Source: an uncultured Alphaproteobacteria bacterium
GTDB lineage: Bacteria > Pseudomonadota > Alphaproteobacteria > RF32 > CAG-239
Length of the DNA stretch: 64,000 nt
Assembly (NCBI GenBank): GCA_944393665.1
Contig: CALYAX010000001.1
Span: forward strand, 6,018-70,017
Direction of reading: 5' to 3'
Part shown: piece after piece, positions 1 through 64,000 of the stretch
How positions within the stretch are numbered: position 1 is the first letter of the stretch
Layout of the letters: each line of letters opens with the position of its first letter
Notes under the pieces: model-generated
The model's input: only the letters and a program-made list of their open reading frames with translations
Databases searched by the model: none
What the model was told of the DNA's origin: nothing
Made by a program: the position numbers and the translations under genes

Positions 1-209
1 CCGCCGAACATATCGGTTAAAACGACAACCCCGGAGCCGTCATTGACTTCTTCTACTTTTTTCAGAATTTCGGACCGGCGCATTTCCATATCATCTTCGG
101 GGCCGATACACACCGGGGCGACCTGATCCTGCCGGCCGACAACATGCTGCATGGCCGAGATAAATTCATTGGCAAGATTGCCGTGAGTTACTAATACTAA
201 TCCTATCAT
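1..209 (-). CDS. PTS EIIA component, mannose/fructose (ManX-like) family, partial (C-terminal part lies beyond window start)
   Basis: Reverse-strand translation from the ATG at 207-209 gives MIGLVLVTHGNLANEFISAMQHVVGRQDQVAPVCIGPEDDMEMRRSEILKKVEEVNDGSGVVVLTDMFGG. The pattern (GTHG...LTDxxGG) matches the N-terminal half of EIIA-Man proteins. The ORF track reports a different frame here (166..348). Confidence 0.6.
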   Translation of the reverse strand, partial: MIGLVLVTHGNLANEFISAMQHVVGRQDQVAPVCIGPEDDMEMRRSEILKKVEEVNDGSGVVVLTDMFG

Positions 210-217
210 CACACCGC

Positions 218-640
218 CTATTTATCTGCCGAACCGTTGGTCCAAACCTTGACGGCGCCGAAACTTTTGAGAAGCTCGTCACGGCTCTTGGCTTTGACCC
301 ATTCATCAGCGCGGGTCTGGCGTCCTTCAAACACGATTTCCTCAACATTTTCTACCGGAACGCCGTAAGTACGCTCAACCATTTTGCCTTTGAGCTCAAC
401 AATCAGGACAAATTCAGCTTCTGCCAGGGGGGCAACGGTTTCTTCGTTAATATTTTCCAACTGAACCGCCAGGTGCGAATCGCGCTTTAACAATGCCGTG
501 CGGCGGCCGTCGAATTCAAGCACCGGATTTTCAGGCGCACCGTCGCGGGCGTCAATAAAGACTGCCAGCTCGCCGTATTTATTTTCGATTATCTCGTAAA
601 AATCTTGTTTTTCAATCAGAGTATAATATTGCGTTTCCAT
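218..640 (-). CDS. hypothetical protein (140 aa), acidic, immediately upstream of the EIIA-Man gene on the same strand
   Basis: Uninterrupted ORF whose stop lies a few nt before the EIIA start. I recognised no motif. Confidence 0.4.
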   Translation of the reverse strand: METQYYTLIEKQDFYEIIENKYGELAVFIDARDGAPENPVLEFDGRRTALLKRDSHLAVQLENINEETVAPLAEAEFVLIVELKGKMVERTYGVPVENVEEIVFEGRQTRADEWVKAKSRDELLKSFGAVKVWTNGSADK

Positions 641-732
641 GGATATGCACCTTATCGGTTGTGTAATTTTTAAACATATGTTATTACATTAACTGCAATG
701 TGTCAATTTTGAGTTAATAAAGAGCTTTAATT

Positions 733-2511
733 ATGGAAAAATCCGCGTTTCGTTTTGTCTGGCACTATATTAAGATTTTTAGATGGATGTTAATCCTGAT
801 GATCGGCCTGTTAGTTGCCGGTCAGACCGGGCGCCAGTTTTCCCCTTATTATCTTTCCCGTCTTTATGACGCGGTTTCCACTTATAAAAATACGCCGCAG
901 CTTTGGCATGAAATCATATTTTATATTTCAATGGCTTTTGCCATGCTTTTGTGCGGGCAGGTTATTTCCGGCGTCAGTTTTTTTATGATGTCAAAAATTG
1001 TGCCGCAGCTGCGCACCTTGGTCATCCGCGATGTCTTTGACTATGTCAACCGCCACTCCATAGCCTTTTTCAGCGAGGAAATGGCCGGCAATATTTCCAA
1101 CAAGGTCCAACAGCTTCAGAACGGCGTCTGCGATTTGACGGAGCGCAGCCTGGATGCCAGCTGGGGACTGCTTTACACGATTGTCGGACTGGTTATTTTA
1201 AGTTCGGTCAGTTTATGGCTGACCCCGGTGTTTGCCTTGTGGACATTCATCGTGGTCAGTCTGGGTTTTTATCTGGGAAAGAAAATCAACACCCTCTCAA
1301 AAGCCACCGGCGATGAACAGAGCCGCGCCAACGGCATGATTGTTGACTCAATTGCCAATTACAGCGAAATTAAAAGTTTTGCAAATTTCCGGTTTGAGCG
1401 TCTTAATCTGCTTAAGGCATTGCGGCTGCTGCGCAAAACCGAAAATAAGGAATTGTTCGGACAGGCTGTTATATACCTGATACAGCATATGACGGTTATT
1501 TTGTCTTTGTTTGCTTTTATGTTTTACAGCATCTGGCTGTTCAAACAAGAGCTGCTGAGCGCCGTGGACTTTATCTTTGTCAACACCTTGTTCGCCACGA
1601 TGGGGGGAACAATTTTCAATATCACCTGGTCATACAACGGGCTGCTGCGAATTTTCGGGAAAATCGAATCTGCTTTGAATACTCTGGCTGTTGAGCCGGA
1701 AATTGTCGACACGCCCGGCGCTAAAAAGCTGCATGTCAGAAAAGCGGCCATCCGTTTTGAAAATGTCAGTTTTGCCTATAAAGCCCGGCAGCGCATTTTT
1801 GATAAACTCAACCTGGAAATTAAACCGGGAGAAAAAATAGGCCTGGTGGGAACTTCTGGCGCCGGAAAATCTACGTTTATCAAGCTGCTGTCGCGGTATT
1901 TTGACGTTACTGCTGGCGGAATTCTGATTAACGGCAAAGACATTCGCAGTTTTACCCAAGATTCCCTGCACAAAAATATTGCGGTTATTCCTCAAGACGT
2001 CTGCCTGTTTAACCGTTCTTTGTATGATAATATCCGCTACGGCAGAACCTCTGCCAGCCGTGAAGAAATCATACGGGCTGCCAAAAAGGCCTCGGCTGAC
2101 AAGTTTATCAGCAAATTTCCCCAGGGATATGACACAAAAGTCGGCGAACGCGGCGTGGTTTTATCCGGAGGCGAGCGGCAGAGAATCGCCATTGCCAGGG
2201 CAATTTTGAAAAATGCGCCGATTTTAATTTTTGATGAAGCTACCTCGGCTTTGGACAGTGAAAGCGAGCGCCATATTCAGAAATCCCTGTCGCATTTGAT
2301 GAAAGGAAAAACAGTTATCGCCATTGCCCACCGCCTTTCAACCCTGCGCGAAATGGATCGTATTATTGTTTTGGAAAAGGGAAAAATTGTTGAAGAAGGC
2401 ACTCATAATTCCCTGCTGCGCAAAAAAGGCGTTTATGCCAAATTGTATAAAATGCAGGCCGATGGTTTTGTCGGCACCGAAAGCCCGCGCGAGACGACAA
2501 CAACCTTATAA
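733..2511 (+). CDS. ABC exporter with fused permease and ATPase domains (MsbA/ABCB-like)
   Basis: N-terminal multi-TM region, then Walker A GTSGAGKST, ABC signature LSGGERQRIAIARA and Walker B ILIFDEATSALD. Confidence 0.85.
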   Translation: MEKSAFRFVWHYIKIFRWMLILMIGLLVAGQTGRQFSPYYLSRLYDAVSTYKNTPQLWHEIIFYISMAFAMLLCGQVISGVSFFMMSKIVPQLRTLVIRDVFDYVNRHSIAFFSEEMAGNISNKVQQLQNGVCDLTERSLDASWGLLYTIVGLVILSSVSLWLTPVFALWTFIVVSLGFYLGKKINTLSKATGDEQSRANGMIVDSIANYSEIKSFANFRFERLNLLKALRLLRKTENKELFGQAVIYLIQHMTVILSLFAFMFYSIWLFKQELLSAVDFIFVNTLFATMGGTIFNITWSYNGLLRIFGKIESALNTLAVEPEIVDTPGAKKLHVRKAAIRFENVSFAYKARQRIFDKLNLEIKPGEKIGLVGTSGAGKSTFIKLLSRYFDVTAGGILINGKDIRSFTQDSLHKNIAVIPQDVCLFNRSLYDNIRYGRTSASREEIIRAAKKASADKFISKFPQGYDTKVGERGVVLSGGERQRIAIARAILKNAPILIFDEATSALDSESERHIQKSLSHLMKGKTVIAIAHRLSTLREMDRIIVLEKGKIVEEGTHNSLLRKKGVYAKLYKMQADGFVGTESPRETTTTL

Positions 2512-2634
2512 AAACTTCCAACTGGAAATGCCCCTTTTGCCAAAAGGTTATCCCGGCAGCCAAAGATTGACTCTTGCTAAATTGCCGCGAGAGATTATAT
2601 TAAAAAGGCTGAATATGATTTAGGAGGGTCGGAG

Positions 2635-3246
2635 ATGAAAAAATGGCTGTTAGCCGCGGCACTGATGTTGACAAGCGGCACCGCACAGGCGCAGAGTGCC
2701 GAGAATATCCGCAAAATTGAAACTTATCTCAACAACATTAAAAGCCTTCAGGCCGATTTTGTGCAGATGTCGAGCAACGGCGGAACGGCCGAGGGGCGCC
2801 TGTTTATCGAAAAGCCTAATAAAATCCGCATGGAATATGCCGAACCCACCAATGTTCTGATTGTGGGCGACGGCAATTATATCGTTTACAATGACACCGA
2901 TCTCGGCCAGGTAACCCATATTGATTATGACGATATTCCGGCAACCCTGATCCTGGCAAACGATATCAAAATCGACGGCAAAAAAATCAAGGTCAGCGAT
3001 TTTTACCAGGATTCCGGTTCGACCCAGATTACGCTGGATTATGCCAATAAAGGCGATATCGGGCCGATTACGCTGGTTTTTTCCAATAGTCCGATGGAGC
3101 TGAAGCAATGGAAAATTGTCGACCCGCAAAGTGTTGAGGTAACCGTTTCAATCTATGACGCTAAAAAAGATGCGGAATTGGATAACAGTTTATTCAAATT
3201 CAAAGACAAAAAATCCAGCCCGCTGAACTATAAAAAGAAAAGATAA
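2635..3246 (+). CDS. LolA-like periplasmic outer-membrane lipoprotein carrier family protein
   Basis: Signal peptide MKKWLLAAALMLTSGTAQA. Length of about 200 aa and a beta-rich profile with Q..F.Q and DG..Y spacing typical of the LolA family. Confidence 0.55.
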   Translation: MKKWLLAAALMLTSGTAQAQSAENIRKIETYLNNIKSLQADFVQMSSNGGTAEGRLFIEKPNKIRMEYAEPTNVLIVGDGNYIVYNDTDLGQVTHIDYDDIPATLILANDIKIDGKKIKVSDFYQDSGSTQITLDYANKGDIGPITLVFSNSPMELKQWKIVDPQSVEVTVSIYDAKKDAELDNSLFKFKDKKSSPLNYKKKR

Positions 3247-3248
3247 AG

Positions 3249-4055
3249 ATGTCCTCATTTAAACTGGCAACCTGGAATGTCAACTCAATCCGCATCCGGC
3301 TGGAGCTTTTAGCGCAGCTGTGCCGGTCGGAAAATCCCGATGTTATCTGTCTGCAGGAGGTTAAGGCCAGGCAGGAAGATTTTCCCTTTGAGGAAATCAG
3401 AGCCCTGGGCTTTGCGCATATTGCCTTGTACAGCCAGCCGGGTTACAACGGCGTGGCCATTCTTTCCAAAACACCGTTCAAGTCAAGCTTGCAGCGCGAT
3501 TGGGTCGGTAAGCACGATGCCCGGCATATTGCCGCAACCCTGTATGATGATATTGAAATCAATAATGTTTATATCCCAGCGGGAGGAGATATCCCTGATC
3601 CGATCGTGAACCTTTCCTTCGCTCATAAATTATGTTTTATGGACGATATGTCAGAATGGTTTGAACAGCACCGCAGCGTTTTGGAAAACCGTAAAATGAT
3701 TATCTGCGGCGATTTTAACGTGGCGCCGCTGGAGTGCGATGTCTGGGATCATAAAAAAATGCTTAAAGTGGTGTCGCATACCCCGGTTGAGATCGAACGG
3801 CTGACACGGCTGTACCAGTCCCTGAACTGGGTTGACGCGGTTCGCCGTCATTTGCCGGCGCCGGAAAAGGTCTTTTCGTGGTGGAGTTACCGCAACCCCA
3901 ACTGGCAGACGAACAACAAGGGGCGGCGGCTGGATCATATCTGGGTTACCCCGGCTTTGCAGGAACGGGTTGCCGGGGCATATATTGCCAAAGAAATGCG
4001 CTCAATGGAACGGCCTTCAGATCATGTTCCGGTGATTGCCGAAATCAGGCTTTAA
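3249..4055 (+). CDS. xthA: exodeoxyribonuclease III (AP endonuclease, EEP fold)
   Basis: MSSFKLATWNVNSIRIRL... N-terminus, a GDFN motif and a C-terminal SDHVPV motif, all typical of Xth. Confidence 0.85.
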   Translation: MSSFKLATWNVNSIRIRLELLAQLCRSENPDVICLQEVKARQEDFPFEEIRALGFAHIALYSQPGYNGVAILSKTPFKSSLQRDWVGKHDARHIAATLYDDIEINNVYIPAGGDIPDPIVNLSFAHKLCFMDDMSEWFEQHRSVLENRKMIICGDFNVAPLECDVWDHKKMLKVVSHTPVEIERLTRLYQSLNWVDAVRRHLPAPEKVFSWWSYRNPNWQTNNKGRRLDHIWVTPALQERVAGAYIAKEMRSMERPSDHVPVIAEIRL

Positions 4056-4671
4056 GCTGATATCCCCCCTCCAAGGTCAGAATCAGCTGGGCGGACGGAT
4101 CATCCTGCTCAACCTTTTGACGCAGGCGGTAGACATGAGTTTCAATCGTATGGGTTGTCACATCGGGAGCATATCCCCACACTTCCTGCAGGAGTTCGGT
4201 TTTGGTGACGATACGGTCCTGGGCTTTGTAAAGATATTTCAAAATCGCAACTTCTTTTTCCGTCAGCTTAACCACCTCGCCGTTGCGGCGGTTGAGAATC
4301 TCCTTTTTGACAGGACGGACTTCATAGCGGTTAAAATTAAGATAACCCCCGGCACTGTTTTCAAACAAATTAATACTCGAGCGCAGTTCGTTGAAAAGTT
4401 TTTCCAGGCGCAGCGGTTTGGCAATGATATGGGTAAAAGCGCTGTTCTGCGGTGCATTATCGGGGTCAGAAGTCAGTAGAAACAACGGCGCTTTCAAATA
4501 ATGGCGGTGCAGTTCTTCAAGCTTGGCGGCATCTTCATCAATAATGACAATATCCGGAACCGCAGGGTCGCCGGGATTAAGCAGATTAAAATCTTTGATA
4601 TGATGGCTGAGCTGGCCGGCCAAGTCCTCGCTGAAATAGCCCGAACCGGCTACAAATAAAATATTTGACAT
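4045..4671 (-). CDS. OmpR-family winged-helix transcriptional regulator with an atypical receiver domain
   Basis: The C-terminus (LTEKEVAILKYL...THTIETHVYRLRQK) is an OmpR-type wHTH. The receiver keeps the central Asp (DIVIIDED), the T/S and the KP motif but lacks the acidic pair in beta-1 (ILFVAGSGY). Confidence 0.6.
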   Translation of the reverse strand: MSNILFVAGSGYFSEDLAGQLSHHIKDFNLLNPGDPAVPDIVIIDEDAAKLEELHRHYLKAPLFLLTSDPDNAPQNSAFTHIIAKPLRLEKLFNELRSSINLFENSAGGYLNFNRYEVRPVKKEILNRRNGEVVKLTEKEVAILKYLYKAQDRIVTKTELLQEVWGYAPDVTTHTIETHVYRLRQKVEQDDPSAQLILTLEGGYQLKA

Positions 4672-4683
4672 CGTTAACGTCCT

Positions 4684-5805
4684 TTAGAAATTAAGTCCTA
4701 TTCCGGCCATAAAAGCATAGCCCTGATTGTTGTCGGCGGGAGCCTTGTCTGCCCCTTCAAAATCAACATGGGCGGCGGCAAGATAAACTTCGGCATACTG
4801 GTTAAACTGATACTGGTTGGAAAAAACAGTAATTTTATCTTTGTTGGAGGTGCGTTCCGCTTTGGATTCAAAATATGACAATGCCGTTTTAAAGGGTCCG
4901 ATTTCATACCCGACGCCGATATCCCAGGCCTGCCCCTCACGATAATTGTCAAACAGCAAAGGCATTTGTTCTGAAACTTCAATCCGGCGCTGTTTGTCCC
5001 GTCCGTCGATATACGTTTTGCGCCAGCCGCCCCCGATACTGACATTGCCGCGGCTCAGACGCAGACTGGCAGACATTTCTTTGTCGTTATCATGAAATTC
5101 AGCATAACCCAGCGAACCGTTCAGCTTAAACTTGCCAAATTCCTGCGCGCTGTAAAGGGCTGCCACAAACCCGCCGTCATGAGAATAAGAAGCCCTTTTG
5201 TTGACAAGGCCGCGGCGGTTATAGGCATCGGGCACATAGGTTAAACCCAGCATGGTATTGTAAAAGGACGGAGAAATATAACTGACTTTCGGAGCGACAC
5301 CATCGGTATTGATATAGGTCGTATTTAATGTGGCAAAACGGGTGCCGCGGCTGTTGCGCTGCCAGTTGGGGTTGCGGATAAAATCAACGACCTCGCTGTT
5401 ATTGATGCCGATCGCGCCGGCTTCCGGAGCTCCCTCATGAAACTGGGCGTCAACGTTGAATGTCTGCCCGAGCATTAAACGGCCGTAGGGACTGTCGGCA
5501 ATAACGTAAGCCTCCTCACCCCAGGCGCCCTGGTTGTAGTCTTTGAGCTCCTGGTCAATACCGCCCATAACATCAAAATTGATACTGGCGGAATAGTCAT
5601 CATCAAAACTGTAAGCCGCACTGAAACTGACATCGCCCTGCCCGACAATATGATTGTTTTTATCATTGGATTTGAACCGGCGGGGACGATGACTGTATCC
5701 GTATATTCCCTGGGCATGGCCGCTGACATCGATATCCCACCCGCCGGCGGCAGCCAGCGAAGGAAAAAGCGCGATTAAAGCGAAGAGGAAATATTTTATT
5801 TTCAT
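4684..5805 (-). CDS. outer-membrane beta-barrel porin (alphaproteobacterial Omp2/RopA-like)
   Basis: Signal peptide, alternating beta-strand pattern, Gly/Tyr-rich, and a C-terminal aromatic residue (...GIGLNF). Confidence 0.65.
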   Translation of the reverse strand: MKIKYFLFALIALFPSLAAAGGWDIDVSGHAQGIYGYSHRPRRFKSNDKNNHIVGQGDVSFSAAYSFDDDYSASINFDVMGGIDQELKDYNQGAWGEEAYVIADSPYGRLMLGQTFNVDAQFHEGAPEAGAIGINNSEVVDFIRNPNWQRNSRGTRFATLNTTYINTDGVAPKVSYISPSFYNTMLGLTYVPDAYNRRGLVNKRASYSHDGGFVAALYSAQEFGKFKLNGSLGYAEFHDNDKEMSASLRLSRGNVSIGGGWRKTYIDGRDKQRRIEVSEQMPLLFDNYREGQAWDIGVGYEIGPFKTALSYFESKAERTSNKDKITVFSNQYQFNQYAEVYLAAAHVDFEGADKAPADNNQGYAFMAGIGLNF

Positions 5806-5933
5806 CGGTTCAGCCTTTGTTATACCGGTTCAGTTTAACGATTGACAACGCAGAGTCAATATAAATTGTGTTTGCAATTTTGCAAGTTTCCAGCGATAAT
5901 TCAGACAGACAAAATTAAAAAGAAAGGCAGGTC

Positions 5934-6467
5934 ATGACATTTCAATATCAGCACGGTCTGGTGGTCATGCGGGCGCAGCCGCTACATTCGGGGCATGAGC
6001 GGGTTATCCGCCAAATGCTGAAACAATGCGGCAAGGCAACGGTTATTCTCGGTTCTATTCAGGAACAGGGGACACCCCGCAATCCCTTTACTTATGCCCA
6101 GCGCAAAGAAATGATTTTAAATGTTTTTTCCGCTGAGGCGTCGCGTCTGAAAGTGATGGGCCTGTTTGACATCAACAATCCGGTGCAGTGGGCGGATTTC
6201 GTTCTTGATTTCATGCAGGAAAGCATGCCGGACCGGGGTGTGCCGGACGTTTATTATGCCGGCAGTGCTTATGATGCCCAATGGTTTGCCCCCTGTTTTG
6301 AGCATATTGAAACGGTTGACCGTACCGACCCGGCTTTTCCGTATGTCTCGGGAAGCATGGTGCGAGACATGATAACGATCGGCGATAACCGCTGGCGCCA
6401 GTTTATCAGTCCCTGCAATCATCATTTTATTGAAGAATTTATGCTGCCGAAAAAAGGAGAATTCTGA
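5934..6467 (+). CDS. nicotinamide/nicotinate mononucleotide adenylyltransferase, NadM (archaeal-type) family
   Basis: The HxGH motif (LHSGHERV) about 15 aa from the N-terminus, a length of 177 aa and ...NPFTYAQRKEMI all match NadM-type cytidylyltransferase-fold NMNATs. Translationally coupled to nadE (ATGA overlap). Confidence 0.6.
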   Translation: MTFQYQHGLVVMRAQPLHSGHERVIRQMLKQCGKATVILGSIQEQGTPRNPFTYAQRKEMILNVFSAEASRLKVMGLFDINNPVQWADFVLDFMQESMPDRGVPDVYYAGSAYDAQWFAPCFEHIETVDRTDPAFPYVSGSMVRDMITIGDNRWRQFISPCNHHFIEEFMLPKKGEF

Positions 6468-7252
6468 TGAATTACCAACAGATATGGGACAAATTAGCTC
6501 ATGGCCTGAAAAAATACTGCACGGACAACCATTTTGAAAAGGTCACGCTGGGGCTTTCCGGCGGTTTAGATTCCGCGGTCACGGCGGTTTTGGCGGCGGA
6601 CGTGCTGGGCGGCGCCAATGTACAGGCGGTTATGATGAAAACCAAAAATACTTCCTCTTTGAGCTTGCAAATTGCCCGGGAGATTGCCCGGCTGAATCAC
6701 CTGGATTTTACGGAAACCGATATTCAGCCGCTGGTCGATGCCGAAGACGCATTTTTAAGCACTATAACCGGCGGCAGACTTAAAAATATCGTGCTTGAAA
6801 ATATTCAGGCACGGCAACGCGGTCTGCTGCTGATGGCTTTGTCGAATCAGAATAATTCCCTGGTTCTGGCCTGCAGCAACAAATCAGAAACCGCAATGGG
6901 GTATTGCACCTTGTACGGAGATACCTGCGGCGGCCTGGCGCCAATCGGCAATCTTTATAAAAGTGCTGTGTTTGAGCTTGCAAAATGGCGCAACACCCGG
7001 GGACTGGCTCTGCCGACAGAAGTGATTGTGCGGGCCCCCTCGGCCGAACTCAGTGCCGGACAGAAAGACGAGGACAGCCTGCCGCCGTATAAAGTTCTTG
7101 ACCGGATTTTGGAAGCCTATCTCGATCAGCGGGAAAGTGCGGCGGCAATTGTTGCCGAAGGCTTTGACGCCGTTACCGTCGAGGGGGTTATCCGCCGCTT
7201 TCATGCCCAGGAATTCAAACGCCGCCAGCTGCCGCCCTCCCTGCCGCTTTAA
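6467..7252 (+). CDS. nadE: NH3-dependent NAD+ synthetase-family amidoligase (single domain)
   Basis: PP-loop motif GLSGGLDSAV. A 261-aa single-domain NadE. Confidence 0.8.
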   Translation: MNYQQIWDKLAHGLKKYCTDNHFEKVTLGLSGGLDSAVTAVLAADVLGGANVQAVMMKTKNTSSLSLQIAREIARLNHLDFTETDIQPLVDAEDAFLSTITGGRLKNIVLENIQARQRGLLLMALSNQNNSLVLACSNKSETAMGYCTLYGDTCGGLAPIGNLYKSAVFELAKWRNTRGLALPTEVIVRAPSAELSAGQKDEDSLPPYKVLDRILEAYLDQRESAAAIVAEGFDAVTVEGVIRRFHAQEFKRRQLPPSLPL

Positions 7253-7376
7253 AAGCTGAAAAAGTTGTGGATTTTTCAGGCTCAAAGCGGGGAAAACTAA
7301 TAGATTTTGCTTGGTTAAAACTTCTTTCCGATGTATGTTGGAAAGTAATGAAAATTTATGTCGTAACAGAGGATAA

Positions 7377-9827
<2,451 letters not shown>

Positions 9828-9833
9828 GTTTGA

Positions 9834-9858
9834 CCCCCGCGGTGCGGGGGTTTTTTTT
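9834..9858. terminator. bidirectional intrinsic terminator between gyrB and flagellin paralog 1
   Basis: Hairpin cccccgc-ggtg-cggggg followed by T8. The opposite strand also has an A/T run. Confidence 0.7.
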
Positions 9859-9943
9859 GCCTTATTATCAGCCGGAAAGTTTTCAAAGCCGTTTGGACAA
9901 TTACATGCGGCTGATTTAAACAGTTTAAATTCTGTTGGCAGGC

Positions 9944-11593
9944 TTAAAAGAGTTTCAAAACGGACTGGCTGGCCTGGGAGGCAAGCGAGAGGGAATTAAC
10001 CGCCAGCTGCTGGCGCGTCTGCAAGGCCAGCATGTTGGCACTTTCCTGGTTCATATCCGCCAGGGTTAACTGGTCCGCGCCCTCGGTGAGGACATTAATC
10101 AACGAATTGGTAAAGTTCTCCCGGGTGGTGACAATCTGGTAGTAGTTGCCGAACTCTGAGGCATAGAGCCGCAGCTGGTTAATGGCGCTGTCGATTTGGT
10201 CAAGCGACTCTTGCACCCCGGCGGCGCTGCTCCAGTCGGCGGTTTCCAGCCCCATGCCGGAAGTCGTAGCGTCGACGCCTTTGATATCCAAATCCGAGGT
10301 ACGGGATTCATTAAATACCACTTTCAGGTCCTGACTTTTGAGCAGGTTAACGCCTTTGTACCAAGAGTCATTAATCAGATTATCATACTGGGTCAGGATT
10401 TGGTTAAACTGGCTGGCTGAAGAGGCGCTCTCTTCTTTTGGAACCTGTTCCAGCGGTTTGGTCATTTCAACGACAATATCCGGAAATGCAGGAGCTGCCG
10501 TTGTCTGCAAAACAAACTCCGGCGGCAAAGTATTTTCACCAGGGGCTTCTACAGAATTTATCGCTGCACTGCTGGTGTATAACTTACCGTTAATAGCAAA
10601 ATTTGCTCCTTTTACGGCAGAAATTTTAGTTGCGGCAAATGCTTTATCGTCCTTGACATTAACCAAAGACGTTGTGTCCCGGATGTCAATCTCACTCATA
10701 ACAAAAGAATCGTGAAGGCTTGATGAATTTAATACTGAATTGTAGAGAACCAGAGAAGTATCCGTAAACCCAAAATCATTGGTTAATCCGTTTAATGTTG
10801 CGTTATGGAGCTCAAATTTTCCCGCAGTTGTCCGATCCATGTTGGAAATTCCGCGTAAATTAACAGTTCCTTTAACCGTGACTGTTCCCAATGCCACCAG
10901 AGCTCTTGCCCCGGCAACTTCAGCAGAGGCTGATGTATCAATTGTAATATTTGTATTTTGGATAACACTCTGATTTCCAAGATTAACAGCCCCGCTATAT
11001 CCTATTCTGCGGTCGGATTTGAAAGTTATGTTTAAATCGGATATGAGAGTGTTTTCTCCGGCTGACAGTCCTGAAAGAGCTGTTCCTTGAAAATCAAAAA
11101 CCAATTCTGTCTGCGCAGCGTTTTTATCGAGGTAACGGGCGCCGACCAGGGACTGCCCGTCACCCAGGACAATGTTCTGATTAGCGGACATGGTGATGTC
11201 CGAGGTCAGCACAATTAAACCCTTTTTGCCGCTGTCGATGGCCGCGAGGAGTTCTGCCTCCGTCGATACTTTCGCAACTACCGGCTGCGCCGTTTCCAGC
11301 GCGCTGTTAGCGACCGATTTGGCCTGTTCCAGAAATTTGGTTCCGGCCTCGATACTCTCATTGACGGCTTTTAAGGTTTGTATCCCCTGGCTCATCGCGT
11401 CCAGCAGAACGTTCAAATCCTCGGCGCGGTTGCTCAAAGACTGGGCAGTGTAATAAGAAGACGGATTATCAATCGCGGAATTGACTTTCAACCCGGTGGC
11501 GAGGCGGTTCTGGGTCAGATCCTGCAGCTTAGCCGTCTGCTGCAATGACAGCAGATTGTTCCGCATGGATGATGTCAAGCTGATTCCGCTCAA
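9944..11593 (-). CDS. flagellin-family protein, paralog 1 (549 aa) with a large central beta-helix-like insertion
   Basis: N-terminus (SLTSSMRNNLLSLQQT...GLKVNSAIDNP) and C-terminus (...LAVNSLSLASQASQSVLKLF) match flagellin D0/D1 helices. The start is TTG with an in-frame TAA 7 codons upstream. The central part of about 350 aa is Asn/Ser/Thr/Gly-rich and repeat-like. Confidence 0.8.
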   Translation of the reverse strand: MSGISLTSSMRNNLLSLQQTAKLQDLTQNRLATGLKVNSAIDNPSSYYTAQSLSNRAEDLNVLLDAMSQGIQTLKAVNESIEAGTKFLEQAKSVANSALETAQPVVAKVSTEAELLAAIDSGKKGLIVLTSDITMSANQNIVLGDGQSLVGARYLDKNAAQTELVFDFQGTALSGLSAGENTLISDLNITFKSDRRIGYSGAVNLGNQSVIQNTNITIDTSASAEVAGARALVALGTVTVKGTVNLRGISNMDRTTAGKFELHNATLNGLTNDFGFTDTSLVLYNSVLNSSSLHDSFVMSEIDIRDTTSLVNVKDDKAFAATKISAVKGANFAINGKLYTSSAAINSVEAPGENTLPPEFVLQTTAAPAFPDIVVEMTKPLEQVPKEESASSASQFNQILTQYDNLINDSWYKGVNLLKSQDLKVVFNESRTSDLDIKGVDATTSGMGLETADWSSAAGVQESLDQIDSAINQLRLYASEFGNYYQIVTTRENFTNSLINVLTEGADQLTLADMNQESANMLALQTRQQLAVNSLSLASQASQSVLKLF

Positions 11594-11690
11594 AATTTTG
11601 TCCCCGCCCGGTTCGTAAATTAATTTACTTTACTCATTAAAGTAATAAGCTTTTTGAACTTTTAAATAAAGAAATAACCTTATATATTCC
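11594..11690 (-). promoter_or_regulatory. conserved 5' leader/promoter region of flagellin paralog 1 (near-identical to 23185-23278)
   Basis: About 90 nt upstream of the TTG start matches the region upstream of paralog 2 (ttaaaagttcaaaaag..ttattactttaat..aaccgggcggggacaaaattttg). Confidence 0.5.
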
Positions 11691-11697
11691 ACAAAAA

Positions 11698-22047: not shown

Positions 22048-22541
22048 TGGAGAAAAATTACCGTTTAAATGCCTGCGCCGTGGTTTTTAACCGCCTGGGA
22101 AAAGTTTTGTTATGCCAACGGCGTTACGGTACCGGACAATTCAGCTGGCAGTTTCCGCAAGGAGGAATAGAGCCCGGAGAATCGCCGTCTGAGGCCGCGC
22201 GGCGTGAACTTGCCGAAGAAACGTCGGTGGTTTCAGTCATTGAGGTTGCAACGCTGACGGAACCATTTTGTTATGATTTTCCGGAAGAAGTTATTCAAAA
22301 ATTTATTCAGCAGCGCGGTCATAGTTTTGACGGGCAGAAACAGTTCTGGAGCCTGTTTTATTTTACCGGGGAAGATACGGAAATTAACCTTAATACGGCC
22401 GAACCGGAATTTGTCGCCTGGGAATGGGCGGAAATAGAAACGGCAGCGGACAAAGTCTGGCCGGTCAAGCGGCAGATTTACGCTGAAGCGACGGCCCTGC
22501 TGGCACCAAAAATTGTTTCTTACCTGAAAGATCCTGATTAA
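22047..22541 (+). CDS. rppH: NUDIX hydrolase, RNA pyrophosphohydrolase (RppH-like)
   Basis: Nudix box GGIEPGESPSEAARRELAEETSV. Start overlaps the yibQ stop. Confidence 0.7.
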   Translation: MEKNYRLNACAVVFNRLGKVLLCQRRYGTGQFSWQFPQGGIEPGESPSEAARRELAEETSVVSVIEVATLTEPFCYDFPEEVIQKFIQQRGHSFDGQKQFWSLFYFTGEDTEINLNTAEPEFVAWEWAEIETAADKVWPVKRQIYAEATALLAPKIVSYLKDPD

Positions 22542-22608
22542 TTTGGCGGGTTGCAGCCAAAGACTTTTTCTGATATAGTAAAAGCAAAAAATAAAAAAGA
22601 GTCCGCCA

Positions 22609-23175
22609 ATGAATGCCCCAGATAAATTTGCCCGCGAAAAACGCCTCGTCATGGAAGCGGCCCGCAAGGGAATCAGTTCCAATATCCCTTTGAAAGGTAT
22701 TCAAAAGAAATACCTTAAAAATCTTTTATATTTTGCAATGATGAATGCTGCCGGCAATGAAACGGTAACCCAGCGCAATTTTATCAAGCTGGTTAACCGG
22801 CTGTTTAAAAAATTTTTGGTTAAACTGGTGGTTCACAATTCAGATACCGATGATGATGATGCCGAGGAAGGCCTGAATGTGGAACTGAATAATATCCTGG
22901 CCAATGAACAGCGGCTCGACCTGCAGGAGTTGCAAGCTTTGATGACCCCGGAAAAAATCGTAACCTTAATTAAAAATCATACCCAGGGCGTATCACAGCG
23001 GCAAATTTTAAACCGTTTGCTGGCTTTGCGCGATCTTAAAACCAACCACCGCGAAACACCCGAAGAGCAAAAAGAACGAGAAAGAAGAGAAAAAGAATAT
23101 GAGCTCCAGCGGAAGATAGAGCGTGCCATGGTTATGGAAATGGTTAATACCCGCAGCGACCGCTCCCGACATTAA
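22609..23175 (+). CDS. hypothetical protein (188 aa), helical with a charged C-terminus, immediately upstream of flagellin paralog 2
   Basis: ORF only. It has an acidic DTDDDDAEE patch and a KERERREKEYELQRK coiled-coil-like tail. I recognised no family. Confidence 0.45.
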   Translation: MNAPDKFAREKRLVMEAARKGISSNIPLKGIQKKYLKNLLYFAMMNAAGNETVTQRNFIKLVNRLFKKFLVKLVVHNSDTDDDDAEEGLNVELNNILANEQRLDLQELQALMTPEKIVTLIKNHTQGVSQRQILNRLLALRDLKTNHRETPEEQKERERREKEYELQRKIERAMVMEMVNTRSDRSRH

Positions 23176-23184
23176 TTTTGTGGA

Positions 23185-23278
23185 AGATAAGCGGTTAGCA
23201 CTTTATTTAAAAGTTCAAAAAGTTTATTACTTTAATCAGTAGAGAAAATTTATTTGCTAACCGGGCGGGGACAAAATT
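23185..23278 (+). promoter_or_regulatory. conserved 5' leader/promoter region of flagellin paralog 2 (near-identical to 11594-11690 on the opposite strand)
   Basis: Sequence shared with the upstream region of paralog 1, including ggcggggacaaaattTTG. Confidence 0.5.
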
Positions 23279-25138
23279 TTGAGCGGAATCAGCCTGACAT
23301 CATCCATGCGGAATAATCTGCTGTCATTGCAGCAGACGGCCAAGCTGCAGGACCTGACCCAGAACCGCCTCGCCACCGGGCTGAAAGTCAATTCCGCAAT
23401 TGATAATCCGTCTTCCTATTACACTGCCCAGTCTTTGAACAACCGTGCCGAAGATTTAAATGTTCTGCTGGACGCCATGAGCCAGGGGATACAAACCCTG
23501 AAAGCGACAATCCAAACTATTGAAGCGGCAACCGGTTATCTGGAACAAGCCAGTTCATTTACCCGCCAAACAATGGACGGACAATCAACCGTTACCGCAT
23601 CAAAGGAATGGTTTGAACGCCAGGCCGGCGTTGGAGCGGTGGTTTCCACCAAAGAAGAGCTTTTAGCCGCCCTTGATTCGGCCAGCGGAAAAATTGTTGT
23701 ATATGGCTCAATTGATATGGGTGATACGGCGATCACTCTTAATGACGGACAAAGTCTGGTCGGTGTCGGCAGTTTTGCGGCTATCAGCGACCGTGCCAAA
23801 GATTCCCAACTGGATAAATTTTCCAGCCTTAACTGGAACGTCAATATTTCCCAGCCTACTGTTGTCATGGGAAATGACACTTCCATCAGCGATCTCTCCC
23901 TGAAAATATCAACAACCATCGGCGGGTATAACACTTTTGTCGGAGCCTGGAACAAACAGGGCCTGGAATTTAAAAATATTGATCTGGTTGTTGACGGTGG
24001 TCCCTCCAGTCAAAATTTTTATGGCATTAATATTGTTAATTCAACTGCCGAATTTAAGGGTATTAACAACATAAGGGCAACGGGAGCCTCTAATAATGTA
24101 GCCGCATTCTCGAACTCAGCTTCCGTCATCAATATCGGCGGCAATACAATTCTGAATGTTGAAAACGAAAAAGGTATCGGCATTCGGGGAAACGGCAATA
24201 TATTTAATTTTTATGACAACGCTCAAATTAATGTCCGGGCTCGTTTGGGGGTTGTGCAATCAGATGTTTTGAATTTGAAAGATAGCGCTTCTCTGAATAT
24301 CGAATCGAACGATGTCGGTTTTCTGTACGGACATTTAAATATTTTATCGGCCAATGCCCAATTAAAAATATTTGCGGGAAGAGCATTTTGCAGTAATTCC
24401 AACGATGTCAGCAGTCTGGTCTTTAATGTGGTGGAAGGGGCGGTTATAAAAACCCAGGAAGGAGTCTATACAGCGCCGGCTGGCGGCGTAAGTGCCACTG
24501 TTCCGATTATGTATATTTCTGACATCAGCCAATTTGGTTTTATCCGCGACGCTTCGCAAAACTCAGGAGACGACCCGGTTTTTACAGAAATTTTCAACAA
24601 GTTTATGCAAGATGACAGTGAAAGCTTTCAACTGCCTAAGGATGCCAAAACCTGGGACAATAAAAATACGGTTGATCAGTTTAATCTAATTCTCAGCCAG
24701 TATGACCAACTTGTTAATGACGGCTGGTACAAAGGTGTTAATTTGTTGAAAAAACAGGATCTTAAAGTTGTATTTAATGAAGAGCGAACTTCAGATCTTG
24801 ATATTAAGGGCGTCAATGCCACGGTTTCCGGACTGGGCATAAACAAAACAACCATTGACACAGAATTGGCTGTCACTCTTGAAGAAATCGACAGTGCGAT
24901 TAACCAGCTGCGGCTCTATGCCTCGGAGTTTGGCAACTATTACCAGATTGTCACCACCCGGGAAAATTTTACCAACTCTCTGATTAATGTCCTCACCGAG
25001 GGCGCGGACCAGTTAACCCTGGCGGATATGAACCAGGAAAGTGCCAATATGCTGGCTTTGCAAACCCGCCAGCAGCTGGCGGTTAATTCCCTCTCGCTTG
25101 CCTCCCAGGCCAGCCAGTCCGTTTTAAAATTGTTTTAA
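23279..25138 (+). CDS. flagellin-family protein, paralog 2 (619 aa) with a large central beta-helix-like insertion
   Basis: The first ~75 aa and last ~76 aa are identical or near-identical to paralog 1 (flagellin D0/D1 helices). The central ~400 aa is divergent but shares motifs (ST[KE]EELLAA[IL]DS, DGQSLVG, SDL[NS][IL]). TTG start. Confidence 0.8.
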   Translation: MSGISLTSSMRNNLLSLQQTAKLQDLTQNRLATGLKVNSAIDNPSSYYTAQSLNNRAEDLNVLLDAMSQGIQTLKATIQTIEAATGYLEQASSFTRQTMDGQSTVTASKEWFERQAGVGAVVSTKEELLAALDSASGKIVVYGSIDMGDTAITLNDGQSLVGVGSFAAISDRAKDSQLDKFSSLNWNVNISQPTVVMGNDTSISDLSLKISTTIGGYNTFVGAWNKQGLEFKNIDLVVDGGPSSQNFYGINIVNSTAEFKGINNIRATGASNNVAAFSNSASVINIGGNTILNVENEKGIGIRGNGNIFNFYDNAQINVRARLGVVQSDVLNLKDSASLNIESNDVGFLYGHLNILSANAQLKIFAGRAFCSNSNDVSSLVFNVVEGAVIKTQEGVYTAPAGGVSATVPIMYISDISQFGFIRDASQNSGDDPVFTEIFNKFMQDDSESFQLPKDAKTWDNKNTVDQFNLILSQYDQLVNDGWYKGVNLLKKQDLKVVFNEERTSDLDIKGVNATVSGLGINKTTIDTELAVTLEEIDSAINQLRLYASEFGNYYQIVTTRENFTNSLINVLTEGADQLTLADMNQESANMLALQTRQQLAVNSLSLASQASQSVLKLF

Positions 25139-25234
25139 GCCTGCCAGTTCTCAAGGTTTTTTAGACAAAAAGTCTTGACTCTGTCATCTTTGAACTTTAC
25201 ACTGATGCCGAAAAATCAATTAAAAACAAATTAT

Positions 25235-25723
25235 ATGACAACAAAGTTAGATAAGTACACCAATGATTACCGGTTGGCGGAACTTAAAAAAGAGAAACAT
25301 CTCCTTTTCGGTAATGACGGATTTTTTTATGAAACCCGTGAAGTAAACGGTGTCAAGGAAGCCAGAAAACGGCAGCCGGCCGCTCAGATGAAGAAATTCC
25401 GCCGCTATCAATTCGGTGCTTTTCACATTATTATTGAATGCCGCCGGGACAAACACCGGATTATTTTAGTCGTTAAAGATGTTCCTGAGACTGAATCGGT
25501 ATTCTATTTTTGTATGAATGACTACCGGTTTATCAGAATTATTAAGTATCAGACAATTCACAAAGAAGAGTTTGAAACTTATGTCCGCGGGACCGGGGAA
25601 CAAAATTACAGTTTCAAACGGAACGAAATGTTTTACACCGCCGCCGGCAACCAGTATCTCTGCCCGGAGCAGGAATATTCCTGGGAACCTCTAAGAGAGG
25701 CATTAGAAGCGGTTGAAGCGTAA
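25235..25723 (+). CDS. hypothetical protein (AT-rich orphan ORF downstream of flagellin paralog 2)
   Basis: The ORF track extends to 25175 (TTG), but that overlaps a sigma70-like promoter (TTGACT, 17-nt spacer, TACACT, at 25175-25203). ATG codons at 25205 and 25235 are alternative starts. I recognised no family. Confidence 0.4.
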   Translation: MTTKLDKYTNDYRLAELKKEKHLLFGNDGFFYETREVNGVKEARKRQPAAQMKKFRRYQFGAFHIIIECRRDKHRIILVVKDVPETESVFYFCMNDYRFIRIIKYQTIHKEEFETYVRGTGEQNYSFKRNEMFYTAAGNQYLCPEQEYSWEPLREALEAVEA

Positions 25724-25755
25724 AAAAAGAGCACTATTAAAATAGTGCTCTTTTT
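25722..25755. terminator. bidirectional intrinsic terminator shared by the 25.2-kb orphan ORF and tsf
   Basis: A7, then the hairpin gagcactat-taaa-atagtgctc, then T5. Confidence 0.7.
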
Positions 25756-25773
25756 CAGATTCAAGGCAGTAAA

Positions 25774-26700
25774 TTATTTGCCAAGCTGAGAGGCAACTTC
25801 GGCAGCAAAATCTTCTTCTTTTTTCTGCAGGCCTTCGCCAAGCTTATAGCGGACAAAGCCGCTCAGTTTAATCTCGGCACCCAGCTCTTTGGCGGCTTCG
25901 GCGATAACATCCTTAACCTTTTTGTCAGGATCCATAATATAAGCCTGTTCTTCAAGCACGACTTCCTCATAATATTTACGAACGCGGCCTTCAACCATTT
26001 TTTCAATGATATTTTCAGGCTTGCCAGAGGCTTTGGCCTGTTCGGCAAAGATGGATTTTTCGTGCTCAACGGCAGCAGGATCAACAGTTGTAACATTGAG
26101 GAACAACGGAGCCGAAGCGGCAACGTGCATAGCAATATGTTTGCCCAGCTCTTCCAATTTGGCTTTGTCGGCCTTGGACTCGAGAGCTACCAGAACGCCA
26201 ATTTTACCAATGTTGGTGCCAGCGGCATTATGGATATAAGAAGCGATAACACCCTCATTAACTTCAAGCATTTCGGCACGGCGCAGACTCATGTTCTCAC
26301 CAATTTTGGCAATCATATCCGTCAGGCGCTCTTCAAAAGTTTTGCCGCATTTGGGGCAGTTGAAAGTTTTCATATCGCAAACCTGGCCGGCGCTTTTCAA
26401 AGCAACAATGGCGGCATCGGCAACATATTCCTGAAAGATTTCATTTTTGGCAACAAAGTCGGTTTCGGAGTTAACCTCAACAACAGCACCGCGATTGCCT
26501 TCAACATAAACCGAAACCAAACCCTCGGCAGCAATACGGCTGGCTTTTTTAGCAGCAGAAGCCAGACCTTTTTTACGCAGCCAGTCAACAGCCTCGTCCA
26601 TATTGCCGTTGCATTCTACCAAAGCTTTTTTGCAATCAAGCATGCCGGCGCTGGTGGACTCGCGCAGCTCTTTTACCATAGCGGCAGTAATCTCTGTCAT
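25774..26700 (-). CDS. tsf: translation elongation factor Ts
   Basis: N-terminal UBA-like motif (ITAAMVKELRESTSAGMLDCKKAL). 308 aa. rpsB-tsf operon. Confidence 0.95.
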   Translation of the reverse strand: MTEITAAMVKELRESTSAGMLDCKKALVECNGNMDEAVDWLRKKGLASAAKKASRIAAEGLVSVYVEGNRGAVVEVNSETDFVAKNEIFQEYVADAAIVALKSAGQVCDMKTFNCPKCGKTFEERLTDMIAKIGENMSLRRAEMLEVNEGVIASYIHNAAGTNIGKIGVLVALESKADKAKLEELGKHIAMHVAASAPLFLNVTTVDPAAVEHEKSIFAEQAKASGKPENIIEKMVEGRVRKYYEEVVLEEQAYIMDPDKKVKDVIAEAAKELGAEIKLSGFVRYKLGEGLQKKEEDFAAEVASQLGK

Positions 26701-26832
26701 TTTTAATTCCTTTTTTGAAAATTAAAATGCGGCGGCAGAACCAGATATCCGGGTACTGACGCCGCAAGTTTGATATTGGATTATCCCTTTCTTTCCCTGC
26801 CAGGCGGCAAAGAAAACGGGAAAGACTGAAAA

Positions 26833-27633
26833 CTATTCGGCAGCAGCCTCAGAAGCAGCTTTCTTGGAAGCTTTCTTTTTGGCAGGTTTTGCAGCTTCTT
26901 CGTTTTCAACCATTTCATCAACCTTTACGCCCTGAGCGGCGATCTGAGCCGAAATACCATCGAGAACGGCAGCCGAAACCATTTCGCAGTAAAACTGAAT
27001 GGCACGGATAGCGTCATCATTGCCGGGAACCGGCAGGTCAACGGCATCGGGATCGGCATTGGTATCAACGATACCGATGACCGGGATACCGAGTTTTTTG
27101 GCTTCTTTAATCGCCAGAGACTCTTTGCAGGTATCAATGACAAAAACCAAATCAGGCTGTCCGCCCATGGTCATGATACCGCTCAGGCTCTCAGCCAATT
27201 TTTCCTGCTCTTTTTTCAGGTTGAGCAATTCTTTTTTGGTATAGCCTTCGGTTTCGTTTTTCTCAAACATCTCGTTCAGTTTGACCAGACGGGAGATTGA
27301 TTTGTAAACGGTTTTCCAGTTGGTGAGCATACCGCCGAGCCAACGGTGGTTGACATAAAACTGGCCGCAGCGCTCAGCATTTTCTTTAATGATTTCCTGA
27401 GCCTGTTTTTTGGTACCGACAAACAGAACTTTACCGCCGTTGGCAGCAATCTCGCGGGCGGTTGCCAGCGCCGTATACAGCATCGGGTAGGTTTTCTGCA
27501 AATCGATAATATGAATATTGTCTTTTTTGCCATAAATGAAGGGAGCCATTTTGGGGTTCCAGCGACGGGCGTGGTGACCAAAGTGAACGCCGGCTTCAAC
27601 CATCTGGCGCAAAGTAAAAGTAGGAAGTGACAT
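26833..27633 (-). CDS. rpsB: 30S ribosomal protein S2
   Basis: The N-terminus ([19 protein letters not shown]) is a typical S2. Acidic/Lys-rich C-terminal tail. Confidence 0.95.
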
Positions 27634-27924
27634 TATAAAATCCTTTTTCCGGTTAATCCTCCGCAGGCTCTTGGCTGGACAACAGCACCGGAGTGAGGCT
27701 TAAAGCAGCCCCAAAACCTGCGTGTGAGTTTTGAGCACGGCACCATGCCGGGCTTTCGGGACTCTTTGTAACCATAAATGAATGAATTTGCAAGTGTTTT
27801 TTTGAAAAAGAATGATAAAAACCGGCGGCTGCGGCGTCTTTTTTGTTGAAGTTTGCTGTTTTGGACTTGCCGAATCCGCTCAAATGCTTTATTTTAACGG
27901 CAAAATAAGAATTTAGGGGTAAAA

Positions 27925-29916
27925 ATGACCGATTTGTTTGAAACCAGCAGCACCTCAGCTGCTGCCGATTATAGCGCCAACAGCATTGAAGTTTTAGAAG
28001 GTCTGGAACCTGTACGGCACCGGCCGGGCATGTATATCGGCGGCACCGATGAAACCGCCCTGCACCATTTGGTAGCCGAAATTCTTGACAACTCCATGGA
28101 CGAGGCGGTGGCCGGTTATGCGAATAAAATTGAAGTTTCAATGAATGCCGACTATTCGGTCACCATCACTGACAATGGCCGCGGCATTCCGGTTGACCCG
28201 CACCCTAAATATCCGGGGAAATCCGCGCTTGAAGTGATTATGACCATGCTGCATTCCGGCGGAAAATTTGGCGGCAGTGCCTATAAAGTTTCCGGCGGTT
28301 TACATGGTGTCGGCCTTTCGGTGGTCAATGCCTTGTCAGAGAAATTGACGATTGAAATTGCCCGCGATAAAAAGTTATGGCGGCAGGAATACAGCCGCGG
28401 CTATCCGATGGGCCCGCTGGAGCTGGTCGGAAATGCCCCCAACCGCCGCGGAACATCAATAACTTTCAAACCGGATCCGGAAATTTTCGGCGTTAATTCC
28501 AATCTCTGTCCCAACCGGATTTACCGCATGGCCCGTTCCAAAGCCTTTTTATTTAAGGGAATCCACATCAATTGGAGCTGCGCACCGGAAATTTTGTGCG
28601 AGGGTGACCAGACCCCGCAACAGGCAGAACTGAATTTTCCCAATGGTATTTTGGACTTCCTGAACTATCAGGTCGGTGCCAAGGCAACAATCAACCGGCG
28701 CCCGTTTGCCGGCGAAGCCGAGCTGGCTAATGATGAAGGCAAAGTGGAGTGGGCAATTACCTGGCCGGAAGATGAAAACGGTTTTTGCCATTCTTACTGC
28801 AATACCGTGGTAACGCCGCAGGGCGGAACCCACGAACTGGGCTTTAAATCCGCCCTGTTGCGCAGCCTGAAAGAATACGGCGAAATGGCTAATGTCAAAA
28901 AAGCCGCCGCGATTACCAGCGAAGATTTTCTCAGCGATGCCAGCCTGATGCTGTCTGTGTTTATCCGTGACCCGCAGTTTCAGGGACAAACCAAAGACAA
29001 ACTGACCTCCAATAAAGCCGTCCGACTGGTCGAATCGGCAGTCAAAGACAATTTTGACCACTGGCTGACCTCTGACGTGGAAAATGCCACGGCACTGCTG
29101 GAATATGTGATTGACCGTGCCGAGGCCCGCAAAAAGAAAAAAGAAGAAAAAGTTGCCAGCCGCAAGAGTGCAACAAAAAAACTGCGCCTGCCCGGGAAAC
29201 TGGCTGACTGTTCGCAAGCGGCAGCGCATGATACAGAGATTTTTATTGTTGAGGGAGATTCTGCGGGCGGATCGGCCAAGCAGGGCCGCGACCGCATTAC
29301 CCAGGCGATTTTGCCGCTGCGCGGTAAAATTCTTAACGTTGCCAGCGCCAGCCTCGATAAGATTACCCAGAACCAGGAAATCAAGGATATGATTGAAGCC
29401 TTGGGCTGCGGTATTAAAGACAATTATAACGAAGAAAACCTGCGTTATGAAAAAATCATTATCATGACCGATGCGGACGTTGACGGCGCCCATATCGCCT
29501 CTTTGCTGATGACATTTTTTTACCAGCAGATGCCAAAGCTGATTGAAAACGGCCATTTGTACATTGCCACCCCTCCTCTCTATAAGATTGCCGTCGGCGG
29601 CAAAAACTTTTATGCCCTTGATGACGAAGACAAGGACAAAATACTTGCCCGGGTGGTTAAAGGCAATCAAAAACCTGACATCAGCCGTTTCAAAGGTCTG
29701 GGAGAAATGAGCGCCCAGCAGTTGAAGGAAACGACCATGGACAAGAAAAACCGCGTTCTGATCCGGGTAATGATTCCTTCGACCAATACGGAAGAAGGCA
29801 AAGAAGAAGCCTTTGAAACCCGGCGCCAGGTTGAACGCCTGATGGGCAAAAACCCGGAGACCCGTTTCAAATTTATTATCGAGCGCGCCAAATTTGTTGA
29901 CGATCTTGATATCTAG
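27925..29916 (+). CDS. parE: DNA topoisomerase IV subunit B
   Basis: GHKL motifs and a Toprim domain as in gyrB, but 663 aa and lacking the gyrB insertion. C-terminal DDLDI. Confidence 0.9.
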   Translation: MTDLFETSSTSAAADYSANSIEVLEGLEPVRHRPGMYIGGTDETALHHLVAEILDNSMDEAVAGYANKIEVSMNADYSVTITDNGRGIPVDPHPKYPGKSALEVIMTMLHSGGKFGGSAYKVSGGLHGVGLSVVNALSEKLTIEIARDKKLWRQEYSRGYPMGPLELVGNAPNRRGTSITFKPDPEIFGVNSNLCPNRIYRMARSKAFLFKGIHINWSCAPEILCEGDQTPQQAELNFPNGILDFLNYQVGAKATINRRPFAGEAELANDEGKVEWAITWPEDENGFCHSYCNTVVTPQGGTHELGFKSALLRSLKEYGEMANVKKAAAITSEDFLSDASLMLSVFIRDPQFQGQTKDKLTSNKAVRLVESAVKDNFDHWLTSDVENATALLEYVIDRAEARKKKKEEKVASRKSATKKLRLPGKLADCSQAAAHDTEIFIVEGDSAGGSAKQGRDRITQAILPLRGKILNVASASLDKITQNQEIKDMIEALGCGIKDNYNEENLRYEKIIIMTDADVDGAHIASLLMTFFYQQMPKLIENGHLYIATPPLYKIAVGGKNFYALDDEDKDKILARVVKGNQKPDISRFKGLGEMSAQQLKETTMDKKNRVLIRVMIPSTNTEEGKEEAFETRRQVERLMGKNPETRFKFIIERAKFVDDLDI

Positions 29917-29930
29917 GCCATTCATATAAT

Positions 29931-30401
29931 ATGATTCGACATGCGACAGAAAAAGATTATCCGACTCTGACCAAATTATGGCTGACAAGCAGTTTTTCAG
30001 CGCATGATTTTATTTCGGAAAACTATTGGCAGCAAATGGCAAAAAGTGTTGAAAATTATTACCTTCCTAACAGCGAAACCTATGTTTTTGAAGACCGCCG
30101 CCAATTGAAAGGCTTTATCAGCCTGACAGAAAACAACCATATCGGCGCTCTTTTTGTCGCACCTCCGTTTCAAAAGCAGCGAATCGGTACTAAACTGCTT
30201 CGTTATATCCGGCGGCGGCGGCCGCATTTGAGCTTGAAAGTTTATATCAAAAATGAGGCGGCATTGCGTTTTTATCAGTCGGCAGGTTTTAAAATTTTAG
30301 GCGAACAAACCGATCCGACAACCGGGGAAACAGAATTAATGATGAGCTGGGCTGTCGGCTGCATTAGCGGTTTTCAAAAACGCTGCCAGGGGGATTCCTG
30401 A
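29931..30401 (+). CDS. GNAT-family N-acetyltransferase
   Basis: 156 aa. Acetyl-CoA-binding region (IGALFVAPPFQKQRIGTKLL) typical of the GNAT fold. Confidence 0.6.
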   Translation: MIRHATEKDYPTLTKLWLTSSFSAHDFISENYWQQMAKSVENYYLPNSETYVFEDRRQLKGFISLTENNHIGALFVAPPFQKQRIGTKLLRYIRRRRPHLSLKVYIKNEAALRFYQSAGFKILGEQTDPTTGETELMMSWAVGCISGFQKRCQGDS

Positions 30402-30404
30402 GGT

Positions 30405-31037
30405 TTATTTATATTTGAGCAGATAGAATTCTCCATTGAGCCACTGTGCATAAAAAACATCTTCGATTTTGGCAACATGATGTTTTTTAAGTTCTTCCCG
30501 CAGCCATTTTTGGGTTTTTTTGATATGTTTCAGGTTTTCACGGTTAATCCGGCCGCTTTCAATCAGCATGACGGCATAATTTTCTTCGCCTTTGCGAACT
30601 ACCGTCAGCTCGCCGCCGACTTCAATCTGCGCCAATTTTACGTCATCAAGGGAATGGACTTCTTTTGTTCTAAGCAAAGACATAAAGTCGGTCATGTTCA
30701 TATTCATTTTACGAAGGCTTTTCGGATTAAGGCGGCCCTCATTGATGATAACTGTCGGTGTTCCGATAATTATGCCCCTGCCCCAGGATGTGTGTCCGGC
30801 CAGATAATTAATAATCCAGCTCAGGATAAAATAGACGCTCAGGACATAAATAAAACCGGTCCAGGTTGCTTCCGGATTAAACAAATAACCGCCGAGAATA
30901 GCGCTTAAAATAAAATTGCTGATAAGGTCAAAGGTGGTCATTTGGGAAAACTGACGTTTGCTGCCCGAAAACTGGAAAAAAACCAAAACCAGTGCAAACG
31001 CAAAAAACAGCCGAAACGATACCAGCCAATAATCCAT
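30405..31037 (-). CDS. DUF421 (YetF-like) membrane protein
   Basis: Three N-terminal TM helices followed by a soluble C-terminal domain, and a length of about 210 aa. AT-rich composition. Confidence 0.5.
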   Translation of the reverse strand: MDYWLVSFRLFFAFALVLVFFQFSGSKRQFSQMTTFDLISNFILSAILGGYLFNPEATWTGFIYVLSVYFILSWIINYLAGHTSWGRGIIIGTPTVIINEGRLNPKSLRKMNMNMTDFMSLLRTKEVHSLDDVKLAQIEVGGELTVVRKGEENYAVMLIESGRINRENLKHIKKTQKWLREELKKHHVAKIEDVFYAQWLNGEFYLLKYK

Positions 31038-31175
31038 TATTTTTTTCCTTTCAAACTTTAAGCTGATATAGGAACAAAAACATCAAAAACAAGCCGGAAA
31101 AGATAAGGGTTCGCATAAAAAGACGCAAAAAATTGTTGACTTTCAGCTCCGGGGATTTATAGTGTGCTTGTTTTT

Positions 31176-31251
31176 GGGGCTATAGCTCAGCTGGGAGAGC
31201 GATTGGTTCGCAATCAATAGGTCAGGGGTTCGATCCCCCTTAGCTCCACCA
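31176..31251 (+). tRNA. tRNA-Ala (anticodon CGC)
   Basis: Cloverleaf folded by hand. Acceptor stem GGGGCTA/TAGCTCC with the G3:U70 Ala identity pair, D-arm GCTC-AGCTGGGA-GAGC, anticodon stem ATTGG/TCAAT with loop TTCGCAA, T-arm AGGGG-TTCGATC-CCCCT, discriminator A and an encoded CCA. Confidence 0.85.
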
Positions 31252-31263
31252 ATTCAGATTAAA

Positions 31264-31300
31264 ACCGCTGTCCTTTACCAGAATCGGCGGTTTTTTCTTT
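31264..31300 (+). terminator. intrinsic terminator after tRNA-Ala(CGC)
   Basis: Hairpin accgctg...cggcggt followed by T6. Confidence 0.55.
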
Positions 31301-31321
31301 TAGCTGATATATCCCGCTCGT

Positions 31322-31469
31322 TTTCTCGCGGAGGGGGATAGCCCTTCGGCATCTAATTTCGCGCACTCCCTTTCATCGGCGCTCAATAAGATGTTCCGAA
31401 GAGCTGGCAGACCAAATCAACCGGAGCAACGGTTGATTTGACTTAGCGCTTCCCTTAGCTCCACCAATT
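31322..31469 (+). repeat. conserved ~130-nt element plus 18-nt direct repeat of the tRNA-Ala(CGC) 3' end (copy 1 of 2)
   Basis: The sequence cgcggagggggatagcccttcggcatctaatttcgcgc...atcaaccggagcaacggttgat...gcgcttccc is about 90% identical to 31825-31954. It is followed by cccttagctccaccaatt (31452-31469), which duplicates the tRNA 3' end (31237-31256), and then by a second terminator-like hairpin (31479-31512). Confidence 0.6.
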
Positions 31470-31680
31470 TCATTTCTAAACCGTCATTCTTTATTGGGAT
31501 TGACGGTTTTTCTTTTACCGGGGCGCCTTCCCGCTGCGTTTTTAACTGCCTCAGCGGAGCTATTGCATGCGGCAAATCTTTTGCGGGTGCGCGGGAAGAG
31601 CGCTTAGCCGGGGATTTTAATAATTTATCAAAAAAAACATTGACATTCAGGTTTTGTTTTTCTATATTCGCTTTGACCTT

Positions 31681-31756
<76 letters not shown>

Positions 31757-31768
31757 GTTTCAAAACAA

Positions 31769-31808
31769 GACCGCCGTCCTTTAACTGGACTGGCGGTTTT
31801 GTTTTCTT
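31769..31808 (+). terminator. intrinsic terminator after tRNA-Ala(GGC)
   Basis: Hairpin gaccgccgtcc-tttaact-ggactggcggt followed by a T-rich run. Confidence 0.55.
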
Positions 31809-31824
31809 TTTACCTTTCCGCTCA

Positions 31825-31988
31825 TTTTTCGCGGAGGGGAATAGACCTTCGGCATCTAATTTCGCGCGCTCCCTTTCGTCGACACTCAATAAGATGTTCC
31901 GAAGAGCTGGCAGACCAAATCAACCGGAGCAACGGTTGATTTGACTTAGCGCTTCCCTCAGCTCCACCAGTTTCAAAACAAGACCGCC
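31825..31988 (+). repeat. conserved ~130-nt element plus 34-nt perfect direct repeat of the tRNA-Ala(GGC) 3' end and downstream sequence (copy 2 of 2)
   Basis: 31955-31988 (ccctcagctccaccagtttcaaaacaagaccgcc) is identical to 31738-31771. The element body matches copy 1. Confidence 0.6.
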
Positions 31989-32065
31989 ATCCTTTATCCG
32001 GATTGGCGGTTTTTGCTTATGTGAGACTTTTCGGAAAAAATGTGAGGAAAAGATTTTGCACAAAA

Positions 32066-32096
32066 AATAAAAAACCCCGTTTTGACGGGGGTTTTT
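32066..32096. terminator. bidirectional intrinsic terminator closing the tRNA locus and the DUF805 gene
   Basis: Hairpin ccccgt-tttgac-gggggt with an A-run upstream and a T-run downstream. Confidence 0.65.
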
Positions 32097-32108
32097 ACGA
32101 CAACTTTA

Positions 32109-32489
32109 TTAAGCAACTATTTTACCATACTGGTTGTCTTTGTTCTCACCTTTCATGCAGAACAGGACCAGCAGGGCAATCGGTCCAACCAGCGGGATCA
32201 GCACCATAAAATACCACCAGCCGGGTTTGCCGAGGTCGTGCAGGCGGCGGACACCAATTCCGATCTGAGGAACGATTAAGGCCAAAGCCAAAATTAAGGA
32301 CAAAACCTGTTTTTGAAATAAGATGCCGTCAATCAATCCTAAAGGAATGGCAACAACAACATAGCACAAAACAAAATACCAATACTGGGAGCGGGAAACC
32401 CGGCCTTCAAAGTTGGTATAATTGGTTTTAAGGTAGTCAACAAAATATTTATTGAAAATTGCTTTAAATTTTTCGAGGTATTCCTGCAT
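32109..32489 (-). CDS. DUF805-family inner-membrane protein
   Basis: RRLHDLGKPGWW motif and 3-4 TM helices. The start is moved to the internal ATG at 32487-32489, which is preceded by an AAGGAG RBS. Confidence 0.55.
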   Translation of the reverse strand: MQEYLEKFKAIFNKYFVDYLKTNYTNFEGRVSRSQYWYFVLCYVVVAIPLGLIDGILFQKQVLSLILALALIVPQIGIGVRRLHDLGKPGWWYFMVLIPLVGPIALLVLFCMKGENKDNQYGKIVA

Positions 32490-32578
32490 AATTTTCTCCT
32501 TGAAATGCTTTAATACTAGACTCATCTAGCACCGCAATTTAACAAATTGCAACAGAAAAATGTAATTTACTAAATGAA

Positions 32579-33820
32579 TTATTCGCCCACGGCAGCGGTA
32601 AAACGGGAACGGATTTTTAAAAGTTCTTCTTTTGTCAGTTTGAATCCGCTGGCAATCCAGTAGTTTTTCAGCTCTTTTATGATATCGCCGATATGCTGGG
32701 GATTTTCCACCCCCTGCGCGATAATATCTTTACCGCGCACCGGAAACTCCGGAATAACCATGGTTTTGATACGGTTGATCAAATCACACAGACCAGGTAT
32801 GCTGCGTTGTTCAAATGACAAAAGAAGCAATAATTTTTCAACACAAAATTCCGGGCCAAATTCATAAACCAGCCGCGGCAGCTCTTTATTGTCCAGAAAC
32901 TGCGACAGTTCAACCTTTTCTTCGGCAAGGCTGACAAAAAGCTCTTTTTCCTTTTTGCTCAGACGCAAACGCAGAGCCAGATTTTCTGCCAGAGCGACAT
33001 CGGGCTGATAAATCGTAAACAGCCGGCGCAGAGCCGAGTGGGGAATGTTTTCTTCCTCGACCAGACGCGAAAGAAATTCCAATTTATCAAGATGTTTCGG
33101 CTCCGGCAAAACATAGCTTAAAATATCATTTTCCATCATAATCCGAAAAGTCTTAACCACATTCGGCGTGAGCAGAATTTTAAGCATTTCATCGCGAATC
33201 CGCTCCATGGAAAGCTTCTTCAAGCCTTCACGGTTTTCAACACAAGCCGCGAGCGCTTTTTTATCAATGTCTCCGGTTCCAAAAATGGAATAAAAACGGA
33301 AAAAACGCAAAATACGCAGATAATCTTCCTTAATCCGCTGGGAAGCCGAGCCGATAAAACGCACCACGCCGTTTTCCAAATCGCCGATACCGTTATAGTA
33401 ATCAAAAACATTTCCTTTTTCATCGGCATAAACGGCATTGATTGTCAAGTCGCGGCGGGAAGCATCTTCCTCCCAGTTGTCGGTAAATTCAACTTCAGCA
33501 TGGCGCCCGTCGGTGACAACATCTTTGCGCAGAGAAGTCACTTCCAGTACCTGGTCGTCAATAATCACGCCGACAGTTCCGAATTTAATGCCGATCGGAA
33601 CCGTTTTGAGCCCTTCTTCGGTACAGGCTTCGACTAACTCATCAGGTGACAGATCCGTCGCCAGGTCAAGATCGTGAACCGGAATTCCTTTTAAAGCATC
33701 GCGTACGGCACCGCCGACAAAACGGAGCACGCCGCCGTGAGTCCGGACCACCAAAAACAGCCGCATAATTTTTTTATTGCGGATTAATTTTTTGATGTCG
33801 AGGTAATTATCGCGTATCAT
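32579..33820 (-). CDS. tRNA nucleotidyltransferase (CCA-adding) / poly(A) polymerase family protein
   Basis: The Pol-beta-like head motif GGAVRDALKG...DLDLAT is near the N-terminus. 413 aa. The true start may be the internal MRLFLVV... Confidence 0.8.
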   Translation of the reverse strand: MIRDNYLDIKKLIRNKKIMRLFLVVRTHGGVLRFVGGAVRDALKGIPVHDLDLATDLSPDELVEACTEEGLKTVPIGIKFGTVGVIIDDQVLEVTSLRKDVVTDGRHAEVEFTDNWEEDASRRDLTINAVYADEKGNVFDYYNGIGDLENGVVRFIGSASQRIKEDYLRILRFFRFYSIFGTGDIDKKALAACVENREGLKKLSMERIRDEMLKILLTPNVVKTFRIMMENDILSYVLPEPKHLDKLEFLSRLVEEENIPHSALRRLFTIYQPDVALAENLALRLRLSKKEKELFVSLAEEKVELSQFLDNKELPRLVYEFGPEFCVEKLLLLLSFEQRSIPGLCDLINRIKTMVIPEFPVRGKDIIAQGVENPQHIGDIIKELKNYWIASGFKLTKEELLKIRSRFTAAVGE

Positions 33821-33915
33821 GATTCCCTGCCTGAAAATTTTTCTTGAAGTTAACAGTTTTTATATATTTTTCAATTATTATTATGTTAAATTTAACGCAA
33901 TGTGAGTATTTTAGT

Positions 33916-34428
33916 ATGAAAAAACAGATTTTTTGGCTCGTCTTAACCGGACTCTTCCTGGCACAGGCCGCTCAGGCCGCAGCTCCGCAGATGATTGGCG
34001 AATATGACGACTGGGTTGCCTATTATTACCGCGACAGCGCCGGACCGGTTTGTTATATGGCCTCAACCCCCAAGAAGGACGAAGGAAAATATGCCAAACG
34101 CGGCGATATTTATGCCGTGATTACCCATCGTCCCAGCGAAAAAAGTTTTGATGTTTTGAACATCAATGCCGGATATACTTATAAACCGGGTTCGAAAGTC
34201 ATTATCAAAATCGGCACCAAAACTTTTGACCGTTTGTTTACCAGCGAAGACAAAGCCTGGGCCGTGAATGAAAAAGTGGATAAGGAAATTGTTGCCGAGA
34301 TGAAAAGAGGCAGCCGCATGGTGGTTCACGGGACATCTTCCCGGGGAACACAGACTAAAGATACTTATTCCCTGGCCGGATTTTCTAGCGCCTACCGCGC
34401 CATTACCAATAAATGTAAGGTTAAATAA
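33916..34428 (+). CDS. invasion-associated locus B (IalB) family periplasmic protein
   Basis: Signal peptide (MKKQIFWLVLTGLFLAQAAQA), a length of about 170 aa and W..YY......C...... spacing typical of IalB. The start is moved from 33844 to the ATG at 33916. Confidence 0.55.
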   Translation: MKKQIFWLVLTGLFLAQAAQAAAPQMIGEYDDWVAYYYRDSAGPVCYMASTPKKDEGKYAKRGDIYAVITHRPSEKSFDVLNINAGYTYKPGSKVIIKIGTKTFDRLFTSEDKAWAVNEKVDKEIVAEMKRGSRMVVHGTSSRGTQTKDTYSLAGFSSAYRAITNKCKVK

Positions 34429-35507
34429 TGGCCAAAACAGAACTTATCGGCCTTTCCAAAGAAGAGCTTAACGAAGCCATAGCCGCTATCGGTGAAAAAC
34501 CGTTCCGGGCCAAACAAATCTGGCAATGGATTTATAACCGCGGGGCAACCGGGTTTGAGGAAATGAGCAATCTTTCCAAAGAACTGCGCCTTAAACTGGC
34601 TGAAAATTTTACAATCTCCCGCCCCAAAATCATCACCGAACAAATCTCAGCCGACAAAACCCACAAGTGGCTGCTGGAATTTGCCGACGGGCAGCGCATT
34701 GAAACCGTTTATATTCCTGAGGCCGACCGCGGGGCTGTTTGTATTTCAACTCAGGTAGGCTGCGCTGTGGGATGTAAGTTTTGCCATACAGGAAGCCAGA
34801 AAATCACCCGTAACCTGACAGCCGGTGAAATTGTTTCCCAGTTTATGGTAGCCCGTGACGCTTACGGCGAATGGCCGACGCCAACAAATCAGACCCGTTA
34901 TCTGTCAAATATTGTGGTGATGGGAATGGGCGAACCGCTGCATAATCCCGAGAATACGTTTAAGGCTCTCAAAATTCTCAGCGACGGTGACGGTATTGCC
35001 ATTTCGAAACGAAAAATCACGTTATCAACTTCGGGAATCGTTCCTAAAATTCCGTCAGTTGCCACAGAAGCCGGCGTACATCTGGCAATCAGCCTGCATG
35101 CACCGACTAATGCCAAACGTTCACAGATTATGCCGGTTAACGACCGTTTTCCGATTGAAGAAATTCTCAGTGCCTGCAAAGAATATCAAAAAGTGATGGG
35201 ACGCGGCTGTTATATTACATTTGAATATCTTATGCTGAAAGATTTCAACGACAGCCCGGAAGATGCCCGTGAACTGGTGCGGCTGATGAAAAAATATGAT
35301 TTGGGTGCCAAATTCAACCTGATTCCGTTTAATCCGTGGCCGGGCTGCGGTTTTGAACCGAGTTCCAATAACAAAGTTCATGCTTTTTCCCGCGAGATAG
35401 AAGCTGCCGGCTATGAAGCGCCGATCCGTGTGGCCCGCGGGCAAGATATTTTGGCGGCCTGCGGCCAGCTGAAATCCAAAAAAGAAAACGATAAAAAAGC
35501 AGATTAA
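34428..35507 (+). CDS. rlmN: 23S rRNA m2A2503 / tRNA m2A37 methyltransferase (radical SAM)
   Basis: Radical-SAM CxxxCxxC motif (CAVGCKFC), 359 aa, and an RlmN-typical N-terminus (FRAKQIWQWIY). Confidence 0.9.
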   Translation: MAKTELIGLSKEELNEAIAAIGEKPFRAKQIWQWIYNRGATGFEEMSNLSKELRLKLAENFTISRPKIITEQISADKTHKWLLEFADGQRIETVYIPEADRGAVCISTQVGCAVGCKFCHTGSQKITRNLTAGEIVSQFMVARDAYGEWPTPTNQTRYLSNIVVMGMGEPLHNPENTFKALKILSDGDGIAISKRKITLSTSGIVPKIPSVATEAGVHLAISLHAPTNAKRSQIMPVNDRFPIEEILSACKEYQKVMGRGCYITFEYLMLKDFNDSPEDARELVRLMKKYDLGAKFNLIPFNPWPGCGFEPSSNNKVHAFSREIEAAGYEAPIRVARGQDILAACGQLKSKKENDKKAD

Positions 35508-35529
35508 TCCGGTTAACGTCTGAAACGGC

Positions 35530-36123
35530 TTAAAGCAGCCTGCGTGAATTCAGAGCCAGCTGAATAGTGCCTTCGTCCATATAATCCAGTTCCGCCCCCA
35601 TGGGAATCCCCTGCGCCAAAGTTGTGACTTTAATGTCATATTCTTTAAGCCGTGATACCAGGTAGTGGGAGGTTATCTGGCCGTCAACCGTTGCCGGAAG
35701 TGCCAAAATGATTTCTTTAATCCCTTCGGAACCAATTCTGGACAGCAGGCTTTCAATGTTCAGATCCTCGGGCACAATGCCGTCCAGGGCCGATAAAATA
35801 CCACCAAGAACATGATATTTGCCTTTGAAAAAAGAAACCCGTTCCATGGCCCACAAATCGGCGACATCCTGAACAACGCAGAGCTGGCTCCCGTCACGAA
35901 CTGCCGAGGTACAAACCGTACAGGGTGCAACCGTATCAAAATTGCCGCAGGTTGGGCAGATTTTAATATTTTCCGCCACTGTTTCCAAGGACTCAATAAG
36001 CGGCAGCAGCAGCGTCTCTTTTTTCTCCAGCAACTGCAAAACAATCCGCCGGGCCGAACGCGTACCCAACGACGGCAGCTTGGAAATCTGCTTGATTAAT
36101 TTTTCGATATCATTCCCGGCCAT
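35530..36123 (-). CDS. recR: recombination protein RecR
   Basis: C4 zinc finger (CPTCGNFDTVAPCTVC) plus a Toprim domain, in the dnaX-ybaB-recR operon. Confidence 0.9.
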   Translation of the reverse strand: MAGNDIEKLIKQISKLPSLGTRSARRIVLQLLEKKETLLLPLIESLETVAENIKICPTCGNFDTVAPCTVCTSAVRDGSQLCVVQDVADLWAMERVSFFKGKYHVLGGILSALDGIVPEDLNIESLLSRIGSEGIKEIILALPATVDGQITSHYLVSRLKEYDIKVTTLAQGIPMGAELDYMDEGTIQLALNSRRLL

Positions 36124-36137
36124 AGCTGTTTAATATC

Positions 36138-36458
36138 CTAAAACGGCAATTTAAGGCCGCCGAGATTCATGCCGCCGGTCATGGCGCCCATGCTTTCCTG
36201 CATTTTGGCATCAACTTTGGCCCGAGCATCGTTGCCGGCAGCGACCAGCAAGTCTTCCAGAATATCAATTTCATCGGCCACCGCCAAAGACGGATCAATG
36301 GAAATTTTTTTAATTTCAAACTTGCCGTTCATGATCACTTTTACCATACCGCCGCCAGACACGCCTTCAATTTCTTCCTGAGCCAGTTTATCCTGCATCT
36401 CTTCCATTTTTTTCTGCATCTGCTGGGCTTGTTTCATAATTCCCTGAAGGTTCATCAT
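36138..36458 (-). CDS. ybaB: nucleoid-associated protein YbaB/EbfC
   Basis: The MMNLQGIMKQAQQMQKKMEEMQ N-terminus is typical. The start is trimmed to the internal Met, directly after the dnaX stop. Confidence 0.8.
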   Translation of the reverse strand: MMNLQGIMKQAQQMQKKMEEMQDKLAQEEIEGVSGGGMVKVIMNGKFEIKKISIDPSLAVADEIDILEDLLVAAGNDARAKVDAKMQESMGAMTGGMNLGGLKLPF

Positions 36459-36459
36459 T

Positions 36460-38181
36460 TTATAAATCCTCATCAAAATAGTTGGTTTCTTCTTCATAAC
36501 TGTCGACAGCTTCGCCGGCATTTTCCTGATTGATTTTACGGGTCAGCGTTTCAATTTTGGCGCCTTTAAATTCTGCCAGAATTGCTTTAACCAGCGGCAG
36601 GTCCGACACATTCTTTTTATTGGCGTCATCGGCCGCTTTTTCCCGCTGGGCGATGGTTTCGCCCAAAAGTCCGCGCTCAATTTCAATATTCCATTTTTCG
36701 CCGGTGGCTTCGGTCAGAACTTTTTGAAGGTTGAGCAAAAAGTCATTATTTACTTTTTCTGCCGTGGTCATTTTAATACGGCCGGGGGCAAATTCGCTGA
36801 TACTGATGTCGTTTTTGAGTCCGTAGAGCAGCATCATGCGTTTGGTAGATTCCAGATAGGCAATTAAGTCCTCAACCGTGCTCATGGGTGCGGCGGAGAC
36901 CACAGACTGCCCGCCGGGAAAACCGGAAACACCCGAAACATCCGGGGAGGATGAAACCGGTGCAGAAACTGCAGCCGTTGCCGGGCCGGTTAAAGTTATC
37001 CGGCTAGATTTTTTTTTTACGTCGTTTAAGAGTTCAAACGGCGTTGGCAGGCTGGCAGAATAAGCGACGCGGATTAAAATCATTTCCAGTGCGTCTATTT
37101 GCACCGGGGCAATAGCCAGTTCGTTAATTCCCTTAATCATCATCTGCCAGATTTTAGAAAGAACGGCGATTGACACCCCGGGCGCCAGACGGGTGCAGAA
37201 TTCTTTCTCGCTTTCCGAAAGCTCGTCGCTGTTCAAGCTGGCGGGAACAATTTTGCATTTGGCCATTAAGTGCGTGATGTTGATGAGATCCTGCAGCACG
37301 GTGTTGGGATTGGCGCCGTTTTTATATTGTTCGGCAAGCCTGGACACTACCTGGTCGACTTTGCCGCTGACCAGGTTTTCAAAAAGCTCAAAAGTCGAGT
37401 TACGATCAGCCAGGCCGATCATGTTTTTAACAATATCGGTTTTAACCACGCCGGAACCGAGAGAAATGGCCTGATCCAGCAGCGATAAGCCGTCGCGGCA
37501 GGAGCCGTCGGCCGCTTTGGCAATCATGTGCAGAGCTTCCTGGTCGGCATCCAGTTTTTCGGCAGCGATAATTTTTTGAAAATGCTTAACCAAATCATCA
37601 ACCGTCAGCCGCTGCAAATCAAATCTCTGGCAACGGGACAGCACGGTAACCGGAACTTTGCGGATTTCAGTGGTGGCAAAGATAAAAATAACGTGCGACG
37701 GCGGTTCTTCCAATGTTTTGAGCAAAGCGTTAAACGCATTTTTGGAGAGCATATGAACTTCGTCGATGATATAAATCTTATAACGGGCATTGGTCGGCTT
37801 GTAACGGACGCCGTCCAAAATTTCGCGGATATCATCCACACCGGTGCGGGAGGCCGCGTCAAGTTCCAGCACGTCAATATGCCGGGAAGCCGCAATGGCT
37901 TTGCAGTTTTCACAGATACCGCAGGGATTGGTGGTGGGACCGCTCTGGCCGTCTTTGCCGGTACAATTTAAAGCCCGGGCAATAATCCTCGCGGTTGTGG
38001 TTTTGCCGACGCCACGGATACCGGTGAGAATATAGGCATGATGCAGACGATTGTTTTTGATGGCGTTGGTTAATGTCCGGACCAGCGCGTCCTGCCCGAC
38101 CAGTTCATCAAAGCTTTGCGGGCGGTATTTTCGGGCCAATACCACGTATTGTTCATCATTATTTATCGTTTCGTCAGCCAT
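36460..38181 (-). CDS. dnaX: DNA polymerase III subunits gamma/tau
   Basis: Clamp-loader AAA+ motifs (GIRGVGKTTTARI, SRCQRF) and an N-terminal YRPQSFDELVGQ. The start is set at MADETINNDEQYVVLARKYRPQ rather than the upstream TTG; the coordinate may be off by one. Confidence 0.9.
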   Translation of the reverse strand: MADETINNDEQYVVLARKYRPQSFDELVGQDALVRTLTNAIKNNRLHHAYILTGIRGVGKTTTARIIARALNCTGKDGQSGPTTNPCGICENCKAIAASRHIDVLELDAASRTGVDDIREILDGVRYKPTNARYKIYIIDEVHMLSKNAFNALLKTLEEPPSHVIFIFATTEIRKVPVTVLSRCQRFDLQRLTVDDLVKHFQKIIAAEKLDADQEALHMIAKAADGSCRDGLSLLDQAISLGSGVVKTDIVKNMIGLADRNSTFELFENLVSGKVDQVVSRLAEQYKNGANPNTVLQDLINITHLMAKCKIVPASLNSDELSESEKEFCTRLAPGVSIAVLSKIWQMMIKGINELAIAPVQIDALEMILIRVAYSASLPTPFELLNDVKKKSSRITLTGPATAAVSAPVSSSPDVSGVSGFPGGQSVVSAAPMSTVEDLIAYLESTKRMMLLYGLKNDISISEFAPGRIKMTTAEKVNNDFLLNLQKVLTEATGEKWNIEIERGLLGETIAQREKAADDANKKNVSDLPLVKAILAEFKGAKIETLTRKINQENAGEAVDSYEEETNYFDEDL

Positions 38182-38360
38182 CGGTAACTTTTGTCCTAAA
38201 AAAGAGGCGGAGAAACAATGACCCCGGCACAAACCGTTACGGCTGCTTTCTTCCGAACCTGACCGGGTTGGCGGCCGGCCGGCCCATTGCTCTCCAAAAA
38301 CTATACATAGCAGACTGGGCGGCTTTTTCAAGCAAAAAAACCGTTTTGCCCGTTTATATT

Positions 38361-39842
38361 TTACGGGATAACGATATTCATAGCCCTCAGTTCTTCCGCT
38401 ACGGCGGCCCTCTCGGCCTCAGGGTCGCGAAAACGCTGAGCCTGATTTTCAATCGGCAGAACCTGGCCGTAAATCATCAGCTGGGCGGTGGAATTATCTT
38501 TGCCGTAAATCAGCGGGGCACGATAAAAACTGTCAATCTGAACCGGTTCAAGCTGCGGGTTGCCGCTAAGGCTGGAAAAGGTCTTGGGCGCCGCATCAAC
38601 AATAACGTCACCGGCCGGGCGAATTTCCATAATATCCAGACTATGCTGGTTGGAACCGTCTTCAAACAAACGGAAAGCCCCGTTTATTCCGGCATAGCCG
38701 TCAGGATTGGTGATAACCCGGTTCAGGTTGTCGGTATCGGCCCTGGCCAGCTGATTAGCCAAAGCGACGGCGTCATACCCGAAAGAATAAAGACTGCTGG
38801 GGCGCTCGCCGAAAACGGCGGCATATTTATTGGCAAAGTAACCGCTGTGCGTGCGCGACAAAGCCGGATAAACACTTCGCACAATTGCCGACTCTTTATT
38901 CAAACGGCTGTTTTCCCAGATAGACGTTCCCAAAAACTGAACCTGCGGATAGGCGGCGTCATAATAAGCAAACATGGAAATGGCCGAAGTCAAACGCGCG
39001 CCGGATTCCGGAATCAAAACCGCGTCGAATCCGATATCGCCCAGGCCTTCTTTGGTTTTGAGCCGTTGGAGAGCCTTGCTTGAAACCGTATCGCCGTTGT
39101 CGGCGCGTTTTTGCAAGGTGGCACGCAGATTTTCCAAACGGGCATGGCGGGCGGAATAATCTGACATTTGTTTGATGATGCCTGAAAAATCCGAGGTCTG
39201 GGGAGGATAAAAACCGATAACGGTTACTTCAACCCCATTTTTCTGCGCCGATTTCACTGCCGCCTTGGCTACGGCGCTGCCGGTGGCATTATCGGGCAGC
39301 AACAGCGCAAAGCGGCGGCGGCCTTTTTGGGCGGCATAGGTAATGACGCGGTTAACCTGCTCTTCTATCAACAGGCCGAGCGTATAAACGGTAGGCTGCA
39401 AAACATCCTGCGAAGAGGTAAAGGCTATGACGGGCACGCCGCGATAAATCGTTTCATTGGCAATGGCCTGTACTTCCGAGCTCATCAAGGGGCCAATAAT
39501 CAGGCGGGCGCGCTGGCTGATGGCATTTTGGGCGGCAATACGGGCGCCTCCGGGCGTACTTTGAGTGTCATAGTACTGCAGCAGCAGATTGGGATTATTA
39601 ATATCTTCCATTGCCGCCATGGTTGCATTTTTCAGCCCCTGCCCCTGTTTGGCCGCTTTTCCGGTGAGAGGCAGCAGCACGCCGACGCGAAAAGCCGATC
39701 CGCCGGAAATATTGATTTCTTCCAGATCGGTATTGACTTCTTCGAATCCCCCGCGGGTAATAATTTCCGGGCCGGTTGCCGAACGGCAGCTCCAAAGCAC
39801 GGCGCAAAGCAGAAACAGACTAAATTTTTTTAACACTTGCAT
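38361..39842 (-). CDS. LpoA/LppC-family lipoprotein with a periplasmic-binding-protein (type I) fold
   Basis: Lipobox (LLCAVLWSC) and a LivJ-like PBP fold. It sits divergent to rsmI-yraN, as lpoA does in E. coli. No N-terminal TPR domain. Confidence 0.5.
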   Translation of the reverse strand: MQVLKKFSLFLLCAVLWSCRSATGPEIITRGGFEEVNTDLEEINISGGSAFRVGVLLPLTGKAAKQGQGLKNATMAAMEDINNPNLLLQYYDTQSTPGGARIAAQNAISQRARLIIGPLMSSEVQAIANETIYRGVPVIAFTSSQDVLQPTVYTLGLLIEEQVNRVITYAAQKGRRRFALLLPDNATGSAVAKAAVKSAQKNGVEVTVIGFYPPQTSDFSGIIKQMSDYSARHARLENLRATLQKRADNGDTVSSKALQRLKTKEGLGDIGFDAVLIPESGARLTSAISMFAYYDAAYPQVQFLGTSIWENSRLNKESAIVRSVYPALSRTHSGYFANKYAAVFGERPSSLYSFGYDAVALANQLARADTDNLNRVITNPDGYAGINGAFRLFEDGSNQHSLDIMEIRPAGDVIVDAAPKTFSSLSGNPQLEPVQIDSFYRAPLIYGKDNSTAQLMIYGQVLPIENQAQRFRDPEAERAAVAEELRAMNIVIP

Positions 39843-39914
39843 TTTATCCTAAAATAGAAAACAATCTTATCATCTTGTTTAGATTAAAAATATTGTCTTG
39901 TAAAGAGAGGTTTA

Positions 39915-40742
39915 ATGAAAAACGGCATTTACGTGGTGGCGACTCCGATCGGTAATCTCGGCGATATCAGCGCCCGGGCAAAGGAAGTACTGGCAGCGGC
40001 TGAAATTATTGCCTGTGAAGATACCCGGGTAACCAAAAAGCTGTTTTCCCTGTTGGGCCTGCCGCAGAGCAAAACCTTTATCCGGCTGGAAGACCACAAT
40101 GAAGATGCCCAAACCGAACGCCTGCTTGAACTTGCAGCCACCCGGATTGTGGCCCAGGTCAGCGACGCCGGGTCACCGCTGATCTCCGATCCCGGCTACA
40201 AGCTGGTGAACCGGGCCCGCAAAGCCGGAATCGCCGTTTTTACGGTTCCGGGGCCCTGCGCGCTGATTTGCGCTCTGCAATTATCCGGGCTGCCAACCAA
40301 TTCTTTTATGTTTGCCGGTTTTATTCCTAATAAAGATAAAGCGCGGAGCGACTTATTCAATAAATTAAAAAGTATAGATACAACCCTGGTTTTTTATGAA
40401 ACAGCCAACCGGATTATTAAGACGCTGACAGCGGCTGCCCCGGTTTTTGGAGAGCGGCAGATGGCGGTTGCGCGTGAAATTACCAAAGTCTATGAAGAAT
40501 GCGTCAACGGAACCGCTGCCGAGCTGCTGGCACATTTTAATGCTCAGGAGCCCAAGGGAGAAATGGTGCTGATGGTGGCGCCTCCGGTCCAAAATCCGGC
40601 AGCAGAAATTGATTTGGAACGGGTCTTAAAAGAAGAGCTGAAAGATAATTCCGTTAAAACCGCGGTTAAGAATGTTGTTGAATTGTACGGGCTGAATAAA
40701 AATGAAGTCTATAATCTTGCCCTCCGTCTCAAAAATGAATAG
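39915..40742 (+). CDS. rsmI: 16S rRNA 2'-O-methyltransferase RsmI (tetrapyrrole methylase fold)
   Basis: N-terminus (YVVATPIGNLGDIS) plus the conserved divergent arrangement with lpoA. Confidence 0.85.
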   Translation: MKNGIYVVATPIGNLGDISARAKEVLAAAEIIACEDTRVTKKLFSLLGLPQSKTFIRLEDHNEDAQTERLLELAATRIVAQVSDAGSPLISDPGYKLVNRARKAGIAVFTVPGPCALICALQLSGLPTNSFMFAGFIPNKDKARSDLFNKLKSIDTTLVFYETANRIIKTLTAAAPVFGERQMAVAREITKVYEECVNGTAAELLAHFNAQEPKGEMVLMVAPPVQNPAAEIDLERVLKEELKDNSVKTAVKNVVELYGLNKNEVYNLALRLKNE

Positions 40743-41109
40743 CCGCTGCCATCAGGGACGCCAAAACTACCGGAACGGACATTTTGCGGAGTGGCTGGCG
40801 TTAATGTATCTGCGGGCAAAAGGCTATCGCAAAGTAGCGGTTAATTATGCCGGCGGCCGCGGCAGCGGTGCCGGAGAGGTAGATTTAATTTTATGCCGGG
40901 GCAAGGTACTGGTCTTTGCGGAAGTCAAAGCCCGGCGCAGCCTGAACAATGCGGCAGAATCCCTTTTGCCGCGGCAGCAGGAAAGAATCCGCCGGGGAGC
41001 CGAGGCTTTTTTGCAGCAGAATCCGCAGTATCAGGGGTATGATATCCGTTTTGACGCTATTTTAATACAACTGCCCTGCCGGTTGCAGCACCTTGAAAAT
41101 GCCTTCTGA
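40735..41109 (+). CDS. YraN (UPF0102) family endonuclease-like protein
   Basis: About 120 aa with G..AE..A..YL..KGY and GE.DLI motifs, directly after rsmI. Start trimmed to the internal Met. Confidence 0.6.
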   Translation: MNSRCHQGRQNYRNGHFAEWLALMYLRAKGYRKVAVNYAGGRGSGAGEVDLILCRGKVLVFAEVKARRSLNNAAESLLPRQQERIRRGAEAFLQQNPQYQGYDIRFDAILIQLPCRLQHLENAF

Positions 41110-41155
41110 GAAAGATTAAATAAAATGGCAGGAGCAATTTACCAAGGAGGCATAA

Positions 41156-41620
41156 ATGCGCGTAACCAGTACAGGAATCAAAAACGGCCATTGGGAAAAG
41201 AAATTCGGAAAACACGGGCATGATTTTATCGGCGGCATTCCGGCGCTTTCAGTGCCGTTTGCCATTCATCACCCTCCGGAGCGTACCAAATCGTTTGCCC
41301 TGCTTTTGAAAGACAGTGATGCCATTGCCGTCGCCGGTTTTCCTTGGATTCATTGGCTGGCCGCTAATATCGGGCATGAAAACGTGGCTGAAAACGAAAG
41401 CCGTACGACTCATGACTTTGTTCAGGGACGCAACAGCTGGGGCATCAATTTTTACGGCGGCATGACTCCCCCGGACAAACCGCATCATTATGACCTGCAT
41501 CTTTACGCTTTGGATAAAGAACTGGAACTGGCGAACGGTTTCAGTGAAGAAGAACTTGAAAAAGCCATGGCCGGGCATATTCTTGACAGTTATATTTTAA
41601 GTGCCATGTACGAAAATTAA
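41156..41620 (+). CDS. YbhB/YbcL (PEBP/RKIP) family protein
   Basis: ...HHPPE... and ...HHYDLHLYALD... match the bacterial PEBP family. Confidence 0.7.
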   Translation: MRVTSTGIKNGHWEKKFGKHGHDFIGGIPALSVPFAIHHPPERTKSFALLLKDSDAIAVAGFPWIHWLAANIGHENVAENESRTTHDFVQGRNSWGINFYGGMTPPDKPHHYDLHLYALDKELELANGFSEEELEKAMAGHILDSYILSAMYEN

Positions 41621-41645
41621 AAGGAGCCCTCCGGCTCCTTTTTTT
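41621..41645. terminator. bidirectional intrinsic terminator between the PEBP gene and cvpA
   Basis: Hairpin ggagcc-ctcc-ggctcc followed by T7, with an A-run on the other side. Confidence 0.7.
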
Positions 41646-42378
41646 AGTCGGCCGTGGTTTCAATCAGGCGGTCGAGATTGCCGCGGTCACTGTCTTTGTA
41701 TCCTTCAAAGCTTTCTTTGATTTTGACAACGGCTTCTTTTTTAGCCTTTTTAATTTGGGGCTGGGCCAGGCGCTCAAAAAGATCATCGCTGTTTTTAACC
41801 GGCGCGGCTGTTTTTTCCGCTTTTTCTTCCGCCTTTTCTTCCTCTTTGGTATCTTCATCGGCAGCGGCGGCCTGCGTTTTTTCCCGGATAATCTTGAGCG
41901 TATCCTCGGGAATCAATTCCTCAATCGGAGCAGCAAATTTTCCGGCAAGCTGAAAATATTTTGACTGGGTTAAGACATCAGATTGTTTTTCAACCGGAAT
42001 AATCCAGCTGATAAGAATATAAAACAAAATAACCAGCAAGGCGGCACGGGCAACGCCGAAAAACAATCCCAGCGTGCGGTCCAAACTGCTCAGCTTGCTG
42101 CTGCGGATTTTACTGACCAGATTGGCGGTCAGGAGAATCCAGCAAACCAAAAACAGAATCAAGATAATCAAGGCGGCAATAACCCCGGCCAGCCACCCGG
42201 TTTCGATATATTTGTTGGCAAACGGCGTTACGACCGGCAGCAGATAAATGACGGCGGCCGTTGCCAAAACCCAGCCGATGATGGACAAGACTTCTTTCAC
42301 CAGACCGCGGCTCCAGGCTATCAGTGTAGACACGGCAACAACAATTAAGATTATAATATCGAGGTTATTCAGTTGCAT
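41644..42378 (-). CDS. cvpA: CvpA-family membrane protein (colicin V production protein homolog) with an acidic C-terminal tail
   Basis: Four TM helices with the N-terminal D..........RGL motif. cvpA-radA adjacency. Confidence 0.65.
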   Translation of the reverse strand: MQLNNLDIIILIVVAVSTLIAWSRGLVKEVLSIIGWVLATAAVIYLLPVVTPFANKYIETGWLAGVIAALIILILFLVCWILLTANLVSKIRSSKLSSLDRTLGLFFGVARAALLVILFYILISWIIPVEKQSDVLTQSKYFQLAGKFAAPIEELIPEDTLKIIREKTQAAAADEDTKEEEKAEEKAEKTAAPVKNSDDLFERLAQPQIKKAKKEAVVKIKESFEGYKDSDRGNLDRLIETTAD

Positions 42379-42391
42379 TGATACTTTTTTC

Positions 42392-43765
42392 CTAGTTAAA
42401 CCAATTAATCAGGCGGTGGACATTGCCGATTTCAAAACGGTTCATCTCCACATTGATTTTCTTTTCCTTACTGTGGGTCGGCGGGGTAATCGCGCTGGCA
42501 AAGCCGAGTTTTCCGGCCTCTTTCAAGCGCAGGCTCGGCTGGCTGACGGCACGGATTTCCCCGGACAAACCAATTTCTCCAAAAATAACCATATCCGCGG
42601 GCAGCGGCTTGTTGGTGAGGGAAGAAATGACCGCCATGGCAACGGCCAGATCGGCTGCCGGTTCGGAAATACGCAGCCCGCCGGCAATATTAAGGTAGAC
42701 ATCCTGCGAACTCAGATTCATGCCGCAACGGGCTTCCAAAACGGCCAAAACCATAGACATGCGGTTGCTGTCCCAGCCGACAACAGCCCGTTTGGGACTG
42801 GCATAGCTGGTGGGACTGACCAGCGCCTGAATTTCTACCAGAACCGGGCGCGACCCTTCAATCCCCGCAAAGACACAGGAGCCGGAAATATTGCCCTGCC
42901 GTTCGGCCAAAAACAGCGCCGACGGGTTTTCCACCTCGACCAGGCCCTGATCCTGCATTTCAAAGACACCGATTTCGTCCGTGGCACCGTAGCGGTTTTT
43001 GACGGCACGCAAAATCCGGAAATGATGGCCGCGTTCACCTTCAAAATAAAGCACGGTATCTACCATATGTTCCAAAACGCGGGGTCCGGCAATGGAGCCC
43101 TGTTTGGTGACATGGCCGACCAAAAACAGCGTGAAGCCCATCCTTTTAGCCAGTTTAATCAATTCATAAGAACAGGCGCGCACTTGTGCCACACTGCCGG
43201 GCGTCGACTCCACCTCATCCAGATACATGGTCTGAATCGAATCGATGATGACAACGGCAGCTTTTGACTTTTCCAAGGTGGCGATAATATCTTTTATATC
43301 GGTGGCGCTGGCCAGCTTGACCGGAGCCTGGTCAAGCCCCAGACGTTTGGCCCGCAGGCGCACCTGGTCGATAGCCTCTTCTCCGGAGATATAATAGACT
43401 TCCGGCCTGGCGCCCATGGAGGCGATTTTGGCACAAGACTGCAGCAACAGGGTTGATTTGCCGATGCCGGGATCACCGCCGACCAAGATAACCGATCCGG
43501 CAACCAAACCACCGCCGCAGACACGGTCAAGCTCTTTGATCCCGGTTGACAGGCGGCTCAGGTGTTCTTCGGCGCCGGACAGAGGCACAAATTCTATGAC
43601 CTTGCCTTTAGCGCGTTTGGGATTAAGGTTGGAAAACCCCTCCCCGCCGATTTGTTCCTCAAGAATGGTGTTCCATTCGCCGCAGGCATCGCATTTGCCC
43701 TGCCAGCGCGGATAAACCGACCCACAGTTTTGACAGACAAATTGTTTGGCGTCTTTTTTTGCCAA
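42392..43765 (-). CDS. radA: DNA repair protein RadA/Sms
   Basis: C4 zinc finger (CQNCGSVYPRWQGKCDACGEW), a RecA-like Walker A (GDPGIGKST), a KNRYG motif and a Lon-like C-terminal domain. The start is set at the TTG at 43763-43765, which is preceded by a GGAGG RBS. Confidence 0.9.
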   Translation of the reverse strand: MAKKDAKQFVCQNCGSVYPRWQGKCDACGEWNTILEEQIGGEGFSNLNPKRAKGKVIEFVPLSGAEEHLSRLSTGIKELDRVCGGGLVAGSVILVGGDPGIGKSTLLLQSCAKIASMGARPEVYYISGEEAIDQVRLRAKRLGLDQAPVKLASATDIKDIIATLEKSKAAVVIIDSIQTMYLDEVESTPGSVAQVRACSYELIKLAKRMGFTLFLVGHVTKQGSIAGPRVLEHMVDTVLYFEGERGHHFRILRAVKNRYGATDEIGVFEMQDQGLVEVENPSALFLAERQGNISGSCVFAGIEGSRPVLVEIQALVSPTSYASPKRAVVGWDSNRMSMVLAVLEARCGMNLSSQDVYLNIAGGLRISEPAADLAVAMAVISSLTNKPLPADMVIFGEIGLSGEIRAVSQPSLRLKEAGKLGFASAITPPTHSKEKKINVEMNRFEIGNVHRLINWFN

Positions 43766-43767
43766 GA

Positions 43768-44532
43768 TCAGACCTCCACTTTTATCGGGCCGCAGGAACA
43801 ACCGTTAATAAACTGGCGGACATAAGGATTATCCGTTTTATCCATTTCTTTGACCGTTCCCTGCCAAATGATTTTGCCATGGTACAACATGGCGATTTTA
43901 TCGGCGATTTTACGGGCTGACGCCATATCGTGGGTAATGGTCAGCGCCGTTGCTCCCAAACCTTTGACCGATTCAATAATCAAATCATTAATCACATCGG
44001 ACATGATGGGATCCAGACCGGTGGTGGGCTCATCAAAAAAGATGATTTCCGGACGCGAGGCAATAGCGCGGGCCAAGCCGACACGTTTTTGCATACCGCC
44101 GGAAAGCTCGCTGGGACTCAGGTCGGCCACATCGGGAGCCAGGCCGACTGACCGTAAAACGCGCACCGCCTCAGATTTGGCTTTTTTCTTATCCTCTTTT
44201 TTATTTTCGAGCATGTCAAAGGCTACATTTTCCCACACCAGCAGAGAGTCAAACAAAGCACCGCCCTGAAAGAGCATTCCCATTTTGGAATGAAGTTCTT
44301 CTTTTTCCTGCTCGTCAATACCGACAACTTCTTTATCATCGACCAGAATCGATCCGGTTTCCGGTGTCAGCAGCCCCTGGATACATTTAATCAGCACTGA
44401 TTTTCCGGTTCCGGAACCGCCGATTACCACTAGGGATTCTCCTTTGGCAATATCCAGATCTACGCCGTCTAAAACAACTTTTTTACCAAATGACTTATGG
44501 AGGTTGCGGATTTTTATTTTGGTTTCACTCAT
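43768..44532 (-). CDS. ABC transporter ATP-binding protein, MlaF/Ttg2A-like
   Basis: Walker A GGSGTGKS, signature LSGGMQKRVGLARA and Walker B IIFFDEPTTGLD. Confidence 0.75.
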   Translation of the reverse strand: MSETKIKIRNLHKSFGKKVVLDGVDLDIAKGESLVVIGGSGTGKSVLIKCIQGLLTPETGSILVDDKEVVGIDEQEKEELHSKMGMLFQGGALFDSLLVWENVAFDMLENKKEDKKKAKSEAVRVLRSVGLAPDVADLSPSELSGGMQKRVGLARAIASRPEIIFFDEPTTGLDPIMSDVINDLIIESVKGLGATALTITHDMASARKIADKIAMLYHGKIIWQGTVKEMDKTDNPYVRQFINGCSCGPIKVEV

Positions 44533-44550
44533 TATTTTAGCTCCTGCCGC

Positions 44551-45357
44551 TTATTTGGAAAAGAAAAGTTCGGTAATGACATAGTTGAAAATCAGAATCA
44601 AAATCGAGGCCGAAACCACGGCATTGGTGGTAGCGGTACCGACACCCTGCGCGCCGCCTTTGGACTTGTAGCCGTTATAGCAGCCCATCAGCGAAATAAT
44701 AAAACCAAATACCGCGGCTTTAACCAGACCGGTGGTAATGTCAATTGACTGAAGATTTTGCAGGGTTGAATTAACATAGTTTGCCGGGTTAAAACCCAGT
44801 TTATAGACGCCGACAACATAACCGCCGAAAATACCGATGACATCGCCGATCAAGACCAGAACCGGCATAACAATCAGGCCGGCCCAAATCCGCGGGGTTA
44901 CCAAATACTTGAACGGATTGGTCGACAGAGTGGTCAGGGCATCAATCTGCTCGGTCACACGCATGGTTCCGATTTCAGCCGCCATAGCCGCGCCGATACG
45001 CCCGGCAACCATCAAGGCCGACAAAACCGGCGCCAGCTCGCGGGTTACCGAAATCAGCACTACCGAAGCCACCGCCCCTTCGGCGCCAAAGCGCATAAAA
45101 CCGGAATAACTTTGCAGAGCAATTACCATACCGGCAAAAATAGTCGTCAGTCCCACCACCGGCAAAGAATAAAAACCCATATCCAAAATCTGGCGCAGCA
45201 GATTTCTGCCGTAAAACGGCGGGGTCAGGCAGTTATAAACCGCCTGGGCAACAAAAGTTGAAAATTCGCCAAGGCGGGAAACAAAGGCTACCAGGGGTTT
45301 GCCCTGGCGGCGCAAGAAGTTCTCAATTCCGGTCAAAAACATTAGTTTTACTCGCAA
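44551..45357 (-). CDS. ABC transporter permease, MlaE/Ttg2B-like
   Basis: 268 aa with 5-6 TM helices. Directly upstream of the MlaF-like ATPase. Confidence 0.7.
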   Translation of the reverse strand: MRVKLMFLTGIENFLRRQGKPLVAFVSRLGEFSTFVAQAVYNCLTPPFYGRNLLRQILDMGFYSLPVVGLTTIFAGMVIALQSYSGFMRFGAEGAVASVVLISVTRELAPVLSALMVAGRIGAAMAAEIGTMRVTEQIDALTTLSTNPFKYLVTPRIWAGLIVMPVLVLIGDVIGIFGGYVVGVYKLGFNPANYVNSTLQNLQSIDITTGLVKAAVFGFIISLMGCYNGYKSKGGAQGVGTATTNAVVSASILILIFNYVITELFFSK

Positions 45358-45483
45358 ACAGTTAAAATTTGGGCATATTTTAGAACCAAGAGGTTAAATA
45401 ATCAATAAAGATTTGCCAGTTATACGCGGCAAGAATTGCCTTTTGATGGCCTAAAGAGAAGCATAATCGAAACGGCAGCAGCT

Positions 45484-45924
45484 TTATGTGCCGGACGGCA
45501 AAGATTTTAACAGGCGCAAGGCGGCAATAATTTTATCAGGTGCCGAAGCCTCAAACGGATAAAGCCTGATTTTGCGGATTTTAATGCCGCCGCAGTCATA
45601 ATAACCCGGCTCAGGCAGGCGTTCGACCTCTGACGGTTCCCTGACCAGCTCGACCACGAGTTTGACGATCACCTGATCAAGCGCCGGAAGCGTGAGAATA
45701 CCCACTCCCCTCACCTCCAGGCAGCCTTTGATAGCTGCCGGCGCCGAAGCAAACACCTGCTCATCTTCAAGATAAAGATCAACCCGGTCATCAGCAACCA
45801 AAATGGCATGATGGGAATTTATCAGGCGCAGGCACAAATCCGATTTGCCGCGCCCGGAACCGCCGACAATCATAACCCCGTCATTTTCAACAGCGACACA
45901 ACAGGCATGGATATTGGTGGTCAT
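45484..45924 (-). CDS. hprK: HPr kinase/phosphorylase, C-terminal kinase domain only (alphaproteobacterial short form)
   Basis: P-loop GGSGRGKSDL, then the LVADD and LEVRG motifs. 146 aa. Confidence 0.65.
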   Translation of the reverse strand: MTTNIHACCVAVENDGVMIVGGSGRGKSDLCLRLINSHHAILVADDRVDLYLEDEQVFASAPAAIKGCLEVRGVGILTLPALDQVIVKLVVELVREPSEVERLPEPGYYDCGGIKIRKIRLYPFEASAPDKIIAALRLLKSLPSGT

Positions 45925-46388
45925 AATATTTCTCCCAAATTTTGCAGGCGCGCGGATTTAGCGGCTGATCCGGACGTAATGACTGCCACACGGCCTGAAC
46001 CTTCCGGCGCCAGTTCAATTTTGAAAATATCACGCGGCAGATACGGCGCCATTTTTTCCGGCCATTCTATAAGGCAGACGCCCGAATACATAGCATCTTC
46101 AACACCAATCTCAAAAATTTCGTCCGGCGATTTCAGGCGGTATAAATCAAAATGATAAATCTCAAACAACGGCGCATCATAAATCTGCATGAGGGTAAAC
46201 GTGGGGCTCGGCACCTCGGCAGCGCCGGTCAATTCCTGAACAAATGCCCGGGCCAGAACGGATTTGCCCATTCCCAGCGTTCCACAGAGTGCAAAAACAT
46301 CGCCGGTTTGAGCGATTTTTGCCAGGGCGCACCCCAGTTTTTGGGTTGAGGCTTCGTCCGGAAGGTGAAAAGTCAGCCCTTCAGTCAT
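45921..46388 (-). CDS. tsaE: tRNA t6A37 threonylcarbamoyladenosine biosynthesis protein TsaE
   Basis: P-loop GTLGMGKS in the YjeE-family context. 155 aa. Confidence 0.75.
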   Translation of the reverse strand: MTEGLTFHLPDEASTQKLGCALAKIAQTGDVFALCGTLGMGKSVLARAFVQELTGAAEVPSPTFTLMQIYDAPLFEIYHFDLYRLKSPDEIFEIGVEDAMYSGVCLIEWPEKMAPYLPRDIFKIELAPEGSGRVAVITSGSAAKSARLQNLGEIL

Positions 46389-46390
46389 GG

Positions 46391-47437
46391 TCAGCTCATC
46401 TTGCCCAGCAGGGTCCGTTTGCGTTTGGGCTGAGATTTGATAATCTTAATATTGGCCTTGCGATTCTGAAGTTTGCGCCAGTCCCAGGGCATATAAAATT
46501 CGCCCTGCCACAGGCCGCGCTGGTTTTCCTGTGCCTGCAGCTGGTACGGCACATAAATATCCGTATATTTGGTATAGGCAACGGCCCAGCCGGCATTCAC
46601 CAGCGCCGCTCCCAAATCATAAGCGCCCAGAGAACAGACGCCGACCATATTGCCGCGCTCGTCGTGTTGCATAATCCGGCACTCCAGGATATTATCCTGC
46701 AGCCAGCCGGCCAGCCAGGCCGCGGCCTGACGACCGCAACTGTAAGAACGGCCGGCAGCATCGGAACATTGCTGATTATTTTCCGGCGCATCAATTCCGT
46801 ACAGCCGGAAATAATGGTTACCGAGAATCAGCGTATCTCCGCTGACAACCTGAGCTTCAGAATAAACCGCGGGAAAGTTTTTAGGATTAAAGGCCGCAGA
46901 TTGTGCCTGCTGGCTTTTGCCGCCGCCAAACAGACTGTCCAGAAAACCACCGCCTGATGCCTGCGGCTGTTGACACTCGGGAGGGCAGGCATGCTGCTCG
47001 GCAATCTGCGGGGCGGTTTCCGCACCTGAAGGGGCTGAAAAATTTTCGCTGATAGGGGTATCAAAATCTTCTTCATCAAGCAAATTGACAACGGCGCCAT
47101 TTGAACCGGAAGCGCTGGCGAGGCGTGTATTCTGACGGACGGTGCTTTGCCCCAAAAAACTTTTTAAGTTATTGCCTACATTGGAAACCCCGCCGTTGAA
47201 GGCTCCGATGGCATAAAGAATAAAAACAACAATCGCCGCAATTAAAAAAATCGACGGCAGGCAGCCCATGGCCCGCCAAGCCATTTTGGCAAAAATATAC
47301 AGGACAATCAAACCGATGATGAGTCCCAGAACGCCGCCGCCCTGCATGAGGGCAGAGTTACTCTGGGTGCCGGCGCCGCCAAGCAAAATCAGAAAAAGCG
47401 CTCCAAAACCCAACAATACTTTTTTAAGAAAGAACAT
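46391..47437 (-). CDS. membrane-anchored staphylococcal-nuclease (SNase/thermonuclease)-like protein
   Basis: Two or three N-terminal TM helices and a Gly/Ser/Gln-rich linker. The C-terminal SNase domain carries GDT...RLYGIDAPE, D.RGN and a tyrosine triad. Confidence 0.65.
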   Translation of the reverse strand: MFFLKKVLLGFGALFLILLGGAGTQSNSALMQGGGVLGLIIGLIVLYIFAKMAWRAMGCLPSIFLIAAIVVFILYAIGAFNGGVSNVGNNLKSFLGQSTVRQNTRLASASGSNGAVVNLLDEEDFDTPISENFSAPSGAETAPQIAEQHACPPECQQPQASGGGFLDSLFGGGKSQQAQSAAFNPKNFPAVYSEAQVVSGDTLILGNHYFRLYGIDAPENNQQCSDAAGRSYSCGRQAAAWLAGWLQDNILECRIMQHDERGNMVGVCSLGAYDLGAALVNAGWAVAYTKYTDIYVPYQLQAQENQRGLWQGEFYMPWDWRKLQNRKANIKIIKSQPKRKRTLLGKMS

Positions 47438-47554
47438 CGCGGCTCCCCTTTTGGTTATGCTCTGCAGACATTAAACCACAGAAGTTTATTTATGCCAATA
47501 TTTTTCTGTTACAATATAAGTTTTTAGTAAAGATATGGTTAGCAAAATTTAACT

Positions 47555-47592
47555 CAAAAAAGAAAAAGGCAAAACTTCTGTTTTGCCTTTTT
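47555..47592. terminator. intrinsic terminator downstream of the Cys-rich small ORF (minus strand)
   Basis: Hairpin aaggcaaaac-ttct-gttttgcctt flanked by A/T runs. Confidence 0.6.
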
Positions 47593-47665
47593 GACCTGCC
47601 CCAAGCAGGAAGAAATCTCCCCGTTTTAAGAAAACGGTGCCGGAATAACGGAACCGGCATTTTAA

Positions 47666-47899
47666 TTATTCGGCTTTTTTGCGGTAGCAATGGCAATGGC
47701 ATTCACCGTCGCGTTCAATATCTGCACGGCAGGTGTCAGAAATGCAAAAACGGGCCGGGTTATTGCCGTCGCAAGGGCAGCGCTGCCATTCGGATTCGCC
47801 AAACATCATCATTTTGGCTTTGGCAATTTTTTCAACGTTTTTGGTCGTGGCATAACCGGCCTTTTCACAGTTCTCAAGCATTTTATCCAAGATAGTCAT
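47666..47899 (-). CDS. small Cys-rich protein (77 aa) with a CPC...C...C...CHC(HC) motif like the ferredoxin-thioredoxin reductase catalytic subunit
   Basis: CPCDGNNPARFCISDTCRADIERDGECHCHC. It has its own terminator and lies between the SNase-like gene and parB. Confidence 0.4.
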   Translation of the reverse strand: MTILDKMLENCEKAGYATTKNVEKIAKAKMMMFGESEWQRCPCDGNNPARFCISDTCRADIERDGECHCHCYRKKAE

Positions 47900-47914
47900 T
47901 TTTAGTTTCCTTTA

Positions 47915-48943
47915 TTAATCAACAATTTTAATTGAAAATTTTTCTGCCGGCGCAGCAGGTGCTTCAGCTTTAAATACAGTGTTCGGCACTTGTACTGACT
48001 CAGTTTTGCGTTTTTGCTGCAAAGTTTCGATAATCATGTCAAGTTCAGCAACCGAAGCATATTGAAGGACTACTTTGCCGCCGCCCTGTTTATTGGGCGT
48101 GATCTTAAGGCGCAAACCTAAATTTTTGATTAATTCATTTTCGATCTGCTGCAGGTCCTCATTTTTGGTTTTTTTAACTTTGGGAGCAGAAGGCTCTTTT
48201 TGTCTGGCAACAAGTTCTTCAACCTGGCGGACGCTCATATCTTTGGCAACAATGCGTTCAGCCAGTTCCGCGGCATTTTCTAAGCCAACCAGGCAGCGGG
48301 CGTGCCCGGCAGACAATTTATTTTCTTTAATCAGCGCCTGAACCTGCGCGGGCAGATTAAGCAGGCGCAAGGTGTTTGCAATATGGCTCCGTGATTTTCC
48401 GATAATCGCGGCCAGTGCTTCCTGAGTATGGGAAAATTCATTCATCAGGCGTTGAAAACCTTCTGCTTCCTCAATAGCGGAAAGATTTTCACGCAGCAGA
48501 TTTTCAACCAGGGCAACTTCCAAAGCTTCCTGGTCGCTGAAATCTTTGATAATAACCGGAACTTCACCCAAACCGGCCATCTTGGCAGCCCGCCAGCGGC
48601 GTTCGCCGGCAATCAACTCATATTTATCGCCGTCGCGGCGGACCAGCAGGGGCTGAAGAACACCTTTTTCTTTAATCGAATCGGCTAAAGAATGCAAGGC
48701 CTCGCTATCAAACTCGGTACGCGGCTGATAACGGCCTGGAACAACAGCATCTATCCTGACCGAAGAGGCGGCAGAAGGATCCCCATTGACGGCGGGAGAG
48801 TTTTCGTTAAGTTCATCACCGCCAAGCAGGGCACCAAGCCCGCGGCCGAGACTTTTGCGTTTGTGAGCATGTTGGGAATTATCCGGCGCCGGATCACCGG
48901 GAAGATCATTCAACAATTCATCAAGTTCATTATCAATCAGCAT
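47915..48943 (-). CDS. parB: chromosome partitioning protein ParB
   Basis: ParB box (IAGERRWRAAKMAGL) and an HTH. Overlaps the parA stop. Confidence 0.9.
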   Translation of the reverse strand: MLIDNELDELLNDLPGDPAPDNSQHAHKRKSLGRGLGALLGGDELNENSPAVNGDPSAASSVRIDAVVPGRYQPRTEFDSEALHSLADSIKEKGVLQPLLVRRDGDKYELIAGERRWRAAKMAGLGEVPVIIKDFSDQEALEVALVENLLRENLSAIEEAEGFQRLMNEFSHTQEALAAIIGKSRSHIANTLRLLNLPAQVQALIKENKLSAGHARCLVGLENAAELAERIVAKDMSVRQVEELVARQKEPSAPKVKKTKNEDLQQIENELIKNLGLRLKITPNKQGGGKVVLQYASVAELDMIIETLQQKRKTESVQVPNTVFKAEAPAAPAEKFSIKIVD

Positions 48944-49716
48944 GCCAATAATTCCTTTTCACGTTTTAAAACTTCGCCGGTCAGGCTGATATAGGCCTGA
49001 GAACCGGGGCAGCGGAAATCATAAATTAAGACCGGTTTTCCGTGCGAGGGCGCTTCCGAGACACGAACATTCCGGGGGATAACCGTATTGTAAACTTTTT
49101 TGCCGAAGAAGGCGCGCACATCGTCTTCCACCATCTGTGTCAGATTGTTGCGTTTATCATACATAGTGAGAACCACGCCGTGAAGCGCCAGCCTGGGATT
49201 AAAATTCTTTTTAATAACATTGATGTTACGGATCAGATCGGTGATTCCCTCAAGAGCCAAAAACTCACACTGCAGCGGAACGATGACTGCGTCGGCAGCG
49301 ACCAGGGCGTTAATGGTTACCAGACTCAAAGAAGGCGGGCAGTCAATCAGGACATAGTCATAATTGACGGCTTCTTTGGCTATGGCGTTTTTGAGCGCGA
49401 ATTCGCGTTTGGGCATATCGACAAGCTCAATCTCGGCGCCGGCCAAATCGGGTGAGGACGGCACCAGGGAGAAATTTGGAATTTCGGTCCAGACAATCGC
49501 TTCGGATAATTTGTGTGTTCCGATTAAAACTTCATAGGAAGAAGTCATGCGGCCCTTTTTGTTAACACCCATAGAGGTCGAGGCGTTTCCCTGAGGGTCA
49601 AGGTCAATTACCAAAACTTTTTTTCCGGCAGCTGCCATCGCTGTCGCAACATTGACGGTGGTCGTGGTTTTTCCGACTCCGCCCTTGCGGTTGGCAATCG
49701 CTAAAATTCTGGGCAT
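48937..49716 (-). CDS. parA: chromosome partitioning ATPase ParA
   Basis: Deviant Walker A (KGGVGKTTT). 259 aa. Confidence 0.9.
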   Translation of the reverse strand: MPRILAIANRKGGVGKTTTTVNVATAMAAAGKKVLVIDLDPQGNASTSMGVNKKGRMTSSYEVLIGTHKLSEAIVWTEIPNFSLVPSSPDLAGAEIELVDMPKREFALKNAIAKEAVNYDYVLIDCPPSLSLVTINALVAADAVIVPLQCEFLALEGITDLIRNINVIKKNFNPRLALHGVVLTMYDKRNNLTQMVEDDVRAFFGKKVYNTVIPRNVRVSEAPSHGKPVLIYDFRCPGSQAYISLTGEVLKREKELLAC

Positions 49717-50343
49717 TTATTTCTCTCCTTTAATTTTAGATAAACGGGTGATAATTAAAATCCGGCCTTCATCGCTTTGTTCGCTGGGTTCAATCCGGAC
49801 ATCAAAATTCCAGTTCTTGCGTGCAGCAGCAATTTCCTCGGCATATTTTTTGCCTTTGGGAAAAATGCAGACCGTTTGGCGAGAACAAAACTTATAAACA
49901 TACCGAAACAACTCTTCCAAAGATGCCAAGGCGCGGGAGGTGATCACATCGGCGCGTTCGGGAATAATTTTTTCAATACGGTCATTGATAATATTCACAT
50001 TGATATTCAACTGCTCTTTGACATGATTTAAATACAGCGTTTTTTTGGAAGTGGCTTCAACCAGATTTATTTTTAAATACGGCGTTTTTTCATTAGCCAT
50101 AACAGCCAGGACCAACCCCGGAAAGCCTGCTCCAGAGCCAAAATCATACATAATTTTGGCGTCTTGTGGAATATACTTGAACAATTGGGCAGAGTCTAAA
50201 AAATGACGTTCCCAGGCAGTTTCAAGAGTCGTGCTGCTGACCAGATTAAATTTGGCCTGCCATTCAGACAAGAGCTGCTGATAGGTTTTTAATTTGAGAA
50301 ATGTTTCACGTGAAACATTATATTTTGAGCAAAAATTTTCCAT
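49717..50343 (-). CDS. rsmG: 16S rRNA m7G527 methyltransferase RsmG (GidB)
   Basis: SAM-binding motif (DFGSGAGFPG). Conserved gidB-parA-parB order. Confidence 0.85.
   Translation of the reverse strand: MENFCSKYNVSRETFLKLKTYQQLLSEWQAKFNLVSSTTLETAWERHFLDSAQLFKYIPQDAKIMYDFGSGAGFPGLVLAVMANEKTPYLKINLVEATSKKTLYLNHVKEQLNINVNIINDRIEKIIPERADVITSRALASLEELFRYVYKFCSRQTVCIFPKGKKYAEEIAAARKNWNFDVRIEPSEQSDEGRILIITRLSKIKGEK
50302..50317. promoter_or_regulatory. parS centromere site (perfect 16-bp palindrome TGTTTCACGTGAAACA) inside the 5' end of rsmG
   Basis: Exact match to the canonical ParB-binding palindrome. Confidence 0.8.
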
Positions 50344-50476
50344 AACTTATTTTTATAATTTTTATGAAAAATTTAAAAGATAAAAAAACAGTTATAAACA
50401 CCTTATTTAATCCGATTTAAATTATATTTTAAATCAGATGGTTAGACAGTGTTAACTGACTCACAATCTAAATATT

Positions 50477-51304
50477 TTACAAATGGAAACGGACGGAATA
50501 ATTTACCGAAGCCAGCATGGATTCGGCTTCTTCAAAATGATCTCCGATTTCATTAACCGAATGAGCATCATCTGAAATTATTACGGGAACATCACGGCGG
50601 GCCAGTTGTTCGATAAACCACATTGACGGATAAGTTTCATTGCAGATACGCAGTCCTTTGGTATTTAATTCATATGGGGTTTTAGTCTCAGCCAGCGTTT
50701 CAATCAGTTCAAGTTTAAGTTCATCCCATTCCGGAGAAGTGCAAAAACCCTTATTTTTAATCAGGTCAATATGGGCGATAAAGTCAAAATAGCCGCTGCG
50801 GGCTGCCGCCATGATGTTTTTCCAATGATTGCGCAGCCCGTTCCGGGCAAGATCGTCTGTTATCAGATCCGGGCGCTCCAACAAGCACAGCGGACGAATA
50901 ATTGCTTTATAATCCGAACTGTAAACCAAATGGCTGGATCCGATATAATAATCAGCTTCCAGACGAGCGCGCAATTTCTCAAAAAACCTCAGCCATTCAG
51001 GGTCATTAAAATAATCTACTTCAAAACCGACCAGAACTTTTATATTGTGATTCTGCGCCGCCTGGCGGATATCTTCGATATTACGTTTATAAACATCCTC
51101 AACCTGATTATAATCGCCAAAATATATGGCATTCATGTTTTTGATTTCTAAAACATGAGGGTTGCAAATTAAATGATTAGAAATGCCGATTTCACGAAAA
51201 CCCAGCTCTTCAGCCCGTGCAATCATCTCTTCAGCCGTATTGCGGCCATCAAAAATACCCAAAGCGTTGGTGTGGCAGTGATAGGTAAAATCCTGCATTA
51301 TCAA
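50477..51304 (-). CDS. PHP-family phosphoesterase (HisK-like histidinol-phosphatase family)
   Basis: Metal-binding motifs HCHTN...DG, GFEVDY, ELNTKGL and ETYPS as in HisK-type PHP enzymes. AT-rich. Confidence 0.6.
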   Translation of the reverse strand: MIMQDFTYHCHTNALGIFDGRNTAEEMIARAEELGFREIGISNHLICNPHVLEIKNMNAIYFGDYNQVEDVYKRNIEDIRQAAQNHNIKVLVGFEVDYFNDPEWLRFFEKLRARLEADYYIGSSHLVYSSDYKAIIRPLCLLERPDLITDDLARNGLRNHWKNIMAAARSGYFDFIAHIDLIKNKGFCTSPEWDELKLELIETLAETKTPYELNTKGLRICNETYPSMWFIEQLARRDVPVIISDDAHSVNEIGDHFEEAESMLASVNYSVRFHL

Positions 51305-52560
51305 TTCCTTTCTGACAGATCAAGCATATCATAAATATCTATTCCGCAACGGCCGTCAAAATATCCTTTAATTTTCTGCAAAAGTTTCATCAGGACTTGC
51401 ACCCTTTCTTCCGAAACATGGTAGCGCCGACTCACATCAGCCATACGCTGTTCAATCGTACAAGTCTTGCCAAGACTGTTCAGCATATCGCAAAGCTGGA
51501 TCAGGCGGTCTTCATCATTGAACGTTATTGTTTGCAAATAGTTCCGGCATTTAAGAATATCGGTTCGGTTTTGAGGATAAACGCCGGTATCAAAATTTTG
51601 TTCATAAAACGAATGAGTGATACTTATTCTCGCCAAATCGGGATAATTTAATTCTTTCATAAATTCTGCCCCGACCCAGCCGTGAAAACAAGGTTCGGCA
51701 TATTCATCACGAATACGGCCGCAATCATGGAGCACTCCCAAAACATAAGCCCGTTCAGGGTCCATATCCGGGGTTGCTGCAGCAATCGTTGCCGCAATAT
51801 CCGCTACGGCCGTGCAATGTGCCCGAAATGTTGTTTCCATGTCACCGGTAAAAGGGTGTTCTGTCATGTTGCGAATACTGATAATCACCTCAAACAAAAT
51901 TTCAGCTTCCGTCGGGGTTGGCAATTCGGGCAGATTTTCACGAACATTCAGAAGCGCATAAATATCTTGTCCGATTTTTGCCTCAAAATATGCCTTGTTT
52001 TCCAGAGCATGATTATACAAATCCGTTGGCGGCGTTTTGGGGTGATAGCGGCTGACAATTCCTTTAACCCGGTTTTCAAAAGTGGTAATACGCAAGCCTT
52101 CAAACATGAAGTCAAACAATTGAACCAGGCGGTCATAATCATCAAGTTCAACCGTATCTAAATTTTCCCGGGCGGCGGCAAGCCATTCCCTGCAACAGCC
52201 ATAAGCAGAGAAATCAAAATCTTTTTTAGGAAAACTGTGGCTCAGGCAAATGCGGGCGACATCCGTATAGCCCAAGCGGAGCATTTCATTATAACCGTCC
52301 AGAACATGAAAATGTTCTCCTTTACCCTCGTCATGCCGTTTGCCATAATCGTGCAGCAACCCCAATACCCAGGCTTTTTCGGGGTCCATACCAGGGATAA
52401 GTGCCGCAACTTTGGCGCAGGCATATGCAATTCCCAGGCTGTGAAAACGGTATTCCGTTTCAAAGCGTTTCGGCCAGCCGTCATGGGCGTGGCGATAATT
52501 AATCCCTTGTTTCCAGATTTCAAGGGCAGTCCGGCGGTCCGGATAAGTTCGTTGTTTCAT
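51301..52560 (-). CDS. tandem HD-domain phosphohydrolase
   Basis: Two HD repeats (HSLGIAYACAKVAAL...LLHDYGKRHDE and HCTAVADIAATIAA...VLHDCGRIRDE). The start is set at the ATG at 52558-52560 with an AGAGGA RBS. Overlaps the PHP gene start by 4 nt. Confidence 0.6.
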   Translation of the reverse strand: MKQRTYPDRRTALEIWKQGINYRHAHDGWPKRFETEYRFHSLGIAYACAKVAALIPGMDPEKAWVLGLLHDYGKRHDEGKGEHFHVLDGYNEMLRLGYTDVARICLSHSFPKKDFDFSAYGCCREWLAAARENLDTVELDDYDRLVQLFDFMFEGLRITTFENRVKGIVSRYHPKTPPTDLYNHALENKAYFEAKIGQDIYALLNVRENLPELPTPTEAEILFEVIISIRNMTEHPFTGDMETTFRAHCTAVADIAATIAAATPDMDPERAYVLGVLHDCGRIRDEYAEPCFHGWVGAEFMKELNYPDLARISITHSFYEQNFDTGVYPQNRTDILKCRNYLQTITFNDEDRLIQLCDMLNSLGKTCTIEQRMADVSRRYHVSEERVQVLMKLLQKIKGYFDGRCGIDIYDMLDLSERN

Positions 52561-52659
52561 GTTAAATCCTCTGTCTGTCGGCCAGATTTTATAAGATAAA
52601 GATTGATGTTTATTTAACATCTGTTCTAAGAGAACCTTAAAAGAAGGAAATAAAGAAAT

Positions 52660-54510
52660 TTATTTCTTAACAAAGCCGAGAATGGCGGTTATTGCCGCCG
52701 GGGTAACGCCGGGAATCCGCGAAGCTTCACCAATGGTGGAAGGACGGATTTGCGACAGTTTGGCAACCATTTCCCTCGACAGACCGCCAATCTGACTGTA
52801 ATCAATATCTTCTCTCAGGCGCAGATTTTCATCTTTTTTGAACACTTCAATATCCGCGAGCTGGCGTTTGATATATCCGGCATATTTGGCCTCAATTTCG
52901 ATTTGTTCGTAAATCAGCAGGGGAATCGTTGATAAGCCGGGCCAAATGGCAAGAATTGTTTCACGTGAAACGTCCGGATAAGACATGACATTAAAAGCAC
53001 TTCGGCGAACGCCGTCCTGTTTAACCGTCACACCATATTTTTCAAGCCCGGCAGGAGTGATCAACAGTTGTTCTACCATCTCCCGGTCCTGTCGGAGCTG
53101 CTGTTGTTTGGCTTTAAATACAGTGTATCTCTCCCGGCTGACGCAGCCAGCCTCAAACCCGAGTTCCGTTAACCGGAGGTCAGCATTGTCAGCCCGTAAG
53201 AACAGCCGGTATTCAGACCGCGATGTAAACATACGGTATGGTTCATCAACCCCTTTGGTAATCAAATCGTCAATCATCACGCCGATATAAGCCTGAGAAC
53301 GGTCAATTGTCAGCTCGCGCCCGGTATTCAGGGCCGACAAAGCGGCATTAACCCCGGCAACAAGTCCCTGGGCAGCAGCCTCCTCATAACCGGTGGTGCC
53401 GTTAATCTGGCCGGCCAGATATAAACCCGGAACTTTTTTGACTTCCAAGCAATGATTTAATTCGCGGGGATCAACATAATCATATTCAATCGCATAAGCC
53501 GGGCGGATGATTTCAACATTTTCCAGCCCTTTCATGGTATGAATAAACTGCTCCTGCACATCAGCCGGCAAAGACGTCGAAATGCCGTTGGGATAAACCA
53601 CGTCGGTATCCAGCCCTTCCGGCTCCAAAAAAATCTGGTGGCTGGTACGGTCGGCGAATTTAACCAGCTTATCTTCAATGGAAGGACAATAACGCGGGCC
53701 AATTCCGGTTATCAGGCCGGAAAACAATGCACATTTTGAAAAATTATCCCGGATAATCCGGTGCGTTTGTTCGTTGGTATGCGTAATATGGCATTTAATC
53801 TGCGGATTGGTCAATTTTTCAGTCATAAAGGAAAAGGCCTGCGGTTCGGCATCGCCTTCCTGAACTTCAAGAATATCCCAGTTAATGGTTTTGCCGTTCA
53901 GCCGGGCAGGGGTTCCGGTTTTCAGGCGTCCGAGCTGCAAGCCGAAAGACTTTAAATACGGTGTTATTCCTGTACAGCTGACATCATCTACACGGCCGCC
54001 GACGGTCGTCTGATGCCCGATAAACATTAAACCGTTTAAAAATGTTCCGGAGGTTAAGATTATTTTTGAAGCATTCAGAAGGGTTCCGTCCGCCAAAACA
54101 ACACCGTTTAACCTGCCGTCTGCCAAAGAAAACCCCTCGACAGCCCCTTCGATCAAAGTAAGATTTTTCTGAGCCTGCAAAGCTTCCAGCATATATTTTT
54201 TATAAAGCCGGCGGTCAGCCTGCGCACGTGGGCCGCGAACCGCCGGACCTTTAGAAGCATTCAGCATACGGAACTGAATTCCGGCCCGGTCAATCACGCA
54301 TGCCATTAAACCGTCAAGAGCGTCAATCTCACGCACCAGATGCCCTTTTCCCAAGCCGCCGATGGCCGGATTACAAGACATTTCACCGATTGTTGCAACA
54401 GAGTGGGTGACCAGCGCCGTTTTGGCGCCTGTCCGGGCTGCTGCCGCACAGGCTTCGCAGCCGGCATGACCTCCGCCAACCACAATAACATCAAACTTTT
54501 GATTATTCAT
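52660..54510 (-). CDS. mnmG: tRNA uridine-5-carboxymethylaminomethyl modification enzyme MnmG (GidA)
   Basis: FAD-binding N-terminus ([15 protein letters not shown]). 616 aa. Confidence 0.95.
52957..52972. promoter_or_regulatory. parS-like site (TGTTTCACGTGAAACG, 1 mismatch) inside the 3' end of mnmG
   Basis: 15 of 16 positions match the parS palindrome. Confidence 0.65.
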
Positions 54511-54619
54511 AGACTTAGACCTCAGATATTTGTGCGAGGTATATCCTATTTGCTTTAAGATGGCAAGTGATTTCTCTTAAAAAAATTCCCGCCGGACCAT
54601 TTGGTCAGACGGGAAAAAA

Positions 54620-54964
54620 TTAACAATAAGATTGGATTTTTTTCAGATGATCCCCGGTTGTAAAACCTTTGTGATCATCTAATTTATTCCGTTCCGCAAA
54701 TTGCTGATTTTCGGAATAACAATCACTTAAAAGTGACGCAGTCTGTTGAGCAACGTCCTTTGGCAGTTTTGGCAGCAGCTGGGCTATATCCAGAAAAGCC
54801 CGCTGGCCCTGGTAAAAATTTTTATGTGCTTCCTGAGAGAGCTTTTTAGACGGCGAGGATTCGATGCTATCAATGATGTCATCCATACGTTTCAACTCTT
54901 CATGTTCAAGAAAAAGCAAATCAGCTCTCAGCTTCAGTGCTTTAATTGCTGGGTTTTTTTCCAT
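54620..54964 (-). CDS. hypothetical protein (114 aa) inserted between mnmG and mnmE
   Basis: ORF with AT-rich composition. I recognised no motif. Confidence 0.4.
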   Translation of the reverse strand: MEKNPAIKALKLRADLLFLEHEELKRMDDIIDSIESSPSKKLSQEAHKNFYQGQRAFLDIAQLLPKLPKDVAQQTASLLSDCYSENQQFAERNKLDDHKGFTTGDHLKKIQSYC

Positions 54965-55051
54965 AATTATGTTTATTTTATAAATTTACCGGTTTTATAA
55001 ACACGATTCAGACGAAAAAGTCAAGCAATAAGGGAAATAAAGCTAAAAAAT

Positions 55052-56395
55052 TTATTTGCCGATACAAAAAGAACCAAAAATTTTATCAAGAATCTCATCA
55101 ACTTCTATATGTCCGGTAATTTTTCCGAGCTCCCGGGCAGCCAGCCGGATATCTTCGGCAGTTAATTCTATGGGTTTTTCAAAGCTAAACCGTTGCAGAC
55201 TGTCAGCGGTTTTTTGCAAAGCTTCGCGATAGCGGGCGCGGGTGATGAGCAGATTGGACCCGGCGGTAAACTTTGAGGCAATCCGCCGGGTAATGGTCTC
55301 AAGCAATTCGCCGATACCCTGCGCCTGTTTGGCCGAAATTAACAAACAGTCCTGTTTTTTCAGATGTGAACATTGTTCAGAAGTTAATTTATCAATTTTA
55401 TTAGCCACCAGCAACATTTTGTTTTGATAAGATTTTTTTAGTTTATCAAAGACTTGAATAGAGTCTTGCGAAGCATCAAATAAAGATATTATTAAATCGG
55501 CATCTTCAATTTTGCGCCAGGCCATAGCAATTCCCTGCTGCTCGATTGCTTCTTCTGCCTCGCGCAACCCTGCCGTATCCGTAAAAATAACCGGGTAACC
55601 GCCTAAATCCAGATGAATATCTATTGCATCGCGGGTGGTTCCGGCAATGTCAGAAACGATAACTGCGTCTCGCCGGGCAACAGCATTTAAAAGACTGGAT
55701 TTTCCGGCATTGGGAGCCCCAACGATGACAACCCGGAAACCATCGCGCAAACGTTCGCCAGAGTTGTTATCCTGCAAATGTTTTTCAATGGCAGAACGCA
55801 GTTTAAATACATCGTTCATCATGTCAGAAATCAGATCCGGCGGGAGTTCCTCGTCAGGAAAATCAATATAAGCCTCAAGGTGAGCCAGCAGAGTTACCAG
55901 CTGGCTGCGCCAGCCGTCGTACAAGTTTTTAAGACTGCCCTCCATTTGGCGAAGGGCATATTTTTGCTGTTCGGCGGTTTCGGCTTCTATGAGGTCCGCA
56001 AGCCCTTCGGCCTCAGTCAAATCCATTTTCCGGTTGTAAAAAGCCCGTTTGGAAAATTCGCCGGGTTCGGCCAGACGATAGTCCGGAAGTACCGACAAGC
56101 TGTCAAGAACCGACGCAATAACTGCCCGGGAACCATGGATGTGCAGTTCGACAATATCTTCACCGGTAAAAGAATGCGGTGCCGGAAAATAAAGCAGCAG
56201 GCTGTGATCCAGCAAGCTGCCGGTACGGGCAGATGTTAATTTTACAAAATGCGCCTGGCGGCTGCCAAGCTTTTCAAGAGGCAGAGCCGTCATCCGGCGG
56301 ACTGTTTCCAATGCCGAAGCTCCGGAAATACGGACAACGGCTACACCGGATTTTCCATAAACGGTTGACAGGGCATAGATTGTTGATTCTGACAT
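55052..56395 (-). CDS. mnmE: tRNA modification GTPase MnmE (TrmE)
   Basis: G-domain motifs (GAPNAGKSSL, DTAG, NKID) and the C-terminal CIGK. Confidence 0.9.
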   Translation of the reverse strand: MSESTIYALSTVYGKSGVAVVRISGASALETVRRMTALPLEKLGSRQAHFVKLTSARTGSLLDHSLLLYFPAPHSFTGEDIVELHIHGSRAVIASVLDSLSVLPDYRLAEPGEFSKRAFYNRKMDLTEAEGLADLIEAETAEQQKYALRQMEGSLKNLYDGWRSQLVTLLAHLEAYIDFPDEELPPDLISDMMNDVFKLRSAIEKHLQDNNSGERLRDGFRVVIVGAPNAGKSSLLNAVARRDAVIVSDIAGTTRDAIDIHLDLGGYPVIFTDTAGLREAEEAIEQQGIAMAWRKIEDADLIISLFDASQDSIQVFDKLKKSYQNKMLLVANKIDKLTSEQCSHLKKQDCLLISAKQAQGIGELLETITRRIASKFTAGSNLLITRARYREALQKTADSLQRFSFEKPIELTAEDIRLAARELGKITGHIEVDEILDKIFGSFCIGK

Positions 56396-56583
56396 GAGTT
56401 CTCCTTTGATTACTTTCTAGCATATCCGTTTATTTGTGCAAGATTAAAAAAGGCGTTTTTTTGACTCAGGAAAAGAATTTCAGCATTTATTAAAGGTTAT
56501 TCATAAAATGCTTCAAAATGCGCTGTACGACGATTTGACGGACTCGTTTTTTAAACCTGAAACGTGTAAAAGAGAAAAAATAA

Positions 56584-57246
56584 ATGTTTAAGTTAATCAT
56601 CTGGGATTTTGACGGCGTTATCGCGGACAGTGAAAAAATCTGGCTGAAAAACCGCTGTGATCTTTTAAATCAAAAATTCGGCCTGAACTGGGATTTTGAA
56701 ACGACCAATTTTTACCTTGGCGGCATGAGCGACAAAACCAAACAAGCTGTTTTAGAAAATTTGGGAATTGTCACGGACGACAATTTCTGGGCTGAAGCTT
56801 TGCGCCGCGATTGTGCCGATATGGCTAAAGGCCTGAAACTTACACCGGGGATTAAAGAAATATTTTCCCGCCGGGATATTAAACAATGTATTGCTACCGG
56901 CGGCATTAAAAGCAAAACCGAACAAAAACTTAAAGCAGCGGGCATTGAGGGCCTTTTTAAGCCGGAACAAATTTTTACCGCCGATATGGTCGAACACGGC
57001 AAACCGGAGCCGGATTTATTTTTACTCGCCGCCCGGAAAATGGGGGAGAAACCCGAAAACTGCGTGGTAATTGAAGACTCTTTGGCCGGGCTTACCGCGG
57101 GGCTGAGGGCCGGAATGAAAACCGTAGCCTATACCGGCTGCGAAATGAACCAGTCCCCGGATTATCTGGAAAAGATAAAAGCTTTGGGAATACGGGAGGT
57201 TTTCCGCCATATGTCCGATTTTCAAAAATGGCTCGGGTTATCGTAA
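56584..57246 (+). CDS. HAD-superfamily hydrolase, subfamily IA (beta-phosphoglucomutase/phosphatase-like)
   Basis: Motif I (IWDFDGVIADSE) and a later K...GD motif. Confidence 0.7.
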   Translation: MFKLIIWDFDGVIADSEKIWLKNRCDLLNQKFGLNWDFETTNFYLGGMSDKTKQAVLENLGIVTDDNFWAEALRRDCADMAKGLKLTPGIKEIFSRRDIKQCIATGGIKSKTEQKLKAAGIEGLFKPEQIFTADMVEHGKPEPDLFLLAARKMGEKPENCVVIEDSLAGLTAGLRAGMKTVAYTGCEMNQSPDYLEKIKALGIREVFRHMSDFQKWLGLS

Positions 57247-57966
57247 TGCCGGAAGCAAATAAGAACACCAGTTTTTAACTCCCTGCTCAATATCTGCAAA
57301 TTCACTGTCGCGGATTTCTATCAACGCATTGTCCAAATGGTTTTCCGCCCCGTGAATAACCGATGACCCGGTTTTATACTGACGGAGATCATAGGGCTGG
57401 TTTGCTTCTGTCTTTAAGCCGGGCAGCGCGGACAACCTGGCAAGCAAACTCCGGCTCAGGGGGGTCGGTTCCAAAAAAAGTATACCGGCGTTCCAGGGGC
57501 GAAATTTTCCGCCTTGCAGCTGCGGGGTGAAAGCATGGATTGAAAACAGCCGCGGCTTTTTGTTAAGCTGCCGGAGCGCGGTTAGTTTATCCTCTATAGC
57601 CTGATGATACGGGCGATAAAAGCTGGAAAGACGATATTCTTTCTCTTCGGCATTCAAATTCCGGTTACCGGGAACAGCGATGCCGTCACTCGTCTGAACA
57701 ATCAGTTCTGCCTCCTCTTCGCGGCGGTTTAAATCAATAAGCAGCCGTGACCAATTACCGAGAAAAGCTGTGCAATTTAATGCCCCTGCCAAGGCGGCCG
57801 TTAATTCGGCGCAGCCAAAATCGCGGGCAATATGGGTTTGAAATGCCGAATCCGGCAGTCCCAGATTATTGTAAGCCGCGGGAATTTTGGCCGAGGCATG
57901 CTCGCAGGTTAAAACCAGCGGAGATACTGAATCAGGGTTGATGACGGTATAACTATTTGCTGACAT
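57238..57966 (-). CDS. N-formylglutamate amidohydrolase (FGase, PF05013-like) family protein
   Basis: N-terminal LVLTCEHASAKIP motif characteristic of the family. 242 aa. Its start overlaps the stop of the upstream amidoligase-like gene by 14 nt. Confidence 0.6.
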   Translation of the reverse strand: MSANSYTVINPDSVSPLVLTCEHASAKIPAAYNNLGLPDSAFQTHIARDFGCAELTAALAGALNCTAFLGNWSRLLIDLNRREEEAELIVQTSDGIAVPGNRNLNAEEKEYRLSSFYRPYHQAIEDKLTALRQLNKKPRLFSIHAFTPQLQGGKFRPWNAGILFLEPTPLSRSLLARLSALPGLKTEANQPYDLRQYKTGSSVIHGAENHLDNALIEIRDSEFADIEQGVKNWCSYLLPALR

Positions 57967-59650
57967 GACTGCTCCTTGCCCGGGAAACCAGTACCGGGCT
58001 TACATACGGCTGTTTGCCGGTTTCATTTAAGGCCTGGGTAATCATCCAGGCATACTGCTGCTCTCCCGCAATAACCTGGCGGGAGATTTTTTGCTGCGGC
58101 CGGAATTTATCATATTCGACCTGATAATAATAAGAAAGAGGTTTTATAACTGTTTTATCATCTGCCCGGCGGTTTTGTTTCCATCCGTATTGAGAAGCCA
58201 GCGGACGGTTAAGGTGGGTACCGTCATTTTGAACCGCCGAATTAACCATATCACGGTTAAACTGTAAAAAAGCAGCTACAAATTCTTTATTAAAATGTGC
58301 ATTCATAAACCGAAACTCGACAGTTTTTTCCGGCATAATGTTTAAGGTTTTATATTTGCGCCCAAAACTGGCCATTTCTGTCAGTTCCTGCTTATTCTCA
58401 CATAAATCTGCCATCAGGCAGAGCAGAGGATAATCCCGTTTGCCGTTTGAGCTGAGATTATGGCTGATATAGGTAGCATAAAGCAAACGGTCATCGTGAC
58501 GTTCAGGCGCGGCAAAAGTACGAACGATATCCTGTTCGTGCTGCATCATCCTTTTTACTAGCCGCTTATAACCATTTAAATCGAGATCCCGACTGGATAC
58601 ATGCTGATGAAGAGAGCAATGCACATTTACATACCCTTTTTCAAAAGCATCAAACAATTCCAGGCATTGTTTTTCATCAGCACGGGAGGTCATGACCCGG
58701 GAAGCAAATTCAACCGGGGCAAGATGATTATAAGGGGTCAGGCTTTCATCGCGCATGATAACGCCGGCGGCGTCTTTGTCCTGGTAGACAGCGCTGTCAT
58801 GATTGGAAAAATATACTTTTTTCCAAGAGGTTTTTTGCTGCAGATATTTTCCGAGGTCGTCATAGCGGCCGATTTGTTCAGGAACATAAAATTCCAGTTC
58901 AAAACCGTTGGGCGTATATTTTCCGAATTTTGAACCGGTATGGGTTTCAACCTGAAAAGTTTCGATAAACTGCGGCGTGCGGGGAGCGGCCTGGTATTCT
59001 TCCGCCAGGGTTTGTCGCAGGCGGCAAACCTCTTTAACCAGCCGGCGGCGGTTTTGAAAAGTGTAGTCCCGGTGATATTTATAATCGGTTGCCACCTGGC
59101 TGCGTAAGGCTGCATCAGCCAGGAACAAAGCTTTTTCACGGCGGTTTCCGGCCGTAAGCACAGAATTAAAGTTTTTGGCAACGGTATCCAGCAGTTTGCA
59201 GGCCGTATGCAATCCATACGCATGGGCATTAGGCATATTCGGTTTAAGTACCCATTGGCAAAATTCCCGGTCATGATCAGACTTGGAGGCAAAAGAATAT
59301 ACAAACTGGCGAAATTGAAAACCAAAACTTTCCAGCTGGTCAACCAGCTGCGACAGCCTGCCGTCGCCGGTTACGGCGTATTCTTTGCATTTCAGCCGTG
59401 CATTATCGGGAGAATCAGGATTATATCCGGCCACATTTTGCCTGAATTTGGCAGCAAATCCCTGAAATGCCGTTTGCGGATCAGCAAAATTTTCACAAAA
59501 ATAGTCTGCGAGATCGGCAAAAGGCTGACACATTGCGTCAACATGCCAGTCATAATAAAACTGTTTGAAAGATTTGTGCCCGGTCATGGCAAAATAACGG
59601 TTAAAAGTATCGCGCACGGCGGCTGCAGTATTTGAATTATATTCAGACAT
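57953..59650 (-). CDS. two-domain protein: N-terminal unknown domain (~240 aa) + C-terminal glutamine-synthetase-like amidoligase (carboxylate-amine ligase) domain
   Basis: The GS-fold motifs occur in the canonical order: G-x-E-x-E-F (NGFELEFYV), H-x-H (NVHCSLHQHV) and E-x-R (TVEFRFMN). The start is set at the internal ATG (MSEYNSN...) with a GAGGA RBS. Confidence 0.5.
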   Translation of the reverse strand: MSEYNSNTAAAVRDTFNRYFAMTGHKSFKQFYYDWHVDAMCQPFADLADYFCENFADPQTAFQGFAAKFRQNVAGYNPDSPDNARLKCKEYAVTGDGRLSQLVDQLESFGFQFRQFVYSFASKSDHDREFCQWVLKPNMPNAHAYGLHTACKLLDTVAKNFNSVLTAGNRREKALFLADAALRSQVATDYKYHRDYTFQNRRRLVKEVCRLRQTLAEEYQAAPRTPQFIETFQVETHTGSKFGKYTPNGFELEFYVPEQIGRYDDLGKYLQQKTSWKKVYFSNHDSAVYQDKDAAGVIMRDESLTPYNHLAPVEFASRVMTSRADEKQCLELFDAFEKGYVNVHCSLHQHVSSRDLDLNGYKRLVKRMMQHEQDIVRTFAAPERHDDRLLYATYISHNLSSNGKRDYPLLCLMADLCENKQELTEMASFGRKYKTLNIMPEKTVEFRFMNAHFNKEFVAAFLQFNRDMVNSAVQNDGTHLNRPLASQYGWKQNRRADDKTVIKPLSYYYQVEYDKFRPQQKISRQVIAGEQQYAWMITQALNETGKQPYVSPVLVSRARSSHVSK

Positions 59651-59968
59651 TATGATCCTCATTGAATTGAAATGAAACAAGATTGGCTAAGCTTGTCAGA
59701 AGATAACCTCCAAGCGCTCCAAACTTATGACACTCAAGCGCTTAGAGGTTCATAATGCTGATGATAATGGAAATAACGGCGGCAGAAAAAGAAACCAGGC
59801 AGCGAAAAGCAGCCGGATCAGAATATCCGGAAGAAAAAACAACTGCGGTTGTCAAAAGGCCTGATTGCATAAAACTGCCTCAATAAAAAATGAACTGTAT
59901 CTATAATTATGCCGGAAAGCCGCAATGTCAAGCATAAAAAAAGCCCCTCCGGCAGAGGGGCAGATTTT

Positions 59969-61222
59969 TCAGGAATTCATATTATTGAAGAAATCTTCGT
60001 TATCTTTGCTCAAGCGCAGTTTATCGAGCAGAAATTCCATACCGTCCGTCATGCCCATCTGCATCAAAACGCGGCGCAAAACCCACATTTTGGTCAGACG
60101 GTCTTTGTCGACCAGGAGTTCTTCTTTCCGGGTACCGGAACGGGTAATATCAATGGTCGGGAACAAACGTTTATCCGTCAGTTTGCGGTCAAGGATGATT
60201 TCCGAGTTGCCGGTACCCTTGAATTCTTCGAAAATAACTTCGTCCATACGCGAGCCGGTATCAATCAGCGCCGTGGCAATAATGGTCAGCGAGCCGCCTT
60301 CTTCTACATTGCGGGCGGCACCAAGCAGGCGTTTCGGGCGCTGCAGGGCATTAGCATCAACACCGCCGGTCAAAACTTTGCCTGACGAAGGGATAACAGT
60401 ATTGTAAGCACGGCCGAGACGGGTAATCGAATCGAGCAGGATAACCACGTCTTTTTTGGTTTCAACCAGACGTTTGGCTTTTTCAACGACCATTTCCGCA
60501 ACCTGAACATGGCGGGTAGCCGGTTCGTCAAAGGTTGAAGAAATAACCTCGCCCTTGACTGAACGGGTCATGTCGGTTACTTCCTCGGGGCGCTCGTCAA
60601 TCAACAGGACAATCAGATAACATTCCGGGTGGTTGGTGGCAATGGCATGGGCAATATTTTGCAGCATAACGGTTTTACCGGTTCGCGGCGGAGCGACAAT
60701 CAGGCCGCGCTGGCCTTTGCCCTGCGGAGAAATCAGATCGATGACCCGGGTGGTATAGTCTTTTTCGCCGCAGATAATGTCAAAATCAAGCTTTTCGGTC
60801 GGGTACAACGGCGTCAGGTTATCAAAATTAACCCGCAGTTTGGATTTTTCTGGATCCTCGTAGTTGATTTTGTTAACTTTGGTCAGGGCAAAATAACGCT
60901 CGTTGTCTTTGGGAGCGCGGATTTCGCCTTCAACAGTATCGCCGGTGCGCAAACCGAATTTTTTGACCTGGGCCGGAGAAACGTAAATATCATCGGGTCC
61001 GGCCAGATAGTTGGACTGGGCGGAACGCAGAAAACCAAAACCATCCTGCAGGACCTCAATCGTGCCTTCGCCGTAAATAATGTTGTCTTCACTGGCAACC
61101 TTTTTCAAAATGGCGAACATCAGGTCTTGAACGCGCATGGAAGAAGCGTCTTCAATGCCAAGGTCTTCAGCCTGCGTTAACAGTTCTGTCGGGGACTTTT
61201 GTTTTAAATCTTTTAAATTCAT
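59969..61222 (-). CDS. rho: transcription termination factor Rho
   Basis: The N-terminus [15 protein letters not shown], the OB-fold RNA-binding domain and the RecA-like ATPase (Walker A APPRTGKT) are all present. The start is trimmed from the over-extended ORF. Confidence 0.95.
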
Positions 61223-61713
61223 GGGAAACCTTATTCGAAAAAACAGGTAGGAGGAATGTATGGTTTTTATACTTGCTTTATTGAAATCTGTCAAATGAAA
61301 GTTATGTTTAAATCAGGCCGCTTTTATGAACAGCCCCGCAGGGCCTATTAATAAATATTTAAAATGTTTTTGTTGTTAGTATATGCCTGCGAGTGGTGTG
61401 GATTAAATTTTATCAGGGCGGTTATCCAAAGGTTAACAGATTGTTAATAAGCATGTGTGCGGAAAAATTAAGACTTTGTTAATCTTTTTCAGAATCAAAC
61501 AGATAATCCCGGCAAGCAAAATTTTAAGACTTTGTTAATAAAATTTTTCATTCACAGGGTGTGGGTTGAAAATTAAGCTGTGAGTAACTCGGCAGATTAA
61601 ATTTGCCACAACGGTGATTAAAATATATAAACATTAGCAGAAACTGAGTTATACACAAAAGGTTAACAAACTGTGGAAAAGCGAGTCAACCTGCTGATTA
61701 GAGGACATATTTT

Positions 61714-62298
61714 ATGAAACTGACGGCTATTACCGGTTCTATCGGCTGCGGCAAAACAACAATTGCCCGGATTATCAACCGAATGGGTTATACCGTATTT
61801 GATGTCGACGGCTGGGTACGCCGCCTGTATTTCCAAAAAGAATTTATTAAAGTTATTGCGGCGCATTTTCCGCAGGTGGTTCATGACGGCCAGGTGAATA
61901 AACGCCAGCTGCGCAATCTGGTTTTTTCCGACAACCGCCAGCTTAAACTTTTGGAAAGCCTGATTCATCCGTTTTTGCGGCAGACACTTAAAAACACCAT
62001 CCGCCGCAATGCCTTCAGCGATGATTTATATTTTGTGGACTGTGCGTTGCTGTTTGAGATGGGCTGGGATAAATATTGTGATTTTATCATGGTGGCCGAT
62101 GTTGATTATGATATCCAAAAGCAGCGGGTGATGGCCCGCGACCAGATCAGCGCAGAAGATTTTGACAAGATTAACAATATTCAGATGAGCAACAAAGAAA
62201 AAATTAAACAGGCCGATGTGGTGGTCGAAACCGATAAACCGCTGACTCTGCTTAAACTGGAACTGATGGAAATAATTAACGGGCTGGAGGCCGCATGA
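61714..62298 (+). CDS. coaE: dephospho-CoA kinase
   Basis: P-loop GSIGCGKTT at the N-terminus. 194 aa. Confidence 0.85.
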   Translation: MKLTAITGSIGCGKTTIARIINRMGYTVFDVDGWVRRLYFQKEFIKVIAAHFPQVVHDGQVNKRQLRNLVFSDNRQLKLLESLIHPFLRQTLKNTIRRNAFSDDLYFVDCALLFEMGWDKYCDFIMVADVDYDIQKQRVMARDQISAEDFDKINNIQMSNKEKIKQADVVVETDKPLTLLKLELMEIINGLEAA

Positions 62299-62990
62299 GC
62301 AGAGAAATCGTTTTTGATACCGAAACCACCGGGTTTGATTATGCCAAAGGCGAGCGTTTGGTTGAAATAGGCGCGGTTGAGCTGATTAACCATATGCCGA
62401 CGGGGGTAACCTATCACCAGTATATAAATCCGGAAAAGGAAGTTTCCGAAGATGCTTTCCGGGTTCACGGTTTGTCTTATGACTTTTTGAAAGATTATCC
62501 GACTTTTGAGAAGGTTGTGGACGAGTGGCTGGATTTTGTCGGCGATGCAACACTGGTGGCTCACAATGCCTCATTTGATATTAACTTCTGCAATTATGAA
62601 CAGAAACAACTCGGCCGTAAAGAATTCACCTGGGACCGGGTGGTTGATACGCTGGAAATTGCCCGGGGTTTATTTCCCGGCGCGCGTTGCAGCCTCGATG
62701 CTTTATGTAAGCGTTTTGAAGTGGATAACAGCAATCGTACGCTGCACGGGGCGCTGCTCGATGCCCAGCTGCTGGCGGAAGTTTATCTGGAATTATTGGG
62801 CGGCCGTGAGCCCAGCCTGCTGCTTGATGCCAATAAAACAAAAAGCAAAGCAACGGCTTATGCCGCTGATGCGGGTGAAATAAAAAATGTCCGTCCGGCC
62901 AGGAGTTTTCCGCTCAGCGAAGAAGAGATAAAGTCACATGAGGAATTTTTGGCGGCGAAAATCAAAGAAGCCCTATGGAGCCTCAATTAG
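62295..62990 (+). CDS. dnaQ: DNA polymerase III epsilon subunit (3'-5' exonuclease)
   Basis: Exo I motif (VFDTETTG), then Exo II and Exo III (H...D). Translationally coupled to coaE. Confidence 0.85.
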   Translation: MSREIVFDTETTGFDYAKGERLVEIGAVELINHMPTGVTYHQYINPEKEVSEDAFRVHGLSYDFLKDYPTFEKVVDEWLDFVGDATLVAHNASFDINFCNYEQKQLGRKEFTWDRVVDTLEIARGLFPGARCSLDALCKRFEVDNSNRTLHGALLDAQLLAEVYLELLGGREPSLLLDANKTKSKATAYAADAGEIKNVRPARSFPLSEEEIKSHEEFLAAKIKEALWSLN

Positions 62991-62996
62991 GAAATA

Positions 62997-63024
62997 ACCC
63001 CGGTTTTTACCGGGGTCATTTTTT
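62997..63024. terminator. bidirectional intrinsic terminator after dnaQ
   Basis: Hairpin accccgg-ttttta-ccggggt followed by T6. Confidence 0.65.
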
Positions 63025-63400
63025 ATTGTATAATTGTTTCATCATATTGAACGGTTGATGAGCCGGGAGACGTGGTGCTGCTGACACTTTCTATGATCGC
63101 CACGCCGGTGGTGTTAACCGGTGCCGGCATTGTGTCAGGCTGCATAACCGGTTGATTCAGCGCCGGCTGGGATGGCGGAATAGGTGCCGGCGGGTTTTGA
63201 TTGGGTGCTGCCAGGTTTTGAACGGCAATCGGCTGTACCGGCTGGGCCGGCGCATAACCGACAGCCTGGTAAGCCCTTTCGACATATAACGTATTTGAAG
63301 AATCAGGATTACCGACGACAACGCCCTGGTCTTTGGCATGTGCATTACAGCCGACGAAAAACAGGCTGGTCAGCGATAATAAAGTGATTGTTTTATTCAT
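63023..63400 (-). CDS. proline-rich lipoprotein (125 aa)
   Basis: Lipoprotein signal peptide with a lipobox (LFFVGC), then a Pro/Gln/Ala-rich low-complexity region. Confidence 0.45.
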   Translation of the reverse strand: MNKTITLLSLTSLFFVGCNAHAKDQGVVVGNPDSSNTLYVERAYQAVGYAPAQPVQPIAVQNLAAPNQNPPAPIPPSQPALNQPVMQPDTMPAPVNTTGVAIIESVSSTTSPGSSTVQYDETIIQ

Positions 63401-63556
63401 GGAAAACCTCGTCTGTCTTGTTTAAGCTGGAGAAAATATATATATGATTCCCAGGGTTTCAAGGAAGCCGAAAGGCTAGGAATATTTTAGGTTGACGAAT
63501 CCGGGGTTTTGGATAATATATGAGAGTTTGCAATATTTTAGCATACGGAGTTTGAT

Positions 63557-64000
63557 TTGGAAAATAACAAAAACAATAAAAAAATTTTAATCTGGGATTT
63601 GGACAATACCCTCTATCCGGAAACCGAAGAATTTAAAGAAATGCTTGATGAGGCGACAGCCCGTGCGGCTATTGAGGATTTGGGCGTGCCGCTGGATTTT
63701 GAAACGGCTAAGGCCAAAGTAACCGAATCTTACAAAACTTATCGTGACGGCGGAGAAATTTTTGTGCGTGATTATGGTATTGATCCCAAAGAGATGTTTG
63801 AAGCTTATCATAAGCGCAAGCCGATTAATCCGATTATTCCGTATGAAGATCTGCTTGAAAAATTGGAAAAACTTCCTTACGAGCAGTACATTTTTTCAAC
63901 GAGTTCGCGCGAAGTGGTCGAAAAAATCCTTAAACATATCGGCTTGTACGAGTTTTTTAAAGGCCGCTATTATTCAGTGGAAGATTTCGGCGTTTATAAA
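63557..64000 (+). CDS. HAD-superfamily hydrolase (pyrimidine 5'-nucleotidase-like, DxDNTLY type), partial (runs off window end)
   Basis: TTG start at 63557 with a GGAG RBS. Motif I is ILIWDLDNTLY. The ORF is still open at position 64000. Confidence 0.55.
   Translation, partial: MENNKNNKKILIWDLDNTLYPETEEFKEMLDEATARAAIEDLGVPLDFETAKAKVTESYKTYRDGGEIFVRDYGIDPKEMFEAYHKRKPINPIIPYEDLLEKLEKLPYEQYIFSTSSREVVEKILKHIGLYEFFKGRYYSVEDFGVYK

Follow-up and report, generated by a model that had tools for sequence, protein, structure and literature searches.

A leader-sharing flagellin gene with conserved ends and a predicted beta-helix centre in an uncultured alphaproteobacterium

Two flagellin genes with nearly identical ends and very different middles are found in a 64,000-nucleotide stretch of DNA (hereafter the window) from an uncultured Alphaproteobacteria bacterium. 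What keeps their ends alike, what does the variable middle encode, and does the second copy form a unit with the two small ORFs on its sides? The host organism is known solely through metagenomes, and several of the relatives used here come from gut metagenome bins.

Flagellin paralog 2 (p2; 23279..25138, + strand) encodes 619 aa, and paralog 1 (p1; 9944..11593, - strand), located between gyrB and polA, encodes 549 aa; both start with TTG. The length of p2 and the two TTG starts had been given correctly in an earlier note on this DNA. The two genes are 11.7 kb apart on opposite strands and their full-protein identity is 47%. Flagellin_N (PF00669; p2 29.7 bits, p1 31.0, gathering cut-off 26.6) and Flagellin_C (PF00700; p2 35.2 bits, p1 35.4, cut-off 23, profile positions 1-86 of 86 covered) both pass their thresholds. 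The p2 sequence also matched the Caulobacter filament flagellins FljK/M/N/L (E ~1e-11), its nearest relatives of solved structure. Two NCBIfam models of long alphaproteobacterial flagellins, PRK12688 and PRK14708, matched p2 partially, in the termini only (E 1e-56 and 1e-52), and below their curated whole-protein cut-offs (191.9 bits vs 614 and 178.1 vs 1384). As far as sequence can tell, p1 and p2 are intact flagellins with strongly constrained termini. In flagellins generally, export by the type-III system, binding of chaperones and packing in the filament depend on the termini. The homology with FljK/M/N/L and the extreme constraint on D0/D1 give indirect support to the view that p2 would polymerise into a filament after type-III export.

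The N-terminal conserved block of p2 (codons 1-76, helical D0/D1; 23279..23506, +) differs from that of p1 by 1 non-synonymous and 14 synonymous codons, and the sole residue change is S54N. In the C-terminal conserved block (last 83 codons, helical D1/D0; 24887..25135, +) the two proteins are 100% identical and all the differing codons (16 of 16) are synonymous. The shared first ~75 aa claimed earlier are therefore borne out as 76 aa with one change, the identical C-terminal run is real but 83 rather than 76 aa long, and the terminal differences are indeed almost all synonymous (30 of 31 differing codons). By the NG86 method, dS and omega are 0.336 and 0.017 in the N-terminal block and 0.34 and 0.030 in the C-terminal block, and terminal omega is 0.00–0.09 across within-genome paralog pairs. 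For the core (residues 166-460), dN between p1 and p2 is 1.29 and dS is saturated. Divergence by segment is thus non-uniform, and the description of conserved ends with a swapped centre stands. The edge of the N-terminal block is sharp at codon 77, where third-position identity falls from ~10/12 to ~4/12 over codons 74-77, and at the block edges dS jumps from 0.34 to saturation where the protein is still alignable. In both copies GC3 is 0.67–0.77 in the termini vs 0.36–0.44 in the centre.

For a comparison between genomes, we summarized 7 paralogs from two genomes (genome A, n = 4; genome B, n = 3). Terminal dS is 0.27–0.34 within A and 0.26–0.49 within B, vs 0.81–1.21 between A and B. UPGMA of the termini of these 7 genes gives two clusters, one per genome, and residue 12 is genome-diagnostic (N12 vs S12). 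The central identity between p2 and P0004 of genome B is 75%, vs 33–38% between p2 and every other copy, and this p2/P0004 pair, with such similar centres, yet has a terminal dS of 0.81. For the termini, paralogs are closer than between-genome orthologs over the same segment, which is the pattern by which concerted evolution is recognised. Because termini cluster by genome and centres across genomes, the termini must have been recombined or converted, and a dS of ~0.3 indicates that this exchange was not very recent. On the evidence of these alignments, the termini are under concerted evolution, by recombination of the ends, besides purifying selection. The earlier reading, purifying selection rather than very recent conversion, was right about the selection (omega ~0.02) and about the timing, but recombination or conversion did occur, as the dS step and the clustering by genome indicate. 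Terminal dS is perhaps partly lowered by codon-usage selection, as GC3 is high there and dS of rpsB is low too; such selection does not explain the clustering by genome.

The similarity between the copies also reaches beyond the coding region. A 105-nt leader precedes p2 (23174..23278, +) and is identical at 90 of 105 positions to that of p1 (11594..11698, -), which abuts the polA stop codon; the shared leader had been noticed before, with its length put at ~90 nt. Both leaders begin where the preceding gene ends, at its stop codon. The boxes in the p2 leader are TTGTGGAA, CTTTATTTAAAAGTTCAAAAAG.TTATTACTTTAA and CCGGGCGGGGACAAAATT, the last of which is a Shine-Dalgarno-like GGGGA located 7 nt ahead of the TTG. 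Only these 2 copies are present in the window (0 expected by chance), and the leader is found too upstream of the paralogs P0032, P0037, P0004, P0040 and P0030; in a 5-sequence alignment, 53 columns are invariant. Its sequences gave no consensus RNA structure and matched no Rfam family. The consensus scan reported no clean sigma-70 site in the leader, and no clean sigma-28 or sigma-54 match was seen by eye. Moreover, no inverted repeats bracket the leader and no recombinase is encoded among the neighbouring genes, so that the marks of Salmonella hin-type phase variation are absent. The p2 leader is equally close to those of P0040 in genome B and p1 in genome A. Since leaders do not cluster by genome, the history of the family is a mosaic and not a simple homogenisation. 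Across the clade, leaders are homogeneous inside each metagenome-assembled genome (MAG) and different between MAGs. On the other side of the gene, the 8 nt after the stop codon, GCCTGCCA (25139..25146, +), are common to p2 and p1, and a conversion tract may have ended there. The 3' footprint TAAGCCTGCCA, which p2 shares with p1, is missing from the sister-lineage locus L012, as are 24 nt (TAAGCCTGCCAGTTCTCAAGGTTT) at the p2 post-stop position.

For the hypervariable central domain of p2 (residues ~118-445; 23630..24613, +) the predicted fold is a right-handed parallel beta-helix. AF2 models the centre as all-beta, with a per-10-residue pLDDT mostly of ~90 or higher. Flagellin termini aside, the matches listed by Foldseek (PDB and BFVD) are essentially only right-handed beta-helix proteins, including polygalacturonase, alginate epimerase, pectate lyase, phage tailspikes and the Lactobacillus reuteri SRRP adhesin, whose binding region (5nxk) was matched with a probability of 0.99. 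The centre is thus a predicted right-handed beta-helix, modelled with confidence, whose putative fold is adhesin- or tailspike-like. In the same region of other paralogs, PF20585 (Pectate_lyase_5, a putative adhesive domain) was detected below its threshold of 24.3 bits (p1 17.1, P0032 21.0, P0037 22.6, P0040 19.4; E values 1e-4 to 7e-3), and the p2 centre has no match to any Pfam family, PF20585 included. Three motifs are common to the p1 and p2 centres; DGQSLVG and ISDL[NS][IL] are as reported earlier, and the other reads ST[KE][EA]ELLAA[IL]DS instead of ST[KE]EELLAA[IL]DS. Apart from E127 and Q158, which lie around the N-terminal cap, the invariant core positions listed for a 63-sequence alignment are all Gly or hydrophobic. 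HExxH is absent from p1 and p2, and no peptidase Pfam match was found. The centre thus shows no conserved catalytic signature, and we infer that the predicted beta-helix has a structural, adhesive or antigenic role, not an enzymatic one.

Genes of this type are dispersed. Four flagellin paralogs lie on one 397-kb contig (same or conspecific genome), each among unrelated housekeeping genes and each with the leader, so that the p2 genome has at least 4 copies. One related MAG contains 22 complete copies and no fewer than 11 other distinct ones (at least 33), located between core genes. Contigs break inside these flagellin genes, and MAG copy numbers are therefore underestimated. Genome B carries p2-type and p1-type centres at loci other than those of p2 and p1, together with a classical cluster of 360–397 aa flagellins with FlbT. 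At the p2 locus, signs of a mobile element (flanking direct or inverted repeats, a plasmid or phage match, a PHROG or PADLOC hit) are all absent.

The p2 locus lies between a NUDIX (RppH-like) gene upstream and a convergent tsf downstream, and the two ORFs flanking p2 are in place as described. ORF188 (22609..23175, +) has 57 homologs with 40–99% identity, all of ~185–200 aa, and belongs to no Pfam family. In three loci (L009-L011), the NUDIX gene is directly followed by ORF188 and then tsf, and flagellin is absent; ORF188 of L006-L008 is in the same cluster, at 47–48% identity. Against the L009 copy, omega is 0.13. Judged from gene order, ORF188 is an ancestral rppH neighbour unrelated to flagellin, that is, a clade-specific conserved gene that adjoins the flagellin unit and is not a member of it.

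ORF162 (25235..25723, +) is a lineage-restricted coding gene with homologs in 4 clusters (80–100% identity) and no remote homolog among 1.84 billion representatives. In the gene calls its start is ATG 25235 (162 aa). A candidate sigma-70-like promoter from the consensus scan, TTGACT-17-TACACT, lies at 25175..25203 (+), and both hexamers are kept in L012, whose ORF162 is 81% identical. As TTG 25175 is the -35 hexamer of this conserved promoter-like site, the start is better placed at ATG 25235; a downstream ORF with its own promoter-like site and terminator does exist as claimed, and 162 aa is a better reading of its length than ~165–182 aa. Between ORF162 and tsf, which converge, a perfect inverted repeat of 15 bp with runs of A and T (25724..25755) forms a putative bidirectional terminator. 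All contigs with ORF162 have the order flagellin 3' end, ORF162, tsf. With an omega of 0.12–0.14, ORF162 is by all signs of its conservation a true gene under purifying selection, and its link with flagellin is positional only. Its AF2 model (pLDDT 40) is unusable. L005 has no flagellin, and at the ORF162 position it has an ORF of 129 aa with weak similarity (pairwise E 0.02).

The earlier note had proposed that the two AT-rich orphan ORFs and p2 were inserted as a whole block between rppH and tsf, as an accessory module that would fail if the ORFs were not conserved near other flagellin genes. "Orphan" suits ORF162 and does not suit ORF188. The AT-richness is only mild (GC 0.441 for ORF188, 0.453 for p2 and 0.425 for ORF162, vs 0.475 for the window and 0.474 for tsf). 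Against relatives, only the flagellin unit and ORF162 are extra (~23176-25773), not the whole block. Neither ORF was found beside flagellin among ~70 other flagellin loci, and the neighbours of the remaining paralogs in this genome are unrelated. Since ORF188 also stands beside rppH without flagellin, the module idea fails by the note's own measure.

Could the two copies have diverged only once, with termini and leader kept alike by purifying selection without recombination, and the three genes inserted as one block? The low terminal omega (~0.02), the 30 of 31 synonymous codons and the GC of the three genes, somewhat below that of their neighbours, would fit. However, selection on the protein does not protect synonymous sites, yet at the block edges dS goes abruptly from 0.34 to saturation, and termini group by genome, not by gene lineage; ORF188 lies between rppH and tsf in relatives without flagellin, and neither ORF adjoins any of the ~70 other flagellin loci. 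We regard this account as highly improbable. Another explanation is that whole centres or genes were imported from other strains or species through recombination end points in the termini, repeated intragenomic conversion not being the main cause. The p1-type and p2-type centres, at other loci in genome B, and the leader types that cross genome boundaries agree with import. Enterobacterial H-antigen switching is accounted for in this manner, and Hu and Reeves (PMC7018530) described a switch of flagellin serotype whose recombination end points fall in conserved regions. However, all copies in genome A (4 of 4) and in genome B (3 of 3) have genome-specific termini, including the diagnostic residue, which requires homogenisation over several dispersed loci and not one import, and the p2 3' flank equals that of p1 just past the stop codon. 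Import as the main cause is possible, though on balance unlikely; import and conversion could act side by side.

Two further alternatives concern function. The long copies might be flagellin-derived proteins that the flagellar type-III system exports to act as adhesins, as a sheath, as decoys or as minor or tip components, with shorter flagellins building the propeller filament. Such a role would suit the adhesin-like centre (sub-threshold PF20585, structural match to the SRRP adhesin), the very high copy numbers, the location outside flagellar clusters and the classical flagellin cluster with FlbT in genome B. We consider it distinctly unlikely, because the D0/D1 termini are complete and extremely constrained and resemble those of filament-forming Caulobacter flagellins and the PRK12688/PRK14708 models; in Bradyrhizobium, long flagellins of the latter type form the thick flagellum. 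ORF162, for its part, might be a dedicated partner of p2, such as a chaperone, regulator or modifier, given its constant position directly 3' of the flagellin and its purifying selection (omega 0.12–0.14). Against this, it has its own promoter-like site and no translational coupling to p2, is unlike FliS, FlaF and FlbT and matches no Pfam, NCBIfam, PHROG or PADLOC family, is missing from the ~70 other flagellin loci, and has the weakly similar ORF of L005 at the same site without flagellin. A partnership is improbable.

In our preferred explanation, which we hold to be highly probable, 23174-25146 is a self-contained leader-plus-flagellin unit of a dispersed family with concerted termini and beta-helix outer domains, and ORF188 and ORF162 form no module with it. 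At least four such units would sit singly between housekeeping genes of the genome. Each would contain a ~105-nt leader (with a putative promoter/operator and an AU-rich 5'UTR free of structure, the ribosome-binding site being GGGGA and the start codon TTG), helical N-terminal D0/D1 and C-terminal D1/D0 segments, and between these a hypervariable right-handed beta-helix outer domain of 300–400 aa, which would project from the filament surface. Purifying selection would hold the termini almost invariant, and recombination between copies of the same genome would homogenise them. The beta-helix cassettes would be old, very divergent lineages that were retained and moved among loci and genomes, and ORF162 would be a small gene specific to the lineage, with a promoter of its own. 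A more speculative extension, which we think unlikely, is that these dispersed flagellins form a programmed surface-diversity repertoire in gut-associated uncultured Alphaproteobacteria. The leader and termini could then serve as handles for recombination and as a shared signal for expression, and adhesin-like cassettes could be shuffled and co-assembled or alternately expressed, varying glycan or mucus binding and recognition by antibodies or phages.

A variable middle between conserved ends is textbook knowledge on flagellins, and flagellin paralogs have already been documented to evolve in concert. In the H antigens of E. coli and Salmonella, conserved ends and a hypervariable centre were described as "dual-level diversity" (Hu and Reeves 2020, PMC7018530). 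As there, the N- and C-terminal regions are conserved under purifying selection, the centres are extremely divergent without intermediates, and recombination end points fall in conserved regions. H antigens are alleles at one locus, whereas here a genome has at least 4 co-resident paralogs (a related MAG has at least 33), scattered among housekeeping genes and each with the leader. The flagellin paralogs flaA/flaB of Campylobacter undergo concerted evolution. The same was reported for fla paralogs in Alteromonadales (PMC6053082). As in both of these, within-genome paralogs are more alike than between-genome orthologs; unlike them, the copies here are dispersed and not tandem, and homogenisation is limited to ~76 + 83 codons (longer in p1/P0032/P0037), with centres 33–56% identical. 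The ends MSGI.L..S.R.NLLSLQ and LALQTRQQLA...LF are those of the PRK12688/PRK14708 and Caulobacter FljK type (PDB 6xl0, 8uxj). However, the central domain is unrelated to that of PRK12688/PRK14708, which explains the scores far under the NCBIfam cut-offs (192 vs 614 bits), and Caulobacter flagellins have no outer domain. Functional domains inserted in flagellin are known from flagellinolysin metallopeptidase flagellins (PMC5595980) and giant flagellins (PMC6248924). Here too a folded domain stands in place of the hypervariable region and would appear thousands of times per filament, but unlike flagellinolysin it has no HExxH or catalytic signature and is a predicted right-handed beta-helix of adhesin/tailspike type. 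In the literature searched, we found no description of a beta-helix outer domain in a flagellin. The predicted fold is that of PF20585 adhesive domains and the L. reuteri SRRP (5nxk); known members of this group are adhesins secreted or anchored to the cell wall, whereas here the domain is an insert inside flagellin, all scores are sub-threshold and p2 has none. What goes beyond the textbook is the large adhesin/tailspike-type beta-helix predicted as outer domain, the single genes scattered among core housekeeping genes with the same leader on each, and the expansion to dozens of distinct copies in related MAGs. If displayed on filaments, these domains would make the flagellum of this lineage a variable adhesive or antigenic surface, with a bearing on host flagellin recognition, phage receptors and multigene families that keep their ends while their middles diversify; and should the repertoire reading be true, the family would be a flagellar counterpart to multigene antigenic-variation families.

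Two flagellin genes are found in the window, paralog 2 (p2; 23279-25138, + strand, 619 aa) and paralog 1 (p1; 9944-11593, 549 aa), which is located on the minus strand, a correction to an earlier note. Both start with TTG and contain Flagellin_N and Flagellin_C domains above Pfam gathering scores. Their termini match the long alphaproteobacterial flagellin models PRK12688 and PRK14708 with scores far below the cut-offs, and the solved Caulobacter filament subunits FljK/M/N/L match both proteins at E ~1e-11. The overall identity between p1 and p2 is 47% (BLASTP). In residues 1-76, S54N is the sole amino-acid change, with synonymous differences at 14 further codons, and the last 83 residues are identical in protein while 16 codons differ, all synonymously. 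This codon-by-codon count agrees with the earlier description of shared termini, TTG starts and almost exclusively synonymous differences; the complete C-terminal identity also holds, over 83 aa instead of 76. The shared upstream leader is present too, but extends over 105 nt (90 of 105 identical) and not ~90 nt; in both copies it starts at the stop codon of the preceding gene.

Downstream of the two genes the common stretch is just 8 nt (GCCTGCCA). The 3' flank of p2 contains TAAGCCTGCCA, which is common to p1, and the corresponding 24 nt are missing from this locus in L012, a sister lineage. Aligning window 25136-25162 with L012 27-50 places these 24 extra nt (TAAGCCTGCCAGTTCTCAAGGTTT) between the last codon of p2 and the promoter region of the next gene, and the first 11 of them agree with the 3' end of p1. 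The GC3 of p1 and p2 is 0.67-0.77 in the termini (23279-23506 and 24887-25135 in p2) and 0.36-0.44 in the centre, while genes nearby have values of ~0.47-0.58; the high terminal values could stem from codon optimisation or from GC-biased conversion.

Conservation of the ends had been attributed to long-term purifying selection on both copies rather than very recent gene conversion. The omega values between p1 and p2 (Nei-Gojobori) are 0.017 for the first 76 codons and 0.030 for the last 83, indicating that purifying selection on the termini is strong. However, dS is 0.34 in both end blocks and saturated directly beyond them, in stretches of still alignable protein (residues 77-117 and 461-535), and third-position identity falls from ~10/12 to ~4/12 across codons 74-77. 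Such a step in synonymous sites is beyond what protein-level constraint could produce, so the block edges mark recombination.

In order to compare copies between genomes, we used p1, p2, P0032 and P0037, all on one 397-kb contig (genome A; GCA_964316525.1), and P0004, P0040 and P0030 from GCA_964316465.1 and ENA scaffold_654 (genome B). Over the terminal 76 + 83 codons of these 7 genes, dS is 0.27-0.34 within genome A and 0.26-0.49 within genome B, but 0.81-1.21 between them. UPGMA on the termini gives two clean clusters, one per genome, and residue 12 is N in every A copy and S in every B copy. By contrast, in the central region p2 shares 75% identity with P0004 of genome B and only 33-38% with each other copy. 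Grouping of termini by genome and of centres across genomes is the definition of concerted evolution, which these comparisons demonstrate for the flagellin ends; the 3'-flank match to p1 and the GC3 contrast are smaller observations consistent with it. Concerted evolution of flagellin paralogs has been reported earlier (PMC6053082). An explanation by selection only is thus incomplete. Selection is strong, and conversion was indeed not very recent, since terminal dS is ~0.3 and not 0, but selection does not stand in place of conversion. Leader types that cross genome boundaries suggest that intragenomic conversion and cassette import by homologous recombination are both at work. The claim of conserved ends and a swapped centre is borne out by segment-wise dN/dS, with low dS in the ends and saturation outside.

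These 7 flagellin genes of genomes A and B all have the leader of ~105 nt in front of them. Invariant within it are the blocks TTGTGGAA, CTTTATTTAAAA, TTATTA..TTAA and CC.GGCG.GGACAAAAT, the last of which precedes the TTG start. Upstream of TTGTGGAA the copies are unrelated in sequence, and in two of them a terminator of the preceding gene lies there. Just two leader copies occur in the window, where chance would give 0. Between p1 and p2 the leader distance is 0.143, roughly half the adjacent synonymous proportion (0.27), which makes some constraint on the leader likely. A conserved RNA element was considered and rejected: RNAalifold gives a consensus fold of -4.4 kcal/mol with no meaningful structure or real covariation, and Rfam has no family for the leader. 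A consensus scan found no sigma-70 site, no match to sigma-54 (GG-N10-GC) or sigma-28 (TAAA-N15-GCCGATAA) was seen by eye, and a paper on an ECF-sigma-dependent flagellin in Azospirillum provides no usable promoter consensus for comparison. The leader probably combines a promoter or operator with a 5'UTR that lacks structure and has GGGGA as its ribosome-binding site. Among more distantly related MAGs the leader differs per genome, yet is common to the paralogs of that genome, indicating that the evolving unit across the clade is leader plus gene.

An AlphaFold2 model of p2 was built from a 63-sequence alignment of full-length homologs. In the model, the stretch of residues ~118-445 consists of beta structure throughout, mostly at a per-10-residue pLDDT of ~90 or above, and the termini are long low-confidence helices, as expected of a monomer. 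No Pfam family matches the centre of p2, while p1, P0032, P0037 and P0040 score 17-23 bits against PF20585 (“putative pectate lyase-like adhesive domain”), just below its 24.3-bit threshold. The invariant positions listed for the core among the 63 homologs are Gly or hydrophobic, with E127 and Q158, both of the N-terminal cap region, as exceptions, and p1 and p2 contain no HExxH motif. The centre is probably a non-catalytic beta-solenoid that would be displayed on the surface of the filament, with an adhesive, structural or antigenic role. Positive selection on it is unsupported, as omega between the p2 and P0004 cores is ~0.1 with dS saturated; the central diversity probably represents old divergent cassettes instead of ongoing positive selection. 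Two other family members (the pair L047 270-1832 and L049 1579-4221) have other centres: the one from E07 matches Lcl_C (PF07603; E 2.6e-6), and the one from UMGS1426, of ~880 aa, has a different centre.

The earlier note had joined p2 and its two flanking ORFs into an inserted accessory module, an idea which by its own terms depends on those ORFs accompanying other flagellin genes. Neither ORF was found at ~70 other flagellin loci fetched, so the module fails. The neighbours of P0032, P0037, P0004, P0040 and P0030 are also unrelated (Lon-like protease and ABC permease; FGase and racemase; radical-SAM and HAD hydrolase; IleRS; aldolase and ferritin). Relative to its relatives, the extra segment of the window is ~23176-25773, namely the flagellin unit and the downstream ORF162; insertion of the whole block is therefore wrong for the upstream ORF188, and the module or insertion reading is unsupported for ORF162. 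A mobile-element insertion was rejected, with no repeats or integrase marking the segment, and a plasmid search with it gave no match. Elsewhere in the window, a called ORF of 66 aa (~14526-14726, - strand) between polA and the PBP gene has a weak ParD/RHH match, and no toxin partner is evident in the window ORF list.

ORF188 (22609-23175, + strand) had been called an orphan, but 57 homologs exist at 40-99% identity, all ~185-200 aa long and unmatched by Pfam; NCBIfam, PHROGs and PADLOC also gave nothing. In GCA_965314855.1 and two other contigs, pbp, gpmI, M23 peptidase, ctpA, deacetylase, NUDIX and the homolog of ORF188 stand in this order ahead of tsf, rpsB and parE in convergent orientation, with neither flagellin nor ORF162. 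Its position beside the NUDIX gene in relatives without flagellin indicates that ORF188 is an ancestral partner of rppH, outside the extra segment. Omega against one such locus (L009) is 0.13, and at 47-48% identity the cluster is retained while the downstream genes have changed. Across the window and L005-L011 it forms a clade-specific family of ~185 aa consistently linked to that cluster. In L005 (GCA_047017225.1, 1.08-Mb contig; 1100-13500), the syntenic PBP, M23, ctpA, tsf and rpsB are split into many short frames, which look like assembly frameshift errors and not true pseudogenes.

For ORF162 (+ strand) the best start is ATG 25235, because gene callers pick it and a TTGACT-17-TACACT site, conserved in L012, has its -35 hexamer at TTG 25175. 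The promoter-like site and terminator claimed for this ORF are thus present, the latter a perfect 15-bp hairpin (25724-25755) serving both ORF162 and convergent tsf, while the length of ~165-182 aa is superseded. Its orphan status was confirmed: homologs form four clusters at identities of at least 80%, phmmer against 1.84 billion representatives found nothing beyond these close relatives, and PHROGs, PADLOC, Pfam, NCBIfam and a phage search gave no match. All loci carrying it have the order flagellin 3' end, ORF162, tsf. With omega of 0.12-0.14, ORF162 is a real, truly lineage-restricted gene, and its rate of evolution is well above that of the neighbouring genes (amino-acid identity of 81% vs 98-99.6% for tsf, rpsB and parE). 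Its AlphaFold2 model (4-sequence alignment; mean pLDDT 39.9) is unusable. L005, without flagellin, has a 129-aa ORF weakly similar to ORF162 (pairwise E 0.02) in the same slot.

Homology search with the flagellin returned more than 3,000 relatives. About 90 of the best 120 align over the full length at ~40-50% identity, while a dozen or so match at ~60-83% in the termini only and so carry a different centre. Flagellin ORFs were screened with HMMs built from alignment A1, and scanning species-representative genomes revealed that the family is greatly expanded in MAGs titled “uncultured Alphaproteobacteria bacterium”. For example, E01__bin302 (CALXTG01 contigs; L019-L089) contains 22 complete flagellin genes, and at its contig ends lie another 11 N-terminal and 14 C-terminal fragments. 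The complete genes are all distinct (best same-bin central identity ≤54%), which with at least 11 further fragmentary genes gives at least 33 different genes. Some copies share a contig with core genes between them (dnaN-recF, queA, mnmG, atpF, tsaB). Copy counts are lower bounds, as contigs frequently break within flagellin genes; metagenome contigs L012-L016, L001 and L002 also end repeatedly inside the conserved termini. The sample names ONAT22, BEDA17, MCDO18 and LIUQ22 resemble gut-metagenome study codes, suggesting a gut habitat.

Tandem REP/MITE-like hairpin units (such as CTCGGGTCAAGCCCGAGTATGACA) stand before the shared leader in many E01 flagellin genes, ~140 nt upstream of the starts (L023, L025, L028, L031, L036, L037, L041, L068, L074-L076), and none comparable was seen in the window. 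These units might mark the route by which the E01 flagellin genes spread. Genome B also has a classical cluster (L003 16251-21863) in which an FlbT gene accompanies four shorter flagellins of 360-397 aa that start with ATG and have another leader, indicating two flagellin classes in the lineage.

We found no description of a beta-helix outer domain in a flagellin in the literature searched. Conserved ends with a swapped centre are the classical flagellin pattern, and in enterobacterial H antigens the recombination end points lie within conserved regions (PMC7018530), the same picture as here. What goes beyond the routine is the predicted beta-helix outer domain and a dispersed, leader-carrying and highly expanded gene family.

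Follow-up and report, generated by a model that had tools for sequence, protein, structure and literature searches.

What does a ligase of the glutamine synthetase (GS)-like type do when its gene runs directly into that of an N-formylglutamate amidohydrolase (FGase)-family enzyme? The question arises from a 64,000-nucleotide stretch of DNA from an uncultured alphaproteobacterium (the window), for which an original prediction, made from the sequence alone, had described such an overlapping pair and suggested that it ligates and trims small conjugates, for example of the gamma-glutamyl type. Our answer, which we hold with about as much doubt as confidence, is that the pair belongs to a conserved, uncharacterised glutamylation/deglutamylation module for a small molecule, under the control of a leader ORF. 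Both ORFs are present at the predicted coordinates on the minus strand of the window, and the unit reaches further upstream to about position 59931, taking in a 42-amino-acid (aa) small ORF and a structured leader. The genes and boundaries of the locus are:

56584-57246, plus strand: HAD phosphatase gene, convergent to the pair
57238-57966, minus strand: FGase-family amidohydrolase gene (PF05013), 242 aa, overlapping the ligase gene by 14 nt
57953-59680, minus strand: ligase ORF as first called, 575 aa, with a TTG start at 59680
59742-59870, minus strand: small ORF (42 aa) upstream of the ligase gene, MQSGLLTTAVVFSSGYSDPAAFRCLVSFSAAVISIIISIMNL, preceded by GAGG as ribosome-binding site at 59881-59878
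59903-59931, minus strand: putative sigma-70-like promoter, TTGACA and AATTAT with a 17-nt spacer, agreeing with 10 of 12 consensus positions
59943-59961, minus strand: GCCCCTCTGCCGGAGGGGC and a TTTTTTT run immediately past the stop codon of rho, the gene upstream, forming its intrinsic terminator

The ligase probably starts at the ATG at 59650, giving a protein of 565 aa, instead of at the TTG at 59680; the ATG is supported by homologues and by a GAGG ribosome-binding site. Its TAG stop (57955-57953) and the FGase ATG at 57966 produce the 14-nt overlap that had been anticipated; AAGGAG is located upstream of this ATG, and the FGase gene is predicted to be translationally coupled to the ligase gene through the overlap. 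At the other end of the pair the HAD gene is convergent, as foreseen, its 3′ end overlapping that of the FGase gene by 9 nt. The rho terminator marks, by prediction, the 5′ boundary of the cassette, and the putative promoter, called solely by its match to the consensus, would be dedicated to the cassette. The small ORF, the structured leader and the cassette's own promoter had escaped the original prediction. HAD, rho and mnmE/G were considered as parts of the system and rejected; they are common only to the four closest loci, and the flanks vary otherwise.

The ligase itself divides into two domains:

57953-58954, minus strand: amidoligase catalytic domain (Amidoligase_2, of the GS-fold carboxylate-amine ligase type) with GhExE, HQH and ExR motifs
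58955-59650, minus strand: N-terminal domain of the amidoligase (residues 1-232 in the numbering of the 565-aa protein)

The three GS-fold motifs that had been read from the 575-aa ORF held up: G259-F-E-L-E-F264, H358-Q-H360 and T453-V-E-F-R457 are invariant in family alignments of 16 and 106 sequences, with NGFELEF, SLHQH and TVEFR unchanged across all 106. The Pfam check proposed for the C-terminal half returned PF12224 (Amidoligase_2) over residues 259-478 of that ORF with 26.5 bits (E 7e-6), above the gathering cutoff of 22 bits, and most of 111 homologues carry a precomputed PF12224 match. GhExE is the signature of GS-fold carboxylate-amine ligases, which usually activate the gamma-carboxylate of glutamate (PMC2588565); with GhExE, a downstream His and E-x-R, the ligase has the motif set of this superfamily, in which we place it on sequence grounds. 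No significant similarity to E. coli YbdK, PuuA or GlnA was found by hhalign, no PDB match at E up to 10 by a sequence-profile search with the family alignment, and nothing significant in the PDB by Foldseek with the full ligase model. PADLOC gave no matches for the cassette, which is therefore not a known defence system.

Among phage proteins, PHROGs yielded a match to the generic 'amidoligase' only, and a Foldseek comparison of the ligase model found 32 phage amidoligase models with E 1e-3 or better. The catalytic domain of the window ligase thus matches the family of the phage amidoligases (PF12224, PHROG 2443) and superposes on these 32 models, which appear to align mainly with the catalytic half, judging from TM-scores of 0.47-0.57 on targets of 250-340 aa, whereas the 232-residue helical N-terminal domain and the FGase partner mark a separate, rare clade (79 relatives in 1.84 billion representative proteins). 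No experimentally characterised Amidoligase_2 member turned up in the searchable literature; the Klebsiella CfmP 'amidoligase' was rejected as irrelevant, its paper concerning an ATP-grasp enzyme.

The roughly 240 N-terminal residues described beforehand as unrecognisable form a conserved domain that is all-helical in the AlphaFold model (pLDDT 93, pTM 0.88), contains about 20 invariant residues and is also present in distant ligase relatives. It has no match in Pfam, none in the PDB by sequence and none in the PDB by Foldseek (best E 1.0). We presume it to be an acceptor-binding or specificity domain.

For the downstream gene, the assignment to the FGase family and the CEHAS motif were confirmed: the 242-aa ORF matches PF05013 with E 2e-34 and 120 bits (cutoff 28.9 bits) over profile positions 1-216 of 219, and within the motif E22 and H23 are invariant and C21 nearly so. 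Its best PDB match (E 1.6e-25, residues 10-225) is 2ODF (Atu2144), a protein of the same Pfam family that itself has no assigned function. The product classifies, by sequence, as a zinc amidohydrolase of the PF05013 family, Atu2144-like subgroup.

A comparison of gene neighbourhoods, suggested together with the original prediction, found the pair to be kept: the ligase gene adjoins the FGase gene in 48 of the 50 species-level loci, which all come from gut or rumen alphaproteobacterial MAGs, and the FGase gene lies immediately downstream. The two ORFs overlap in all but one locus, and the flanking genes vary. Two paralogue loci, L040 and L041, have no FGase gene and keep the small ORF. P0111, a GLUG-repeat protein with a ligase fragment, was set aside because its contig is apparently truncated or chimeric. 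In distant relatives with the same two domains, other hydrolases are encoded directly downstream, namely PuuD-like Peptidase_C26 proteins (L055/56, L057, L059 and L060) and AstE/AspA deacylases (L058 and L059). PuuD, the gamma-Glu-GABA hydrolase, is the best NCBIfam match for all four C26 partners, and L060 is another bare two-gene module, set among housekeeping genes. Like the FGase, the PuuD-like C26 and AstE/AspA partners are glutamate/aspartate-amide hydrolase types, and their substitution for the FGase reinforces the idea that the pair ligates and trims a gamma-glutamyl-type conjugate.

We propose that the cassette would work as a self-contained transcription unit, in which a promoter and a structured RNA containing the 42-aa leader ORF precede the genes of a two-domain, ATP-dependent amidoligase and of the FGase-type amidohydrolase that overlaps it. 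The ligase would phosphorylate a carboxylate, by superfamily precedent the gamma-carboxylate of glutamate, and would join it to an amine acceptor chosen by the helical N-terminal domain; the co-translated hydrolase would later free glutamate from the conjugate or from a downstream derivative, so that the two enzymes would form a module of the PuuA-PuuD or GlnA4-SCO1615 type. These gamma-glutamylation systems, for putrescine in E. coli and for ethanolamine in Streptomyces, likewise combine an ATP-dependent GS-fold ligase with a glutamate-freeing hydrolase. SCO1615, a predicted gamma-Glu-Gly amidohydrolase of the FGase family beside the GS-like GlnA4, is in the same Pfam family as the window enzyme, PF05013 (PMC6529630, PMC9397018), and the link to PuuA-PuuD lies in the PuuD-like C26 partners carried by distant relatives of the window ligase. 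In contrast to PuuA and GlnA4, the ligase is an Amidoligase_2 protein with a novel helical N-terminal domain and not a PF00120 glutamine synthetase, and the cassette differs from both pathways in its overlapping genes, its upstream leader ORF and the lack of an accompanying dehydrogenase or oxidase, no Puu/GlnA4-type gene of either kind being conserved adjacent to the pair in the 50 loci.

Several points speak against such a module. If ligase and hydrolase acted on one and the same bond, the cycle would be futile, and the gamma-glutamyl role of SCO1615 is itself only predicted. To our knowledge, the FGase enzymes characterised so far cleave N-alpha-acyl-glutamate. The alanine and glutamate racemase genes beside some relatives hint at D-amino-acid or cell-wall chemistry instead.

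The region between promoter and ligase bears on how the enzymes might be controlled. An equivalent of the small ORF, 36-49 aa long and ending 75-146 nt before the ligase ATG, is found in 40 of 46 loci (shuffle expectation 0.1); it is predicted by gene callers in public assemblies, and at least 1000 contigs carry one leader peptide variant. The peptide has a polar N-terminal half and a C-terminal half rich in Leu, Ile and Ser. Synonymous sites of the small ORF are unusually conserved (pS 0.16-0.26 versus 0.61 in the ligase) and its pN/pS is 0.4 versus 0.09 in the ligase, a pattern that suggests constraint mainly at the nucleotide level and a regulatory role. Upstream of distant ligase relatives, our search found no convincing small ORF. 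A reading as a type I toxin, raised by weak 'sok' matches in Rfam (16.9 bits against a cutoff of 59), was rejected as chance because the 3′ end of the small ORF pairs operon-specifically with the ligase ribosome-binding site. The RNA elements of the leader are:

59813-59830, minus strand: hairpin inside the small ORF, CCGGAT-ATTCTG-ATCCGG, from a sequence scan
59707-59748, minus strand: helix S1, CCTCTAAGCGCT paired with AGCGCTTGGAGG, its 5′ arm holding the small-ORF stop codon
59688-59727, minus strand: helix S2, TAAGTTTG (59727-59720, in the S1 loop) paired with CAAGCTTA (59695-59688)
59648-59757, minus strand: long-range helix S0, CATTATGAACCTC (59757-59745) paired with GAGGATCATAATG (59660-59648), joining the last codons of the small ORF to the Shine-Dalgarno sequence and AUG of the ligase

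Over 37 loci, 97% of the cells of S1 are paired and both sides change in six of ten pairs; the centroid fold predicted for the window leader contains this helix. S2, with 94% of cells paired across loci and both sides changing in seven of nine pairs, may form a pseudoknot or an alternative hairpin. Some members of one subgroup have it lengthened into a terminator-like hairpin followed by a U tail: hairpin and U-run are clear in about nine loci of that subgroup (e.g. L032, L030 and L015), missing from the other subgroup and weakly developed in the window. S0 is found in the MFE fold of the window leader as well as in its centroid fold; the leader folds with -41.6 kcal/mol (z -4.7), a stability reached by none of 200 shuffles. 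Equivalent anti-Shine-Dalgarno pairing with different sequences is found in most loci, with z below -2 in 21 of 44. By eye, hairpins of different sequence also lie in other loci at the same relative position as the hairpin inside the small ORF. Rfam 15 gave no match near the gathering score for the leaders of the window and 13 loci.

A conserved upstream ORF together with predicted masking of the ribosome-binding site is the structure expected of translational control by a leader ORF, and the cassette would appear to be of this kind. Operons controlled by leader ORFs include those with erm/cat-type translational attenuation, ilv/leu-type leader peptides and arrest peptides (TnaC, SpeFL). The cassette likewise has a short upstream ORF whose 3′ end pairs with the downstream ribosome-binding site, alternative helices, terminator-like hairpins in some loci and an Ile/Leu-rich leader, but its leader is longer (36-49 aa) and lies inside a larger covarying structure without an Rfam match. 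Since the last codons of the leader ORF pair with the Shine-Dalgarno sequence and AUG of the ligase, ribosomes on the leader ORF would decide whether the enzymes are produced.

The same small ORF also invites a reading that we regard as unlikely, in which proteins or peptides would receive an amino acid or a peptide from the ligase, with the FGase-type enzyme as a carboxypeptidase-like eraser and the 42-aa product possibly serving as substrate or scaffold; analogues would be PafA/Dop, TTL/CCP, LysW/LysX and the pearlin scaffolds. PafA/Dop and the pairs of RimK or TTL with a carboxypeptidase likewise consist of an ATP-dependent amide-forming ligase and an amide-cleaving enzyme, and PafA is a GS-fold ligase that tags proteins (PMC2588565). 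The small ORF's place directly upstream of the ligase, kept even in the FGase-less paralogues, agrees with a writer and eraser of this sort, as do the translational linkage of all three genes, the RimK-type ATP-grasp and argB/LysZ-like kinase genes that neighbour distant relatives, and the ICMT-family carboxyl methyltransferase that follows the L040 paralogue; in formal terms, any peptide with a C-terminal Glu counts as an N-acyl-glutamate, the kind of substrate on which FGase acts. However, the small ORF is constrained mainly as nucleotides, its last residues are dispensable (in three loci it stops 2-3 codons early and the RNA helix is kept), no Glu, Lys or C-terminal acidic residue is conserved in it across loci, and no comparable ORF precedes the distant ligase relatives. 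Unlike pupylation, the cassette comes without a Pup-like protein ending in Glu or Gln, the lone conserved small ORF ending in Leu (occasionally Cys, Ser or Arg). That the hydrophobic peptide would be a scaffold or substrate of the ligase, with a residue such as glutamate added and then cleaved by the FGase-type enzyme, seems to us quite improbable; if true, it would amount to a new ligate-and-trim chemistry, scaffolded on a ribosomal peptide in the manner of pearlin or LysW, based on an Amidoligase_2 enzyme and under an undescribed structured leader.

The hydrolase might alternatively provide the ligase with a nucleophile (ammonia or glutamate set free from an amide donor), which is the part played by GATase subunits in MurT/GatD-type enzymes. 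The C26 partners also match class-I glutamine amidotransferase models, the gene overlap suggests a stoichiometric complex, and one BFVD match to the model (rank 37) is named as a phage glutamine-amidotransferase-domain protein. Yet in NCBIfam all four C26 partners match PuuD best and not an amidotransferase subunit, and FGase and AstE/AspA enzymes, which set free amino acids and not ammonia, are not known to serve as donor subunits, so a two-component amidotransferase is a distinctly doubtful proposition.

We give similarly little credence to a role in cell-wall or D-amino-acid peptide metabolism, in which the ligase would build or re-ligate a D-Ala- or D-Glu-containing peptide and the hydrolase would trim it during peptidoglycan stem-peptide recycling or modification. 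The contexts that suggest it are those of L051, which encodes, in order, an LPG_synthase_C (aminoacyl-tRNA transferase)-ligase fusion, alanine racemase, an AmpH-like beta-lactamase-fold protein and a second ligase paralogue, of L052, with glutamate racemase directly upstream of the ligase, and of L053, where mreB adjoins the ligase locus. Each of these contexts, however, comes from a single locus of a distant relative; as housekeeping genes, murI, alr and mreB may have come to lie there by chance, and the 50 close loci show no conserved cell-wall gene next to the pair.

Ordinary histidine utilisation, with the FGase gene as hutG and the ligase as an incidental neighbour, has its sole support in the family name and in public 'N-formylglutamate amidohydrolase' annotations and can practically be dismissed: although it shares the Pfam family of HutG, the gene is, by its score on the equivalog model TIGR02017 (32.4 bits against a cutoff of 278.75), not a hutG equivalog, its invariant partner is an amidoligase, hutH-, hutU- and hutI-sized genes were not found in the window, and, in line with the expectation of no other hut genes nearby, none was found among 10 large window ORFs scanned and none is conserved in the flanks of the 50 loci.

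The clade offers a clean handle on Amidoligase_2, combining a conserved two-enzyme unit with a confidently modelled, structurally unmatched N-terminal domain. For the glutamylation/deglutamylation module that we favour, the exchange of partners among PuuD-like, AstE/AspA-like and FGase types speaks for amides of glutamate or aspartate; a fourth partner type, the beta-lactamase-fold protein, occurs in one locus only. The covarying leader presumably reports a physiological signal, and the cassette is spread across abundant but uncultured gut and rumen alphaproteobacteria. Once the substrate is identified, an orphan family and the Atu2144-type FGase subgroup would both have a function, and the leader would add a new class of cis-regulatory RNA/upstream ORF.

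Both minus-strand open reading frames (ORFs) that the original prediction had described as an amidoligase and an FGase-family amidohydrolase were found where it had placed them, and the HAD gene convergent to the pair is real:

57953-59680, minus strand: amidoligase ORF of 575 aa, Pfam PF12224 (Amidoligase_2)
57238-57966, minus strand: FGase-family ORF of 242 aa, PF05013 over the full domain (E 2e-34)

The overlap proposed for the two genes amounts to 14 nt, the ligase TAG stop (57955-57953) falling inside the FGase ORF, whose ATG at 57966 is preceded by AAGGAG. Ligase homologues measure 555-590 aa, and the ATG at 59650 has a GAGG ribosome-binding site in front of it; the true ligase product is therefore most likely a protein of 565 aa starting there. 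In two of the related loci (L002 and L044), the leader and a ligase start of the type seen in locus L001 appear to lie about 170 nt upstream of the ORF start used, with an extra hairpin-containing segment in between; the ligase 5' end may have acquired an insertion there or had its frame disrupted.

The ligase belongs to Amidoligase_2. A Pfam search of the C-terminal half, where a GS-like domain had been suspected, placed PF12224 on residues 259-478 of the 575-aa ORF with 26.5 bits against a gathering cutoff of 22, and in PHROG the ORF hits the “amidoligase enzyme” family. The three motifs first read from the sequence are invariant across 106 homologues (NGFELEF, HQH and TVEFR), and the GhExE signature, here NGFELEF, is what defines, within the fold of glutamine synthetase (GS), the branch of carboxylate-amine ligases (PMC2588565). 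The proposed placement in the GS superfamily rests on this signature and on the literature for the Pfam family, not on a statistical test: profile-to-sequence comparison (hhalign) with Escherichia coli YbdK, PuuA and GlnA gave no significance, the stretches aligned at these non-significant scores being the GhExE and ExR strands.

An AlphaFold2 model of the full ligase, computed from an alignment of 106 sequences, reached a pLDDT of 92.4 and a pTM of 0.92 and consists of an all-helical domain (residues 1-232) followed by an alpha/beta domain whose strands, about eight in number, bear the conserved motifs. Compared with solved structures by Foldseek, the full model had no significant match (best E 0.05, glutamine synthetase at E 0.87); among predicted structures, 32 phage “amidoligases” match it at E <=1e-3 (best E 6e-8, TM up to 0.57 on the target). 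The N-terminal stretch of about 240 residues that had been called unrecognisable indeed lacks a Pfam match, yet it is a confidently modelled helical domain, of equal confidence when modelled by itself (pLDDT 93.1), and about 20 of its residues are invariant: many aromatic ones, plus D34, R114, N138, D179 and R183. This N-domain had no match in a PDB sequence-profile search, nor in the PDB by Foldseek (best E 1.0, TM <0.25).

The FGase partner constitutes a co-diverging family with nine invariant residues (E22, H23, D49, R74, D78, N80, R81, H144 and E217); its closest solved structure is Atu2144 (2ODF), itself of unknown function. Its identification as hutG was rejected: with the hutG equivalog model it scores 32 bits, where the cutoff is 278.75. 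Hut enzymes were absent from the ten large window ORFs scanned by Pfam, two larger ones of 814 and 917 aa aside, and around the pair no hut genes are conserved across 50 loci, in agreement with the earlier view that the pair does not belong to histidine utilisation.

These 50 loci were obtained by scanning one genome per GTDB species, and all of them are alphaproteobacterial metagenome-assembled genomes (MAGs) of gut or rumen, such as “Proteobacteria bacterium CAG:495” and “Acetobacter sp. 46_36”. The tight coupling proposed for the pair is conserved: in 48 of the 50 an FGase homologue lies directly downstream of the ligase on the same strand, and the two ORFs, taken from their longest-ORF starts, overlap by 8-56 nt in all loci but one. 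The two loci without FGase (L040 and L041) are second copies, with a complete pair elsewhere in the same genomes. In one of them the gene after the ligase (L040:7845-9152, plus strand), separated by a 150-nt gap, encodes a 435-aa protein with an ICMT-family domain (isoprenylcysteine carboxyl methyltransferase, another enzyme type acting on a carboxylate). The flanking genes vary: rho, HAD, mnmE and mnmG are common only to the four closest loci, and the other genes that recur beside the pair have housekeeping roles (apt, mnmA, an HD_3 hydrolase and a thioredoxin-like protein). Just downstream of mnmG, the window encodes a protein of 439 aa in which two HD/HDOD-type domains stand in tandem (51301-52620, minus strand) and which has a homologue at the same place in locus L003. 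Elsewhere, two unusually long flagellin genes (9944-11593, minus strand, 549 aa; 23279-25138, plus strand, 619 aa) are recognisable only at their terminal Flagellin_N and Flagellin_C regions, so that their central domains are large and unassigned.

The family is rare. A word-indexed protein search returned 111 ligase clusters, nearly all of 555-590 aa and 43-99% identity, and the few named ones are alphaproteobacterial MAGs labelled “amidoligase family protein” or “hypothetical”. When 1.84 billion representatives were searched exhaustively with an HMMER profile, the gut clade counting as a single representative, only 79 proteins were found at E <=1e-3. One homologue (P0111, 638 aa, on a 5.4-kb ENA contig) consists of a secreted GLUG-repeat region fused to part of the ligase catalytic domain (63% identity); it runs off the contig end and is probably an assembly chimera.

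The original prediction missed the leader upstream of the ligase, which comprises the following features:

59961-59943, minus strand: strong intrinsic terminator after the rho stop
59931-59903, minus strand: putative near-consensus promoter (TTGACA, 17-nt spacer, AATTAT)
59870-59742, minus strand: small ORF of 42 aa, 3' of the promoter, with a GAGG ribosome-binding site
59648-59931, minus strand: apparent leader-ORF control element (small ORF, helices S1 and S2, anti-Shine-Dalgarno helix), with equivalents upstream of the ligase in loci L001-L050

In 40 of 46 loci an equivalent small ORF of 36-49 aa stops 75-146 nt ahead of the ligase ATG (0.1 after shuffling); the FGase-less paralogue loci are among these, and no comparable small ORF was found upstream of distant ligase relatives. 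Gene callers have called these ORFs in public assemblies without naming them. The peptides are polar in their N-terminal half and rich in Leu, Ile and Ser in their C-terminal half. Synonymous sites are far more conserved than in the ligase (pS 0.16-0.26 versus 0.61), pN/pS is 0.4 versus 0.09, and in three loci the small ORF ends two to three codons early while S1 is retained; because of these three observations we consider the constraint to act mainly on the RNA.

Between small ORF and ligase lies a structured RNA of two helices, the 5' arm of S1 containing or abutting the small-ORF stop codon and that of S2 lying inside the S1 loop. A 37-locus alignment has 95.7% of the S1 and S2 cells paired, and both partners are changed in 13 of 19 pairs; covariation scores 0.49 versus 0.23 when shuffled (0 of 500 shuffles reach 0.49), and in slid controls no more than 18-54% of cells pair. 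Within one subgroup, S2 is lengthened in about nine loci, and nowhere else, to give a long hairpin; this competes with S1 and looks like a terminator because a U-run follows. In most loci, the last small-ORF codons are complementary to the ligase Shine-Dalgarno region (z < -2 in 21 of 44), with sequences that differ between subgroups. The window pairs CATTATGAACCTC (59757-59745) with GAGGATCATAATG (59660-59648) in both MFE and centroid folds, and its leader folds at -41.6 kcal/mol (z -4.7). A short hairpin in the middle of the small ORF (59813-59830, minus strand) recurs at the same position with different sequence in many loci (in L011, GCTTTCAGA...TCTGAAAGC), which suggests that the structured element may cover the whole leader. 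We read the small ORF as a regulatory leader whose translation would unmask the ligase start site; less probably, the peptide itself is functional or a substrate. No Rfam family matches the leader, and small ORF and covarying RNA together look like a new leader-ORF control element.

Gamma-glutamylation pathways combine a GS-like ligase with a glutamate-releasing hydrolase, as annotated for PuuA and PuuD in E. coli. Carboxylate-amine ligases of the GS fold phosphorylate a carboxylate, usually the gamma-carboxylate of glutamate, and then add an amine (PMC2588565), and the protein predicted to be the gamma-Glu-Gly amidohydrolase next to GlnA4 in Streptomyces comes from the FGase family (PMC6529630, PMC9397018). 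By analogy with these three precedents, the ligase would glutamylate a small molecule bearing an amine, with acceptor specificity provided by the helical N-domain, and the hydrolase would afterwards recover the glutamate. The main weakness of this model is that a cycle of just two enzymes would be futile. That the pair serves protein or peptide tagging instead seems unlikely, and that the hydrolase acts as nucleophile donor more unlikely still.

About 12 distant proteins of 580-950 aa align across both ligase domains, and the two-domain architecture therefore predates the gut clade. Their loci have the following gene orders:

L055/L056 and L057: unknown or PrnB-like, aminotransferase, radical SAM, RimK ATP-grasp, ligase, Peptidase_C26
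L060: ligase then Peptidase_C26 and nothing else, amid lpxC, ftsK, rpsA and mfd
L059: ligase, Peptidase_C26, AstE/AspA deacylase
L058: argB-like kinase, ligase, AstE/AspA (overlapping)
L052: glutamate racemase, then ligase
L051: LPG_synthase_C-ligase fusion, alanine racemase, AmpH-like beta-lactamase-fold protein, second ligase paralogue

The operon shared by L055 (3616-11628), L056 and L057 (2619-9552) looks biosynthetic, and L055 and L056 additionally contain a GNAT and an Lcl_C-domain protein. For all four C26 partners the best NCBIfam match is PuuD (gamma-Glu-GABA hydrolase), at a score far under the equivalog cutoff; the AstE/AspA partners hit the models for aspartoacylase, succinylglutamate desuccinylase and DoeB, again with scores far under the equivalog cutoffs. 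Known members of the FGase, C26 and AstE/AspA families cleave glutamate or aspartate amides. From these gene orders and partner matches, the recurrent rule is a ligase with a hydrolase immediately downstream, replaced in L051 by the beta-lactamase-fold protein. The L051 fusion (cluster at 10001-17097, from an AT-rich uncultured bacterium) is a 953-aa protein joining LPG_synthase_C, an aminoacyl-tRNA transferase, to the two-domain ligase, and this cluster may be D-alanine-related; for the cassette itself, D-amino-acid or cell-wall chemistry is improbable.

Overall, our results support the original interpretation of an amidoligase and amidohydrolase module outside the hut pathway. The cassette is best classed as a module, known in kind, that combines a GS-fold amidoligase with a glutamate-amide hydrolase; what sets it apart is that its N-domain has no structural match, its family is rare and its leader-ORF/RNA control element is undescribed.
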